Shown: positions 1 through 64,000, numbered from the stretch's first letter. The stretch is DNA of 64,000 bases from an uncultured cyanobacterium (GCA_963744145.1 CAVUSO010000001.1:2848001-2912000); one strand, 5' to 3'. Numbers and translations are program-made. Notes: generated from the sequence alone by a model not told the origin.

Positions 1-190
1 CCAATCCTCACTCTTATACTGGACAATATTTAAAACAAGTTTTGTCCAATTACCAAAAATCTTAAATTTATTTGGTAATAGGGTAAAACCAAACGAGGGA
101 TGATCACCTAAACTTAACATCCATCCTAGTAGGTCTAAGGTAAAATTAACGGACAATGGCTAATTAACAAAGTCTTTTGCCCCCTAATCT

Positions 191-889
191 ATGGCTAAAT
201 CTTCCTTCAGAGCCAAACGTTTCTGGTCTCAACCTGCAACTCGTCTCATCTTAACAATCTTGGTTGCGTTGGGAGTGTACTATTTCTTACCTATATCTTG
301 GTGGGAAATTCGCTTGTTGCTAGGTTTTAACCTGGGGTTAATTGTGCATTTGGGACTCTTGGTAAATTTACTCTGGCACTTCACACCAGAACAAACTTAC
401 CGTCATGCTCAAAAAGGAAAACCGAGCAATATCGCATTGCTGTTCATAGTAGTGCTGTTCTCATTTATTAGTCTAATTGCGATCGCACTAATGTTAGATG
501 ATTCTAAAAACTCGCCCCCCGCGATCACCAATATCCACATGGGTCTTTCTTCAATTGCGATTTTCCTATCCTGGCTGCTGGTCAACATCTACTATTCCAT
601 TCATTATGCCTATATTTATTATGATGAAGTGAATGAGGAGGACAAAAAACAAATCGGGGATCAAACTTATCCTCATTTGCAAGGTCTAGAGTTTCCCCAG
701 GAAGAACTACCATCCTACCGCGATTTCCTCTATTATTCATTTACGATCGCCATGTGCTATCAAACTTCCGACATCTCCATCATCAGTTCCCAAATGCGAG
801 ATATCAGCCTGTTGCACGCTATTTTCTCTTTCATTTTTGTGGCAGTGATTTTGGGTCTAGTAGTTAACATCGTCACCAATCTTGTTTAG
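191..889 (+). CDS. DUF1345-family membrane protein
   Basis: Several TM segments; motifs SWLLVNIYYSIHYAYIYY and P-S-YRDFLYYSFTIAMCYQTSD typical of DUF1345. Confidence 0.8.
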   Translation: MAKSSFRAKRFWSQPATRLILTILVALGVYYFLPISWWEIRLLLGFNLGLIVHLGLLVNLLWHFTPEQTYRHAQKGKPSNIALLFIVVLFSFISLIAIALMLDDSKNSPPAITNIHMGLSSIAIFLSWLLVNIYYSIHYAYIYYDEVNEEDKKQIGDQTYPHLQGLEFPQEELPSYRDFLYYSFTIAMCYQTSDISIISSQMRDISLLHAIFSFIFVAVILGLVVNIVTNLV

Positions 890-894
890 GTTGA

Positions 895-3800
895 TTAGTT
901 TAATGAGTGATTCTTCTTGGTGCCGATCTGATCGCAAAGACGCCGATCATGCTCGGTAGCACCAGAATCTGGATTGTCCAAATAAGTTTTCAACAAAAAG
1001 CAACCTTGTTCTAGTAGATAGTTAAAATCAAATTCTAAATTCCACAAAATGATCTTACCATCGCTACCAGCAGAGGCCAAAGTTTGACCATCTGGGCTAA
1101 AACTGACATTTTTCACAGAACTAAACATCGGGAGAGTATGTTCTAACTGGCCAGTGGCCGGATTCCAGAGTTTGATGGCCTTGTCCTCACTACCAGAGGC
1201 CAAGGTTTTTCCATCGGGGCTAAAACTGACACTGTAGACCAAACTACCATGTCCAGTGAGAGTCTGGAGTTCTTGGCCTGTAGTTACATCCCAAAGTTTA
1301 ATGGTCTTGTCCCAACTGCCAGAGGCCAAAGTTTGACCATCTGGATGGAAACTCACACTCAGGACTCGATCGCTATGTCCTTTGAAGCTACGGAGTTCCT
1401 TACCTGTATTCACATTCCAGATTTTGATACTGTTGTCCCCACTGCCAGAGGCCAGAGTTTGACCATCTGGGCTAAAACTGACGCTAAAAACCTCATTAGT
1501 ATGCCCAGTCAGAGTCCGGAGTTCCTTACCTGTAGTGACATTCCAGATTTTGATGCTGTTGTCCTCACTACCAGAGGCCAAAGTTTGACCATCCGGGCTA
1601 AAACTAATACTGTAGACCGAGCCAGTATGTCCAGTCAGAGTCCGGAGTAGCTGGCCGGTGGTCACATCCCAAAGTTTAATGCTGTTATCCTTACTACCAG
1701 AGGCCAAGGTTTTTCCATCCGGGCTGAACCTGACGCTAAAAACCACATTAGTATGCCCAGTCAGAGTCCGGAGTACCTGGCTGGTAGTCATATTCCAGAG
1801 TTTAATGCTGTTGTCCCAACTACCAGAGGCCAAGATTTGACCATCCGGGCTAAAACTGACACTATTGACCACATTAGTATGCCCAGTCAGAGTCCGAGGT
1901 TCTATGTTTGTGGTCACATCCCAGAGTTTAATGCTGTTGTCCCCACTACCAGAGGCCAAGATTTGACCATTCGGGCTAAAACTAATGCTATTGATCACAT
2001 TAGTATGCCCAGTTAGAGTTTGGAGTTCTTGGCCGGTGGTCACATCCCAGAGTTTAATGCTGTTGTCCCCACTACCAGAGGCCAAGATTTGACCATCCGG
2101 GCTAAAACTGATACTATTGACCACATTAGTATGCCCAGTCAGAGTTTGGAGTTCTTGGCCGGTGGTCACATTCCAGAGTTTAATGCTGTTGTCCCCACCA
2201 CCAAAGGCCACAGTTTGACCATCCGGGCTAAAACTGATGCTATACACATCACTACTATACCTAGTGAGATTCCGAAGGAGCTGGCCAGTGGTTACATCCC
2301 AAAGTTTGACGCTGTGATCCTCACTACCAGATGCTACGGTTTTCCCATCCGGGCTGAATCTGATGCTCCAGACCGAACTACTATGTCCAGTGAGAGTCCG
2401 AAGGATCTGACCGGTATTCACATCCCAGAGTTTGATATTGTTGTCCTTACTGCCAGAAGCCAAGGTTTTTCCATCGGGACTGAAACTGATACTATAAACA
2501 TCCCCAGTATGTCCAGTGAGAGTCCGAAGTTCCTTACCTGTAGTCACATCCCAGAGTTTAATGCTGTTGTCCCCACTACCAGAGGCCAAGATTTGACCAT
2601 TGGGGCTGAACCTGACACTCCAGACCACCCCAGTATGTCCCAAGAGAGTCTGGAGTTCCTTACCTGTAGTCACATCCCAGAGCTTGATGGTCTGATCCCG
2701 ACTACCAGTCACCAAGATTTTCCCATTCGGGCTAAAATTGACGCTATTCACTTCCAGGCTATGTTTGACCAAACGGTTACGTTCCCTAACATTAAAAACC
2801 GATTGTTCCAACGCTTCTGTTACAGTTGGCTCAGTGCCATGTTCTTTTTTCAAGCCATTTCCAGCCTCAAGTGCAGCAACTAAAGCATCAATTTTTTTAC
2901 CATTCTTCGATAGCAATAAAGAAGATTTTGCCTCAGCTTTAATTTCATTAAGTTTGGCTTCTTGGCGACTAATTTCGGCTTCAATGTTTTTATACACAGC
3001 AATGAGAGTCGCGATCGCGGCGATCGCTGCAACTACTGTCATTACTACCAACAGCAATCTTAACCGGATCAGCCGCTGTTTTTCCTGTTCAGCTGCCGCC
3101 TCGATCGCCTGATGGCTAGATTCAATAAACTTGGTTTGTACTTCTGTGACGAAGGGTTGCTTTTTACCTTGGGTTGCTTCCTGGAACCAGTGGTCAGCGA
3201 TCGCGAATTCACTTCCCCGCAGGAGTAAATCACTACTCTGATCCTGGTTTTGCCATTCGATCGCCCGACGCAGCCATTTAGTATGATTTTGGATATATTC
3301 CCGGTCTGTATCTAGGGTTCTGAGCAATTGATTAATATTGGCATAAAGATCACCTTCCTTTTGAGTAAAATCGATCCACTGTACTTTAGCCAACTCTGGA
3401 TGCAACTGGGTTTTATCCACCTCTTGATACAAGACCGTAATAAAACGTTTGTTAAGTTTGGCTGCATATTCCACTTCATCAGTACAATCGGGAGAATTGA
3501 TTGAGTGCGGTGACAGAATAAACAAAAAGTTGTCAGCACTTTCAATTCCCTGATAAACTTCCTGCTGAAAATCTACTCCTGAAGCAATACTCTCTTGCTC
3601 AAACCAAGTAGTTTTTCCCCTGGTTTGCAATTCATCATTCAACGAACGGACTAGATCTGCATCAGCTTTTGAGTAGGAGATAAATACATCAAGGGATACG
3701 GCTGGTGGTTGACGCAAACTTTCATTAATAAATGCTTTTTGCAAGGTAGTCGGTTGATGCTGAGTTCTCAGTTCCGCTCCCTTCAACCAAACTTCAGCAT

Positions 3801-5088
3801 GGCGCAAATTATAGCCCCGCAGTAAAATACTGGGATTGTGGTTCTGTCGCTCCCACTTCAGCGCTTTACTTAACAATTGCTTATGCTCTTCGTAATAGCT
3901 AGCTTCCTCCTGTAAAGCATTGAGCAACTGATCCAAATCCTGACGGAAGTCTGATTCAGTCTGATTATTGGTGAAGTCGATGAATTGTAAGGCTCGAATC
4001 ACTGGCGGCACTTGCTCCAAGTCAGTTGATGATATGATCAGAGGAATAATCCTTTTATGGAGACCCAGAGCATAGTTAATCTCTTGCTGACAATAATGGG
4101 ATGTCAAAGCATCGGTCGAGATTAAATAGACTATGTTATCCGCCTGTTCAATCCCCCGATTAATTGCCTCCTCAAATATTTCTCCAGTTTGAATATCCGT
4201 CTTATTTGTCCAAACCGTAATCCCTTCTCTGACCAATACCTCGCGAATTTTGGCCATAAAAGCGCTGTCCACTTCCGCATAGGAGAGAAACACCTGAGTC
4301 ATCAAGTTATTGGCATTTTTGATGCTCTCACCAATTAACTCACATTGCAGTAAAGTCGGTTCACAGGGCGGTTGTTCTTCCTGAAACCGCTGTTTTAACC
4401 ATAATTCTGCCGCTTTTCGTTGTTCTCCAGTCAATAGATAGCGGGTTTTTTTCTGTTGATTTTCCCACTTGATCGCTCGATTTAATAAAAATGTATGTTG
4501 CCGCACATAGTCCTGATGACGATGAAATATTTCGATTAATCCGCTCAATCCTTTCTCAAAATCATTAATCCCTTCTTGAACATAGATCCAGTTGATTTTG
4601 CTAATGATCGGGTGCATATTCAGGAAACTGGAATGTAATCCCTTTTCCTGATAAGTCTGCCATTCTGACTCTGATTTGTCAGGGTGACGCTGTTGCCAAG
4701 TCTCTTGGCTGATTTGTCCGACGTGCAGAAGTGGAATAATTCGTTTTTTTAGTTGGATGGCTAGTTCAATTTCTTTCCGACAATAGGGAGAGTTAACAGA
4801 ATGAGGCGAAATCAGAAATAGAAAGTTATCGGCTTTAGTGATCCCATCATCTATTTGATTTTGGTAATCAACCCCCAAAGGAATATCATTAAAATCAAAC
4901 CACACTTTGAACTCAGCCTGATTGAGTCGGTCTTGAAGTTGAGCAGCAAAGGCTTTACTATCAGCTCGACCATAGGAAATAAAAGCATCATAGAGACGTT
5001 CCGATGGCAGGTCTGAGGGCAAAGTCGCAGGGGGTGGAGTTGAAACAGTAGTCAAAAGATTATTGTTTGGGGGTTGAGATACATCCAT
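895..5088 (-). CDS. Triple TIR-domain, single-TM, WD40-repeat protein
   Basis: Three TIR motifs (DAFISYGR..SPYCRKEI; VFLSYAE..SHYCQQEI; DVFISYS..SPDCTDEV), hydrophobic LLLVVMTVVAAIAAIATLIAVY, 14 WD40 repeats; ATG at 5088 (track starts at TTG 5094). Confidence 0.93.
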   Translation of the reverse strand: MDVSQPPNNNLLTTVSTPPPATLPSDLPSERLYDAFISYGRADSKAFAAQLQDRLNQAEFKVWFDFNDIPLGVDYQNQIDDGITKADNFLFLISPHSVNSPYCRKEIELAIQLKKRIIPLLHVGQISQETWQQRHPDKSESEWQTYQEKGLHSSFLNMHPIISKINWIYVQEGINDFEKGLSGLIEIFHRHQDYVRQHTFLLNRAIKWENQQKKTRYLLTGEQRKAAELWLKQRFQEEQPPCEPTLLQCELIGESIKNANNLMTQVFLSYAEVDSAFMAKIREVLVREGITVWTNKTDIQTGEIFEEAINRGIEQADNIVYLISTDALTSHYCQQEINYALGLHKRIIPLIISSTDLEQVPPVIRALQFIDFTNNQTESDFRQDLDQLLNALQEEASYYEEHKQLLSKALKWERQNHNPSILLRGYNLRHAEVWLKGAELRTQHQPTTLQKAFINESLRQPPAVSLDVFISYSKADADLVRSLNDELQTRGKTTWFEQESIASGVDFQQEVYQGIESADNFLFILSPHSINSPDCTDEVEYAAKLNKRFITVLYQEVDKTQLHPELAKVQWIDFTQKEGDLYANINQLLRTLDTDREYIQNHTKWLRRAIEWQNQDQSSDLLLRGSEFAIADHWFQEATQGKKQPFVTEVQTKFIESSHQAIEAAAEQEKQRLIRLRLLLVVMTVVAAIAAIATLIAVYKNIEAEISRQEAKLNEIKAEAKSSLLLSKNGKKIDALVAALEAGNGLKKEHGTEPTVTEALEQSVFNVRERNRLVKHSLEVNSVNFSPNGKILVTGSRDQTIKLWDVTTGKELQTLLGHTGVVWSVRFSPNGQILASGSGDNSIKLWDVTTGKELRTLTGHTGDVYSISFSPDGKTLASGSKDNNIKLWDVNTGQILRTLTGHSSSVWSIRFSPDGKTVASGSEDHSVKLWDVTTGQLLRNLTRYSSDVYSISFSPDGQTVAFGGGDNSIKLWNVTTGQELQTLTGHTNVVNSISFSPDGQILASGSGDNSIKLWDVTTGQELQTLTGHTNVINSISFSPNGQILASGSGDNSIKLWDVTTNIEPRTLTGHTNVVNSVSFSPDGQILASGSWDNSIKLWNMTTSQVLRTLTGHTNVVFSVRFSPDGKTLASGSKDNSIKLWDVTTGQLLRTLTGHTGSVYSISFSPDGQTLASGSEDNSIKIWNVTTGKELRTLTGHTNEVFSVSFSPDGQTLASGSGDNSIKIWNVNTGKELRSFKGHSDRVLSVSFHPDGQTLASGSWDKTIKLWDVTTGQELQTLTGHGSLVYSVSFSPDGKTLASGSEDKAIKLWNPATGQLEHTLPMFSSVKNVSFSPDGQTLASAGSDGKIILWNLEFDFNYLLEQGCFLLKTYLDNPDSGATEHDRRLCDQIGTKKNHSLN
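1035..2780 (-). repeat. 14 tandem ~126-bp WD40-coding repeats
   Basis: Highly similar DNA units (e.g. gtcacatcccagagtttaatgctgttgtccccactaccagaggccaag recurs) with 42-aa period. Confidence 0.9.
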
Positions 5089-5295
5089 CGCCAAAAGCTT
5101 TATAGGTTTTATATTAAATTAGACTAGGGATTAGGTAAATAGAGTAACCGCCCATGCTCGAATCTTGATCAGGGTTTGCATAAGTGACACAATGTCGATT
5201 GCCAAGCTAAGGCTGTAATACTTACCATGTCTCAGTTACTAAAATTTTGGTAGTAATAGTTTCACTTTTTAAATTAAGAGTTCTACCCCAATCAG

Positions 5296-6645
5296 ATGGA
5301 AAAATCTTTTCAGATCAAATTCGATCCTGGACAATCGGCAAATGCTGTTATAGTTGAGAATTTCTCAGACTTGCCAAATGTGGTACAGAATTTAGATCTA
5401 CCCAATGCTTGTCCGATCATTGTCCTAGTTGGAGGAGCTAGTGGGATTAGCGATCGCGACTTGATTCTGCTGCGTCAGATGTTTGTGGAAGTTTTGGCTC
5501 CTTGTGTCCAATCTCTGGGAGCAATTGTAGTAGATGGTGGCACCGATGCTGGGATTATGAAATTGATGGGTCATGCCCGCACCCAAATTGGTGGTAGTTT
5601 TCCCTTAATTGGAGTAGCGGCAATTGGCACAGTGGTGTTCCCAGACCATCAACCCGCTAGGGATGACCCCGCTCCATTAGAACCAAACCACAGCCATTTT
5701 CTCTTAGTTCCTGGCTCTAATTGGGGAGACGAATCTCCCTGGCTGGCCCAATTAGCCAGCCAATTATCTCCAGGAAAACCATCCCTAACCATCGTCATCA
5801 ACGGGGGTGAAATTACTTGGCAAGATATATCTCAAAGTATTAAATTAGGTAGACCTGTACTTGTTATTGCTGGAAGTGGGCGCACCGCTGATCAAATAGC
5901 CGCAGCCTTAGCGGGAAAAGATGCCGACCAACGGGCAAAAGATTTAATTTTATGTGGACAAGTAAATTCTATTGACCTGAACAACGGTGGTGCTGCTTTA
6001 GCTAAGGCAATTACAGAGATGTTTTCTCATCAAAATCAGGAGCAGAAGCAAAAAATGGCCAGCAAAAAAGATCCTTATAAAGAATGGTTGAAAGAAGATT
6101 TCGGCAAGATGTTTGAAATGCTGAAACTGGGAGAAGTGCAAACACATTTTTTGCGATCGCGCTGGCTCGATCAAGTTTTGTGGATGGAAGGTAAAGCCGC
6201 TACTGCCAGAAATCGCCACTTCACGCTAAAAGTGATTACTATTCTTGGCGGTGTATTACTTCCCGCGCTAGTAACTTTGAATAACAGCGATAATCCAGAA
6301 GTCAGAGCTTACGTTTATTGGTCTACTTTTATTCTGAGCCTGCTCGTTTCAGCGACTTCCTCCCTTGAAGGGTTTTTTCTTTATGGAGATCAATGGCGCA
6401 ACTATCGTCGTTCAGTCGAATCCTTGAAAACCCAGGGTTGGCAATACTTTCAATTGAGTGGACCTTATATTTCTTATCAAACCCACGAAGAAGCTTTTCA
6501 TGCTTTTGCTGCCCAGGTAGAAGAAGTGATCCAACGGGATGTAGAAGTCTATGCTACTCAAATTGCCCAGTCTCAGAAACCAGGTGACAAGGACAAGGAC
6601 AAGGACAAGGACAAGGATGCCGATCCGCAACAACCAGAAAACTAA
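5296..6645 (+). CDS. TRPM-type SLOG (LSDAT_prok-like) domain fused to SLATT/DUF4231 two-TM domain
   Basis: SLOG motifs IVLVGGA, VVDGGTDAGIM, PLIGVA, LEPNHSHFLLVPG..WGDE, INGG, AGSGRTAD; C-terminal RWLDQ..TM..TM..WRNYRRSVESLK of DUF4231/SLATT. Confidence 0.85.
   Translation: MEKSFQIKFDPGQSANAVIVENFSDLPNVVQNLDLPNACPIIVLVGGASGISDRDLILLRQMFVEVLAPCVQSLGAIVVDGGTDAGIMKLMGHARTQIGGSFPLIGVAAIGTVVFPDHQPARDDPAPLEPNHSHFLLVPGSNWGDESPWLAQLASQLSPGKPSLTIVINGGEITWQDISQSIKLGRPVLVIAGSGRTADQIAAALAGKDADQRAKDLILCGQVNSIDLNNGGAALAKAITEMFSHQNQEQKQKMASKKDPYKEWLKEDFGKMFEMLKLGEVQTHFLRSRWLDQVLWMEGKAATARNRHFTLKVITILGGVLLPALVTLNNSDNPEVRAYVYWSTFILSLLVSATSSLEGFFLYGDQWRNYRRSVESLKTQGWQYFQLSGPYISYQTHEEAFHAFAAQVEEVIQRDVEVYATQIAQSQKPGDKDKDKDKDKDADPQQPEN
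6586..6615 (+). repeat. (GACAAG)x5 hexamer encoding DKDKDKDKDK
   Basis: Read directly in the sequence. Confidence 0.9.
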
Positions 6646-6683
6646 CAGTTTTTAGCCATTTAATGTGAAGTTACATAGATTTA

Positions 6684-6747
6684 GATCCCCCTTAAGAAGG
6701 GGGACTTTAAATTCATGCTCCCCCTTCTTAAGGGGGTTGGGGGGATC
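6684..6747. repeat. Cyanobacterial palindromic CCCCCTTAAGAAGGGGG-type dispersed repeat between convergent genes
   Basis: gatcccccttaagaagggggac...cccccttcttaagggggttggggggatc; related half copy near 37409-37445. Confidence 0.7.
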
Positions 6748-6866
6748 AATTCTATCCACCCTCATAAAAAATTAGTATTAGATAAAATCATGCAGCTAAT
6801 TTGTCTATAAAAAACTCCCCAAGATTTAAAAAAATCATGGAGAGATAATCTGAGAACTAATTTTAA

Positions 6867-7964
6867 TTAAGCTGGATTTACCTGAACTTGACGTTGCAGT
6901 AAATTTTGGATTGAGGCTTTTTCGATAATTCCCAGTAATACACCATTATCTTGAATCACCGGAATTAATGGTAGTTGTTTTTGGTCGAGCAGGGTAATTA
7001 CTTCTGATAGAGATTGTTGCGGTTTAACAGTTGTGGTAAATTCCATTAGCTCGGTTAATTCTCTGACTTGAGTTTGCACCCAAAGATTAGTAGAGATCGC
7101 TTTTAAAGACTCAACATTAATCACACCTAAAAGTTGTCCGACTGGATCAATTACTAAGAATTTACTCCCATTATTTTGACCAATAATATAGTTGTTGGCA
7201 AATTCGCGTAAAGATAGATCGGCTGCAACAACTTGACTATTGGGATTAATTGCGTCTGCTGCTGTTAATCCAGATATTTTATCTTGTATGGTTGCATACT
7301 GAGCAGAACGTCCAGCATTTTGCAGCAAAAACCAACCAACTAACATATTCCAGAATTGACCAAAAATTAGCCCAGAGACGATCGCTACCCAACCAAAGAT
7401 TTGACCGACTCGACTGGCAAAAACTACACCTTTATAAGGATTTTTGGTGATTTTCCACACTAGAGCTTTTAAGATATTACCACCATCAAGAGGTAATCCA
7501 GGAATTAAGTTAAATAAAGCTAGTGCTAAGTTGATCGAAGCCATTAAACTCGTGATTGCTGCCCATCTACCTGATATTGGTGTAAATATACCGATACTCA
7601 GGAAGAATATAAATAGCATTAAACTCACTAAAGGTCCGGCGATCGCTACCCAAAACGCATCTCCAGGGGTTTTTGATTCTTTTTCTAAGTTGGCTAAACC
7701 ACCAAATATAAACAAAGTAATCGATTTAACTTGTATCCCTTGTTGGATTGCGACTAAGCTATGACCCAATTCATGGGCGATCACTGAAGCAAATAACAAT
7801 ATCGCAGTGATAAAACCTAACAACCAAGGAAGTGGTAATCCAGGAAACTGTGTTGCTAATCCATTTCCATAGGTAAAAGTTACCAACGCAAGTACAAAAA
7901 ACCAAGAGGGATTGATGTAGAAAGGAATCCCAAATAGATTACCGACGCGAAAACTACCATTCAT
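6867..7964 (-). CDS. Site-2 protease (M50) family metalloprotease with CBS-like C-terminus
   Basis: HELGH zinc motif, AIAGP, FNLIPGLPLDGG; likely start MNGSFRVG. Confidence 0.93.
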   Translation of the reverse strand: MNGSFRVGNLFGIPFYINPSWFFVLALVTFTYGNGLATQFPGLPLPWLLGFITAILLFASVIAHELGHSLVAIQQGIQVKSITLFIFGGLANLEKESKTPGDAFWVAIAGPLVSLMLFIFFLSIGIFTPISGRWAAITSLMASINLALALFNLIPGLPLDGGNILKALVWKITKNPYKGVVFASRVGQIFGWVAIVSGLIFGQFWNMLVGWFLLQNAGRSAQYATIQDKISGLTAADAINPNSQVVAADLSLREFANNYIIGQNNGSKFLVIDPVGQLLGVINVESLKAISTNLWVQTQVRELTELMEFTTTVKPQQSLSEVITLLDQKQLPLIPVIQDNGVLLGIIEKASIQNLLQRQVQVNPA

Positions 7965-8199
7965 ATTATTACCCCCGATCATCAAGAGTGCGTTTTTTCA
8001 CACTTTGATAGTTTTTATTTTTCTCTTTGCTCTAATTGTAACGATTTGTAAATGTGTTGTTAATATTTCTAGTACCGTATTATCCGTCCAAAACGGTTCG
8101 GTTTTAATAATTAAACGATTTTTAATGGTAAATTGTGAACTTTATGAGCATTGTTCAGTAAATAAGCAAATAATCGAGCAGAGGAACGAACCGATAATT

Positions 8200-8526
8200 T
8201 TAACAGTAGGCACTAATATCTTCACCACAAGTATCGGCAAGGAAGCATAAAGCTCTAAAACGTAAACCTACTAATTGCTCATAGAGAGGGTTTAGTTTGC
8301 ACATCGGAGGGATATAAAATAAGGTACGTCCAAAAAGCTGGATATGGCGTTCAAAAGGACATTGAGCCGGAATCAGTTTGCAGATTAGTCTTGCCGTTTT
8401 AGGGTTTTTGACTTCAATTCCATCTAAATAGTTACGAATTGGTTGCATTATTTCACTAAGGAGATTAGGGTGTTTTAAGTGGTGGTGCGGAAAAGTGCTG
8501 TTGGAGAAAGACATATTTAACCTCAT
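8200..8526 (-). CDS. Mo-dependent nitrogenase C-terminal domain-like small protein
   Basis: LIPAQCPFER..IPPMCKLNPLYEQLVGLRFRAL..CGED signature. Confidence 0.85.
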   Translation of the reverse strand: MRLNMSFSNSTFPHHHLKHPNLLSEIMQPIRNYLDGIEVKNPKTARLICKLIPAQCPFERHIQLFGRTLFYIPPMCKLNPLYEQLVGLRFRALCFLADTCGEDISAYC

Positions 8527-8943
8527 CGATGAGTCTTTTTCTTTGACACTTTTATCATCGACTAGTTCCCAAATTATTGCTGTGATGTAAAGAAGCTTTA
8601 TTGGTGATGATTTTGTTTGTTGAGCGTGATGTAAAACAACTATTATTTGCGATCGCTTACCCAGATTTTGGTGATTTAGATCACTAACATTTTCCTACTT
8701 CTAACTAAAAGAAAATATTGACTTTTTTTCGGGTGAATTTAAAATTTAGATCACATTTTTGCTCTTTATTCCGAAAAAAATGTATTTGATTATACTACTT
8801 TACATCATAGCATAAAAATCAGTAAACTTTTTCAAATTTTCCTTAAATTTTAAGATTAATTATATTTTTTTCATAAATTTATCTATGCTAATATGCTTTA
8901 ATTAGTATAGAAGCAAAGTTTGCGCTCTTATCAGCAGAGGTTG

Positions 8944-9141
8944 ATGATGTCAGAAGCTAACTCTAATGTTTCCATTCCCCAAAGTCTTCAAGAACTGGAA
9001 CAGGCCATTCAGCGCTATAGAGCCAGTGATTTGAATGATCCAGAACTTCTTGCTCAATGGCAAGCAATTCGGGATGCTTCTCTGGCCCAAAAAGACCCAG
9101 AACCTGGTACTGATAAGGTTCCCGGTGAAGCTAGTTATTAA
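8944..9141 (+). CDS. Small hypothetical protein
   Basis: ORF with ATG at 8944/8947, protein-like composition, followed by a hairpin terminator. Confidence 0.55.
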   Translation: MMSEANSNVSIPQSLQELEQAIQRYRASDLNDPELLAQWQAIRDASLAQKDPEPGTDKVPGEASY

Positions 9142-9201
9142 GCTGATCTATGAGTTGTGAGTAATTAATTAGCGTAACTTACGATTGCCCATATTTAATT
9201 A

Positions 9202-9231
9202 AACTCCTTCACCAATAAGTGAGGGAGTTTT
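9202..9231 (+). terminator. Probable intrinsic terminator
   Basis: aaactccttcac-caataa-gtgagggagttt stem followed by T-rich tract. Confidence 0.55.
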
Positions 9232-9400
9232 GATTTATTTTTTCATCAAGCCTTCCTCACTCAAAGAAAAGGGATTAACAGCGATCGCCCAACAGCGAAT
9301 TAGTCGGCAACAAAGATGAAAAGATGCCGAAAATATCACAGTTGCTTGAGAGGGATGTTCTGGTAGAATGAAACAGCCAATAGAGTTTGGTTAAATCATC

Positions 9401-9793
9401 ATGAAAATCTGGTTTATATTGTTTCTGATCATCTTTGCACTTGCCGAACTATATCAATGGTTGAAACATCTCAGTTTACCTTTACCAGTGCATATTGTCG
9501 GTGGGGTGTTACTCGCGATCGCTTCTAATTTCGACAAACTTTTTATTCGACCCATTCCCTCTACCATTTCTCCATCAACAAAAATTCCTGTTCCTCCTCC
9601 AGCGAGTCTTGCTCCTCCTCTTCCACCAATCACTAATCAGCCAATTCCTGATGTGGCAAAACCTGTTTCTTTACCAAAAATACCAAAAACTATCGCGGCT
9701 GATTCAATTATTTCTGCTCCTGGGCGATCGCTTTTTCCCAAGCAAGGTGAAAAGAAAATTTGGCAACCTAAAAACGACAAATCAACTGGATAG
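9401..9793 (+). CDS. Hypothetical membrane protein with Pro-rich tail
   Basis: Two N-terminal hydrophobic helices (…ELYQWLK…LPLPVHIVGGVLLAIASN). Confidence 0.7.
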   Translation: MKIWFILFLIIFALAELYQWLKHLSLPLPVHIVGGVLLAIASNFDKLFIRPIPSTISPSTKIPVPPPASLAPPLPPITNQPIPDVAKPVSLPKIPKTIAADSIISAPGRSLFPKQGEKKIWQPKNDKSTG

Positions 9794-9807
9794 GATGCTG
9801 AATTTCC

Positions 9808-10386
9808 TTATCTTCCCATATTACGTTTAAGTTTTTCTAATTCTTCATCTGCTTCCCAACGTCTAAAAGTCTGTTCTAGAGAATCATTATTACTATTAAC
9901 CTGACGATTATAAGTTTGATTCCAACCAGTAGTTTCCCTAGGTTTCTGAGCTTGAGTTTTTGCTTTAGTTGCTTGAGATTGGGCTACTTTAACTTTTACC
10001 TCTTCTCGTCTAATCTGAATCTGACGCTGTAACTCTTTCGCTTTTTCAATCCGCTGTTTACAACCTTGCATTTGTCCCCAGAGTTGATTACCTTGACGGA
10101 GCAAAGCTGCTTCTCGTTCTTGGGCTCCATCAGCTAAATCATTTCTTCCCGCAGCTCTAGCTTTATCAATCCTACTGTGCCATATTTGAATATCTTTTGC
10201 GGTAGCTAGAATTTCATTTTGTAATTTCTTTTCTTGTTGTTCCCCATCTCTAATTAGTCGTAAAGTATCTTGTTCTTGCTCCCGCAATTGTTCATCGATC
10301 GCTTCTAATTCTAGATGAGGATTATTGCGGAGAAATTCCTCTAATCTGGTTTCTAAAAATCGACTTACATCTTCAAAGACGCTCAT
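9808..10386 (-). CDS. TIGR04376-family (PspA/IM30-like) coiled-coil protein
   Basis: FEDVSRFLETRLEEFLRNNPHLELEA N-terminus; coiled coil; C-terminal FRRWEADEELEKLK. Confidence 0.8.
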   Translation of the reverse strand: MSVFEDVSRFLETRLEEFLRNNPHLELEAIDEQLREQEQDTLRLIRDGEQQEKKLQNEILATAKDIQIWHSRIDKARAAGRNDLADGAQEREAALLRQGNQLWGQMQGCKQRIEKAKELQRQIQIRREEVKVKVAQSQATKAKTQAQKPRETTGWNQTYNRQVNSNNDSLEQTFRRWEADEELEKLKRNMGR

Positions 10387-10464
10387 TACTCACCTCTTGG
10401 TAATATTAATAGGCAATTGATTATAACCAAATTTTTAGCAATTACCTATTTATTATCTGTCAAC

Positions 10465-11742
10465 TCAAATTCCCTGTCCTACATAAATGGAGCGAACTTC
10501 TCCACTCCGACGAATGACAGCTTCTCCTTTACCAATTTTAACTAAAGTCCAACCACTAGAGCCAATACTTTCACCAATATTCACTCGACGAGCAACTCCA
10601 TTAATCTCAAACAAAGCAGCAGAACGCTCACCCAATTCCAAAATTCCTACTAAATTATGGGTAGGAGTTGGGGAAGGTGTTTCGGTGGGAGTTGGGGAAG
10701 GTGTTTCGGTGGAAGTTGGGGTGGGAGTTGGGGTTTCGGTGGGAGTTGTTGGAGCTGTGGGGGTTGAAGTTACTGCTGGTGTGGGAGTTGGGGTAGTTTC
10801 TGGATTATTAGGGGTAGATGGGGCAATTGTTGAGGGAATTGGTGGAGGTGTTAAGGTAAATGAGGGTGGTTGTCCTGCTAAGGATACCGGTGATGGGGTA
10901 CTAGAAGCTTCCTTCCTGGGACTGGGAGTTGAGGAGACTTGATTGACTTTTGACTGAGGTTTACTAGCAGCAACTACAACAGCTTTCTGAACTGGTAATG
11001 GTGGTAATGGTGGTTTTGGTAAAGCTGATACAGATTTGGTATTAATTTGGGCAAAAGGTGGATTGAACCGATCTAAAACTATAGATAGACGATTTAGTGC
11101 TTGAGCTAAACTGTTGGTATCAGCACTATTACCCAGTGATGTGGGTAAAGGTCCTAAATTAGTCCCAGATGTGGCTAACATTCCGTTAGGATTTTTGCTG
11201 TCAGGGACTTTTTGATCAATAATTTCTAGCGATCGCTGCATATATTGACTAAACTGAGCATCAGCTTCGCTTTCAGGACTGAGCTTGAACTGGATCGGAG
11301 CGATCGCTGTCCAAATTTGATCGAGTCCGGTCCGACTTCCTAACCACAATCCCAAAATAATCACTAAGGAAGCAAAAGCTGTTCCGAGGAGGAGCTGATC
11401 AAAGAATTGTTCAGTTTTACGTTGTTTTTCAGCTTTAGCTACAGTAATAGTTTCGAGCTGAGGTTCTAGACTCGGTGGTTTTACTTCTGGAACTGGGACT
11501 ATTACTTGTGGTAAAACCAAATGAGGGATGGCAATTGTTTTTAAAGAAACATATTCTGGTGGAGTGGATGCAGGTAGATGGCTGTTACCACCATCTAAAA
11601 TCCGGTCAACATCACCAAACAGATCGTCCATCAACCGATCTGCATAAGCATCAACTGTAAATGGTTTATTTAGACTAGATTCTTCGCCAGATTTTAGTGC
11701 AACTTGTGTAGTATTAGCATTCTTTTCCATAAAATTTCCCAC
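10465..11742 (-). CDS. Conserved cyanobacterial single-TM Pro/Thr-rich protein with GspC/PilP-like C-terminal beta domain
   Basis: YADRLMDDLF motif, TM segment, TPTPT linker, LVGILELGERSAALFEING…SGWTLV C-terminus. Confidence 0.65.
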   Translation of the reverse strand: MGNFMEKNANTTQVALKSGEESSLNKPFTVDAYADRLMDDLFGDVDRILDGGNSHLPASTPPEYVSLKTIAIPHLVLPQVIVPVPEVKPPSLEPQLETITVAKAEKQRKTEQFFDQLLLGTAFASLVIILGLWLGSRTGLDQIWTAIAPIQFKLSPESEADAQFSQYMQRSLEIIDQKVPDSKNPNGMLATSGTNLGPLPTSLGNSADTNSLAQALNRLSIVLDRFNPPFAQINTKSVSALPKPPLPPLPVQKAVVVAASKPQSKVNQVSSTPSPRKEASSTPSPVSLAGQPPSFTLTPPPIPSTIAPSTPNNPETTPTPTPAVTSTPTAPTTPTETPTPTPTSTETPSPTPTETPSPTPTHNLVGILELGERSAALFEINGVARRVNIGESIGSSGWTLVKIGKGEAVIRRSGEVRSIYVGQGI

Positions 11743-11823
11743 TCAACGAGTCCTTAATTCCCCTTTTATATCCTTAAAACCCAATGATAATGGTTAGTTT
11801 GGGCAAAATTTAATGATAAATTA

Positions 11824-13755
11824 TCAAACCAAGCTTTTTTGACGCCCACACAATTCTAAATAAACTAACAAGGCATTAACATCAGCAGGATTAACTCCAC
11901 CTATACGAGAAGCTTGTCCAATTGTCAATGGTTTGACTTGAGTCAATTTTTCTCTGGCTTCTTTAGAAAGGGTATCGATCGCCGCATAATCTAGATCAGC
12001 AGGTAATTTGCGGTATGCTTGACGGGCGATTTGGTCAATTTGCATTTGTTGACGTTCCAGATATCCTGAGTATTTGATATCAATTTCTGCACCAGCTGTT
12101 TCAGCTTGATTGAGTTCGGGATTATGTAATCCATAGTTTGCCAAATTTAGATAGTGAAATCCTGGACGACGGAGTAAGTCAGCTAAAGTAATGGAACCTT
12201 TGATGGGAATCTGGGTATCAGTCGCGATCGCACATCCAATCGGATCTAACTCTTTTACTCTAGTGGTATAGAGTCGGTTTTTTTCCACCTCAATCTGAGC
12301 TTGTTTTTGCTTAAACAGAGCATAACGGCGATCGTCAATTAAGCCAATTTCCCGACCTAAAGGAGTTAACCGTCGGTCTGCATTATCCGATCGTAATATT
12401 AACCGATATTCCGATCGGCTAGTCAACATCCGGTAAGGTTCGCGTAAATCCTTAGTACATAAATCATCAATCAACGTGCCAATATAACTTTGTTCCCGAG
12501 GAAAAATCATCATTTCTTCACCCCGAACCAAGCGAGCCGCATTAATTCCAGCTACCAAACCCTGAGCTGCTGCTTCTTCATAACCGGTCGTACCATTAAT
12601 TTGTCCAGCACAGAACAATCCGGCAATTTTTTTGGTCATCAGTGTGGGATAACACTGAGTTGCGGGTAAATAATCATATTCAACTGCATAAGCAGGACGG
12701 AGCATAATACAATTTTCTAATCCCGGCAAACTCCGCAACAGTTTTAACTGAATATTTTCGGGTAATCCCGTGGAAAAACCTTGAATATATAGCTCCGGAA
12801 TATCTCTTCCTTCTGGTTCAATAAAAATCTGATGGCTTTCTTTATCAGCAAACCGGACAATTTTATCTTCAATACTTGGACAATAACGTGGTCCTTTAGC
12901 ATCGACCCAACCACCATAAACGGGAGATAAATGGAGATGATCGCGAATTAATTGATGAGTAACCGGAGTAGTATGGGTCAAATAACAACACATTTGTTCC
13001 CGTTCAATCCAAACATCTGGATCAAAACTAAACCAGCGTACTTCTGAATCTCCGGGTTGGGGGTCCATTTTGCTATAGTCTACCGATCTTTTATCGACCC
13101 TAGCAGGAGTTCCGGTCTTTAAACGTCCAGTTTCAAACCCTAACCGATTTAAAGTTTCAGTCAAACCAATTGCGGCAAATTCTCCAGCGCGACCCGCTAC
13201 CATTGATTTATTCCCAACCCAAATCCGACCACCTAAAAAAGTGCCCGTAGTCAGAATCACTGCTTGACATTGAAAAGCCACACCAAAGTAAGTTTCAACA
13301 CCAACAATTTCCTGATTGGGACCCAAAACTAAATCGGTCACCATACTTTCCCGAATCGTCAAATTTTCTTGGTTTTCGACAATTCCTTTCATGATCGCAG
13401 CATATTCGCGCTTATCAGTTTGGGCTCGTAACGCCCATACAGCCGGACCACGGGAAGAATTTAGTACCCGCTTTTGGAGATAGGTACGATCAGCCATTTT
13501 GCCAATTTCCCCACCCAGAGCATCAATTTCATGGGTCAGTTGAGATTTGGCTGGTCCCCCTACTGCCGGATTGCAAGGTTGCCAAGCAATTTTATCTAAG
13601 TTTAAAGTGAGTAGGAGGGTGCGACATCCCAATCTTGCTGTCACCAGAGCTGCTTCACAACCAGCGTGACCAGCACCGACAACGATCACATCAAAAGCGT
13701 CTTGAAATTCTACTGTTTTGTGGGTCATGGATTGGTCTTTGGTAGCAAGGGCCAT
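11824..13755 (-). CDS. mnmG: tRNA uridine-5-carboxymethylaminomethyl modification enzyme MnmG (GidA)
   Basis: [52 protein letters not shown]; alternative start 13728. Confidence 0.98.
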
Positions 13756-14111
13756 TCTCCCAAAAAAGTTATTTTAGGGGAACGAGCATCTTGCCTGTTG
13801 TAGTTATTTTGGCAAGATGTCTAATCTTTTATTCTAGCGATTAAAACCGATTAACATGATTTTCCCGTCAATTAACATTCAGCAGTCAAGGAGCGAGCGG
13901 CTATGGTGATGGAAAGAAATGCTATATTGAGCTGGATATTTTCCTGGTTGTTTCAGGTTAACCTAGAAAAAATTGGGATGACTCAAATGGCAGTATGCAA
14001 AGATTTGAGTGATATAACAGCAGAGGGCTATTCTAGCTGATTAAGTCTGATCATGAAAGCGGTGCGACTACATTGTGGATGATATTTTACAGGTAATAAG
14101 GAATATTACAG

Positions 14112-15191
14112 ATGACGGAACGCAAGCGAGCGCTAATTACTGGGATTACGGGTCAAGATGGTTCTTACCTGAGTGAATTATTGCTACAGAAAGATTATGA
14201 GGTTCATGGGATTATTCGTCGAACCTCGACCTTTAACACTGATCGGATTGACCATATATATGTAGATCCCCATAGCGTTGATGCGCGGTTATTTCTCCAC
14301 TATGGTGATTTAACTGATGGTACTACCTTGCGTCGGATTTTGGAGCAAGTTAAACCCACAGAAATTTATAATTTGGGAGCGCAATCCCATGTTCGGGTTA
14401 GTTTTGATTCTCCCGAATATACTGCTGATGCAGTCGGAATGGGGACTTTACGTCTGTTAGAAGCAATTCGCGATTATCAGTATCGGACTGGAATTGAGGT
14501 GCGGTTCTATCAAGCTGGCTCCTCAGAAATGTTTGGGAAAGTCCAAGAAATTCCCCAAAAGGAAACTACACCCTTTTATCCTCGTAGTCCCTACGCTTGT
14601 GCTAAGGTTTATGCTCATTGGCAAACCGTAAATTACCGTGAATCTTACGGGTTGTTTGCTTGTAATGGCATATTATTTAATCATGAAAGTCCTCGGCGGG
14701 GAGAAACTTTTGTGACTCGCAAAATTACCCGTGCGATCGCCCGGATCGTAGCAGGTAAACAGAAAAAACTGTACTTGGGTAATCTGGATTCTCAGCGGGA
14801 CTGGGGTTATGCTAAGGATTATGTGCGAGCCATGTGGCTGATGTTACAGCAAGAGCAACCCGATGATTATGTGATTGCTACGAATCAAACCCACTCGATT
14901 AAAAAGTTTCTCGATATTTCCTTTAGTTATGTCAATCTTGATTGGCACGACTATGTAGAATTTGATGAGCGTTATTTACGTCCTGCCGAAGTAGAACTAT
15001 TAATTGGTGATGCTAATAAAGCCAAGGAAAAACTAGGTTGGGAACCTTCGGTTACTTTTGAAGAGTTGGTAGCATTGATGGTAGAATCTGATTTACAAGC
15101 TCTGGGACTAACTTCTCCGAATAGTAAGGTTTTTCAATTAATTAAGGATAACGCCTATATTCGGCATGAATTGGGCAGTATGGTTGACTAA
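14112..15191 (+). CDS. gmd: GDP-mannose 4,6-dehydratase
   Basis: [45 protein letters not shown]. Confidence 0.98.
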
Positions 15192-15287
15192 GTGGTGCAA
15201 ACAGAAGTTCGGGTTCAAGATGTTGATTAGATTCTTGACCCTGACTTCTGATGATTAATAATTAAGTTTTTTTGAATCCTGCCCAGG

Positions 15288-16244
15288 ATGGTAATCAAAA
15301 TGGCAACTTTAGAATTGCAAAACAAACGGATTTTGGTGACCGGTGGAGCTGGTTTTTTAGGAAGTCAGGTCATTAACCAGTTGTGTAAAGCTGGAGCTGA
15401 TCGGCAAAAAATTACTGTACCCCGATCGCACGATTATGACTTGCGATCGCTAGATAAATGTCAACAAGTAGTTGAGCAACAAGATCTCATCATTCACCTA
15501 GCTGCTCATGTAGGTGGAATTGGGTTAAATCAAATTAAACCAGCGGAACTATTTTATGACAACTTAATGATGGGCACTCAGCTAATTCATGCAGCCTATC
15601 AAGCTGGTGTGAGTAAATTTGTCTGTGTGGGGACAATTTGTGCCTATCCCAAATTTACTCCAGTTCCCTTTAAAGAAGATGATCTGTGGAATGGCTATCC
15701 AGAAGAAACCAATGCTCCCTATGGAATTGCCAAAAAAGCCTTATTAGTCCAACTGCAAGCTTACCGTCAACAGTATGGATTTAATGGTATTTATTTACTA
15801 CCAGTCAATTTATATGGGCCAGCCGATAATTTTGATCCGAAAAGTTCCCATGTCATTCCAGCTTTAGTCCGGAAAGTTCACGAAGCGCAACAAAGGGGAG
15901 ACAAACAACTCCCAGTGTGGGGTGATGGTAGTCCGAGTCGTGAATTTCTCTATGTAGATGATGCCGCATTAGGGATTGTGATGGCAACTCAGCATTATGA
16001 TGGTCCAGAACCAGTTAATCTGGGCACCAACTATGAAATCACGATCCGCAACTTAGTGGAACTAATTTGTGAATTGATGGAATTCAAAGGTGAAATTGTT
16101 TGGGAAACTGACAAACCTAATGGTCAACCCCGTCGTTGTTTAGATACAGAAAGAGCTAAACAAGCTTTTGGGTTTACAGCTCAAGTGGAATTTAAGCAAG
16201 GGTTAAAAAATACCATTGAGTGGTATCGTCAACACGCAGCTTAG
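15288..16244 (+). CDS. fcl: GDP-L-fucose synthase
   Basis: [37 protein letters not shown]; directly follows gmd. Confidence 0.96.
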
Positions 16245-16307
16245 ACCTCTCCCTACGATTACTCCCCCTTCCCTGGTAGGGAAGGGGGCTGGAGGGTTAG
16301 GTCTAAG
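16242..16307. repeat. Palindromic dispersed repeat / terminator-like hairpin
   Basis: cccccttccct-ggt-agggaaggggg flanked by tagacct…aggtcta. Confidence 0.6.
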
Positions 16308-16496
16308 CATTTAGCCCTACTGAGATCAACATTTTAGATGTCCTAACTATAGCCGAAGCGGTACTTTCGGCAAAAATTAAGCTGGGAATTTTTAGGTATA
16401 GAAGATTTTCGTGATTTTTCACAAATATTATTGTTGTTTTTAAAATAATTATCTCAATTCAGGCAAAAAACCTGCTTGCAATGGTCACTAACAATA

Positions 16497-16514
16497 GTTA
16501 CACTTCTTTAGATA
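16497..16514 (+). promoter_or_regulatory. Possible RpaB HLR1-like site upstream of psbB
   Basis: GTTACACT-TC-TTTAGATA, 2 mismatches to (G/T)TTACA(T/A)(T/A)-N2-(G/T)TTACA(T/A)(T/A). Confidence 0.3.
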
Positions 16515-16674
16515 AATCTCATTTTCAAATGCTGCACTGTCAATCTGTCCCTGCTGTTTAGTTCCAGACCGATCGGAGCAACGACACTAGGTCCAAATAG
16601 ACAATTGCACCATAACCACAAGCTAAAACATAGCTTTCATGTAGATATACCTAATTCTAGGAGGATCGTAGTCG

Positions 16675-18204
16675 ATGGGACTACCCTGGTACCGAGTACA
16701 TACAGTTGTCTTAAATGACCCAGGTCGTCTGATAGCTGTACACCTGATGCACACTGCTCTCGTCGCAGGTTGGGCTGGTTCTATGGCCCTATATGAATTG
16801 GCCATTTTCGATCCTAGTGATCCGATCCTCAACCCCATGTGGCGTCAGGGAATGTTTGTGATGCCCTTTATGGCTCGTCTTGGGATCACCCAATCTTGGG
16901 GTGGTTGGAGCCTAACTGGCCAACCCGCTGTTGATCCTGGGATTTGGAGCTTTGAAGGTGTTGCCACAGCTCACATTCTCTTGTCTGGTTTGCTGTTCCT
17001 CGCTGCTGTTTGGCACTGGGTTTATTGGGATTTAGAACTCTTCAGAGACCCCCGCACTGGAGAACCAGCACTAGACTTGCCAAATATGTTTGGCATTCAT
17101 TTATTCTTGTCTGGTTTACTCTGTTTTGGCTTCGGTGCTTTTCACTTGACTGGATTATTTGGACCGGGGATGTGGGTTTCTGATCCCTATGGTCTCACCG
17201 GTAGTGTCCAGCCAGTAGCTCCGGCTTGGGGTCCGGAAGGGTTTAACCCCTTTAACCCTGGTGGAATTGTCGCTCACCATATTGCCGCAGGAATTGTCGG
17301 AATTATTGCTGGTATCTTTCATTTAACCGTCAGACCACCAGAAAGGCTCTATCGAGCTTTGCGGATGGGTAACATTGAAACCGTACTATCAAGTAGTATT
17401 GCCGCAGTATTTTTTGCAGCCTTTGTGGTTGCAGGGACAATGTGGTACGGCAGTGCGGCTACACCGATCGAACTATTTGGCCCAACTCGCTATCAGTGGG
17501 ACAGTGGTTATTTCCAAAAGGAAATTGACCGTCGCGTTCAAGCTGATGTAGCTGAAGGTAAGACCTTGAGCGAAGCTTATGGAGCCATTCCCGAAAAACT
17601 GGCTTTCTACGATTATGTAGGTAATAGCCCTGCTAAAGGTGGTTTGTTCCGGGTTGGTCCAATGAATAATGGCGATGGTCTAGCTCAAGATTGGCTCGGT
17701 CATGCTGTATTTAAAGATGCTGAAGGTCGGGAATTGTGGGTACGTCGGCTCCCTAACTTCTTTGAAAACTTCCCTGTGGTCTTGACTGATAAAGATGGGG
17801 TAGTTCGTGCGGATATTCCTTTCCGTCGTGCTGAATCTAAATACAGTTTTGAGCAAGTTGGTGTTACCGTCAGTTTCTATGGTGGTTCCCTGGATGGTCA
17901 GACTTTTGATGACCCAGCCCTAGTGAAGCAGTTCGCTCGTGGTTCTCAATTGGGTGAAATCTTTAAGTTCGATCGCGAAAAATTTGACTCTGATGGTGTG
18001 TTCCGCACCAGTACAAGGGGTTGGTTTACCTTTGGACATGCGGTGTTTGCCTTACTGTTCTTCTTTGGTCATATCTGGCACGGTTCTCGGACGATCTTCC
18101 GTGATGTGTTTGCTGGTATTGATCCCGACTTAGATGAAGATCAAGTCGAGTTTGGTGTGTTCCAAAAATTAGGTGATGCTACCACTCGGAAGAAAGAAGC
18201 TTAA
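16675..18204 (+). CDS. psbB: Photosystem II CP47 reaction-centre antenna protein
   Basis: [19 protein letters not shown]… full-length 509 aa; AGGAGG RBS. Confidence 0.99.
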
Positions 18205-18251
18205 TTTTTCCTGTTGGTAAACCTGATTTCTGGTTAAAAAAACACAATTTA

Positions 18252-18297
18252 AACCCACCTTCTACTGATTAATTTTTGTAGTTAGGTGGGTTTTTTA
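18252..18297 (+). terminator. Intrinsic terminator after psbB
   Basis: aaacccacct…aggtgggttttttt inverted repeat with T tail. Confidence 0.7.
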
Positions 18298-18471
18298 TGT
18301 TTTTTCTGCCGATCGCATTTGCTATACTAATCTTGATCCCGGAACTCGCAGACAAGCGAATTTTAACCCCAATTTAAAAAATTTTTAGCCTAAAAACCTA
18401 GGATCTCTTAGTATTAGTCAAGTAAAATAGGATAAAATAAGCTTTAACTACAATAAACAGGAAATTTTCCT

Positions 18472-18567
18472 ATGGAAAGCCTTGCTTACATTTTGGTTCT
18501 CACCCTAGCTCTGGGTACAATTTTCTTTGCCATTGCATTTCGCCAACCTCCTCGGATCGGTAATTAA
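18472..18567 (+). CDS. psbT: Photosystem II protein T (31 aa, absent from the ORF track)
   Basis: Own translation [31 protein letters not shown]; usual position after psbB. Confidence 0.95.
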
Positions 18568-18646
18568 ATCCCTAGATACCTCTTGGTTTTCTGTCGGATT
18601 TTTTTTAAATTACTGGTTCAGTTTTTTTAATCTGCTCTTTTATTAC

Positions 18647-18679
18647 TCAAACCAAGTCGTCATTGACGACTTGGTTTGA
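18647..18679. terminator. Perfect inverted repeat after psbT
   Basis: tcaaaccaagtcgtca-t-tgacgacttggtttga. Confidence 0.65.
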
Positions 18680-18773
18680 TTTTAAAGTATCACTAATTTG
18701 CAGCATAAAAAATGTAATTAAATAACTATAACCTAATCATTTCAATGAGCATTCTTAGCACAACGTATCTTGT

Positions 18774-19559
18774 ATGATGTTGGTATTTTCAATAACTTTA
18801 GTAACTAAAAATATTACTAATTTTTGCCAATTGGCTCGTCCTCCACGCAGTTTGCTCATCTCCATCATCAGTTTGAATATTGCTAGTCTATTCATAATTC
18901 CCTTGAGGGTTGTTGCTCATCCCATCCATCGTTACTGTCAGGGAGAGTCCCATGTAGGAATGTTGAATGGTCAAGGAACCTGTATTTTTCCTAGTGGTAA
19001 TCGTTATCTAGGAGAATTTCGTCACGGGGTTCGAGAGGGTAGAGGAGTTTTTAATTATGCTGATGGGACTAAATGCGAGGGAGAGTTTCACAATCAATTA
19101 CTTAATGGGATCGGTGTTTGTGTTTTTCCCAGTGGAAATCGCTATCAAGGTGAGTTTAAAGATGGGGTGAGAGAGGGAAGGGGGTTGATTACTTTTACTG
19201 ATGGGACCCTTTGCGAAGGGATGTTTGTCAAGGGACAATTAAATGGTTGGGGTAGATGTAGTTTTCCCAGTCGCGATCGCTATGAAGGGGAGTTTGATCA
19301 CAATGCGATCGCAGGAAAAGGAGTTTTTATCTGGGTTGATGGGACTCGGTGTGAGGGGGAGTTTCAGAAAGGAATGCTGAATGGAAGAGGAATATGTAGT
19401 TTTAATAGTGGTAATCGTTATGAAGGTGAGTTTCGTAATAATATGAGAAATGGTTTTGGTGTATTTTATTATCGTCAAGGAGTTCGGTTAGAAGGAATTT
19501 GGCAAGATGACAAATTTATTCCACCGAAACCATCTATGATTAGACCTAAAAGTTGGTAA
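18774..19559 (+). CDS. MORN-repeat protein, probably exported
   Basis: Repeated YxGEFxxGxxxGxG 23-aa units after a hydrophobic N-terminus; start uncertain. Confidence 0.88.
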   Translation: MMLVFSITLVTKNITNFCQLARPPRSLLISIISLNIASLFIIPLRVVAHPIHRYCQGESHVGMLNGQGTCIFPSGNRYLGEFRHGVREGRGVFNYADGTKCEGEFHNQLLNGIGVCVFPSGNRYQGEFKDGVREGRGLITFTDGTLCEGMFVKGQLNGWGRCSFPSRDRYEGEFDHNAIAGKGVFIWVDGTRCEGEFQKGMLNGRGICSFNSGNRYEGEFRNNMRNGFGVFYYRQGVRLEGIWQDDKFIPPKPSMIRPKSW

Positions 19560-19617
19560 TTCAGTTAATGAGGAACACAAAAGTTGATGAATATAATTAA
19601 ATAAAGATGAGAGTAAG

Positions 19618-20481
19618 ATGATGATTTTGAGCCAAATATTTACCAACAAAGCATTAACTAGATTTGGGCAATCTCCATCCGGGATAATTGGGATGGTGAT
19701 TACTATATTGATAGTTTTGTTAGCCATATTAGCACCAATTATTTATCCTTACAATCCAGCGATCGATCGAAATTATCTCCTGCGATTACATCCTCCCGAT
19801 CTGCAACATTTATTTGGCACAGATGGATTAGGACGAGATTTATTAGTATTAGTGTGGTATGGGTTGCGAACTTCCCTCACTGTATCGATTATTTCCGTAA
19901 CACTGGGATTCAGTATTGGCTTATTATTAGGTTTAATTGCGGGGTATTATGGTGGATGGCTCCAAATTATTATTAGTTGGATTAGTGATATTCTTTTGGC
20001 TTTTCCTGCGATTTTATTAGCGATCGCAGTTGTGACTATCACCGGACCAAGTTTACCCAGTGTAATTATTGCAGTCGGATTAGTGCAAATTCCGATTTAT
20101 ATTCGACTCACTCAGAGTATGGTGCTTTCGTTACGAGAACAGGAATTTATTGAAGCAGTAAAAGCAATGGGGGGAACATCGATCCGAATTATTTTCCATC
20201 ATATTTTACCTGGGAGTCTAGGACCATTAATAGTCCAAGCTACCCTTTCCATAGGAACTACCACATTAGAAGCTGCTGGATTGGGATTTTTAGGTTTAGG
20301 AGCACAACCACCCAATCCAGAATTAGGTACGATGTTAGCAGATGCTTTTAAAGGAGGCTATTCTTTAACATCTCCTTGGACAACAATTTTCCCAGGTTTA
20401 TTTATTACTTTAATGGTATTAGCTTTTAATCTTTTAGGTGATGGTTTACGTGATAGTCTCGATCCGCGCTCAACCCGCTAG
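19618..20481 (+). CDS. ABC transporter permease, DppC/OppC type
   Basis: HLFGTDGLGRDL, EFIEAVKAMGG EAA loop, LGFLGLGAQPP. Confidence 0.92.
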   Translation: MMILSQIFTNKALTRFGQSPSGIIGMVITILIVLLAILAPIIYPYNPAIDRNYLLRLHPPDLQHLFGTDGLGRDLLVLVWYGLRTSLTVSIISVTLGFSIGLLLGLIAGYYGGWLQIIISWISDILLAFPAILLAIAVVTITGPSLPSVIIAVGLVQIPIYIRLTQSMVLSLREQEFIEAVKAMGGTSIRIIFHHILPGSLGPLIVQATLSIGTTTLEAAGLGFLGLGAQPPNPELGTMLADAFKGGYSLTSPWTTIFPGLFITLMVLAFNLLGDGLRDSLDPRSTR

Positions 20482-20615
20482 GAATCCTGTCCAACCTCCA
20501 ACGGTTTTTCCCTGGTGATGAGTGAGAATAGTTTTATTGTATAGAAGAATCTGATTACTCATCATCAGTAAAGGATGATGGGAAACTGCTAAAACTATGA
20601 ATATAAGAAAAAATT

Positions 20616-20626
20616 ATGATTATCAT
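20616..20626. promoter_or_regulatory. Possible Fur-box core upstream of porin
   Basis: ATGATTATCAT (reverse complement ATGATAATCAT); second weaker ATGATAGCCAT at 20734-20744. Confidence 0.35.
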
Positions 20627-20754
20627 CAATTTAAACTTTTATATAAAAAATTATAAATGATTACGATAATTATTATTGAACTTAAATATATTACCAAAAG
20701 TTAAACTCCAGTTTATTATTGCTCTAATCATAAATGATAGCCATGTAGTTAACC

Positions 20755-22581
20755 ATGCCGAACCAGTATTTCCAGAACCTTAACAAGCTTGTTTTTTGCT
20801 TTCTAGTAGTTGGTATTTTCCCATTCAAATCAATACCGGTATTAGCTAACACTCAGGATTTTGATCAGCCTAAAAATAACTTAACTGGAGATAATGATGC
20901 AATTGAGCAGATCACATCAGTTTCCCAGTTGTCTGATGTCAAACCAAGTGATTGGGCTTTTCAGGCACTACAATCTTTGGTAGAACGCTATGGCTGTATT
21001 GCTGGGTACAATGACAGAACTTTTCGCGGAAATCGAGCTTTAAGTCGTTATGAATTTGCCGCAGGATTAAATGCTTGTTTAACTAAGATTAACGAATTGT
21101 TGAGTGCAACTTCTAATTCTGTGAATAAAGGAGACTTAACCACAATCCAAAAATTACAGCAAGAATTCGCTACAGAACTAACAGCACTCAGAGGTCGAGT
21201 TGATAGTTTAGAAGCTAGGACAGAAACATTGAAAAAACAAGAGTTTTCTGTAACGACTAAGTTGAGTGGAGAAACTATTTTTAGTTTGTCTGGTGCCTAT
21301 GGTGCTTATAAAGGTGGCAATTCAACATTTATCAACAATACTAACACAGGCACAGGTGCAACCCCAAAACCAGGTAAAGATGCTCAGATAACTTTAGATG
21401 ATCGAGTTCGACTCAATCTTTTAACCAGTTTTTCAGGAAAAGACTTACTGATTACAGGATTACAAGCATATAACTTTGGTGGTGGACCAAGTGCGGCATT
21501 TCCTTCATTCAACACTGGTGGAAGTCTAGGAGGAACTTTAGGTTATGGTGATGTTGTTTTTGGTAACGCTAGTCATACTAGATTAGCATACGAACCTGAG
21601 TTCCCAACCGTTAATCCCCAGACTCTAGCAACTACAGGTGGTAACAATAGCATCAATCTCTACAAACTGCTCTATATTTTTCCAGTCGCAAAGAAGATCA
21701 ATCTTTTTGTGGGAACTAATGCAGAAGTATCAGATGCTTTCCCGGCAATTTTACCTTTTGCTGGAGAAGGACAAGGATCAATTTCTCGCTTTAGTAATCT
21801 CCCTGCGGCTCAAAGAATATCGGGAGGTACTTCTGAGACTGGATTAGCATCAGCTGCAGGATTTATTTGGAATATTTCCGATCAACTTGATTTACGAGGA
21901 TTATATGGTTCAGTGCAAGCAAGTATTCCTGGTAATCAAGGGTTTCCAGGAACTCCTTTAGGTGCTGGTCTATTTGATGGTAGTTATGTAGCAGCGACCC
22001 AATTAACAGTTAAACCAACCAAGACAGTTGATATTGGTCTAAATTATGCTCACAGCTATCACCAGATCAATCTCTTAGCAACAGGTTTAAGCTCATCAGA
22101 TGTTGCTCCGATACTATTTGCACCAAATACAGCGGAATTAGCAAGAAGAAACGGATCAGCTTTAGTCGCGATCGCGAATCAACCAATTCAAATAGATACA
22201 GTTGGTGCAACTGTAGCAATGAGATTAACCCCAACGGTGACTCTAGCTGGATCAGCTACTTACATTTTTAGTAATCTAGTGCGAGTGAATGCTTCTACCA
22301 ATTTTCTGAGCTGGTTAGTTGGTATCCATGTCAAAGACTTAATCGCTAAAGGAAACACAGCCGGAATTGTTTTTGGTAGTCCTCTTTATCGTGATACTAG
22401 CGGTGGTAGAGGTTTGAACCCGGAAACAGCGATTCCTTATCAGGTAGAAGGATATATGAACTTTAAAGTTTCCGATCATATTAGTGTCACTCCAGGGGTC
22501 TTTGTCATCTTTAATCCTGAAGGTTTTAAGGAAAATCCCACAACTTATGTTCCTGTAGTTCGGACTACTTTTACCTTCTAG
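20755..22581 (+). CDS. SLH-domain outer-membrane porin (cyanobacterial OprB / iron-uptake porin family)
   Basis: QITSVSQLSDVKPSDWAFQALQSLVERYGCIAGY, SRYEFAAGL, FSVTTKLSGE, C-terminal RTTFTF. Confidence 0.93.
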   Translation: MPNQYFQNLNKLVFCFLVVGIFPFKSIPVLANTQDFDQPKNNLTGDNDAIEQITSVSQLSDVKPSDWAFQALQSLVERYGCIAGYNDRTFRGNRALSRYEFAAGLNACLTKINELLSATSNSVNKGDLTTIQKLQQEFATELTALRGRVDSLEARTETLKKQEFSVTTKLSGETIFSLSGAYGAYKGGNSTFINNTNTGTGATPKPGKDAQITLDDRVRLNLLTSFSGKDLLITGLQAYNFGGGPSAAFPSFNTGGSLGGTLGYGDVVFGNASHTRLAYEPEFPTVNPQTLATTGGNNSINLYKLLYIFPVAKKINLFVGTNAEVSDAFPAILPFAGEGQGSISRFSNLPAAQRISGGTSETGLASAAGFIWNISDQLDLRGLYGSVQASIPGNQGFPGTPLGAGLFDGSYVAATQLTVKPTKTVDIGLNYAHSYHQINLLATGLSSSDVAPILFAPNTAELARRNGSALVAIANQPIQIDTVGATVAMRLTPTVTLAGSATYIFSNLVRVNASTNFLSWLVGIHVKDLIAKGNTAGIVFGSPLYRDTSGGRGLNPETAIPYQVEGYMNFKVSDHISVTPGVFVIFNPEGFKENPTTYVPVVRTTFTF

Positions 22582-22625
22582 GTTCACGATCGGTTAATGA
22601 TAGAGGTTAGGCAAGTCGTCAACCT

Positions 22626-22862
22626 CTATCCTTTTGCCGTGGCTGGATTGCGAAATGGTTCAAACAGAGCGGTGGTGGTCGCCAGTCTGCCTAATAGTCC
22701 TAGGGCGCTGCGATCGCCTGTTGCTGCGGGATTGGGGACAAAGTAAACATCAATTTGGCGGACTTCACCAGCGACGCGACGAGGTGATTGTATTTCTCCT
22801 AGTGGTGAGAGTAATTCCTCTAGATAGTCTTTCACAAATTGGTCGTGGATGAAGCGAGTCAT
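22626..22862 (-). pseudogene. 5' fragment of a common cyanobacterial hypothetical protein
   Basis: MTRFIHDQFVKDYLEELLSPLG…EVRQIDVYF…FEPFRNP ends after 78 aa; recalled homologues are much longer. Confidence 0.6.
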
Positions 22863-22894
22863 TATGATAGAATGGGATAAAGTAGGAGGGTAAA

Positions 22895-23560
22895 ATGGTA
22901 ACACTGCAACTGCGACAATTGGGTGTACCACCTGGACATCGGGTATTATTTCATGATGTAAATTGGCAGGAATTTGAAGCAATTTTAGCAGAATTGGGAG
23001 AAAAACGTTCTGCCCGATTAGCTTATCTACAGGGAACTTTGGAGATTAGGGTGCCACTACCAGAACATGAGGTAAACAAAGAAACCATCAGTGACATGGT
23101 AAAAATTTTACTAGAGGAACTGGAAATAGATCGAGAATGTTTTGGTTCTACAACCTTCAAACGAGAAGATATGCTCGCAGGAATTGAGCCAGATAACTGC
23201 TTTTATATTCAAAACTATGCTAAAATGATTGGTAAAACTCGCCTAAATTTAACAGTTGATTCACCCCCAGATTTAGCTATAGAAATAGATGTTACTTCCC
23301 CAACACAAATTAGCGCCTATCAAACTTTAGGAGTACCAGAAATCTGGCGGTATGAAAATGGAAAAATCCAAATTTATCTACTACAATCTGGGAAATATAT
23401 AGAGCCTAAAATTAGTCCTACTTTTCCCAGGTTTACCGTAATTGAAGAAATTTCTCGTTTTCTAGAAATGAGTCGGACAATAGGGACAAGTCGGGCACTG
23501 CGAGATTTTCGCAAGTGGGTAAGAGAACAAATAAATCTGATCAAAGGAGTAGAAATATGA
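22895..23560 (+). CDS. Uma2-family (DUF820) endonuclease
   Basis: VNWQEFE, PLPEHE, GSTTFKR, EPDNCFYI, PPDLAIEIDVTS, YQTLGVPEIWRY. Confidence 0.93.
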   Translation: MVTLQLRQLGVPPGHRVLFHDVNWQEFEAILAELGEKRSARLAYLQGTLEIRVPLPEHEVNKETISDMVKILLEELEIDRECFGSTTFKREDMLAGIEPDNCFYIQNYAKMIGKTRLNLTVDSPPDLAIEIDVTSPTQISAYQTLGVPEIWRYENGKIQIYLLQSGKYIEPKISPTFPRFTVIEEISRFLEMSRTIGTSRALRDFRKWVREQINLIKGVEI

Positions 23561-23667
23561 TAGCGATCGCTCTATTTGGTCTCAGTTTTTATTGTTTAGG
23601 TAGCGATCGCGGTCTACTAGGTTTTTCTGGGGAGTGCGATCGCGGTCTAATTTTATTGCTAGGAAAA

Positions 23668-23884
23668 TTAAGGGGATGATGGAGGAAGAGAATCAAGATT
23701 AGCTAGGGCAAAATTGAGAAAGTATTCTGTCCGTGATATCAATTTTTCTGCATCAGTTTCTGTTATATCTGGGTCTACATTATAATCAGCTCTAAGACGA
23801 GTTCTTTCCGCATCAATTGATAGCGGTGCAGTTCTACTGGAACTCAATGGGGAACGTTATCTAATCGCCTCTGTCTGGAGTCAT
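23668..23884 (-). pseudogene. Eroded HEPN-domain gene (partner of upstream MNT)
   Basis: ATGA overlap with the MNT stop (MTPDRGD*), then frameshifted C-terminal remnant VPVELHRY/IDAERTRLRADYNVDPDITETDAEKLISRTEYFL. Confidence 0.65.
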
Positions 23885-24201
23885 ATTGCTAAACCTTCTT
23901 GACGAACATTGCGAAAGAAAGCATTATTTTGATATTGAAATTGTTCATCAGTAGCAAATGCACAGCTAATCAATACATTATGTTCTAAACATAGATGAGC
24001 AATAAAAATACTAATTCGCTCGCTTTCTTGAGAATAGTTAAAGGAATTTTTTAGAACAATTAAAATATCGATATCTGAGTCTGGTCTAGCATCACCCCTA
24101 ACCTGAGAGCCAAAGAGAATAATCTTGTCTAATTGTTGACCGTAGAGTTTTTTAAGACCTTGCTGGGTTTTGGTGATTATTGTTTGAATTTGTTTATTCA
24201 T
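23881..24201 (-). CDS. Minimal nucleotidyltransferase (MNT) antitoxin-like protein
   Basis: IILFGSQVRGDARPDSDIDILIVL; C-terminal FFRNVRQEG. Confidence 0.9.
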   Translation of the reverse strand: MNKQIQTIITKTQQGLKKLYGQQLDKIILFGSQVRGDARPDSDIDILIVLKNSFNYSQESERISIFIAHLCLEHNVLISCAFATDEQFQYQNNAFFRNVRQEGLAI

Positions 24202-24248
24202 ATTTTTGGTTCCCTTGAATTTAGATAATTAGTATTTGGTGAACAATT

Positions 24249-24470
24249 CTATTTTACCAAATACCAAAAAATATCGCCCCTCCCAATAGATCCAGTTGGT
24301 CCAACTGTAGTGTTGATTAATACCAATTGGCTCAGATTGGGACTGGAACTGATCGGGGCAGGAATCATTGGCCCTCTGGAGTCGAGCAGTTGCACGATCG
24401 TCAGATAGGTAATACTCAAAATTAGGGCGATCGCACCAGTAATAATTGCGACAATTTTGCCACGATCCAT
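24249..24470 (-). CDS. Small conserved single-TM hypothetical protein
   Basis: MDRGKIVAIITGAIALILSITYL…QLLDSRGPMIPAP. Confidence 0.65.
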   Translation of the reverse strand: MDRGKIVAIITGAIALILSITYLTIVQLLDSRGPMIPAPISSSPNLSQLVLINTTVGPTGSIGRGDIFWYLVK

Positions 24471-24594
24471 AATTTATCTCGCTTTTTTAATCTCTATGCT
24501 ATCGATCAGCCGAAAATCGACTAAATAGCAAATGTAATATAATTGTATAGCTTCGACTTTATTATTGACTTGATTACCTAAAACAGGGATTGAG

Positions 24595-25575
24595 ATGGAT
24601 TCTGTTGTCAATTTACCAGTTGAATCAGCTACTACGGACTTGATTCCCGTGGTCCAGACTTCTGAACTCAGAAAAGTATATCGGACTGGGTTCTGGCTCA
24701 ATCAAAAAGTTGAGCCATTGAAAGGTTGTAATCTGACGGTATATCAAGGAGAGACTTTTGGATTATTGGGACCAAATGGAGCTGGGAAAACCACCTTACT
24801 AAAAACTTTGTTGGGGATTGCTCGTCCCACTTCTGGACAAGCTTACCTCCTGGGATATCCGATCGGTAATCAACTAGTTAAGCAACGGATCGGCTATTTA
24901 CCAGAAAATGCTTATTACTATGATTATTTAACAGGATGGGAATTTTTAGAATATAGTGCTGGATTATTTCAAATTCCCACTGCTATTGTCCGTCAACGAA
25001 TTCCCCAATTGTTAGATTTGGTAGGTTTAGCCCAATCAACCGCAAAGAAAAAACAGCTCCGTCAATATTCTAAAGGAATGGTACAACGGATTGGGATGGC
25101 TCAAGCCTTAATTAATGAGCCAGAAGTCGTATTTCTGGATGAACCAATGTCAGGATTAGATCCGATGGGTAGGTTTCAAATTCGCGAAATAATTCTGTCT
25201 TTGAAAATGCAAGGAAAAACGATCTTTTTTAATAGCCATATTCTTGCTGATGTGGAGAAAATTTGCGATCGCGTCGCGATTCTTGCTCAAGGTGAATTAA
25301 TTTGTATTGGCTCTATTAACGAACTCTTAGGAACTACTGATAGTTATCGAATTCAAGGTCAAGGTGGAAATTTAGATGTTCTCACCAAATGGTTACCTGA
25401 TTTAAAACTAGAAAATAACTATTGGTCTGGACATTTACAAGGAGAACCCTATGATTTTATATCAAGTTTACGTTTGATGGGAGCAACCATCATCTCGATG
25501 GATTTAGCTCGTCCTTCTTTGGAGGAATTTTTCATGCAACAACTACGTCAAAAAGGGATATATTCTAGTAGTTAA
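24595..25575 (+). CDS. ABC transporter ATP-binding protein (ABC-2 type)
   Basis: GPNGAGKTT, YSKGMVQR, FLDEPMSGLDP, NSH. Confidence 0.95.
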   Translation: MDSVVNLPVESATTDLIPVVQTSELRKVYRTGFWLNQKVEPLKGCNLTVYQGETFGLLGPNGAGKTTLLKTLLGIARPTSGQAYLLGYPIGNQLVKQRIGYLPENAYYYDYLTGWEFLEYSAGLFQIPTAIVRQRIPQLLDLVGLAQSTAKKKQLRQYSKGMVQRIGMAQALINEPEVVFLDEPMSGLDPMGRFQIREIILSLKMQGKTIFFNSHILADVEKICDRVAILAQGELICIGSINELLGTTDSYRIQGQGGNLDVLTKWLPDLKLENNYWSGHLQGEPYDFISSLRLMGATIISMDLARPSLEEFFMQQLRQKGIYSSS

Positions 25576-25629
25576 ATTGGGAGTTTAATTTAAGCGATCG
25601 CTAATAATTTATACCTCAGCAAATCCAAT

Positions 25630-26082
25630 ATGCTCAACAATACTTTTCAAAAAACCTTATATGACCATGATTTTGCGCTCTGGTTAGAAGAGACAGCTAA
25701 CCAGTTAAAAATGCGAGATATTAATAATTTAGATTGGGATAATTTGGTGGAGGAAATCGAAGCTTTGGGGATTGCACAAAAGCATGAGGTAGAAAGTCGT
25801 TTAAAAACTATTTTAGCTCACATTCTCAAAAGATTCTATATATCTTTACCAGATTGTCATCAAGGTTGGCAAGTTACTATTCGTACCCAGCGCAATGATT
25901 TACAGCGTCTGCTCAAAAAATCACCAAGTTTACGGAATCATTTAGTAGCAGAATTTGATAGTCTTTACCAAGAAGCACTCTCGGAAGTGCAGGAAGAATA
26001 TCCGGAAACTCAATTTCCACAGACTTGGGAATTTAGCCGCGATTTGAATACAATTTTAACCGCAATATTCTGGGATAAATGA
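25630..26082 (+). CDS. DUF29-family protein
   Basis: LYDHDFALW, LDWDNLVEEIEALG, HILK, SPSLRN. Confidence 0.92.
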   Translation: MLNNTFQKTLYDHDFALWLEETANQLKMRDINNLDWDNLVEEIEALGIAQKHEVESRLKTILAHILKRFYISLPDCHQGWQVTIRTQRNDLQRLLKKSPSLRNHLVAEFDSLYQEALSEVQEEYPETQFPQTWEFSRDLNTILTAIFWDK

Positions 26083-26124
26083 TATTATTATGATTGATTA
26101 ACAGCTCTTTCGGTATTCATCATC

Positions 26125-27075
26125 ATGACGGAAAAACTTAAACCAGATTGGGCAGGTCATGATCTCCTCTCCCAATTTGTCAACATTCTGATCCAGACAA
26201 AACCTATCTATGCGCTCATGAAACAGCTAGCACGACAGGTCATGATCAAAACAGCCGAAAAAAAAGGTATTCCCTGGCGAAAAAACTATTCCGAATTAGC
26301 TGCTTCCCAAGCTCCACAGCTACTAGCACAAATCACTAATCCAAATATTACCTATCCCGACTACTATTTAGTACCATTCCACGCCTATGAGCAAGGAAAT
26401 TTATGTTGGGAAGCTGCCTTTGAAGCCGAGTCCGCGACCTATGTAATCGCCCTCCGAGTCTGGCCAAAAGAACAGCTTACCTGGCAAGTGGCACAAGACA
26501 GACTGCGCGGTAGTTTTCACCAAATTTTAGGAGAATATGGTCCGAAACAAGTAAAAGATATTCTTGATATAGGTTGTTCTATTGGAATCTCAACTTTAAC
26601 CCTACATCGTTATTATCAAAACCACCAAAATACACCACCTCGGACTGTGGGATTAGACTTATCTCCCTATATGTTGGCAGTAGCAAAAACTCTCGATGTC
26701 AATCAGGAAATCTCCCAATGGATGCACGGACAAGCCGAAAATACAAATTTACCAACCGAGAGTTTTGATTTAGTAACGCTGCAATTTATTACCCATGAAT
26801 TACCCCATCAAGCTACTAAAGCTATTTTCACTGAAGCTCTTCGTCTGTTGCGAAAAGGTGGTTACTTAGCTGTAGTAGATAATAATCCTAAATCCACCGT
26901 AATTCAAAACCTACCGCCACTCCTTTTTACTTTAATGAAAAGTACAGAACCTTGGTCTGATGAATACTATACTTTTAATCTGGAAGCAGAAATGGAAGCA
27001 GTGGGGTTTGAACATAAAATAACAGTTCCTAGCGATCCGCGTCATCGTACTATTATTGCGAAGAAACCGGATTAA
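26125..27075 (+). CDS. Class I SAM-dependent methyltransferase
   Basis: YYLVPFHAYEQGNL, ILDIGCSIG, GLDLSPYML. Confidence 0.9.
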   Translation: MTEKLKPDWAGHDLLSQFVNILIQTKPIYALMKQLARQVMIKTAEKKGIPWRKNYSELAASQAPQLLAQITNPNITYPDYYLVPFHAYEQGNLCWEAAFEAESATYVIALRVWPKEQLTWQVAQDRLRGSFHQILGEYGPKQVKDILDIGCSIGISTLTLHRYYQNHQNTPPRTVGLDLSPYMLAVAKTLDVNQEISQWMHGQAENTNLPTESFDLVTLQFITHELPHQATKAIFTEALRLLRKGGYLAVVDNNPKSTVIQNLPPLLFTLMKSTEPWSDEYYTFNLEAEMEAVGFEHKITVPSDPRHRTIIAKKPD

Positions 27076-27126
27076 AATTTGACCAGAAAATGTTGAGCAG
27101 CGATCGCTTGGTGATTATCAATTGAG

Positions 27127-27978
27127 TTATTGAGCAATAATCTGTTGAACTAATTGTAAAAATTGAGCGCCAATTTCTTCCAATTCTCGATTAGCTTCCT
27201 CATTGGTTATTGATGATTCTGAACTGTTACCTAATGAACTGCTTAATTGTCTTCCCAGTTTATTTATTGCTTCAGGAGAAGAATTAGATACTAATAGTTC
27301 TTTTCCAAAGCGACGGTAAAGGGTTTGAGGTATTTTTTTGGCTGTATATATACTTTGGACAGCAAATTGAGCTAGCGATCGCTGTTGTGATTCTAAAATT
27401 GTTCGGATTCCTGCAATTAGAGGTAATTCTTCATCTTCCAATTTTTCTCTAACATCTTGCACATAAAATAACCAGTCTAGTAAATTTTCAATTGGAAATA
27501 AAGAAGAACCATCATCATTACTATCTTCAAGAAAATCTAAATCAATTCTTTCCGGTGGATTGTTTGGCTCAATTATGGGACGATATCCTAATAATTCAAC
27601 TTCATTTAGGATAGATTTAAACCTCACGGGAACATAAGCAATAGAATCAGGTGGTAATAATTCTGGAGGATTAAAACTATCTGCGTCGGGTAATACTGGA
27701 CAGCAGACTAATTTACCGATTTTTGGTAGATCAAGATCACATATATTAAACAAAGTATTTGCACCCAAGTTCCAAGTATCACTATTTTGTAAATCGGTTT
27801 CTACTTGTATCCAGCACAAATAAGTATGTACCGCATAAACAGCTAGAGTATTGAGATAAACACGCTTACTTTTATCTGCGGAATATTGAGATGAAGCAAA
27901 TTTTTTTGCCCATTCACGCGATTCTGGTTGTAGGGGTATAGTAAGATATTTTTGATGATCAATGGTTGCAGTATTCAT
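27127..27978 (-). CDS. DUF1822-family protein
   Basis: AKKFASSQ…KRVYLNTLAVYAVHTYL, SDTWN, DLDLPKIGKLVCCPV, VELLGY. Confidence 0.85.
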   Translation of the reverse strand: MNTATIDHQKYLTIPLQPESREWAKKFASSQYSADKSKRVYLNTLAVYAVHTYLCWIQVETDLQNSDTWNLGANTLFNICDLDLPKIGKLVCCPVLPDADSFNPPELLPPDSIAYVPVRFKSILNEVELLGYRPIIEPNNPPERIDLDFLEDSNDDGSSLFPIENLLDWLFYVQDVREKLEDEELPLIAGIRTILESQQRSLAQFAVQSIYTAKKIPQTLYRRFGKELLVSNSSPEAINKLGRQLSSSLGNSSESSITNEEANRELEEIGAQFLQLVQQIIAQ

Positions 27979-29527
27979 AATTATTGTCTTCCTTGTGATA
28001 ACTCAATAGCTAACTTTCCTAAGCATTTACGACATTTTCGATCCCAAAAATCTTTTATTTCTTGAGCAGTAACTTGATAATTTTGTTGACTGAGTTCGAC
28101 TACAATTTTGTCAAAGGTTGCTGTCTCCCAAAAACTTAGCACATCGTAGCTATTCACATTACGGTTTACCGCTTGTTCGTTATTCATTGGTTGAACTTGA
28201 TAACCTTGTTGATGTAAATCCTCAGCTATTTTAGCATAAATAGAAAAGTATTCATCATTATAAATTGCCACAATTTCGGATTTTAATAAATGTCCCTGTT
28301 GACCAAGAAACTGGATCACTGTTGTAAATATTTTCTGGGGTGGTTGAAATAGGGGTAATAGTTGCTGTGCTAAAGATTGAGCATCGTAAACTACTTGTTT
28401 TTTGATCACCTTCTTACATTTTTTCAGACTTCCATCAGAATCTTGTATAATTGCCGTTTTTAAAGACTCTAGATTATAGCCTAATTCAATGTAAATACTA
28501 GAGATTATTGGATAAAAATTACGGCTACATTCTGAATAAAATGTCTGTTCTGCAATATGAAAATCCTGAGCGATCGCTCTGATTGTATCCGGTGGTTCTT
28601 TTAAAATCAAACGATCTACTAAAAGCTTGTAATGACATTCTGGAAAACGGGTAACATATCTTGATCTTAGAAATTCAAAAGGATCTTGTTCAAGGTATTC
28701 TTTAACTACCAACAAAAACTGTTGATAATCTTGCGTTGATAATTCATTGATTAAATTCCCTTCTTGTAGCTCTTCTAAAGTAGGAGCATTATATAAATTA
28801 TGGAAGCCATCCGGAATATTATCAATAATATTTTCTCCCGATGTGTCATTATCAAACAGGGGAATATCTAAACTATCAGGCATTTCTTGATCAGAAATAT
28901 ATAGGTCTAAAAGACGCCATTTAATATAATCATTTACCCATGACGCTAAACGCGATATTAAAGATGCTCCACCAGGTTTAAATAACCAAATTCGAGGTAC
29001 TCTCTTAATCGAATTATTTAATTGTTTTGTCGTGTCGTTCTGATTTGAAGATGATTGAATATTAGACATTAATTTTTCTGTCCAATCTCTAATATATCGA
29101 ATCTCTTTCCTGTACTCTTTACTATGAATATTATAGTTGGTGATTTTTTGTAAGTGATTAGATAATTTGCTGACAATTTCACCTGTGCTAGTTCTACAGT
29201 ATTCATTTAAAAGCTCTAAGATCGAATCATTAATAATTAATAGAGGCTTATTTAACCAAATATAAATTTCGGAGTAGACATCATTAAAGTCTGGATGCTC
29301 TGATTTACTGATGAGGTTTTTACTGTGTAATTGATTCCAAATTTTTTGAATGACTCTTTGTTGGTCTTTGCTATTATAATCATAGCTGTAGAGTTGACGA
29401 AAATAGTCTAATAAAGTTTCATCTACTGAATCAACTGGTTGATAACTATTAATCCAGTCTGGAAAGTTGGTATCATTTGGTTGGCACATAGACGCAATTT
29501 CAGGAAATTTATACATCTCTCCTATGA

Positions 29528-31102
29528 CAATACTCCGGACAAAATTAAACTGCAATCGCACCGTAGGAAAGTAGTTCTGAGTAATTGGGATGGCTTTTGA
29601 TCAAAGTCGGCTCCAAATCTAACTTCAAAATAAATTGTTCCAAAAGATGCGCGTTGAAGGCTTGGCGTTTATAAGTAGCCATAGAAAAGATAAAGGGCTC
29701 ATCTTCTTGATGGTTTAATCTGGCTGATAATTTGGCAATATTCAAAGCTGTCAGACTAGCATTAAAATGAAAATCTAATTTGGCCGCATCACGGGCTTGA
29801 CAATCCACTAATCCTGTAAACTGTTTAGCATCACGAAAAATAAATTCAATCTGAAAACGAGCCTGATAATACTCGTAAATTTCCAGGGCTGTCAGCGACA
29901 AATCTGTTGAAAACAAAATTAGATAACCAGTTTTGTCAGGCTGACGCTGATCAACAACCACGACAATTTTAATGTTTCTCTCTAAGGAGACATGATTAAC
30001 TATCGCACTATAAATATTAACTGATTTCTCAACTTCCTGGCACCAAGTCAAACGACTTAAATTAGTGAAATTGACTTTTCCTGCATAGAGACGTGGGCGA
30101 CCACGCTCTTTTTGTTCACCCTGATATAAATAACGCATATTGGCATCAATCCGCAATTTACCTAGGTAATGAAAATTGACAGATATCACCCCATCAACAA
30201 ACTTTTTTTTACTATAGTACCCATCAGCTACTAGGTGGCGTATATCCGATGGAATATAGCTTTGAGCTCTTTTTAGTTGCTCTAAATACTGATCTACTCT
30301 TGTAGCTTCATCCTCTTGATTGTCCGATGTTTTCGGACTAGATTTTCGGGATTTTTTCTGATTTTTTCCTGGCGATTTTTTGGTGGTTTTTCTTGGTGAT
30401 TCTGTGGGCAAAGATGGTGATGTTTGCTGAACAGATAAAGCATAAGCCGTGTTGATATCTAAATCAATAAGTGCGAGCAGAGAAATTTCTAACCCCCGTT
30501 CTGCTTGGCTCTTACTACTATTATAGAAATAATCTTTTCCATAGGTTTTTTTACCACTTTTTTGAATAAATGAACAGTCCATTGCTAAAATTTTTCGACT
30601 CGTGACCGCTAGGGCTAATTGCAGGAGTTGTTTATTTAACTCCAAAAAATTGAAGGAGCGCTGAAAATGGCGTCGATAAGTTTTTTCGTTTAACTGCGAG
30701 TAACGACTTAAATTAGTAAAATTGACTTTACCATAGACTAACAAGATAGTTGTCATTAAGGTTAAGAAAAATTTTTTTTGAGCTTTACTAATCCCAGCAA
30801 GTTGAGTTAAGATGTTTTCTAGAAAATTCATAATTATCGGTCGGGTGGAATTTACTATGTAAATTCTCTCACGATCGATATTTTTTTGGTGATCTCAGTA
30901 AGGAAAAAATTGCGCCCAATCCGTTCGGTTGCCTGATTTGGCCAGAAAATTGTTCAAGTAGAAAACGATTCAGAATCGAAAATATCTGCCAAATCAGGTT
31001 TTCGGCTAGTCCCAGTCTGTCTTTTGGCTATTGGCCGAAAACTATTGGTTAGTCAATTATACCTATAAATAATTTTCTCTCACCAAAGTGTCCGGAGTAT
31101 TG
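29528..31102 (-). mobile_element. 1575-bp insertion sequence (IS4/IS701-like DDE)
   Basis: 14-bp perfect TIR caatactccggaca (29528-29541) / tgtccggagtattg (31089-31102); 6-bp TSD CTATGA at 29522-29527 and 31103-31108. Confidence 0.93.
29545..30831 (-). CDS. DDE transposase, apparently intact
   Basis: AMDCSFIQKSGK, VADGYYS, YQARFQIEFIFRDAKQ (Y-2-R-3-E-6-K-like signature). Confidence 0.92.
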   Translation of the reverse strand: MNFLENILTQLAGISKAQKKFFLTLMTTILLVYGKVNFTNLSRYSQLNEKTYRRHFQRSFNFLELNKQLLQLALAVTSRKILAMDCSFIQKSGKKTYGKDYFYNSSKSQAERGLEISLLALIDLDINTAYALSVQQTSPSLPTESPRKTTKKSPGKNQKKSRKSSPKTSDNQEDEATRVDQYLEQLKRAQSYIPSDIRHLVADGYYSKKKFVDGVISVNFHYLGKLRIDANMRYLYQGEQKERGRPRLYAGKVNFTNLSRLTWCQEVEKSVNIYSAIVNHVSLERNIKIVVVVDQRQPDKTGYLILFSTDLSLTALEIYEYYQARFQIEFIFRDAKQFTGLVDCQARDAAKLDFHFNASLTALNIAKLSARLNHQEDEPFIFSMATYKRQAFNAHLLEQFILKLDLEPTLIKSHPNYSELLSYGAIAV

Positions 31103-31552
31103 CTATGAGTATAACTGAAACTGCGGAAAAAATGACAGGTTGCTTTACTATTTTTAATGGGACTTCCATGATAGCCTCCTTAATGTTTTAGCCCTTAAAA
31201 CTTTTCCCCGTCTGATTTATATAACGTAGGGGCGTAGTGTAATGATTCGTAATGCGAGGTAGCGCGATGCTAAATCTCCGCTTCCACCAAAGAAAATGAA
31301 GCTCATAAAAAAGTTCCTCTTTTGACTTTGATAATTAAGAATCGGAATGTAGGATCTAAATTATTCAATTTTAGATATGTCCTTGCGACTTACCCAATTA
31401 TTCAGGTTGATCGGGTATATTAGTGTGATCTGTGGGGTAGGGCGGGTTTATAATAGCGATCGGTTAGTCATAAAATTGATCGGTGAACCCGCCCCTAGGG
31501 TTATCGGCAAATATAGAATGAAATTTATGGTCAAATATGCAATGAAAATTCG

Positions 31553-32560
31553 CGATCGACAAACATTAAATAAAATAAATTCCCCGTAGGGGCGAAGCAT
31601 TCGGGCGATCAATAATCACTAAAGCGACTAATATTATATCCGAATGCTTCGCCCTTCTTCGCCGATATATCCAAAAATACCTTCGCCGATATATCCAAAA
31701 ATACCTTCGCCGATATATCCCAAAATATCTAAACCGTATTTCATCATAAAATTGCCCCAGCTAAACCGATCAAACTTCGCGATCGCAATGGTTAGAAACA
31801 GCGATGGCAAATATGGAATCAAACTTCGCGATCGCAATGGATAGAAACAGCGATCGACAAACATTAAATAAAATAAATTCCCCGTAGGGGCGAAGCATTC
31901 GGGCGATCAATAATCGCTACATCGATTAACATTATATCCGAATGCTTCGCCCTTCTTCGCCGAGATATCCCAAAATACCTTCGCCGAGATATCCCAAAAT
32001 ATCTAAACCGTATTTCATCATAAAATTGCCCCAGCTAAACCGATCAAACTTCGCGATCGCAATGGTTAGAAACAGCGATGGCAAATATGGAATCAAACTT
32101 CGCGATCGCAATGGATAGAAACAGCGATCGACAAACATTAAATAAAATAAATTCCCCGTAGGGGCGAAGCATTCGGGCGATCAATAATCGCTACATCGAT
32201 TAACATTATATCCGAATGCTTCGCCCTTCTTCGCCGAGATATCCCAAAATACCTTCGCCGAGATATCCCAAAATATCTAAACCGTATTTCATCATAAAAT
32301 TGCCCCAACTAAACCGTTCAAACTTCGCGATCGCAATGGTTGGAGATTGCTTACCTCGCAATGACATGATTAATTTTTGTTCTCAGATTTGGCGATCGCA
32401 ATGGTTTCAATACGGGTCAGTTAAGGATTTTTTTTGGGAGATCTCGGCGAAGAAGGGCGAAGCATTCGGATATAATATTAATCGCCCTTCGACTACGCTC
32501 AGGGTAAAATGTAAGTGATAATTTATCGCCCGAATGCTTCGCCCCTACACTTAACTGATA
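31553..32560. repeat. Tandem array of REP-hairpin units (298, 274, ~220 bp) plus one inverted MITE-like copy
   Basis: Units start cgatcgacaaacattaaa at 31553, 31851, 32125; each has GTAGGGGCGAAGCATTCGG…CCGAATGCTTCGCCC and an internal 24-bp repeat (3 vs 2 copies). Confidence 0.9.
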
Positions 32561-32561
32561 A

Positions 32562-35500
32562 CTACCGTACACCTTGACTGATAAAACCTGCCCAATAAAA
32601 AGGAGAATTAAAAATCTGAGTATCTAGCGTCTTGCTTTTGAAGTGATCAATTTGCTTAAGAGATCGATCAAGATTGAGGTAATAAGTGCTAATTTCCTGA
32701 TCATCAGGATAAACTTCAACCTGCTCTGTAGTCTGAGCGATTAATAGTTGCACATATTTCCTCATCGCTTTTAAATCAGGTAATAAATCCTTAACAGTTT
32801 TGTTGCGTAAATCTTGTTGAGCCAATTGTAATGCTTTAGCTCGATCCTCTCCAGCTTGTCGGTATTGGTAATAAAATAAACAAAAGAAAGTCGTCGCTAG
32901 AGCATTTACTGACCAAAGTGTACTAATTACACTTCTTGCACCTGCACATAGGAAACCTGCTGCAAGGGTGAGAATATCATCTGTAATATTAGGACTACCT
33001 AAATTAGTTTCGCAACAAGAAAGAAAAATTTCCACTAAGTGGGGCATCCGCCAACCTGGACTCATTAATTGTCCCAAAGTCAGATGACCATCTCCTAATT
33101 GCAAAGCAGATTCTAAAGGACTACTTAAGTTTGAACCTGCATGGTGACTAGAATGTAAGCCCCGTAATTGGGAATTTTTAGTTAATTGACGATAATTGTC
33201 AACCGTAGCTTGTTGCTTTCCTTTCAAACGCTGGGGTTCCGGAATACCTAAAAATTTAGCAATTTGTTCACACTCATAGGCTGCCATTACCAAATCATTA
33301 GTAGCATCTTCAATCGTGGCATATTTTGAACCAGCTAGAGCAGGATATGGATCTTTTACTTCCCTGTCGTGACAATAGCCCAGGATTTGGGCACTAGGAA
33401 CAACCCGGAGACAAAATAAATCACCAAAATATCCATTTCTGCTGTTTAAGGAGGGATCAACAGGTAAAGCAGCAAAGGGGAGAAGATGTAATAAAATATG
33501 AGGAATCAGAATTAATTCCTCAATTTCTTGTAAACAGTTCTTAATTAGATCATTAAGGCAAAGTTTATTAGCAACCTCTTGCAGTGTTGCTCCCATCTTT
33601 TGGTTCCAGTTATCATTATCCTTGTAGTAGGGAATTAACCATTGATCACGCAGGAATATTTGTAAATCACCATAACCTGCATTTTCGCATTTATGTAACA
33701 GTAAAGATATTTTACTCCCAGATGGTAAAGACATTTGCTCTAACTGATTTCCAGAATTTTGAGAACGACGCAAAACAAAAATATAGGTATGTTCATTGGT
33801 ACTGTAGAAACTCAGTAGAGCAGTTTTGGGGGAATCAACAATTAATTCTTTGAGAGTTTCAAAATTAATCGGAGGGACTTCTAATCTATCCGCCAGAACT
33901 TTATCTTTTTTCCGTATCTCTAACCAGATTTGCTCTTTCTGTTTATACAATTCCTCTAAGATAACTTTAGTTTCCTCAAAGGATTTGTTACTCCGGATTA
34001 ATCTTTTCTCTGTAACAACAGGTTTATTAGCATCATCACTTTGTTGATTGAATTGTTCTTGGTTAATCTGCTTTTGAATAGCTTCGTATTGTTCAAGGTA
34101 TTCTCTAATATCTTCAGGAATATCTCCACCTTGATAGAGATCATTACTATACATTAATTCAACTAAATGGCGAGAACGGGCACGCTCTGTAAGTAAAATT
34201 GCCTCTTGATATAAACCCAAATTGATATAACATTGCAAAGCCTTATTATAGATATCAATAGCAGCTTCAAGAATTTCTTGTCGCCCTTTGTCAGTAGTTG
34301 CCCAAGTGCGAGTTTGTTCAACAGATTCGATCGCAGGTTCATAACCTTCTAGAGCAACTTGCCATTGTCCTAGTTTAAAGGCTAAATTACCCAAATTACG
34401 CCCAGCTCTGTGACAGTCAACAGGGAGAAGTTTAGGCTTAAAATATTCTAAAGCTTGACGATAATAATCAATCGCTTTTTGCTGATTAGTTTCCTTCTCG
34501 ACTCCGATCTCGGCTAGGGTTTGGTAAGCAATACCTAAATTAGTCAGAGTGGAAGAAAGGTCTTTCTCTAAACCTAAGCGGTTTCTGATTTCTGCGGCTT
34601 GGTGATATACGGCGATCGCCTCGCGTAAATTCCTTTCCCCATCCACGCCGATCTGGGCTAGGGTTCCGTAAGCAATACCTAAATTATTCAGAGTGGAAGA
34701 AAGGTCTTTCTCTAAACCTAAGCGGTTTCTGATTTCTGCGGCTTGGTGATATATGGCGATCGCCTCGCGTAAATTCCTTTCCCCATCCACGCCGATCAGG
34801 GCTAGGGTACTGTAAGCAATACCTAAATTATTCAGAGTGGAAGAAAGGTCTTTCTCTAAACCTAAGCGGTTTCTGATTTCTGCGGCTTGGTGATATACGG
34901 CAATCGCCTCGCGTAAATTCCTTTCCCCATCCACGCCGATCTGGGCTAGGATACTGTAAGCAATACCTAAATGAGTCAGAGTGGAAGAAAGGTCTTTATC
35001 TAAACCTAAGCAGTTACTGATTTCTGCGGCTTGGTGATATATGGCGATCGCCTCGCCTAAATTCCTTTCCCCATCCACGCCGATCTGGGCTAGGTTTCGG
35101 TAAGCTACACCTAAATTAGTCAGAGTGTCAGAAAGGTTTTTATCTAAACCTAAGCGGTTACAGATTTCTGCGGCTTGGTGATATATGGCGATCGCCTCGC
35201 CTAAATTCCTTTCCCCATCCACGCCGATCTGGGCTAGGGTTAGGTAAGCATTACCTAAATTAGTCAGAGTGTCAGAAAGGTCTTTCTCTAAACCTAAGCG
35301 GTTTCTGATTTCTGCGGCTTGGTGATATACGGCGATCGCAAATTTAATCTCATATTCTCGACAGCCTAGAGGAGATTGCAAAATAGTAATGCAAACGTCT
35401 CCCAATAATGCCGCGAGAGCATTTTGAGCTGATGGTTCTAAATTAGTTAAAACTGTTGTGAACCGTCCTTCAAAGACAGAAATCAAGGTAGAATCAAAAT

Positions 35501-36023
35501 AATCGCGATACTGGGCAATCACTTGATAAACTTGCTCTTCATTACCTGATAATTTTGCTTGTAGGAGTTGTTGGATTATTTGTAAGTAAGTTTGCTCTTG
35601 CGTTCTTGCTTGTTTTTCTAGTGCCTCTAAACCTTCCACTAAAACCATTGGTAATAACTGTCTCGGTACAGGTACTAATATCTCTAACCAACTATCTTGC
35701 CATTCTGTACCTAACCTATCCTGCAATAACCATACTAATAGTTCTTTTGACTCTTGATTTTGTTTCCCAGTAGTTTGCTGTGCGGTCGAAAATAACAAAG
35801 GTGGTTCTTCCCCTGGTCGATACAATAAAAGAGGAGCATCCACTTCCTGCACTGTAGCTCCACAGTGGGGACAATCTAACCGATGTAAACTCCCGACCTC
35901 TAATCGCTCCACTAAATCCGGTTGCTCAAAAGTATTGACAATCAACCAAATTTGTGCATCAAAACCACTCTGACAATGAGGACAGTTAATTAACTGGTGC
36001 TGGACGTATGAATGTTGGGACAT
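32562..36023 (-). CDS. CpXC zinc-ribbon / TPR / CHAT (caspase-like) protease
   Basis: CPHC…CPHC N-terminus, six 48-aa TPR-like repeats, ERARSR, LILIPH, HSSHHAG and FLSCCETN catalytic motifs, SPFYWAGF. Confidence 0.92.
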   Translation of the reverse strand: MSQHSYVQHQLINCPHCQSGFDAQIWLIVNTFEQPDLVERLEVGSLHRLDCPHCGATVQEVDAPLLLYRPGEEPPLLFSTAQQTTGKQNQESKELLVWLLQDRLGTEWQDSWLEILVPVPRQLLPMVLVEGLEALEKQARTQEQTYLQIIQQLLQAKLSGNEEQVYQVIAQYRDYFDSTLISVFEGRFTTVLTNLEPSAQNALAALLGDVCITILQSPLGCREYEIKFAIAVYHQAAEIRNRLGLEKDLSDTLTNLGNAYLTLAQIGVDGERNLGEAIAIYHQAAEICNRLGLDKNLSDTLTNLGVAYRNLAQIGVDGERNLGEAIAIYHQAAEISNCLGLDKDLSSTLTHLGIAYSILAQIGVDGERNLREAIAVYHQAAEIRNRLGLEKDLSSTLNNLGIAYSTLALIGVDGERNLREAIAIYHQAAEIRNRLGLEKDLSSTLNNLGIAYGTLAQIGVDGERNLREAIAVYHQAAEIRNRLGLEKDLSSTLTNLGIAYQTLAEIGVEKETNQQKAIDYYRQALEYFKPKLLPVDCHRAGRNLGNLAFKLGQWQVALEGYEPAIESVEQTRTWATTDKGRQEILEAAIDIYNKALQCYINLGLYQEAILLTERARSRHLVELMYSNDLYQGGDIPEDIREYLEQYEAIQKQINQEQFNQQSDDANKPVVTEKRLIRSNKSFEETKVILEELYKQKEQIWLEIRKKDKVLADRLEVPPINFETLKELIVDSPKTALLSFYSTNEHTYIFVLRRSQNSGNQLEQMSLPSGSKISLLLHKCENAGYGDLQIFLRDQWLIPYYKDNDNWNQKMGATLQEVANKLCLNDLIKNCLQEIEELILIPHILLHLLPFAALPVDPSLNSRNGYFGDLFCLRVVPSAQILGYCHDREVKDPYPALAGSKYATIEDATNDLVMAAYECEQIAKFLGIPEPQRLKGKQQATVDNYRQLTKNSQLRGLHSSHHAGSNLSSPLESALQLGDGHLTLGQLMSPGWRMPHLVEIFLSCCETNLGSPNITDDILTLAAGFLCAGARSVISTLWSVNALATTFFCLFYYQYRQAGEDRAKALQLAQQDLRNKTVKDLLPDLKAMRKYVQLLIAQTTEQVEVYPDDQEISTYYLNLDRSLKQIDHFKSKTLDTQIFNSPFYWAGFISQGVR
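34500..35339 (-). repeat. Six near-identical 144-bp TPR-coding repeats
   Basis: ggc(g/a)atcgc anchor at 34611, 34755, 34899, 35043, 35187, 35331. Confidence 0.92.
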
Positions 36024-36202
36024 AAAAATTTTCGCTGGTTCTAATTATGGCAACGGTTATATATATGTCTCGTCATAGTTCGGCTAAATTATGCAATTTT
36101 GACAGACTGGGAATAGAAAACCTAAAACGCGATTCCATCCGATCCAAATATATAGGATCACCTGTTTTTTTGGCAAAACTTATGATATAAGCTATCGAGC
36201 AT

Positions 36203-37334
36203 TTAAACTGTGATACAGGCATTACCCTTGTTTTTAATTTTGCGTTCCCACTTAATAACTAAACCTCCTTCATTTAAAAGTTGATGTAATAAAGACTCTA
36301 ACTCTTCAATTGATTTAAATAGCCGATTGGCAATGAATTCTTTTGCTGAATGCCAGACTAATTCAATTAGGTTATAATCTGGGCTATATTCAGGGAGAAA
36401 TTCTAAATGAATATTTGGCATTTCAGTTTTAATTTTATCTAGATACTCTTTTTTCTTATGAAAACTAGCATGATCAAGAATTATCACAATTTTGGGGCCT
36501 TTTTTTGGAAAATCAGATGCTTTATTGCCCGCTTCTACCCATTCAGAAATTAGTTCACTCATAAAAATTTTGAGAACTTTATAAAAATTATTTGAGTTCC
36601 CTTTATTTAGAAACTCTACAAATCTTTTTTTATCTGAATACCGTAGTCCTCCCATTACATTAACTCTTCCTTTTCTGCGATCTACCCTGACATTTTTTCG
36701 GGTTCCTTTTTTACCCCAATTCTTTCTTCTAATGACTCTTAAACTAAATACACTTTCATCCCAAAAGCATAACTGTAAAAGATTTGAGTTTTCTTTTGCT
36801 ATTTTTAAATATTCTTTAAGCTTTTCTTTAAAAGCTTTTCTTTTTTCTGGATCTTGCTTAGACTCTAAGCTATATTTTGCCCAGATATAAACGTACTTTT
36901 TTTGCTTTAATATCCGACGAACTTGTGACACACTTAATTTTATTCCGGTGCAATTTTCTAAATATGTTGCTAATCTTTGAGCTGTCCATCTCCCAAATTC
37001 GTATCCTAATTCTTGGGGGTCTTTGTTGATAGTCTCTAATAAGATTTCTATATATTTGTCTGTAGCTTTTTTATGGTTTCCCTTCATCCTCTCGTCTTTT
37101 AGACTTTCTAAATTATCTGGGTCTGCATGAACACACCAGTAGGGGCGTATTGCAATACGCCCCTACTTTATTTAATGAACAACCCAAAAATTCAGCTATT
37201 TTAGCTTGCGTTTTCCCGTCATTGAGTAATAATAAAATCAAAATTCTTTCTCTAATATTTCCATTTTCTTCATCTTTTAATGCTTTCTGTAGTTTCTCTA
37301 TTTGCTCTGATTTGAGATGATTCTGTGCTGGCAT
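36203..37334 (-). pseudogene. IS630 transposase split by a 28-bp REP palindrome
   Basis: HTH N-part 37113-37334 and DDE part (FWDES, ILDHASFHK, PEYSPDYNLIE) 36203-37087 rejoin as KVAYWCVHADPDNLESLKDERMKGNH if 19 nt of the palindrome are removed. Confidence 0.85.
37139..37166. repeat. Perfect 28-bp GTAG-type REP palindrome
   Basis: gtaggggcgtattg|caatacgcccctac. Confidence 0.92.
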
Positions 37335-37730
37335 AGTCCCACTGATTTCAATGAATTTCGTTTTCTATTATACCCTATTTAAATGCCTAACAGCTTACTA
37401 CACATACAGATCCCCCTAAATCCCCCTTAAAAAGGAGGACTTTAATGCAAAATTGACCATATTTATAGTTAATAGAAAATCTGGAAATGCAGTTTTCTTA
37501 CTCTCTGGTGAAACCTATTCAGTTGGACAGAGGGAATACTTTTATATGCTTTTCTATGGTAAATTTATGGCTCAAATTTACTCTTAATTAAAATTAACTA
37601 TGTTAACTTTATTTATGTCCGACTACTTAGCGGTTTATCAGCAGGACAGTTTAGCATTTAACGCCGCGTTTGGGTCGCTCACCGCCAGAGTCAATTCGGG
37701 GGTGCGATCGGGTTTATCGACTTTAAATAT

Positions 37731-37770
37731 AAAAAGTCCCGAATCTGTGCAAGCTAGCTGTTCGGATTTT
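37731..37770 (-). terminator. Probable terminator of the tyrS-pyrF-hypothetical run
   Basis: On minus strand: tccgaa…ttcggga stem followed by cttttt. Confidence 0.45.
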
Positions 37771-37817
37771 AGATATTATCTCTAGCTGATCTGACTGAAA
37801 TATAACTCAATACAGTG

Positions 37818-38357
37818 CTAATTTTTCTCTGAACAGTCTAGCAACCAAGCTCGGATTGCTTGACCGATCGCACTGTTGCTGCTTTCTCTTGGTGGTGAGG
37901 GTGGTGTTCGGTTGGGATAACTTCCTGTCCGCGAAAACATGATCACTAATTGCCACCCGTGCGGAGTTTCTGTTAAAAATAACCAATGAAATTGTTGGAT
38001 TTCGATCGCTTTTCCCGATACATATTCTCGTTCTAAGGTAGTAATAAATACTTGACGAGGCTCGGGTGAGTGGTCAGTAGTTGGACTTGTTTGGGTTGTT
38101 GTTAAGGGTAGTGGTTCAAATTCTGGATTTCCGGCTAAAAGTACACTACCCGGAGTTTGATTAATCCCAGGTAGACGAGACCTTTGCATAATTCGATTCG
38201 CGTAGCTGGGTAGGTCTTGGAGCAGTTGTTTGATCAGAGGTTGGATTTCTGTTGAACATTGGGGATGGTGAGAATGGGCGATCGCTGGACCAGACCAAAA
38301 TAATTGGGTCTGAATGAATAACCAGAGCAAGTTTTTTGCTATTGACATTCTGTACAA
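37818..38357 (-). CDS. Conserved cyanobacterial hypothetical exported protein
   Basis: Signal-like N-terminus; [44 protein letters not shown]; overlaps the pyrF stop. Confidence 0.75.
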
Positions 38358-39058
38358 ATTCGTTCAAAAGCACTAGCAGGATCAGCTGAAGTTGTAATCG
38401 GACGACCAATAACTAAGTAATTAGCCCCGGATTTTAAGGTAGCAGTTGGTGTTAAGATTCTTTGTTGATCTCCGACGGTTGACCATAGTGGTCGTACTCC
38501 CGGACAAACTAACAGAAAATCTGGTCCACAGACTTCGCGCAATTGGGCTACTTCTTGGGGAGAACAAACTGCTCCCTTTAAACCGCTTTCTTGCGCTAGT
38601 AATGCCATTTTTAAAGCATATTCTGGTAGTTCTAAGGGAACTTTTAAATCAAAGGCTAAATCTCTTGCTGTCAGACTAGTTAGTAAGGTAATTGCGATTA
38701 ATTTTGGTGGTGGAGATCCAGATAGTTCTGCACCCTCAATTATAGCTTTTTGTGCTGTTTGTAAAGCATTTTTTCCCGCAGTAGCATGAATACTAATTAA
38801 ATCTACACCATAACTGGCAGCAACCAGACAAGCACGAGCTACAGTGTTAGGAATATCGTGAAATTTTAAATCTAAAAATATCCGTTTTTGGCGGGATTTT
38901 AAGATTTCGATGATCTTTGGACCGGTACTGACGAATAATTCTAATCCGACTTTCCAAAAAGTTACCTGTGGTAAGATATCCAGCAGCGCGATCGCTTCTG
39001 GTTCACTGCCAACATCTAAAGGAACTATAATTCGATCAGCGATTTTTTCACTAAGCAT
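38339..39058 (-). CDS. pyrF: Orotidine-5'-phosphate decarboxylase
   Basis: [35 protein letters not shown]. Confidence 0.98.
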
Positions 39059-39070
39059 AGATTACCTAAT

Positions 39071-40306
39071 CTAAACCAAACGCACAAATTTATTTTTGCC
39101 CATTTGTAATATTCTGCCCTGCAATTCGGTGGGTGTATCAAAAATCAGATTAGGATCAATCACCCGATCGCTATCTAACCGAATCCCTCCACTTTGAATT
39201 TGTTTACGTGCTTCTGTGCTACTTTTACATAAACCGCTAGCACTAAGAATATAAAACAATTTGGCTGGAAATTGTACTGCATCTAGACAAAACTCAGGGA
39301 CTTGATCAGCTTGAGTAGCATCACCTTTTTTCACTAGAGCGATCGCGGCTTCTTGTGCTTGCTCGGCTGCGGGTAACCCATGATATTGAGCAACGATATT
39401 CAGAGCCAAAAGTTTTTGTCTTTCCCGAGGATTTTCTGGTAATTGATCAAGGGGCAAATCCGTCAATAATTCAAAATATTGTCCAATCAAATGATCAGGA
39501 ATTTTTTCTAACTTTGAGTACATACTCAGGGGGTCTTCCGACATTCCCACATAATTACCCAAAGACTTAGACATCTTCTGGACTCCATCAGAACCGAGCA
39601 AAATGGGCATCAGCATCCCAAATTGAGGTGTTTGACCAAAATGACGTTGTAAATCCCGACCGACAGCAATATTAAACTTTTGGTCAGTTCCTCCTAACTC
39701 TACATCAGCAGCGATCGCCACAGAATCATAACCTTGCATTAAGGGATAAAGAAACTCATGGAGGTAAATGGGTTGATTTTGAGCCATCCGTAAATCAAAA
39801 CCCTCTTTGGCTAACATTTGTCCTACAGTCATAGTTGCTAACAAATCGAGAATTTGAGCTAAATCTAACTTCTGCAACCATTCCGAGTTATAACGAATTT
39901 CTAAGCGTCCCGGAGTATCAAAATCTAAAATTGGACGTACTTGAGCTAAATAATTTTCCGCATTACGAGCGACTTGAGCGGGAGTTAATTGATTACGAAC
40001 CTCCGATTTGCCAGTCGGATCACCGATTCGGGCGGTAAAATCACCAATAATTAGGACGGCTACATGACCGTCATCTTGAAATGCTCTAAGTTTCCGAACT
40101 GGGATACTATGTCCTAAGTGGATATCAGTACCAGTTGGGTCAATTCCCAATTTGACCCGCAATGGTTTTCCCTTGACTTGAGCTAAACGATTAGCCAAAT
40201 TTTCATCAGGATGGGGCGAATCAGAGCGATCAGGGAAAATCTCACTAATACCACGGCGTAACCAATTGAGGGAATCGCTCATACTTTGGGAATAAGGGGA
40301 AAACAT
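39071..40306 (-). CDS. tyrS: Tyrosine--tRNA ligase
   Basis: [23 protein letters not shown]4-like C-terminus. Confidence 0.98.
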
Positions 40307-40637
40307 GCTAATAGCAAAGGGAGTTTTTGGGTTAGTTAAACATACTTGTTTAATACTTAAGCTACTATAATTGCAAAAATTAGGTGTAAAAATCTACCAA
40401 CACTGTCAGAAAAAGCCATTTTTACTAAAATTGTAATTGGCAGTGTGAATTATCACCTAAACACCCTTCAAAATAATCGCTTAAGGCTGTCCGGATATGA
40501 CTGTTGTCGTGGAGTTAAAGAAGTGAATAGGTCAAGGTCGAAAACCATGCTTAGGGGACATTCAACACCAGGTGTAGTTGAAACCTTGATCAGTCACACT
40601 GAAATTTTATTCAGCCTTGTGAGGAAGTAAAATCGCC

Positions 40638-42554
40638 GTGTCTACTAACACGATTGGACAAAATCCACCAAAAGATACAGCACCCATTTTGCAATTTGCT
40701 CAGGGTGTCAGCAAAATCACCGCAGGTACGTTACTCGGTCTGACTATGTTAGCTAGTTCCGTGGTAGCTGGAGGGTTGGTTGGCTTGGCCATCAGCTTCC
40801 GGAATCTACCAGATGTGAGAATTCTGAAAAACTATGTTCCTACGGAAACTACTTATATTTATGACATTAAAGGCACGTCCCTGGCCAGTATTCATGGTGA
40901 GGCTAATCGAGAAGTCGTTCCTCTTAATAAAATCTCCCCTCATCTCAAACGAGCGGTAATCGCGATCGAAGATAGCCACTTTTTCCTGCACCAGGGGATT
41001 AATCCTGGTGGGATTGGTCGTGCTTTAAAAGCTAACTGGGATGAAGGTCGAACGGTGGAAGGGGGATCAACTCTAACCATGCAGTTGGTCAAAAACCTGT
41101 TTCTTTCTCCGAAGCGTGCTTTTAGCCGTAAAGTTGCTGAAGCAGTGTTAGCGATTCGTTTAGAACAAATTTTCACCAAAGACCAGATTCTGGAAATGTA
41201 TCTGAATCAGGTTTATTGGGGTCATAATACCTACGGTGCCCAAACTGCATCCCAAAGTTATTTTGGTAAACCTGCATCGGATTTAGACTTAGCTGAGTCA
41301 GCTTTAATGGCTGGGTTGATTCAAGCCCCAGAAGAATATAGTCCTTTTATTAATTATAAGTTGGCTAAACAACGACAAGCAGTGGTTTTAGCCCGGATGA
41401 AGGAACTAAAATGGATTTCGGCAGCAGAAGAAAGTGCGGCTCGTCAAGAACCGATCAAACTAGGCAGAATTACTTCTTTTCAACAAAGTAAAATGCCTTA
41501 TGTGACTGAGGCGGTAATCAAGGAATTAACTGCGCGCTTTGGTCGAGATGCTCTGCTCAAAGGTGGGATGCGGGTCCAGACTACAATTGATACACATTTA
41601 CAGCGGATCGCTGAAGATACGGTTAATCGTTGGCATGACCGCATTTATTATCAATTAAATGCTGACCAGATGGCTTTAGCTTCCGTCGATCCCCGGACTC
41701 ATTTTGTGAAAGCTTTGGTTGGTGGTGTTGATTATAAAAAAAGTCAATTTAATCGTGCCCTCCAATCTCTACGTCAGCCTGGTTCTTCTTTTAAACCTTT
41801 TGTTTACTATACGGCTTTTGCTTCTGGCAAATTTTCACCGGATTCCACGGTGATGGATACTCCGGTTAGTTATCCTGATGGTGATTCCTATTACTCTCCC
41901 CAAAACTATGGTGGTGGTTTTTCTGGTGCTGTGACCATTCGGAGGGCTTTAGAAGTGTCCATCAATGTCCCGGCGATTAAAGTGGGTCAAGCGATCGGCT
42001 TGAATAAGGTGATTGAAACTTGTCGATTGTTGGGAATTAAAAGCCCCATGGAACCCGTGATTTCTTTACCTTTAGGTGCTGTTGACCTGACACCTTTAGA
42101 GATGGCTAGTGCTTATTCCACTTTTGCTAGTAATGGTTGGCAATCTGATACTACGTTTATTGTCAAAGTTACCGATAGTAGTGGCAATGTCTTGTTAGAT
42201 AATACACCTAAACCCCGACAAGTCCTCGATCCCTGGGCTGTTGCTTCCCTTAATAGTGTCCTACAAGGGGTAATTAATGAGGGTACAGGTGTAGCAGCCC
42301 AAATTGGTCGTCCCGCTGCTGGCAAAACGGGGACGACTTCTTCGGAAAGGGATATTTGGTTTGTCGGATATGTCCCGCAACTAGCTACAGCGATTTGGGT
42401 GGGTAATGATGATTATAGTCCCATGGGTTATGGGGCAACAGGTGGGGGATTTGTAGCACCAATTTGGCGCGATTTTATGGACCAAGCTTTACAAGGTGTT
42501 CCAGTGGAAAATTTCCGTTCTCCTTCAGAGTTTGACCCACCTGCGGCGAATTAA
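40638..42554 (+). CDS. Class A penicillin-binding protein (PBP1A family)
   Basis: EDSHF, GGSTLTMQLVKN, RKVAE, GSSFK, SIN, KTGT; GTG start with GAGGA RBS. Confidence 0.96.
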   Translation: MSTNTIGQNPPKDTAPILQFAQGVSKITAGTLLGLTMLASSVVAGGLVGLAISFRNLPDVRILKNYVPTETTYIYDIKGTSLASIHGEANREVVPLNKISPHLKRAVIAIEDSHFFLHQGINPGGIGRALKANWDEGRTVEGGSTLTMQLVKNLFLSPKRAFSRKVAEAVLAIRLEQIFTKDQILEMYLNQVYWGHNTYGAQTASQSYFGKPASDLDLAESALMAGLIQAPEEYSPFINYKLAKQRQAVVLARMKELKWISAAEESAARQEPIKLGRITSFQQSKMPYVTEAVIKELTARFGRDALLKGGMRVQTTIDTHLQRIAEDTVNRWHDRIYYQLNADQMALASVDPRTHFVKALVGGVDYKKSQFNRALQSLRQPGSSFKPFVYYTAFASGKFSPDSTVMDTPVSYPDGDSYYSPQNYGGGFSGAVTIRRALEVSINVPAIKVGQAIGLNKVIETCRLLGIKSPMEPVISLPLGAVDLTPLEMASAYSTFASNGWQSDTTFIVKVTDSSGNVLLDNTPKPRQVLDPWAVASLNSVLQGVINEGTGVAAQIGRPAAGKTGTTSSERDIWFVGYVPQLATAIWVGNDDYSPMGYGATGGGFVAPIWRDFMDQALQGVPVENFRSPSEFDPPAAN

Positions 42555-42639
42555 ATAGGACAACTCAGGACTCAGGATTTGATGTTCAGTGTCTCTGAAT
42601 ATTTATGATTCTGAATTCTGGGTCTTTAAATTGGAGATT

Positions 42640-42963
42640 TTAAATTTGGTTTTCTAATTCGGACTTCATCCGTTCTAAAGTTTGGTGCATTTGCTCAAAC
42701 ATTTTCTGTGGTGTCATCCCAAATTGCCCTAACTGGGTTTTGAGCTGTTCCACCGTCATTTGGGCCATAAAATCCTCAGATAACTCGAAGCGTTTCATAA
42801 AAATTTGATAACGCTCCATCATTTCTTCCATCCGATCAATAAACAGTTTTTTGCCCTCACGGTCAAATTTACCGTAGTTAGTCCCTATTTGGATTAGGGC
42901 TTGATAGTCTTCAAAAAGCTGCTTGGCTTCTTGTTGTAAGATTTCTGAATCAAAAAATCCCAT
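42640..42963 (-). CDS. DUF1825-family protein
   Basis: MGFFDSEI..QEAKQLFEDY…KFDREGK…KRFELSEDF. Confidence 0.88.
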   Translation of the reverse strand: MGFFDSEILQQEAKQLFEDYQALIQIGTNYGKFDREGKKLFIDRMEEMMERYQIFMKRFELSEDFMAQMTVEQLKTQLGQFGMTPQKMFEQMHQTLERMKSELENQI

Positions 42964-43181
42964 TGCCTTTTTATGTTTGACTCAACTACTTGCCCCTTAG
43001 GACTGGGAGTTTAGCTCCTCTTGGTCTTATTTTAATTCAGTCCTACTTCTATTTTGATACGGATTCCCTCACCATGAAGGGTCTATTCTTAGATCATATA
43101 ATAGGTTTTTCATGTAATTACACAAAATCCTCAGTTAAGATAACTTTTGTTTTTTAACTTTACCCCCATGATCACGCTAGA

Positions 43182-43568
43182 ATGTTAAGCAATCCGAAAA
43201 ATCGCAAAATAGCTGCTATTCTCGCTTTAGCTGGTGCGATCGTACCAGTATCTGGGTTCCATAAATTTTATTTAGGTCAAATCCGCTGGGGTTTGGTCTA
43301 TGTGCTATTGTCTTGGACTCCGATTCCCCATATTGCTAGTGGGATTGAAGCAGTTTGGTATTTAATTCAAGATCGGGATGAATTTGACCGTCTGTTTAAT
43401 TTTGATGTTGTTCCCCCTCCTTTCCCAGTCAAAGATGATCCGATTGGTCAAATTAATCAGGTAAATGCGATCGCTGATGCGGTCCGTCAATTAGAACAGT
43501 TGCGGCAAGATGGTTTAATGTCAGAATATGAGTTTGAACAAAAGCGTCGTCAGTTGTTAGACCTTTGA
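43182..43568 (+). CDS. TM2/NINE-domain protein with C-terminal SHOCT
   Basis: KIAAILA…GFHKFYLGQ; C-terminal LRQDGLMSEYEFEQKRRQLL. Confidence 0.88.
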   Translation: MLSNPKNRKIAAILALAGAIVPVSGFHKFYLGQIRWGLVYVLLSWTPIPHIASGIEAVWYLIQDRDEFDRLFNFDVVPPPFPVKDDPIGQINQVNAIADAVRQLEQLRQDGLMSEYEFEQKRRQLLDL

Positions 43569-43582
43569 TCTAAAAATGTTTT

Positions 43583-44119
43583 ATGTCATTTCTTGATTCC
43601 CTCTTCATGGTCGCTAAACGTCGTTCGATTCAAAATCGGATTGTGAATAATCCCTATTATCGGCTCCAATCGATTGAGGAAATTGCTGTCGCGGCTGAAT
43701 TAGGGATGAAAATTGATGTTAATCAAGCTACTGTTGATGATTGGTTGAAATTACCCGGTTTATCAATTCATCAAGCTCGTTCACTAGCAAATTTAACTGT
43801 TAATGGTGTACAATTTCATTCCCTCGAAGATATTGCGGCTGTTTTAAGTTTACCAGTAGGAAAATTAAAATATTTAGAACCTCTATTGAATTTTTATTAT
43901 TATGACAAGGATAGTATTTATTCTCCTACACAGATTAATCCCAATCAGGTCTCGGCTGAGATTTTAAGTCAAATTCCCGTCATTGATTTAGACCTAGCGA
44001 TCGCGATCGTTCAAAATCGCGATCGGTTCGGACTTTACCGTAATTTAGCTGATCTCCAACAACGTCTTACTCTTTCTAGTCAATTAACTGGACAGTTAAT
44101 TCCTTATCTACGTTTTTAG
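43583..44119 (+). CDS. ComEA-like helix-hairpin-helix DNA-binding protein
   Basis: IDVNQATVDDWLKLPGL and a second INPNQVS..LSQIP HhH repeat. Confidence 0.85.
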   Translation: MSFLDSLFMVAKRRSIQNRIVNNPYYRLQSIEEIAVAAELGMKIDVNQATVDDWLKLPGLSIHQARSLANLTVNGVQFHSLEDIAAVLSLPVGKLKYLEPLLNFYYYDKDSIYSPTQINPNQVSAEILSQIPVIDLDLAIAIVQNRDRFGLYRNLADLQQRLTLSSQLTGQLIPYLRF

Positions 44120-44140
44120 AGTAACCTACTTCTGAACCAG

Positions 44141-46303
44141 TTAAATATTGATACTTTGAGGAATTCGGGAAGGGAGCAAAAACTCGTAAGGTATCAAGCG
44201 ATCGGGATGACGATTTCGGTCATTAATTATGGTTTCAGCTGCTTGTAAATTAGCATGGAATTTCGTCAAAGCATCTGGTAATTGAGGATTTTCTGGAAAT
44301 GCGGATGGGGAATACTTACCAATTTTGGTGTAATTGACAGAACCGAGTAAATAAAGCATATTTAGCTGATGTTTAGCTTGACTTAGGGAAGGTAAACCTT
44401 TGATAAAACTATCAGAATCCTTGGGATTTGTTGGAGCTGGAATATAACGAGCAAAAGGAAATGCTGGTGTATATATCATTAACCCTTCTTGAGAAAAGTT
44501 AACTGCTGCGTGTTGAGCACTCGCTGTAAAAATAAGTGTTGAGACTGCTTTAACTAAATAATCTCTGGTTTGAATTGCTCCTTTTCCATTGTCACCAAAA
44601 TTTTGTAACCGTCCTCCTTTCCAGTCAACTAATGTTGATGCCCAATTTTGTAAGTCTCGATCTTTCTGAACTGATGAATCATCATGGTAGTAGATGCTGA
44701 AATAATCCCGAACCCAACTTTCGATCGCATTCCAAATTAATAATCCATCATCTCGGTAAGGATAAGTTGGTAGTTGGTTAGGATCAGTTACACCTCGATT
44801 AGCTAAGGTTTGGGGAAATGAAATTTCATTAAAGTTCAACAAATAACTTTGTGTCCCTTTAGCTGAGAGAGATTGGTCGTTACCAATGCTGCTAGCTAAT
44901 AGGGAGTCTACTGTACCCTCGGGTGCAACTAACATTGCATGAGCCCCATAATTGATCAGCAAAGTTCCCTCTAAATGAGGGATCAGAATTGTCCTTAAAG
45001 GATGATTTTCAGGTAAGTTATAAGTAGGAACAATAAAAGGTTCCACAACTAAGTGTGTACGTCCCAAGTGACTGACGAGTTCATGATAGTTAGAGTCGGT
45101 CATTTGGACTATGTTTTTAGCAGTCATCCAAGATTCCCCGTCTAGAGGGGTAAATAAAGTCCATTTAGAGCTAATGGAATTTTCGGGATAACTGATAGCT
45201 ACGGGAAATAAAGACCGAGATTGACTACCCGCAGGAGGGACAGCAAATAGTGCTACTGTTGGAGCAATATATTTTTGCTGTTCCAAATCTTTGCTAATAA
45301 AAGAACCATTGACTAAGCTATTTAAGAGACTATAGTCTGCAATGTAAAGACGACCATCATGTAGAGCTGAAGTTAGCGAATCAGTGACTCCAAATATTTT
45401 TGCTATTTGAGAGTATAGTTCAACCGTAACGGGTAAACGGGAATCAGTGCTTTGTAATTGCTGAATTACTAGAGGGTTTGGACCAGCTACCTGTAGATAA
45501 GCAAAGATCAGGTCTTGTTGAAATTTATCCGCAATGATCGGTTTGTTAATAATTTGAAATTGCTCTTGGTAATCCTCAAGCGTAGGAGATTTTTGAGTAG
45601 ATTCTGAACTACTGGAAATTTTACTATCAGCTAGTTCTGCTATTTTGGTAATGTGGATAATGATTTCTTTCAGATGAGCGATCGACTTTTTTTCAAGCGA
45701 TTCTAACTCATGGAAAACTTCTTGGATAATTCCAGATATTTTGTTTTCAGCTTCATGGAAAGAATTTTTAATTGTTTCCACCCAGCTTTCTTCCTCAGAT
45801 TGTTGCTGAGGAAGTTCTTGGTATTGACGTTCAATTTCCAGCTCTTGGTCAATTGCATTTAAATCTAACAGTAGTTCTTCAACGACATTGCTTAAAATTT
45901 TGTGAGTTTCTATTTCCTGCAATTCGCTCTCAATAGTAGCTAATTTAGTTTCAACTTTATTCTTGATCTCAGCAAACCTTTTGGTCGAATTAGGATTTTG
46001 GTAGAGATAGCTATTGAACACTATAACCACCAGAGCAACTATTACCTTAATAATCCACTCCAACTTAGGAAATTGACCTTTGGGTAGATTTGGTAAAGAA
46101 AAAAGACCAAGTTTTTCTTCTGGCACATTTGTGAGTGCCAACGGCTTGAGATAGCTGTAATTATATTCATATTTAGTATGAAAAAAGCTATGTCGCTGGA
46201 TATATAAAGCTACTAAAAATGCTCCTAATTTGACTAGATGAACGGAAGGTTTTTTTTCACTATCTGAGTACAATGAAAAATTTGCCGTTAGGATACTGGA
46301 CAT
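44141..46303 (-). CDS. Lipoxygenase
   Basis: AGPNP, W..AK, HELVSHLGRTH, YPYRDDG, QHAAVNF, C-terminal IPQSINI; ATG at 46303. Confidence 0.95.
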   Translation of the reverse strand: MSSILTANFSLYSDSEKKPSVHLVKLGAFLVALYIQRHSFFHTKYEYNYSYLKPLALTNVPEEKLGLFSLPNLPKGQFPKLEWIIKVIVALVVIVFNSYLYQNPNSTKRFAEIKNKVETKLATIESELQEIETHKILSNVVEELLLDLNAIDQELEIERQYQELPQQQSEEESWVETIKNSFHEAENKISGIIQEVFHELESLEKKSIAHLKEIIIHITKIAELADSKISSSSESTQKSPTLEDYQEQFQIINKPIIADKFQQDLIFAYLQVAGPNPLVIQQLQSTDSRLPVTVELYSQIAKIFGVTDSLTSALHDGRLYIADYSLLNSLVNGSFISKDLEQQKYIAPTVALFAVPPAGSQSRSLFPVAISYPENSISSKWTLFTPLDGESWMTAKNIVQMTDSNYHELVSHLGRTHLVVEPFIVPTYNLPENHPLRTILIPHLEGTLLINYGAHAMLVAPEGTVDSLLASSIGNDQSLSAKGTQSYLLNFNEISFPQTLANRGVTDPNQLPTYPYRDDGLLIWNAIESWVRDYFSIYYHDDSSVQKDRDLQNWASTLVDWKGGRLQNFGDNGKGAIQTRDYLVKAVSTLIFTASAQHAAVNFSQEGLMIYTPAFPFARYIPAPTNPKDSDSFIKGLPSLSQAKHQLNMLYLLGSVNYTKIGKYSPSAFPENPQLPDALTKFHANLQAAETIINDRNRHPDRLIPYEFLLPSRIPQSINI

Positions 46304-46614
46304 TTTTTTCTTTCCATTATAAAATTTCCTGCCGATTCTATCACGATCGCCAAACTCACGCAACTATCAAGATTAAATCTAGTTAAAGGATTTGTTAGAC
46401 TTTTTGCTATGGATTGATCCCTCACAATGTAAATATATTTGAATAATTATTAACAAAATTATAAATATTGCTTGGGGTATGTTACAATAATTCTCTTTTG
46501 CTACTATGGTCTGACACAATACATAAAATATCATCAGGGTAAATAGCATTTATTGACGCTGATATTCCCCACTGCTTTATTATATTGAAGAGAAATATAT
46601 TTAAGCTTCAGCCG

Positions 46615-47256
46615 ATGTTACTTCGACCAGACGATCGCACTAAGTTAGACGATACCGATGATACTCTATTTTATTCCTTTCCCCGCTTTGTCACCCATGT
46701 GGATGAGGGATTTATGCAACAATTGACTCAATTATATCGCGATCGACTTAAACCGAATACTCGGATTTTTGATCTAATGAGTAGTTGGGTATCTCATCTT
46801 CCGGAAGAAATAAAATTTGCTCATGTTGAGGGACATGGTTTAAATGAAGAAGAATTAGCTAAAAATCCTCGTTTAAATCATTATTTCGTTCAAAATCTCA
46901 ATCAAAATCCCCAGATTCCTTTACCGGATCAGGATTTTGATGCTGTTATTAATTGTGTTTCGATTCAATATTTACAATATCCGGATGCGATATTTTCGGA
47001 AATTTACCGGATTCTTAAACCAGGTGGAATTGCAATTATTAGTTTTTCCAATCGGATGTTTTACCAAAAAGCGATCGCGATTTGGAGAGATAATTCAGAA
47101 GCTAACCGAGTCGAATTAGTCCAGAACTATTTTAAATCTGTATCAGGATTTAGTCAACCAGAGGTGATTATTCATAAGTCTAATTTTCCGAGTTTTTTAC
47201 AATTTTTAGGGACTGGTGGTGATCCTTTCTATGCGGTCATTGCTACTCGGATGTAA
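46615..47256 (+). CDS. Class I SAM-dependent methyltransferase (type 11-like)
   Basis: FYSFPRFVTHVD, DLMSSWVSHLP, GLNEEEL, FSNRMF; ATG at 46615. Confidence 0.9.
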   Translation: MLLRPDDRTKLDDTDDTLFYSFPRFVTHVDEGFMQQLTQLYRDRLKPNTRIFDLMSSWVSHLPEEIKFAHVEGHGLNEEELAKNPRLNHYFVQNLNQNPQIPLPDQDFDAVINCVSIQYLQYPDAIFSEIYRILKPGGIAIISFSNRMFYQKAIAIWRDNSEANRVELVQNYFKSVSGFSQPEVIIHKSNFPSFLQFLGTGGDPFYAVIATRM

Positions 47257-47281
47257 CCAGAAATTTAATCTGATTATAGCG
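47239..47281 (+). repeat. 43-bp direct repeat, left copy
   Basis: attgctactcggatgtaaccagaaatttaatctgattatagcg, identical to 48750-48792. Confidence 0.92.
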
Positions 47282-48280
47282 CAATCGAGTTCAGTTAACT
47301 GTTGGTTGCATAGATTGAGGGCAAAGCATTTCGGTCATATTATTCTGAGTTTCAGCCATCATTTATGCGCCGAAATGCTTTGCCCCTACAAGGAACTGAA
47401 CTGGATTGGTATTTAATCAGCGATCGCTGGCAGATCAATCGGGTGTAGGGGCGAAGCATTCGGGCGATAATTTATCACTAAAATCGACTAATATTAGATC
47501 CGAATGCTTCGCCCTTCTTCTGCGCCGAGTTCCCAAAAAATTCTTAACTGAATGTATTGTAATATCTAGTTGATCTGTTGGTTGCATAGATTGAGGGCAA
47601 AGCATTTCGGTCATATTATTCTGAGTTTCAGCCATCATTTATGCGCCGAAATGCTTTGCCCCTACAAGAAACTGAACTGGATTGGTATTTAATCAGCGAT
47701 CGCTGGCAGATCAATCGGGTGTAGGGGCGAAGCATTCGGGCGATAATTTATCACTAAAATCGACTAATATTAATCCGAATGCTTCGCCCTTCTTCTGCGC
47801 CGAGCTCCCAAAAAGTTCTTAACTGAATGGATTGTAATATCTAGTTGATCTGTTGGTTGCATAGATTGAGGGCAAAGCATTTCGGTCATATTATTCTGAG
47901 TTTCAGCCATCATTTATGCGCCGAAATGCTTTGCCCCTACAAGAAACTGAACTGGATTGGTATTTAATCAGCGATCGCTGGCAGATCAATCGGGTGTAGG
48001 GGCGAAGCATTCGGGCGATAATTTATCACTAAAATCGACTAATATTAGATCCGAATGCTTCGCCCTTCTTCTGCGCCGAGTTCCCAAAAAATTCTTAACT
48101 GAATGTATTGTAATATCTAGTTGATCTGTTGGTTGCATAGATTGAGGGCAAAGCATTTCGGTCATATTATTCTGAGTTTCAGCCATCATTTATGCGCCGA
48201 AATGCTTTGCCCCTACAAGAAACTGAACTGGATTGGTATTTAATCAGCGATCGCTTGCCGATCAATGGGATGTAGGGGCG
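47282..48280. repeat. Tandem ~276-bp units (about 3.6 copies), each with two REP-like hairpins
   Basis: ctgttggttgcatag at 47299, 47575, 47850, 48126; hairpins gggcaaagcatttcgg…ccgaaatgctttgcccctac and gtaggggcgaagcattcgg…ccgaatgcttcgccc. Confidence 0.92.
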
Positions 48281-48307
48281 TTCGCGACAGCGTGCCGTAG
48301 GCATATG

Positions 48308-48749
48308 TTAGATTCTATAGAAGAGAAAAGAGAAGCAACCCGGTTTCACATCCCGATGGACTCGACGTTTCGGTTCTTGATGTAAATAAACCAATGCAGC
48401 ACCGATTTCCTTGACTATTTTCTCTACTTCTTCCTCCCTTAACACCCCTTTCTCTAGACGTTTCCCTAGTGTTTCTGCTCCTAATTCCATTACTAAATAC
48501 AAAAGTTTTATTCCCTTAATTGTAGTTTCCCCCGGTGCAAAACAACGGATTAAATTCGGATGCTCTAAATTTACTGCTGCTATTAATTCTTCTAATTGTT
48601 TTTGCTGATTTTGCTGATCTCCTTCAGGTAAAATTAGCTTGACTGCTACTTCCCGCATCACCCGATCGCCCACTACTTCATCAGCACGGAAAACTGCCCC
48701 ATATCCGCCCACTCCTAAGAGTTTTTTCCGGTAATATTTTCCGTCAATA
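48308..48749 (-). pseudogene. Truncated Ser/Thr protein kinase fragment (subdomains I-VIb)
   Basis: IDGKYYRKKLLGVGGYGAVF, VAVK, LEHPNL, LVME, HRDVKP then breaks off; no DFG/APE; 5' end cut at the direct repeat. Confidence 0.85.
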
Positions 48750-48792
48750 ATTGCTACTCGGATGTAACCAGAAATTTAATCTGATTATAGCG
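48750..48792 (+). repeat. 43-bp direct repeat, right copy
   Basis: Identical to 47239-47281. Confidence 0.92.
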
Positions 48793-49657
48793 GTTGATTT
48801 AACCAACTCCGAGTCCCAAAAAACTTACATGAATGGGAAGCAATTTTAGCTGATGAATCTAAAGCTTCGAGAAAATTTTGGTGGAGAATATAATGACAAA
48901 AAGCACCATGAAAGATATCCCCAGCTCCTAAAGTATCTACAGCATTAATTGGGGAGACTTCTAAGCTCTTAATCTGGTTATTACTCAGATATTGCATCGG
49001 GTTTTCTCCCTGAGTAATCCCAATATAGGGAATATTAAAATTGGCAAGATAGTTAAATGTATCTGCTGGACTATGACAATTAGGAGGATAAAAATGAGCC
49101 GAACATAAAGCATAATCAACATGAGTAAAAAGTTGCTCAAACCCAGGTTTCCAAGTTCCACCATCCACCACTACTGGAATTTGATGAGTTTGAGCTAATT
49201 TAGCGATCGCAATTCCGATTTGCATTTGATGTCCATCAATCATGACAATATCAACATTGTCTAAAATATCAGGAGGAATATCTTGATCACTAATTTGACA
49301 TTTAGTAGCATTAATCGAGATTACCGCTCGTTCTCCAGTAGCTTTAGTCACAATAATTGAAGAAACTGGAGGAGGATCAGATTTACTGGGAGCCAGATCA
49401 ACAATATTTACTCGATGATGATCTAAATCAGCTCGAATTAAATGAGTAATATCGTGTTTTCCTAATACACCCAATAAAGTAGCGCGATCGCCCATTTGAG
49501 CAAAAGTTACTCCAGCATTTGTTGCTGGACCTCCCGCAGCGACAGTATAATCATCAGCAACTATTTTTTGATTAGGATTGGGGGTATTAGCTGCTAGATA
49601 AATAAAGTCTAATGTGATTAATCCTACAAACAGTCCATGCTTAGGCATAAGTATCAT
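48785..49657 (-). CDS. PfkB-family carbohydrate kinase
   Basis: GGPATNA and VDTLGAGDIFHG motifs. Confidence 0.93.
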   Translation of the reverse strand: MILMPKHGLFVGLITLDFIYLAANTPNPNQKIVADDYTVAAGGPATNAGVTFAQMGDRATLLGVLGKHDITHLIRADLDHHRVNIVDLAPSKSDPPPVSSIIVTKATGERAVISINATKCQISDQDIPPDILDNVDIVMIDGHQMQIGIAIAKLAQTHQIPVVVDGGTWKPGFEQLFTHVDYALCSAHFYPPNCHSPADTFNYLANFNIPYIGITQGENPMQYLSNNQIKSLEVSPINAVDTLGAGDIFHGAFCHYILHQNFLEALDSSAKIASHSCKFFGTRSWLNQPL

Positions 49658-49729
49658 AGATCAGATGTTAGATTTCAGATTGTATCATTGATCAGGTTTC
49701 AAGTTTGATTTTTGACATTTAACATCGAT

Positions 49730-51370
49730 TCAAAAAACACTTTCCTCATTACCAAAATCATCATCATCATTTTCCCCATCATCACCATCACCATTATTAT
49801 GCTCAATCAGAGTTGGTGGACCAGGAATTGCTGCGACAATTGCATCTAAAACTTTAGCAACAGGAATAATTTCTAAACCTAAATCAGGAGGAATTTGTCC
49901 TTTAGGAATAATTGCTCGTTTAAAACCAAGTTTAGCTGCTTCACGAAGACGCAATTCTAACTGTGAAACTTGACGCACTTGACCACCTAATCCCACTTCT
50001 CCAATTAAAACTGTATAGGGATTAACAATCCGATCGCGAAAACTAGCAACCACCGCGATCGCAATTCCTAAATCAGCAGCAGGTTCTTGAACAGTAATTC
50101 CTCCGACAGAAGCAACATAAGTATCTAATTTAGATAAAGGTACACCTACCCGTTTTTCTAATACTGCTAAAATTTGGACTAATCGATTACTATCTACACC
50201 CGTAGTGGAACGACGGGGAGATCCGAAACTAGCAGGACTAACTAGAGCTTGGAGTTCTACGACGATCGGACGAGTTCCTTCACAAGCAACAATAGTAGAA
50301 CTACCAGAAACAAACTCATCCCGACTACCTAAAAATAACTCCGAAGGATTAGCAATTTCCCGTAAACCGTTAGCGACCATTTCAAATACACCAATTTCAT
50401 GGGTAGCACCAAAACGGTTTTTCATCGATCGCAACAGTCGATGACTCGCAAAACGATCTCCTTCAAAAAATAATACCGTATCTACTAAGTGTTCTAATAC
50501 TCTTGGTCCAGCGATCGCACCTTCTTTAGTAACATGACCGACAATAAACAGAGTAATATTCTCTCGCTTGGCTACTTGCATGAGGGCTGAAGTACATTCC
50601 CGAACTTGAGCAACTGATCCGGGAGCAGAGGTTAAACTGGGAAAAAAGATAGTCTGAATACTGTCAATTACAGCTAAATTTGGTTTGAGGGATTCCAACT
50701 CTCGCAGAATTTCTTCCAGATTAGTTTCTGGTAACAAGTAAAAATTGGGATCTGCATTAGGAGTTACAGATTTGAGATTTTGAATTTTCGACTTGGAATG
50801 CTCAAAATGTACAACTGCTCCGTTTTCTGTCGGTGATGGGATAACTCCATTGTCCGGTTCCTCTGGGTGATTAGTTTCTTCTTCAGCCTGAATATTTGCT
50901 TGATAAACCTGTAAACGTTGAGCGCGTAATTTAATTTGTTGTCCCGATTCTTCCCCACTGACATAAAGAATACGAGAAGTGTAGGACAATTGATTGGCTA
51001 CTTGAAGGAGTAGAGTCGATTTACCAATACCCGGTTCACCACCAATCAACACTAAGGAACCAGGAACAATTCCACCCCCTAACACCCGATCTAATTCAGC
51101 AAAACCAGAGGGACAACGAGCAACAGCTTGATCAGCAATCTGAGATAACTTAAAAGACGATCGGGGTTGAGCTGAGGACTTATCCGTTGATTGTCCCCCC
51201 TCCTTCATCCAAGTGCTATCCTTTAAACTGGGTCGAGTCGGAAAAGTAGTTCCAGTAGTAGTCTGCTCGATCAAAGAATCCCAGCTTTGACAATCAGTAC
51301 ACTTACCAAACCATTGGGAAAACTCGGCTCCACATTGGTTACAAACATATACAATTCGTGGCTTGGCCAT
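49730..51370 (-). CDS. radA: DNA repair protein RadA/Sms
   Basis: C4 zinc finger, GEPGIGKST, KNRFG, Lon-like C-terminus. Confidence 0.98.
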   Translation of the reverse strand: MAKPRIVYVCNQCGAEFSQWFGKCTDCQSWDSLIEQTTTGTTFPTRPSLKDSTWMKEGGQSTDKSSAQPRSSFKLSQIADQAVARCPSGFAELDRVLGGGIVPGSLVLIGGEPGIGKSTLLLQVANQLSYTSRILYVSGEESGQQIKLRAQRLQVYQANIQAEEETNHPEEPDNGVIPSPTENGAVVHFEHSKSKIQNLKSVTPNADPNFYLLPETNLEEILRELESLKPNLAVIDSIQTIFFPSLTSAPGSVAQVRECTSALMQVAKRENITLFIVGHVTKEGAIAGPRVLEHLVDTVLFFEGDRFASHRLLRSMKNRFGATHEIGVFEMVANGLREIANPSELFLGSRDEFVSGSSTIVACEGTRPIVVELQALVSPASFGSPRRSTTGVDSNRLVQILAVLEKRVGVPLSKLDTYVASVGGITVQEPAADLGIAIAVVASFRDRIVNPYTVLIGEVGLGGQVRQVSQLELRLREAAKLGFKRAIIPKGQIPPDLGLEIIPVAKVLDAIVAAIPGPPTLIEHNNGDGDDGENDDDDFGNEESVF

Positions 51371-51543
51371 TATCTAATTTTATGATGGACACCCGCTCTA
51401 GTCATGAGACAAATCTTAAAAAAGGCTGAAATTAAGTCTTGGTAGGTATTCTAATGCGATCGCTCCCCCATAAAAAAGCACTAAGCTAATGATAGAGTAT
51501 TAAAAATTCATATAGAAAGTCCTCACTAGGAGCTTTGAGTAAG

Positions 51544-52275
51544 TTGGAAACCAACAAGGAAAAAATACTGGTAGTTGATGACGAAGCAAGCATCCGACGC
51601 ATTTTGGAAACTCGTCTCTCAATGATTGGCTACGATGTTGTGACCGCAGCAGACGGAGAAGAAGCGCTTGACACTTTTCGCAAGACCGTTCCTGATTTAG
51701 TAGTTCTAGATGTAATGATGCCAAAACTTGATGGCTATGGTGTTTGTCAAGAACTGCGAAAAGAGTCAGATGTGCCCATTATTATGCTAACTGCTTTGGG
51801 AGATGTGGCGGATCGGATTACCGGACTAGAATTAGGTGCAGATGACTATGTGGTTAAACCCTTTTCACCCAAAGAACTCGAAGCTCGGATTCGTTCAGTC
51901 TTACGTCGGGTCGAAAAAACCAGTCCTTCGGGGATTCCCAGTTCGGGGGTAATTCAGGTCACCAGTCTCAAAATTGATACCAATAAGCGTCAAGTCTATA
52001 AAGGAGATGAGCGGATTCGACTCACAGGAATGGAATTTAGTCTCCTCGAACTTTTAGTTAGTCGTTCCGGTGAACCTTTTTCTCGTTCAGAAATTCTCCA
52101 AGAAGTGTGGGGATATACTCCCGAACGTCACGTTGATACAAGAGTGGTAGATGTTCACATTTCTCGTCTGAGAGCTAAGTTAGAAGATGACCCTAGTAAT
52201 CCAGAACTAATTCTCACCGCTCGCGGTACAGGATATCTGTTTCAACGGATTATAGAACCGGGAGAAGTTGGCTAA
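51544..52275 (+). CDS. rpaB: OmpR-family response regulator RpaB
   Basis: KEKILVVDDEASIRRILETRLSMIGY…WGYTPERHVDTRVVDVHISRLR; TTG 51544 lies 11 nt after AGGAG (track uses 51535). Confidence 0.93.
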   Translation: METNKEKILVVDDEASIRRILETRLSMIGYDVVTAADGEEALDTFRKTVPDLVVLDVMMPKLDGYGVCQELRKESDVPIIMLTALGDVADRITGLELGADDYVVKPFSPKELEARIRSVLRRVEKTSPSGIPSSGVIQVTSLKIDTNKRQVYKGDERIRLTGMEFSLLELLVSRSGEPFSRSEILQEVWGYTPERHVDTRVVDVHISRLRAKLEDDPSNPELILTARGTGYLFQRIIEPGEVG

Positions 52276-52460
52276 AATCTTTTGAATATCTCATACTAAG
52301 TTTATATAAAGCTGCATAAAATTTACATGGCTAAAATTAGTTAGCTCTTTTTTTTTGTGATTACCTGCTTAAGTATGAGAGGAGTTATTGCGCGAATTCT
52401 TGAGAGATTGACCTCTCCCTCAACCTCTCTCCTAAAAGGCTATACATTAGTCACATCTTT

Positions 52461-52579
52461 CTCAATACGGTTCGTTTAAGGATATTTTGGGAGATATCGA
52501 CGCAGAAGAAGGGTTTACCCTGAGCGTTCAATTGTCGCTAAACATGCTTCACCCCTACAATTAACCGAGCCGTATTGAG
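52461..52579. mobile_element. MITE-like element with degenerate REP interior
   Basis: Terminal IR ctcaatacggttcgtttaa…ttaaccgagccgtattgag; interior resembles 32408-32558. Confidence 0.65.
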
Positions 52580-52642
52580 TCCACTAGAAAGTATAGCGAT
52601 CGCCTTGACCAACTTGAGAGCGATCGCCACCACCACAGCGGC

Positions 52643-53263
52643 TTAAAGTGCTACATTTTTCTCGCACTTTTGGAAAATGTAGTGCAAAGCTCCCAATGTT
52701 TGTGCGGCATCGTCTGAAATATAGCCTCTACTTTCATAGACTGTCCCCGTCATAGCCAGCTGATAAAAAATCCATTCCCTTGCATTAGTCACTACACCGA
52801 AAATATCAAGCTGTTTCCCTACTTGTTTATTCTGCCATTGGCAGGCTTGCATTTCTACCAAACATTGTGCTAATCCCTGCTCAAAATCATCGCGTTTTGC
52901 CTCCACCACACAGGCAAATGGTGCTTCTAAATAATCTTTTTTTTCGGCAATAACATAATCAGCATTACCGATTAAAACATCACTTTCAATTTTGCCACCC
53001 TTCCAGATTTTCAGATTTTCGATCCCTTCCATTGCTTCATCACAAAAAGCATCTATCAAAAGTTTCTTAGATTCTTCATAAGAATGAAGGTCAAATTTGC
53101 GCTGCAATCTTTCTAGGTGTTGAATAAAGAAATCACTGGGTGCAAGAGGTTCTCTGGGAAATGTCCAAGGTACTAGAGTTTTTATACCAACCTGTTTGTA
53201 TGCTTCAGCCATACTGAAACTAGAAAAGCTTTTTTTCTTGGACTTGGGGATTTTTGCTGCCAT
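52643..53263 (-). CDS. Hypothetical protein, PD-(D/E)xK / HsdR-N-like
   Basis: GNADY…VVEAKRDDFEQGLAQCLVEM…FGVVTNAREWIF. Confidence 0.7.
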   Translation of the reverse strand: MAAKIPKSKKKSFSSFSMAEAYKQVGIKTLVPWTFPREPLAPSDFFIQHLERLQRKFDLHSYEESKKLLIDAFCDEAMEGIENLKIWKGGKIESDVLIGNADYVIAEKKDYLEAPFACVVEAKRDDFEQGLAQCLVEMQACQWQNKQVGKQLDIFGVVTNAREWIFYQLAMTGTVYESRGYISDDAAQTLGALHYIFQKCEKNVAL

Positions 53264-53486
53264 GATTTACTTGGTAATGACTGAACTAAAATTTTAGCGC
53301 GATTTTAGTTAGCGAAGAATATATAAGATCCCCATCTGCTTTTAATGTACCGCCAAAACCCTCTAGAATTCGGACAGATGCAGTGGGGGTCAGTATCCAT
53401 AGCTTTGACCAATGGCTGATTTTCCCATTTGTTGAGAAAATCAGCCATTATAGATATTACTCCAATGTAATGGACTGGAGAGAGTC

Positions 53487-54176
53487 ATGTCATCTGCTCC
53501 GCTATTTCGGGATCGTGCTGATGCTGGTGAACAATTAGCCAAAGCAATTTTAACGGCATTGGCTGAGTTAAAGATTGGTAATCTAGAGGTTAAACCGATA
53601 GTTTACGGTTTACCTAAAGGTGGATTACCATTAGCCGCAAAAATTGCTAGTTGTTTAGACTGTCCTTTAGATTTTATTGTTGCTAAAAAAATTACTCGTC
53701 CAGAAAATCCAGAATTAGCCATTGGTGCAGTTACTGCGGATGGAGAAGTAATCTGGTCAAAACATAAACCTGTGAATTCCCGATCGTGTAAAATTGCCCT
53801 AGCTGAAGCACAAGAAAAGGCTCAACAGCAATTAGATCAACTATCTAGGGGATATCCAGATCATCAAAAACTTCCTCCTCCCATTGAGGGAGCGATCGGC
53901 ATTTTAGTGGATGATGGGATTGCTACAGGGATGACGATGATGGTAGCAGCACAAGCATTAAGTAAGCGAAAACCTGCCGAAATTTGGATCTGTACTCCAG
54001 TCGCACCACCGGAATTAATCGATTCACTCATGGATTTGAGCGATCGACTCATTATTTTAGCCACACCAGCACAATTTTTTAGTGTCAGTCGTTTTTATGA
54101 GGACTTTCCCCAAGTGGAAATAGCTGAAGCATTGTTTTACTTACAACAACATCAGCAAAATTTATCCACCAATTAA
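53487..54176 (+). CDS. Phosphoribosyltransferase family protein
   Basis: FRDRADAG, GLPKGG, ILVDDGIATGMT PRPP loop. Confidence 0.92.
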   Translation: MSSAPLFRDRADAGEQLAKAILTALAELKIGNLEVKPIVYGLPKGGLPLAAKIASCLDCPLDFIVAKKITRPENPELAIGAVTADGEVIWSKHKPVNSRSCKIALAEAQEKAQQQLDQLSRGYPDHQKLPPPIEGAIGILVDDGIATGMTMMVAAQALSKRKPAEIWICTPVAPPELIDSLMDLSDRLIILATPAQFFSVSRFYEDFPQVEIAEALFYLQQHQQNLSTN

Positions 54177-54257
54177 TCAAGATTGGCTGACACAGATTCA
54201 TGGACTGATGGTATGATCAGAAATTGGCGTTGATCAACAAAAACTGATAACGAACTC

Positions 54258-54560
54258 ATGAGATTGTGGCGGTTTTGGTGGGATACTATAATTATGTCAA
54301 GCCAGCACCATCCTCCTCGCTTTATTGAGGGGTTGATGTCCATGTTTGCGATCGCCTTATTAATAGCTTGGGTCATCAAACAGGATTGGCCCTATTTAAT
54401 TTTAGGTGGGACTTATGCGGTGGGGACAGCAGCATCAATTTTGGTTGGAGAGATTATCCTCCCTTCCACACAAGTTCGCTTAACTTTAGCGACGATGTTA
54501 CTGTTGCTAACTTTTTTATTGTTATTAATTAGTTTTTACGGTTTTACCGGGATAATTTAG
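54258..54560 (+). CDS. Hypothetical membrane protein
   Basis: Three hydrophobic segments; true start may be the ATG at 54294. Confidence 0.55.
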   Translation: MRLWRFWWDTIIMSSQHHPPRFIEGLMSMFAIALLIAWVIKQDWPYLILGGTYAVGTAASILVGEIILPSTQVRLTLATMLLLLTFLLLLISFYGFTGII

Positions 54561-54934
54561 GATGATTTCTGTAAGAGAATCAGACGATTACCCGCTGGAT
54601 CATAAGCATAGACTTCTTGACCATGCTCCCTGTCGATAATTTTCCCAGGTGGAGCATAACCTAAACCTTGGAGATGAGCGATCGCCGCTTTTAAATTATC
54701 TACTTCTAGACATAAACTGATGCTGGGATGAGCTGGAGCGGTAAATTCATCAGCATCATCTTTTTGGGGATGAAAAACTCCTAATCGTAATCCACCAGAT
54801 AAATGGAACTCGGCATATTGATTAGGGATATGAGTTTGGGGGACAAGATTTAAAAATTGGGAATAAAATTGCACCACTTTACCGAAATTGATCGCAGCGA
54901 TCGTCACTAACGCCCCTTCACATCGCCAAAGCAT
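54557..54934 (-). CDS. VOC/glyoxalase family protein
   Basis: FYSQFL, YAEF, LCLEVDNL, HGQEVYAYDPAGNRL. Confidence 0.88.
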   Translation of the reverse strand: MLWRCEGALVTIAAINFGKVVQFYSQFLNLVPQTHIPNQYAEFHLSGGLRLGVFHPQKDDADEFTAPAHPSISLCLEVDNLKAAIAHLQGLGYAPPGKIIDREHGQEVYAYDPAGNRLILLQKSS

Positions 54935-55123
54935 AATTATCTACCATAATCAATGAGCTAATCCTAGCATATTTATCAATTTCTGATCACATACTGTACT
55001 AATCTAAAAATTTAGCGGGACTGATTAATTAAGCGGGACTGACCCAATCAGAACAGACAATTTTGTGAAAACAGGGTAGTTTCGGGATACTCCCCTCGCC
55101 CATCTTATCAAGGTAAAAGTCAA

Positions 55124-57028
55124 ATGCACCTCAGTGAAATCAAACATCCAAACCAACTTCATGGTTTGTCAATCCATCAACTAGAACAAATTGCCCGTCA
55201 GCTTCGGGAAAAACATCTCCAAACGATCGCAGCTACAGGTGGTCATCTTGGACCAGGTTTGGGTGTAGTTGAATTAACTATTGCTCTTTATCAAACTTTA
55301 GACCTCGATCATGACAAAGTTATTTGGGATGTTGGTCATCAAGCCTATCCCCATAAAATGCTAACGGGTCGCTACCATAACTTTAGCACTTTGCGGCAAA
55401 AAGACGGGATTGCAGGATATTTAAAACGGTGCGAAAGTAAATTTGATCATTTTGGAGCTGGACACGCTTCCACGAGTATTTCTGCGGCTCTGGGAATGGC
55501 TTTAGCTAGGGATCTAAAAGGTGAGCATTTTAAAGTTGCTGCGATTATTGGGGATGGTGCTTTAACTGGGGGAATGGCTCTCGAAGCAATTAACCATGCA
55601 GGACATTTGCCCAAAACTAATTTAATGGTAGTGCTGAATGACAATGAGATGTCAATTTCTCCCAATGTCGGAGCAATTCCTCGTTATTTAAACAAAATGC
55701 GTCTGAGTCCACCAGTTCAGTTTATTGCGGATAATTTAGAAGAACAATTTAAGCATATTCCCTTTTTTGGGGAAACCTTTACACCGGAAATGGAACGTTT
55801 CAAAGAAGGGATGAAACGTTTAGCAGTATCAAAAGTGGGAGCAGTAATTGAGGAATTAGGATTTACTTATATTGGTCCGGTGGATGGGCATAATTTAGAA
55901 GAACTAATTACTACTTTCCAACAAGCGCATCAAATGACTGGACCGGTGTTAGTTCATGTGGCAACAGTTAAGGGTAAAGGATACGCGATCGCTGAAAAAG
56001 ATCAAGTTGGATATCATGCTCAAAGTCCCTTTAATTTAGCTACTGGAAAAGCTATTCCTTCGAGTAAACCCAAACCTCCAGCTTACTCAAAAGTATTTGC
56101 TCATGCTTTAGTGAAACTAGCAGAAAATAATCCGAAAATCATTGGGATTACTGCGGCAATGGCAACGGGAACTGGACTAGATAAACTGCATGAAAAACTG
56201 CCCTCACAATATATTGATGTCGGGATTGCCGAACAACACGCGGTCACCTTATCAGCAGGATTAGCTTGTGAAGGAATGCGTCCTGTAGTGGCAATTTATT
56301 CGACCTTTTTACAACGGGGTTACGATCAAATTATTCATGATGTTTGCATCCAAAATCTACCAGTTTTCTTCTGTTTAGATCGGGCTGGAATAGTTGGTGC
56401 TGATGGTCCAACTCACCAAGGAATGTATGACATTGCTTATTTGCGCTGTTTACCAAATATGGTGTTAATGGCACCTAAAGATGAAGCAGAATTACAACGG
56501 ATGGTTGTCACTGGAATTAATTATACCAGTGGACCGATCGCCATGCGCTATCCTCGCGGTAATGGTTATGGTGTACCGTTGATGGAGGAAGGATGGGAAC
56601 CTGTAGAAATTGGTAAAGCGGAAATTCTGCGTCAGGGAGATCATGTATTAATAATTGGCTATGGTGCAATGGTTTATCCAGCCATGCAAACAGCAGAAAT
56701 TCTCAGTGAACATGGGATTGAATGTACTGTAGTTAATGCACGTTTTGTGAAACCTTTGGATGCAGAATTAATTTTGCCTTTGGCGAAAAAAATTGGTCGA
56801 GTTGTGACCATAGAAGAAGGTTGTTTAATGGGTGGTTTTGGTAGTGCTGTAGTGGAAATGTTGATGGATAATAATATTCTGGTTCCCGTAGTGCGAATTG
56901 GTGTACCAGATCAGTTAGTTGAACACGCAGAACCAAAAGAATCGATGTCTGATTTAGGTTTAACACCTGCTCAAATTGCCGATCGGGTGCGATTAACTTT
57001 TAATCCTCAACTTTCACCAGTTAGTTAA
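55124..57028 (+). CDS. dxs: 1-deoxy-D-xylulose-5-phosphate synthase
   Basis: [43 protein letters not shown]. Confidence 0.98.
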
Positions 57029-57036
57029 GAGTTTAA

Positions 57037-57062
57037 TTAGGGTGGGCAAATCCCCACCCTAA
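57037..57062 (+). terminator. Hairpin after dxs
   Basis: ttagggtggg-caaatc-cccaccctaa. Confidence 0.55.
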
Positions 57063-57095
57063 AAGTTTAAATCAGATTAGATTAGATAAAAATAG

Positions 57096-57365
57096 ATGCT
57101 GAAAATCGATACCACGTTACCCCTAGAAGCCGATCTAGTAAAGAATAATTGGGAATTTACAGAGGTCTGGATCGATCCAAATCTTTCACCACCTTATCTG
57201 CTTTTGTTGCTGAGTGATGCTGAAGGAAATTGTCACATCTATGATCCGGCTGAGAGTTATAAAGTTGTGTTTTCCAGTCAGAGTTATGATGAGGCACAGA
57301 ATTGGCTTTTAGAGGATGAGTATGAACCTATAGAAGGACGGCTAAGGGCATCGGAGTTATTTTAA
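57096..57365 (+). CDS. Conserved small acidic hypothetical protein
   Basis: WEFTEVWIDP..SPPYLLLL…WLLEDEYE. Confidence 0.7.
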   Translation: MLKIDTTLPLEADLVKNNWEFTEVWIDPNLSPPYLLLLLSDAEGNCHIYDPAESYKVVFSSQSYDEAQNWLLEDEYEPIEGRLRASELF

Positions 57366-57379
57366 ATCCCTAATGATCC

Positions 57380-57445
57380 TTGTTTTAATAGTAAAATATA
57401 CTGGAGTAAGTTTCATCACCAATAACCACTAAATTACTTATGACC
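57380..57445 (+). repeat. 66-bp copy of the mtnA leader and start
   Basis: Matches 62796-62861 with 1 mismatch; both copies preceded by ctaatgatc. Confidence 0.9.
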
Positions 57446-57452
57446 ACATATA

Positions 57453-57992
57453 ATGCTCGTAATGCTCGAAGTTGGAATGACTAATTTTCCCACGAATAAT
57501 GAATTATCTCCGCTCAATATTCAACTTAACCATTGGTCAGTAGGAGAAGATCCTCAACTGCATCGTTTACTGATACAAGAAAGTTTAAACGATGATGAAA
57601 AAAATCTGGTTCTGACAGCGTTGGATGGTTATTTTGAGCAACTACAACAGACCGCAGATTATCAATCCCGTGACTTAATGGTGTTACATCCAGGAGTCCC
57701 CAACTTAGATGCACTGTTGACAAAATTCGATCGCATTCATACCCATGCTGATGATGAAGTGCGTTACATCCTTGATGGAGAAGGGATTTTTGGTTTTGTC
57801 CGTCCTGATGGTAGTCAAGTTGAACTAACTGTAGAAGCTGAAGAATACATTAATGTACCTGCGGGAACTGAACACTGGTTTTATCTAACTCCGAAACGCC
57901 AAATCAAAGCAATTCGTTATTTCACTGGTACAGCAGGCTGGGTTCCCCAGTATACTGGAACAGAAATCCATTTTCGTCGGGTACTTGTCTGA
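57453..57992 (+). CDS. mtnD: Acireductone dioxygenase duplicate with replaced N-terminus (possibly non-functional)
   Basis: 57498-58057 is nearly identical (about 7 mismatches) to 60651-61210; HTHADDEVR intact but MAKLRLADG missing. Confidence 0.7.
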   Translation: MLVMLEVGMTNFPTNNELSPLNIQLNHWSVGEDPQLHRLLIQESLNDDEKNLVLTALDGYFEQLQQTADYQSRDLMVLHPGVPNLDALLTKFDRIHTHADDEVRYILDGEGIFGFVRPDGSQVELTVEAEEYINVPAGTEHWFYLTPKRQIKAIRYFTGTAGWVPQYTGTEIHFRRVLV

Positions 57993-58057
57993 TGGGTCGA
58001 ATGGTTTTTTGTGATTTTGATGGCACAATTACTGCTGTTGAAACCTTTGTGGCGATC
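57992..58057 (+). pseudogene. 5' fragment of mtnX (22 codons)
   Basis: MGRMVFCDFDGTITAVETFVAI, then diverges at GGCGATC. Confidence 0.85.
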
Positions 58058-58058
58058 G

Positions 58059-58161
58059 GATCTCGGCGAAAAACTGGGCTGATCTTTCGGTTATAATATT
58101 AATCGGTTTAAGCTAGTAATCATCGCCCTTATGCTGATCCGCCCCTACGCTTAACTGAACC
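58059..58161. repeat. Degenerate REP/MITE copy
   Basis: gatctcggcgaa…tataatattaatcg…cgcccctacgcttaactgaacc, similar to 32440-32558. Confidence 0.65.
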
Positions 58162-58209
58162 AGATTGAACTCTAATGAGAATTTATCGCTCTATTTTGTT
58201 GAAACCTAT

Positions 58210-60090
58210 ATGAATAAAACACCTCTTCGCTTTCTGGCCATAAATAATTATAAAAATCTCTATTTACCTGAACCTATTTATTTAAGCAATCTGAATATTT
58301 TCATCGGCTCAAATGCTTCAGGAAAAAGCAATTTTATCAATTGTTTGAAATTTTTAAAAGATTGTTTGAATAATATTACTGATGAACATGGTGGCGTTAG
58401 TAGCTTTGAGGATGCAATTGCCAAACTTGGCGGTAATAGAATCTTAGATAGCCATGTTGAAAGTGCAGCAAAAATCAGGTTTTCTTATTGTTTTTTGAAT
58501 ATTGTTCCTACTGAGACTAATAGTTCTAATCAAATCAAAGATAATTGTGTAATTCTTGACTTAAAACTTTATGTTGAGAAACAAAACTTGAGAGCAAGTA
58601 TTATTGAGGAAAATTTATATAGTGGAGAAGAATTGTATGATATTGATCATGAAGTTGATTTCAATATGAGACAGCCCCCTTTTTATTACTATCAATTACA
58701 TGGAAAAAAGTTAGGTGAAGGAATAGTAGCTGTTTACGATAATAATTTATCTACCACTTATCCTGATTTTGAAAATATATCCAATATTCCGACAAATTCA
58801 TTAGGTTTATTTATCATCCCAATATTCCTTTACAAAACTCAATATATTCCTGAAGAAATACCTGTCCATGAAATTAGAAAATATTTGATTAATTCGATTT
58901 ATAAATGGCAATTTTATAATGCGAATAATATGGATTTAAACATCATTAGAATCAAAGAACCAAGAATAGGCTTAAATGATATTTATTTATCACCATCGGG
59001 AGATAACTTAGCGTTAGTTTTAGATAACTTAATTAATCAAGATATTAATTTTGAAGAAAGCATTAATTTAGCCATGAAGTCTATTTTACCAAAGACTCGT
59101 CGGGTTAGACCTGGACGTGCTGGTCGTTTATCTCTTACCGTAGAATGGTATATGGATGGGATTAAAGAACCATTTTATCTTAACGAAATGTCAGATGGAA
59201 CTGTCAGGATGTTATGTTGGGCAATTATATTACATTCTCCACTTATTCCAGCTTTACTAGTAATTGATGAACCAGAATTAGGATTGCATATATCATGGAT
59301 GCCAATTTTAGCAGAGTGGATTAAAAGAGCTGCAACAAGAACACAAGTAATTATTACTACTCATAGTCCTGATTTACTAGATCACTTTACAGATTGTTTA
59401 GAAAATGTTCTGTGTTTTTATTCAGAAAATAGAACTCATTTTTCTATCAAACATCTTTCTCAAGAAATGCTAGATTCCAAACTTGAACAAGGATGGCAAT
59501 TAGGCGATCTATATCGTGTTGGCGACCCAAGCATTGGAGGATCGGCCGTGGTAGTATGGGTGTTTGCTGGTGGTGGTGAATCTGAAGTTAGAGGGTTAAT
59601 TCCTTTTTTAGAGAAAACTTTTTCTGGATGTAGATTTGAACGAAAAACACCAATCCGTCAGAAACCGGGTCCTAAGCCAAATTGTTTAAACAGTTATGGC
59701 AAAACAGGTCAAAGCTTAATTGAGCAAATAAAAGAACAGCTACCTATTGCCTTAAAATGGGAGCCAAAACAATGTGACCTTCTATTAGTTTTTGATGATT
59801 TAGATTGTCGCGATCATTTACGGCAAAAAGAAAGAATCTTGAATGAGATATCAACATTACCAGAATCTGCTAATATTGAGAAATTTGTTGGGTTCGCTGC
59901 TCCTGAACTCGAAGCTTGGATTATTGCGGATTGGGATAATTCAATAGCTAGACATCCGGATTTTCGAGGTAGACATGAGCGGATGCGTTGGTGGCTGACG
60001 CAAAAAAAAATATTTCTTTTGATCAACCAGAATCATTTAGTGCGTATGACAAACAGAGAGATTGTTGTCGAGAAAAATTATCAGAGTTAA
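58210..60090 (+). CDS. AAA_21/ABC-type ATPase fused in frame to a frameshifted DUF4276-like domain
   Basis: GSNASGKSN, MSDGT, IDEPELGLH, TTHSP; second part VWVFAGGGESE…DDLD…PELEAWIIAD; ATG at 58210. Confidence 0.82.
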   Translation: MNKTPLRFLAINNYKNLYLPEPIYLSNLNIFIGSNASGKSNFINCLKFLKDCLNNITDEHGGVSSFEDAIAKLGGNRILDSHVESAAKIRFSYCFLNIVPTETNSSNQIKDNCVILDLKLYVEKQNLRASIIEENLYSGEELYDIDHEVDFNMRQPPFYYYQLHGKKLGEGIVAVYDNNLSTTYPDFENISNIPTNSLGLFIIPIFLYKTQYIPEEIPVHEIRKYLINSIYKWQFYNANNMDLNIIRIKEPRIGLNDIYLSPSGDNLALVLDNLINQDINFEESINLAMKSILPKTRRVRPGRAGRLSLTVEWYMDGIKEPFYLNEMSDGTVRMLCWAIILHSPLIPALLVIDEPELGLHISWMPILAEWIKRAATRTQVIITTHSPDLLDHFTDCLENVLCFYSENRTHFSIKHLSQEMLDSKLEQGWQLGDLYRVGDPSIGGSAVVVWVFAGGGESEVRGLIPFLEKTFSGCRFERKTPIRQKPGPKPNCLNSYGKTGQSLIEQIKEQLPIALKWEPKQCDLLLVFDDLDCRDHLRQKERILNEISTLPESANIEKFVGFAAPELEAWIIADWDNSIARHPDFRGRHERMRWWLTQKKIFLLINQNHLVRMTNREIVVEKNYQS

Positions 60091-60141
60091 TCATTCAGTC
60101 AAGTATGCAAAATGAGGAGGAGTTTCATTACCTAATTACTT

Positions 60142-60207
60142 ATGGTCTATACATCTGTCCAAGTTGATCCAGTGATTTGGCACAAAGATCGGGTTTTATT
60201 GATCTAG
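60142..60207 (+). pseudogene. Diverged 5' fragment of mtnA
   Basis: [21 protein letters not shown] versus [22 protein letters not shown] at 62856. Confidence 0.85.
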
Positions 60208-60593
60208 AGAAATTGAAAGATGCTTCTCTTAACTCAAGAAAGATATCGCTTCTGCTCTAATAATAGCTATAATAAAATCCAACTAAATCAACTAATCACT
60301 AGGTCAACTAATTCAGTACAAGAACAAGTATCGGCGTTGAGAAAACGAGTTAGCTTAATGGCCAATTTGGATAAAAGTCTTTAAGGATGTTCAAGGTATA
60401 ATTAATTGTTAGGTAGAACCCATTCAAGCAATAGGATGGTAAGGATTATGTCTGTACTAGCAACCGAGCGAAAGAAATTTACCGTAGAGGAAAAAGTGCG
60501 GACTTGCGGTGGTGGAGTTGTCAGAATTTATGGTTTGTTGACAGAAATTGAAATCGATGTTAAAGAATTTGAAACTTACACAGGAGTTAGATC

Positions 60594-61145
60594 ATGGCAA
60601 AACTAAGACTAGCAGACGGAACAATTCAGACTGATTTGCCAACCATTAGCAATGAATTATCTCCGCTCAATATTCAACTTAACCATTGGTCAGCAGGAGA
60701 AGATCCTCAACTGCATCGTTTACTGATACAAGAAAGTTTAAACGATGATGAAAAAAATCTGGTTCTGACAGCGTTGGATGGTTATTTTGAGCAACTACAA
60801 CAAACCGCAGATTATCAATCCCGTGACTTAATGGTGTTACATCCAGGAGTCCCCAACTTAGATGCACTGTTGACAAAATTCGATCGCATTCATACCCATG
60901 CTGATGATGAAGTGCGTTACATCCTTGATGGAGAAGGGATTTTTGGTTTTGTCCGTCCTGATGGTAGTCAAGTTGAACTAACCGTAGAAGCTGAAGAATA
61001 CATTAATGTACCTGCGGGAACTGAACACTGGTTTTATCTAACTCCGAAACGCCGCATCAAAGCAATTCGTTATTTCATTGGTACAGCAGGCTGGGTTCCC
61101 CAGTATACTGGAACAGAAATCCATTTTCGTCGGGTACTTGTCTGA
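60594..61145 (+). CDS. mtnD: Acireductone dioxygenase
   Basis: HTHADDEVRYILDGEG…VPAGTEHWF cupin; AGGAG RBS; in the mtn cluster. Confidence 0.93.
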   Translation: MAKLRLADGTIQTDLPTISNELSPLNIQLNHWSAGEDPQLHRLLIQESLNDDEKNLVLTALDGYFEQLQQTADYQSRDLMVLHPGVPNLDALLTKFDRIHTHADDEVRYILDGEGIFGFVRPDGSQVELTVEAEEYINVPAGTEHWFYLTPKRRIKAIRYFIGTAGWVPQYTGTEIHFRRVLV

Positions 61146-61780
61146 TGGGTCGAATGGTTTTTTGTGATTTTGATGGCACAATTACTGCTATTGAAACCTT
61201 TGTGGCGATCTTCAAGGAATTTGCCCCAAACATTTCTGCCGAGTTGCTACCTCAAATGTACGATCGCCAGATCACATTGAGGCAAGGTGTTCGGCAAATT
61301 CTTGCATCAATTCCTAGTCGCTGCTATCCAGATATTCTGGAGTTTACCCGATCGCAACCTGTCCGTCCTGGTTTTGTCGAACTGCTGGATTTTCTAGATG
61401 ACCATCAAGTTCCTTTGGTGGTTGTTTCTGGGGGATTGCGAGGTATGGTAGAAGTGGTTTTGAATCAACTGGTGCAACGAGTCCATGCTATTCACGCGAT
61501 CGATGTCGATCCCAGCGGTGAGTATTTGCAAATTCATTCACCTGATGAACATGGGACAGAAATGGTTGCCAAAGTAAAGGTGATTGAACATTATGGCGCG
61601 ACGGAGGCGATCGCGATTGGTGATTCTCTCACCGATTTAAACATGGCACTTTATGCGCCGATTGTTTTTGCTCGCGATCGTCTCGCCGCCTATTTAGATC
61701 AACATCAAACCTCTTATATTCACTGGCATGATTTCTTTGAGGTGCGCGATCGTTTAGCCTTATTGTGGAATAATAATTAG
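61145..61780 (+). CDS. mtnX: HAD-IB phosphatase, MtnX-like
   Basis: CDFDGTIT, VVSGG, K, IGDSLTD, FAR; translationally coupled to mtnD. Confidence 0.82.
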   Translation: MGRMVFCDFDGTITAIETFVAIFKEFAPNISAELLPQMYDRQITLRQGVRQILASIPSRCYPDILEFTRSQPVRPGFVELLDFLDDHQVPLVVVSGGLRGMVEVVLNQLVQRVHAIHAIDVDPSGEYLQIHSPDEHGTEMVAKVKVIEHYGATEAIAIGDSLTDLNMALYAPIVFARDRLAAYLDQHQTSYIHWHDFFEVRDRLALLWNNN

Positions 61781-61790
61781 ATTATACCTC

Positions 61791-62432
61791 TTGATCATGT
61801 TTTCTGCTGATTTACGTCTAGAATTAATTGGTGCTGCTGAGTATTTCTATCAACAAGGTTGGATGGTTGGAACTGCTGGAAATCTCTCAGGACGTTTACC
61901 AGATGGCAGCTTTTGGATTACAGCCAGTGGCAAATCAAAAGGCAATTTAAGTTTGGTAGATTTTGTCAAAATTGCCCCTGATGGTACGGTAGAGCCCCTA
62001 TCAAACTATCTAAAACCTTCAGCCGAAACAGTAGTCCACCAGACTATTTATCAGCTATTTCCAGCAGCACAAGCTTGTTACCATGTCCACTCAATTGAGG
62101 GGAATTTGGTATCTCGATTTGTTGAGGGAGATACTTTACTGTTACCTCCCTTAGAAATGCTCAAAGGATTCAGGATTTCGCCCAAAAATCTGAATTGGAC
62201 GTTAGCCATTTTTCCCAACCATTTTGATGTTAGTAAAATTGCCCTAGAAATCGAGGAACGTTTTCAAATTGCACCTCCACAAATTCCAGCTTTACTAATT
62301 CGAGATCATGGAGTGACAGTTTGGGCAGATTCAACAGAAAAAGCTCGCAATTTTATTGAATTAATTGAATATATCTTTCGTTATCTAGTAGCCGCTAGTC
62401 AAACAGGAGTGAAAGTTAATCCCCATGTCTAA
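61791..62432 (+). CDS. mtnB: Methylthioribulose-1-phosphate dehydratase
   Basis: GWMVGTAGNLS, ITASG, PSAET..H, HVHS, EMLKG, HGVTVW. Confidence 0.93.
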   Translation: MIMFSADLRLELIGAAEYFYQQGWMVGTAGNLSGRLPDGSFWITASGKSKGNLSLVDFVKIAPDGTVEPLSNYLKPSAETVVHQTIYQLFPAAQACYHVHSIEGNLVSRFVEGDTLLLPPLEMLKGFRISPKNLNWTLAIFPNHFDVSKIALEIEERFQIAPPQIPALLIRDHGVTVWADSTEKARNFIELIEYIFRYLVAASQTGVKVNPHV

Positions 62433-62721
62433 AAAAATCCGTGTTGTTGCCCGTTTAATAGCCTTTCCTGATAAAGTAAAAGAAGCAAAAGCTTTGTTAT
62501 TAGGATTAGTTGAACCGACTCGAAAAGAAGCCGGATGTCTGCAATATGACTTGCTACAGAACCAGGCAGATCCAACAGATTTCACTTTTGTAGAAGAGTG
62601 GGAATCTGATGAAATTCTCGATGCACATCTGGCTTCTGAACACATTCAAAATGCGATCGCGCAAATTCCCGAATTGATGGCTACAGAGCCAGATATTCGC
62701 CGTTACACTTTATTAGATTAG
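62425..62721 (+). CDS. Putative quinol/antibiotic-biosynthesis monooxygenase (ABM) protein
   Basis: TRKEAGCLQYDL, FVEEWES, AHLASEH. Confidence 0.88.
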   Translation: MSKKIRVVARLIAFPDKVKEAKALLLGLVEPTRKEAGCLQYDLLQNQADPTDFTFVEEWESDEILDAHLASEHIQNAIAQIPELMATEPDIRRYTLLD

Positions 62722-62855
62722 ATGTAAACCAGGGGCAACATGAAAGGAAAATAGAGTGCGTTTACCCTGCACAGAATTGGCTCACTAATGATCAATTGTT
62801 TTAATAGTAAAATATACTGGAGTAAGTTTCATCACCAATAACCACTAAATTATTT

Positions 62856-63917
62856 ATGACCTATACCTCTACCCAAGTTGATCCAGTGATTTGGCACGAA
62901 GACCGGGTTTTATTGATCGAACAAAATCGATTACCCGCAGAATATTCTGTAGTCGAAATTAATCGCTCGGAAGATTTGGCGATCGCGATTAAAACAATGA
63001 TTGTGCGAGGGGCTCCATCAATTGGAGTAGCTGCTGGGTATGGAATGTATTTAGGAGCTAGAGAAATTGAAACTAGCGATCGCACTGAGTTTTTAGCCCA
63101 GTTAGAAATTGTGGGCGAAAAGTTGCGTTTAACTCGTCCTACCGCAGTAAACTTATTTTGGGCGATCGCGCAAATGCTAAAAGTTGCTCATGAAACTACA
63201 GGTTCCATTGATGAGGTGAAACAAGTTTTATTAGCAACTGCTCAGAAGATTCAGTTGGAAAATTTGCAAAATTGTCACGCGATCGGTGATCATGGATTAA
63301 CAGTTTTACCTGCTTATCCTCAGCAATTAAACCTACTTACCCATTGTAATGCAGGAGCATTAGCAGCAGGAGGTTACGGGACAGCTTTAGGTGTCGTGAG
63401 ATCAGCTTGGAGAGAGGGTCGCTTAGAGAGAGTTTATGCTGATGAAACTCGTCCCCGTTTACAAGGTGCGAAACTTACCGCATGGGAATGTGTGCAATCA
63501 GGTATTCCTGTTACTATTATTACCGATAGTATGGCAGCCCATTGCATGAAACAAGGTAAAATTGATGCAGTGGTTGTTGGTGCCGATCGGATTGCAGCTA
63601 ATGGAGATACAGCAAACAAAATTGGTACTTATAGTTTAGCATTAGTTGCCCAAGCACATCATATTCCTTTTTTTGTCGCGGCACCTTTATCAACGATTGA
63701 TTTTGACTTAGTAAATGGTAATCTGATTCCCATTGAAGAACGTGATCCAGTCGAGATTTATCAAGTTGGTAATACTCGATTAGCACCGATCGGAGTAGAA
63801 TTCTATAATCCAGCTTTTGATGTAACTCCGGCTGAATTGATTACCAGTATTATTACCGAATATGGTGCAGTTGTTCCAGGGGAGTTAAAACAGTTTCAAG
63901 GGAAAGCATCGGTTTGA
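62856..63917 (+). CDS. mtnA: S-methyl-5-thioribose-1-phosphate isomerase
   Basis: [54 protein letters not shown]. Confidence 0.97.
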
Positions 63918-63960
63918 ATCTGTCCAGAATTAGATGCGATCGGATCTTTTAGTTAGATCC

Positions 63961-63977
63961 CAATACGGTTCGGTTAA
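63961..63977 (+). repeat. Left end of another MITE-like copy (runs off the window)
   Basis: caatacggttcggttaa matches the terminal motif at 32408 and 52463. Confidence 0.55.
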
Positions 63978-64000
63978 AGAAGAAAATAGATTTTCTAGCT

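Follow-up and report, generated by a model that had tools for sequence, protein, structure and literature searches.

A divergent cyanobacterial gene pair encoding a 3xTIR-TM-WD40 membrane protein and a SLOG-SLATT protein as a candidate receptor-type, Thoeris-like signaling system

A membrane protein with three TIR domains and its partner, a membrane protein of the SLOG-SLATT type, are encoded by two divergent genes at positions 895-6645 of the window, a stretch of 64,000 nt from an uncultured cyanobacterium (GCA_963744145.1 CAVUSO010000001.1:2848001-2912000; positions are counted from its first letter). Catalytic and pocket residues are conserved within this domain anatomy, and the two families are coupled in both genomic position and phyletic distribution. 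Their pairing across many genomes suggests, as far as sequences can indicate, a receptor-type version of the Thoeris pathway. It seems probable that the two genes form a Thoeris-like signaling system with a membrane receptor as its TIR component, and that several such receptors act on one SLOG-SLATT effector.

The 3xTIR-TM-14xWD40 gene lies on the minus strand (895-5088) and encodes 1397 amino acids from an ATG at 5088 (MDVSQ...), which is the likely start codon. With an in-frame TTG at 5094 included, the open reading frame is 895-5094 on the minus strand, or 1399 amino acids. The SLOG-SLATT gene occupies 5296-6645 on the plus strand and encodes 449 amino acids. Taking the ATG as the start, the intergenic spacer is 5089-5295, or 207 bp, in agreement with an earlier sequence-only reading that described a divergent pair about 207 bp apart. 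In this spacer, sigma-70-like matches do not exceed the frequency seen in shuffled sequence. A terminator-like hairpin, identified as a consensus match, lies at 6686-6704 on the plus strand, 41 nt past the SLOG-SLATT stop codon. The WD40 array also contains plus-strand open reading frames at 1249-1650 and 2020-2883, which are antisense by-products of its tandem repeat.

In the product of the minus-strand gene, three stretches match the Pfam family TIR_2 (E 2.3e-81) and 14 match WD40 (E 2.2e-188). On the minus strand, the TIR domains are located at 4720-4983 (the core Pfam match), 3925-4293 and 3322-3687. Each carries the glutamate that had been recognized in its motif (CRKEI, CQQEI and CTDEV); these are Glu108 (codon 4771-4773), Glu338 (codon 4081-4083) and Glu540 (codon 3475-3477), respectively. 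In alignments, the glutamate of TIR1 corresponds to that of PdTIR (3h16) and the AbTIR-type structure 7uxr, and the glutamate of TIR3 corresponds to that of Cat1 (9mud). Among 20 3xTIR relatives, with the positions taken in the order TIR1, TIR2, TIR3, the first two are invariant and the third is conserved in at least 90%. An AF2 model of amino acids 3-700 (pLDDT 83.4, pTM 0.70) contains single TIRs that match the NADase TIRs of SARM1, SPARTA TIR-APAZ, Cat1 and TIR-STING. All three domains are presumed to be NADases.

The claim that the protein lacks an NTPase domain also held. None was found among the best 25 of 63 Pfam families, and the AF2 model of amino acids 3-700 consists of three TIR folds and helical linkers only. 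Because the TIRs and their helical extensions cover amino acids ~35-660, the transmembrane helix spans 680-701, and the WD40 array begins near 768, there is no space for such a domain. On the same three grounds, a STAND/NLR-type NTPase-WD40 sensor was rejected, as the central NACHT/NB-ARC domain is absent.

Hydrophobicity predicts a single transmembrane helix of 22 residues (2992-3057, minus strand; Kyte-Doolittle 2.89), and the 14 Pfam WD40 repeats that follow (1027-2793, minus strand), the number given in the earlier reading, amount to two propellers' worth. At the DNA level, the array is a 126-bp tandem repeat (1165-2747, 12.6 copies, 79% matching), and its variable residues are confined to a few positions of the 42-amino-acid unit. 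Of 24 relatives, 22-23 have a hydrophobic helix 30-40 amino acids past the last TIR. CHASE2 or PASTA takes the place of WD40 after this helix in TIR proteins that are homologous or analogous. CHASE2 and PASTA are established extracytoplasmic sensor domains, the latter binding peptidoglycan. In the helix flanks, the N side has 98 lysines and arginines in total, compared with 61 for the C side. This bias is weak among the WD40 forms, being 4/3 for the protein at 895-5088, and would fit an alternative in which the proteins are coupled as proposed but the WD40 array is cytoplasmic, with a helix that only tethers the protein or is no true span and an intracellular ligand such as a phage protein. 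One paralog of 1676 amino acids (G000:C1:71311-76341) has no transmembrane helix, so WD40 arrays of the 3xTIR family also occur in the cytoplasm, and most known WD40 propellers of the G-beta type belong to cytoplasmic proteins. However, a single span forces the two ends onto opposite sides of the membrane, and the TIRs require cytoplasmic NAD+. Together with the strong hydrophobicity of the helix and the sensors found at the same post-helix position elsewhere, this makes a cytoplasmic WD40 array rather unlikely.

In the partner protein, a TRPM-type SLOG domain is fused to a SLATT domain. The SLOG domain (amino acids 39-233; 5410-5994, plus strand) belongs to LSDAT_prok (PF18171; E 4e-72, 242 bits, cut-off 25.4) and has the MHR1/2-like fold. 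The SLATT/DUF4231 domain (amino acids 285-420; 6148-6555, plus strand) includes two transmembrane helices at about 309-328 and 340-361. Its assignment draws on matches to Pfam DUF4231 (amino acids 292-398, E 1.4e-26, 93.4 bits) and SLATT_3 (E 2.8e-9) and to NCBIfam SLATT_1 (amino acids 285-420, E 6.9e-29, 100.5 bits), and the AF2 model (pLDDT 82.7) contains long helices at 280-328 and 334-361. The fusion is as had been described from the sequence.

The kinship of this SLOG domain with TRPM2 was likewise borne out, the ADPR-binding MHR1/2 region being its nearest relative in both sequence and fold. When the family profile was compared with TRPM proteins, TRPM2 scored best (3e-21), followed by TRPM8, 3, 7, 4 and 5. 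In a Foldseek search of the PDB, all but one of the 50 matches listed were TRPM N-terminal domains; the exception was a ciliary-tip central-pair chain of 256 residues (9nw3). The match to nvTRPM2 (9jje) has an rmsd of 3.8 over 284 columns with 22% identity. For TRPM2, the Foldseek E is about 1e-12. According to a study of human TRPM2, Y295 clamps ADPR, R358 binds its phosphates, and R302 binds its ribose (PMC6759353). Two of these three named contact residues are matched here. Specifically, Y295 aligns to W143, a position that is W or F across the SLOG family, and R358 aligns to R196, which is at least 90% conserved. R302 aligns to L150, so the pocket differs from that of TRPM2. The glycine-rich GGTxxG loop, GGTDAG in this protein, is invariant in the family. 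Membership in the TRPM channel class was rejected, because only the 2-TM SLATT domain and no 6-TM TRP channel domain follows the SLOG domain.

Predicted assembly of four copies of the SLATT region (amino acids 258-430) gave 0.47 (median of three runs) versus 0.00 for the best of three controls, with a calibration that is only rough because a custom alignment and four copies were used. This mark is reached by 20 of 30 solved same-chain pairs and by 1 of 23 solved single chains. The runs had at least 92% of contacts in common, with a partner pLDDT of at least 75. This modeling supports, but does not show, self-association of the SLATT domain as a lateral oligomer.

TIR genes recur beside SLOG/SLATT genes, as the pairing in the window had led the sequence-only reading to expect. 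Of the 28 usable loci in a sample drawn evenly from the phylum, 8 have a TIR gene no more than two genes from the SLOG/SLATT core and 10 have one within 10 kb on either side. The same adjacency occurs at 8/80 top genome loci and 16/72 metagenome loci. Chance alone would give about 0.2 adjacent loci in 28, a rough estimate based on ~10 TIR genes per ~6000 genes rather than a computed control. All three of the nearest orthologs (L030, L031 and L032; 74-80% identity) have a TIR-TM-WD40x14 gene ~120 bp downstream of a fused SLOG-SLATT gene. A separate NNH2-NACHT-HEAT gene is found upstream in L030 and L032.

Adjacency of TIR and SLOG genes is seen in at least six gene orders. These include SLOG, SLATT, SLATT and 3xTIR-WD40 in L138, 3xTIR-WD40 followed 18 bp later by SLOG in L136, SLOG, patatin and 3xTIR-WD40 in L134, L137 and L155, and 3xTIR-CHASE2, SLOG and SLATT in L073, L100 and L127. 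On high-GC contigs (L146, L147, L166 and L171), fused SLOG-SLATT genes adjoin genes for 2xTIR or TIR-TM-PASTAx3 proteins; these contigs are taken to be non-cyanobacterial from their GC content (0.67-0.71) alone. Partners are interchanged while the pairing stays, the sensor after the transmembrane helix being WD40, CHASE2 or PASTA and the effector SLATT or patatin. A TIR gene is absent from the 8 kb on either side of most SLOG+SLATT pairs, about 50 loci of Nostoc among them.

The two families also co-occur in the same genomes. Among 401 sampled cyanobacterial genomes, SLOG exceeds the cut-off in 32, of which 31 were counted after G085 was left out for a partial match of 44 residues, and the 3xTIR family is present in 26 (E<=1e-30). 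Both families occur in 24 genomes, only the 3xTIR family in 2, only SLOG in 7 and neither in 368. The Fisher probability of 3e-30 overstates the association, because related genomes are not independent. The association holds within single families: in f6, SLOG is present in 13 of 46 genomes, and these include all six with the 3xTIR family (p 1.8e-4), and in f3 both occur in the same 2 of 25 genomes (p 0.003). As a control, generic TIR_2 is present in 121 of the 401 genomes and in all 31 SLOG genomes, so that the 7 SLOG genomes without the 3xTIR family still carry other TIR_2 genes. The link between TIR and SLOG exceeds chance adjacency.

These distributions bear on a second alternative, in which adjacency has no meaning, the 3xTIR-TM-WD40 protein is an autonomous NAD+-depleting sensor-effector, similar to TIR-fused Avs or SARM1, and SLOG-SLATT is a separate system for another nucleotide. 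The source genome contains a single SLOG gene but nine 3xTIR loci, and eight of the nine have unrelated neighbors, with no SLOG, SLATT or patatin gene beside them. Such receptors can therefore be encoded, and are perhaps active, alone, for example as NAD+-depleting effectors. Moreover, most Nostoc SLOG+SLATT pairs sit among housekeeping genes without a TIR gene, and nucleotides other than ADPR can bind SLOG or MHR1/2, structures of TRPM4 with ATP being among the fold matches listed. Two separate systems are nevertheless unlikely given that 24 of the 26 genomes with the 3xTIR family carry SLOG, which occurs in only 31-32 of the 401, and given the variety of gene orders, the high-GC contigs with other TIR architectures and the excess of adjacent loci over the chance estimate. 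Nine 3xTIR loci and a single SLOG gene fit many receptors acting on one effector rather than a closed two-gene system.

A third alternative accepts the link and assigns it another logic. In one version, the SLOG domain would act on the TIR product as an enzyme or a sponge, removing or processing it and thereby terminating the signal or setting a threshold. In the other, the TIRs would be adaptors that dock directly on SLOG-SLATT without a diffusible messenger. LOG-type hydrolases do belong to the SLOG superfamily, both proteins are membrane-anchored and could thus be in direct contact, and loci that pair a stand-alone SLOG with patatin instead of SLATT indicate that SLOG is a separable module. 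In contrast, the closest SLOG relatives are the non-catalytic, ligand-binding MHR1/2 regions of TRPM proteins, and the catalytic glutamate in all three TIRs speaks for enzymes. Of the 24 genomes with both families, 13 have their TIR genes distant from SLOG or on other contigs, which suits a diffusible signal better than co-assembly. Either version of this logic therefore seems quite improbable.

The label of a defense system, which the sequence-only reading had attached to the pair, finds no support in its context, because the flanking genes are housekeeping genes (DUF1345, M50 protease, MnmG and psbB) and not a defense island. The suggested PADLOC search was divided in outcome: the receptor gave matches at the level of the TIR domain only, and the SLOG-SLATT protein matched no families.

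In the receptor-type pathway that is favored here, NADase activity, the messenger, its binding by SLOG and pore formation are the steps that we infer. The C-terminal WD40 propellers, probably outside the cytoplasmic membrane, would bind a ligand and thereby alter how the three TIRs in the cytoplasm pack or oligomerize, creating composite NADase sites. The TIRs would then split NAD+ to yield an ADP-ribose-derived messenger, which would bind in the SLOG cleft, of TRPM2 type, in the neighboring protein. Binding would cause lateral assembly or opening of the 2-TM SLATT domain, and the membrane would be permeabilized or depolarized, with growth arrest, cell death or ion flux as the result. Several receptors with different WD40 surfaces would feed one effector, the locus at 895-6645 holding the linked copy; the nine-to-one ratio in the source genome makes this layout likely and suggests a hub design.

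A receptor layout with exchangeable sensors would carry TIR and NAD-derived signaling to cues outside the cytoplasm. The receiver here corresponds, in bacteria, to the domain with which TRPM2 binds ADPR, and the system thus allows one to ask directly whether the link between an ADPR-type messenger and a TRPM-type SLOG domain predates animals. More tentatively, and with the balance of probability somewhat against so general a scheme, there may be a class of bacterial transmembrane TIR receptors in which an outer sensor, WD40 here and CHASE2 or PASTA elsewhere, signals an event at the cell envelope to a TIR NADase whose ADPR-type product gates a conductance through SLOG, with one effector and many repeat-diversified receptors per genome. 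Such a class would be a prokaryotic forerunner of the Toll-like receptor layout and of the animal pairing of an NAD-derived messenger with a TRPM2-type sensor, messengers of this kind being made in animals by SARM1 and other TIR NADases, and it might serve envelope surveillance or programmed cell death in filamentous bacteria and not only the sensing of phage in the cytoplasm.

Parts of this scheme have precedents. Burroughs et al., in a 2015 paper in NAR, reportedly introduced the definitions of SLOG, of SLATT and of the TRPM-type SLOG family, with the prediction that SLATT is a nucleotide-gated pore; the definitions and this prediction are restated in later papers from the same group. The 2015 paper may already mention that TRPM-type SLOG genes of prokaryotes have a gene for a TIR-repeat protein next to them. 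The literature search found no experiment on a SLOG/SLATT/TIR system of the predicted conflict-system kind.

In the Thoeris systems known so far, the TIR proteins are small and cytoplasmic and sense phage inside the cell. In the available part of a recent preprint, type VII Thoeris is described as a TIR protein (ThsB) with a SLATT effector (ThsH) that is thought to oligomerize in the membrane upon an NAD-derived signal, canonical cADPR, while type III combines several TIR proteins with a SLOG effector and the SLOG domain of type I ThsA binds 3'cADPR (bioRxiv 10.64898/2025.12.03.692087). Since TIR with SLATT and multiple TIRs with SLOG appear in that part of the preprint, the signaling logic is not new; the terms WD40, LSDAT and DUF4231 are absent from it, supplementary tables aside. 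The pair in the window shares with Thoeris systems a TIR protein whose catalytic glutamates align with those of solved NADase TIRs and an adjacent effector gene with a ligand-sensing module, in a pairing conserved across genomes. As in type VII, so far as the preprint's available part describes it, a TIR protein is paired with a SLATT membrane effector, which is modeled here also as a lateral oligomer. By that description, with ThsH compared by its domains, the present effector differs in bearing an additional TRPM-type SLOG sensor, the TIR protein is a 1397-amino-acid 3xTIR-TM-WD40 protein rather than the small cytoplasmic ThsB, and the genes are divergent rather than in an operon and lack a defense-island context.

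With types I and III, as they appear in the same source, the pair would share SLOG as the receiver of a TIR-made signal and, with type III, several TIR units per effector. In contrast, its SLOG domain belongs to another family, LSDAT_prok, and the effector moiety is SLATT instead of the SIR2 of ThsA (SIR2-SLOG). Membership in type I, which calls for a SIR2-SLOG or TM-SLOG effector, was rejected, as the PADLOC ThsA models do not match the SLOG-SLATT protein, and membership in type III was rejected on an NCBIfam ThcB4 score of 101.1 bits against a cut-off of 220.

Compared with TRPM2 of animals and choanoflagellates, the SLOG domain is homologous to MHR1/2, retains the aromatic clamp, the phosphate-binding arginine and the glycine loop, and is likewise fused to a module of membrane permeability, here the predicted SLATT. 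It differs in the 2-TM SLATT domain in place of the 6-TM channel, in R302, which is not conserved, and in the absence of a NUDT9H domain. The single span between cytoplasmic output and outer sensor recalls PknB-type kinase-TM-PASTA proteins and CHASE2 receptors, and PASTA and CHASE2 versions of the TIR receptors adjoin SLOG-SLATT genes; unlike in the receptor kinases, the output is a presumed NADase TIR. Finally, the proposed combination of a cytoplasmic TIR with a repeat-array ectodomain, separated by one membrane span, is the one that Toll-like receptors possess. Here, however, three TIRs stand at the N-terminus, WD40 repeats take the place of LRRs, and homology to Toll-like receptors is limited to the TIR domain.

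The two divergent genes belong to a 7.7-Mb cyanobacterial genome and have ordinary neighbours in the window, which encode a DUF1345 protein, an M50 protease with CBS domains, MnmG, sugar-nucleotide enzymes and PsbB (psbB at 16675). The open reading frame for the 3xTIR-TM-WD40 protein spans 895-5094 on the minus strand and gives 1399 aa from a TTG codon, the likely start of the gene being the ATG at 5088. Its product possesses three TIR_2 domains (E 2.3e-81) with the motifs CRKEI, CQQEI and CTDEV, a single very hydrophobic helix at aa 680-701, and 14 WD40 repeats in Pfam. The SLOG-SLATT gene (5296-6645, plus strand) encodes 449 aa, of which aa 39-233 form the LSDAT_prok domain, a prokaryotic TRPM-type SLOG (E 4e-72), followed by DUF4231/SLATT. 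A gap of 207 bp separates the two genes. The sequence-only reading had described this anatomy correctly in all details. The WD40 array includes 13 full copies of a 42-aa unit that are nearly identical, with the differences gathered at three or four positions. Diversifying repeat sensors are described as having this same pattern, near-identical units that vary at a few positions. A scan of 4900-7000 found a terminator-like hairpin 3' of the SLOG-SLATT gene and no excess of promoter-like sites (3 seen, 3.6 expected from shuffles), and Rfam and tRNA scans across the window gave no matches. Positions 8000-9400, which separate the M50 protease gene from the genes that follow, are GC-poor (0.32-0.35) and hold only short reading frames of 81 and 108 aa.

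The proposed partnership of the two gene families was tested in a single set of 401 cyanobacterial genomes, from which all co-occurrence counts are drawn. SLOG exceeded the cut-off in 32 genomes, representing 25 of 155 genera; the count used was 31, after one partial match of 44 residues was dropped. The TIR family was found in 26 genomes (query aa 3-665, E<=1e-30, with scoring limited to the three best candidates in each genome), and 24 of these 26 also have SLOG. Two genomes have the TIR family alone, both of one genus and with assemblies of 300-450 contigs, seven have SLOG alone, and 368 have neither. The corresponding Fisher test gives 3e-30, a value inflated by the non-independence of related genomes. 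The association is also seen within single families: in one (f6), all six TIR-family genomes are among the 13 of 46 that have SLOG (p 1.8e-4), and in another (f3), the same two of 25 genomes have both (p 0.003). Generic TIR_2, which served as the control, is much commoner, occurring in 121 of the 401 genomes and 71 of the 155 genera, including all 31 SLOG genomes. In 13 of the 24 genomes with both families, the TIR genes lie far from SLOG or on a different contig; the partnership can do without adjacency. This fits a diffusible signal and the nine-to-one ratio of 3xTIR loci to SLOG in the source genome.

Three groups can be told apart among the homologues of the SLOG-SLATT protein: fused forms with 73-80% identity (about a dozen), fused forms with 35-50% identity (some 35), and stand-alone SLOGs about 250 aa long, of which there are many. 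Across 80 genome loci, the gene after a stand-alone SLOG is almost always a separate SLATT gene, which identifies the SLOG and SLATT pair as the core unit. The Nostoc bias of this 80-locus set was avoided by examining 10 kb on either side of SLOG in 30 other SLOG-bearing genomes of the even 401-genome sample, these being all others over the cut-off apart from one that was left out (G085). Without a SLOG reading-frame call, two of these loci (L112 and L139) and eight of 80 metagenome loci were dropped, leaving 28 and 72. The sequence-only reading had named neighbourhood conservation as a check on its proposal, and the adjacency does recur: the SLOG/SLATT core has a TIR gene no more than two genes away in 8/28 even-sample loci (10/28 within 10 kb on either side), 8/80 loci of the top genome set, and 16/72 metagenome loci, many of them on contigs shorter than 4 kb. 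The three sets partly overlap; L100 and L127, for instance, denote one locus. Where the forms are fused, the TIR gene is adjacent in 3/3 genome loci and 4/9 metagenome loci. All three nearest orthologues (L030, L031, L032) are fused SLOG-SLATT genes with a TIR-TM-WD40x14 gene about 120 bp downstream, and two of them have an NNH2-NACHT-HEAT gene upstream.

The gene order at these loci is variable. The 3xTIR-WD40 gene may come last, after SLOG, SLATT and a SLATT-C39-GH19 gene (L138) or after SLOG and patatin (L134, L137, L155), or it may precede SLOG by 18 bp, with SLATT divergent (L136, L184). Elsewhere a 3xTIR-CHASE2 gene is followed by SLOG and SLATT (L073, L100). On four high-GC contigs (L146, L147, L166, L171), taken as non-cyanobacterial from GC content alone, fused SLOG-SLATT adjoins 2xTIR or TIR-TM-PASTAx3 proteins; one 2xTIR gene is divergent from it at a distance of 3 bp, in the same orientation as in the window. 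Such recurrent linkage with reshuffled order, exchanged sensors and exchanged effectors is the usual mark of a functional system. Chance could also have placed the two genes side by side, an explanation that the phyletic and adjacency counts lead us to reject. A functional link between the TIR family and TRPM-type SLOG is well supported by comparative genomics and can be held with considerable confidence.

Several related loci carry variant architectures. A patatin-like phospholipase stands in the place of SLATT between stand-alone SLOG and 3xTIR-WD40 at three of them (L134:10781-11908, L137:10710-11966, L155:4193-5326); here the effector is exchanged and the TIR-SLOG pairing retained. SLATT/DUF4231 proteins with either a C-terminal Peptidase_C39_2 and a GH19 chitinase/lysozyme-like domain or GH19 alone (L138:5946-8144, L099:9025-10422) suggest that some SLATT effectors act against the cell wall as well. 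Coleofasciculus-type loci have a SLATT_1 protein of about 1070 aa with a TPR-S sensor (cluster c24) directly upstream of stand-alone SLOG, at L104:2092-5367 and about 14 other loci (e.g., L079, L092, L094, L096-L099, L101-L106), and thus carry two different SLATT proteins. The TIR-TM-PASTAx3 proteins beside fused SLOG-SLATT on high-GC metagenome contigs (L147:5038-6588, L171:1903-3474) have a proline-rich tail and share the layout of PknB-type kinases, with TIR replacing the kinase. One genome (G383) encodes three tandem 3xTIR-WD40 proteins of about 1570-1600 aa each (C48:2892-14702) and, in addition, a TIR-WD40 protein beside SLOG.

The source genome has only one LSDAT_prok gene and 28 TIR_2 matches. 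A phmmer search with the window TIR region found ten 3xTIR reading frames distributed over nine loci, of which one is split. Each paralogue might have had a SLATT or patatin partner of its own; this was rejected, as the scanned neighbours at the eight other loci include no SLOG, SLATT or patatin gene at any of them. Taken on their own, these partnerless loci argue against a closed two-gene system. Beside them lie genes for ABC transporters, a GDSL lipase, a PD-(D/E)XK nuclease, histidine kinases and CheW, among others. One 3xTIR-TM-WD40 paralogue (L024:4721-14815, within G000:C1:626401-646400) is flanked by a CHAT-TPR caspase-like gene on one side and by SWIM and DUF5691 genes on the other, which is a different conflict-system context within the same genome. 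A tandem pair outside the window (G000:C1:71311-78634; L026:6311-13634) encodes a 1676-aa protein that has about 18 WD40 repeats and lacks a TM helix, and a 775-aa protein that has a weak hydrophobic helix and lacks WD40; the pair resembles a soluble sensor plus a membrane stub, or else a split gene. Another paralogue outside the window (L028, G000:C1:5312472-5315175) is broken into overlapping frames of 387 and 533 aa and is probably a frameshifted copy. The sole other DUF4231/SLATT gene of the genome (L029:5716-6573, G000:C1:4783716-4784573; 285 aa) adjoins a PAS-GAF-GGDEF gene and has neither SLOG nor TIR beside it.

The motif glutamates of TIR1 and TIR3 align with the glutamate of solved NADase TIRs, and across 20 3xTIR relatives, the first two of the three glutamates are invariant and the third is at least 90% conserved. 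Modelled with AF2 (pLDDT 83.4, pTM 0.70), aa 3-700 form three TIR folds, with a conserved helical extension after each, and the single TIR domains of the model match SARM1, SPARTA, Cat1 and TIR-STING. The SLOG-SLATT model has a pLDDT of 82.7; among the 50 Foldseek matches listed, 49 are TRPM N-terminal domains, the exception being 9nw3, and the SLOG family profile has TRPM2 as its first match (3e-21). Human TRPM2 is described as contacting ADPR through Y295, R358, R302 and the beta5-alpha3 loop (Huang et al., 2019, PMC6759353). Y295 aligns with W143, an aromatic position (W or F) across the SLOG family, and R358 with R196, which is at least 90% conserved; R302 aligns with L150 and is not conserved. 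The invariant GGTDAG stretch is taken as the putative counterpart of the loop. With two of the three contact residues and GGTDAG conserved, this pocket is partly retained. Four modelled copies of the SLATT domain form a side-by-side membrane assembly with a score of 0.47, the best control scoring 0.00; at least 92% of the contacts recur between runs, at a pLDDT of at least 75. Among proteins of solved structure, 20 of the 30 one-chain pairs and 1 of the 23 single chains reach this mark, a calibration that is only rough here because a custom alignment and four copies were used. The model supports SLATT self-association, short of demonstration.

A hydrophobic helix 30-40 residues past the last TIR occurs in 22-23 of 24 relatives, and the K+R in its flanks number 98 on the N side and 61 on the C side. 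CHASE2 forms have a clear K+R bias (5/2, 5/1, 4/1, 5/2) and another TM helix after the CHASE2 domain. Both CHASE2 (Zhulin, 2003) and PASTA (Yeats, 2002) are described as established extracytoplasmic sensors. Analogy with them would put the WD40 array on the far side of the cytoplasmic membrane, a placement somewhat favoured over its opposite; this step is the weaker because the 3xTIR-TM-WD40 protein has a K+R bias of only 4/3, one paralogue lacks the TM helix altogether, and a second combines a weak helix with the absence of WD40.

The best explanation, which we consider reasonably probable as a whole, is a pathway in which an outer ligand would act on the receptor to trigger TIR NADase activity, the NADase would produce an ADPR-type messenger, and the messenger would act through SLOG on SLATT to permeabilise the membrane. 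Phage defence, envelope surveillance and programmed cell death are candidate roles. The SLATT pore prediction reportedly goes back to a founding paper by Burroughs and colleagues of 2015. Later papers restate it, with SLATT predicted to be a nucleotide-gated pore (Kaur et al., 2020; Iyer et al., 2022). The literature found for LSDAT, DUF4231, TIR with CHASE2 and TIR with PASTA contains neither a description of the architecture nor an experiment on it; Burroughs et al. (2015) may already note the neighbourhood.

As described in a survey posted as a preprint in December 2025 (10.64898/2025.12.03.692087), 3'cADPR is bound by SLOG in type I Thoeris, type III combines several TIR proteins with a SLOG effector, and type VII consists of a TIR and the SLATT effector ThsH, with cADPR as the signal. 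That survey left out stand-alone TIR proteins, and the words WD40, LSDAT and DUF4231 do not appear in its main text. The TIR-SLOG-SLATT system belongs with the Thoeris kind, as a variant. Its novelty relative to known Thoeris lies in a TIR component laid out as a receptor, in outer sensors that can be exchanged, in a receiver of TRPM2 type, and in the combination of many receptors with one effector.
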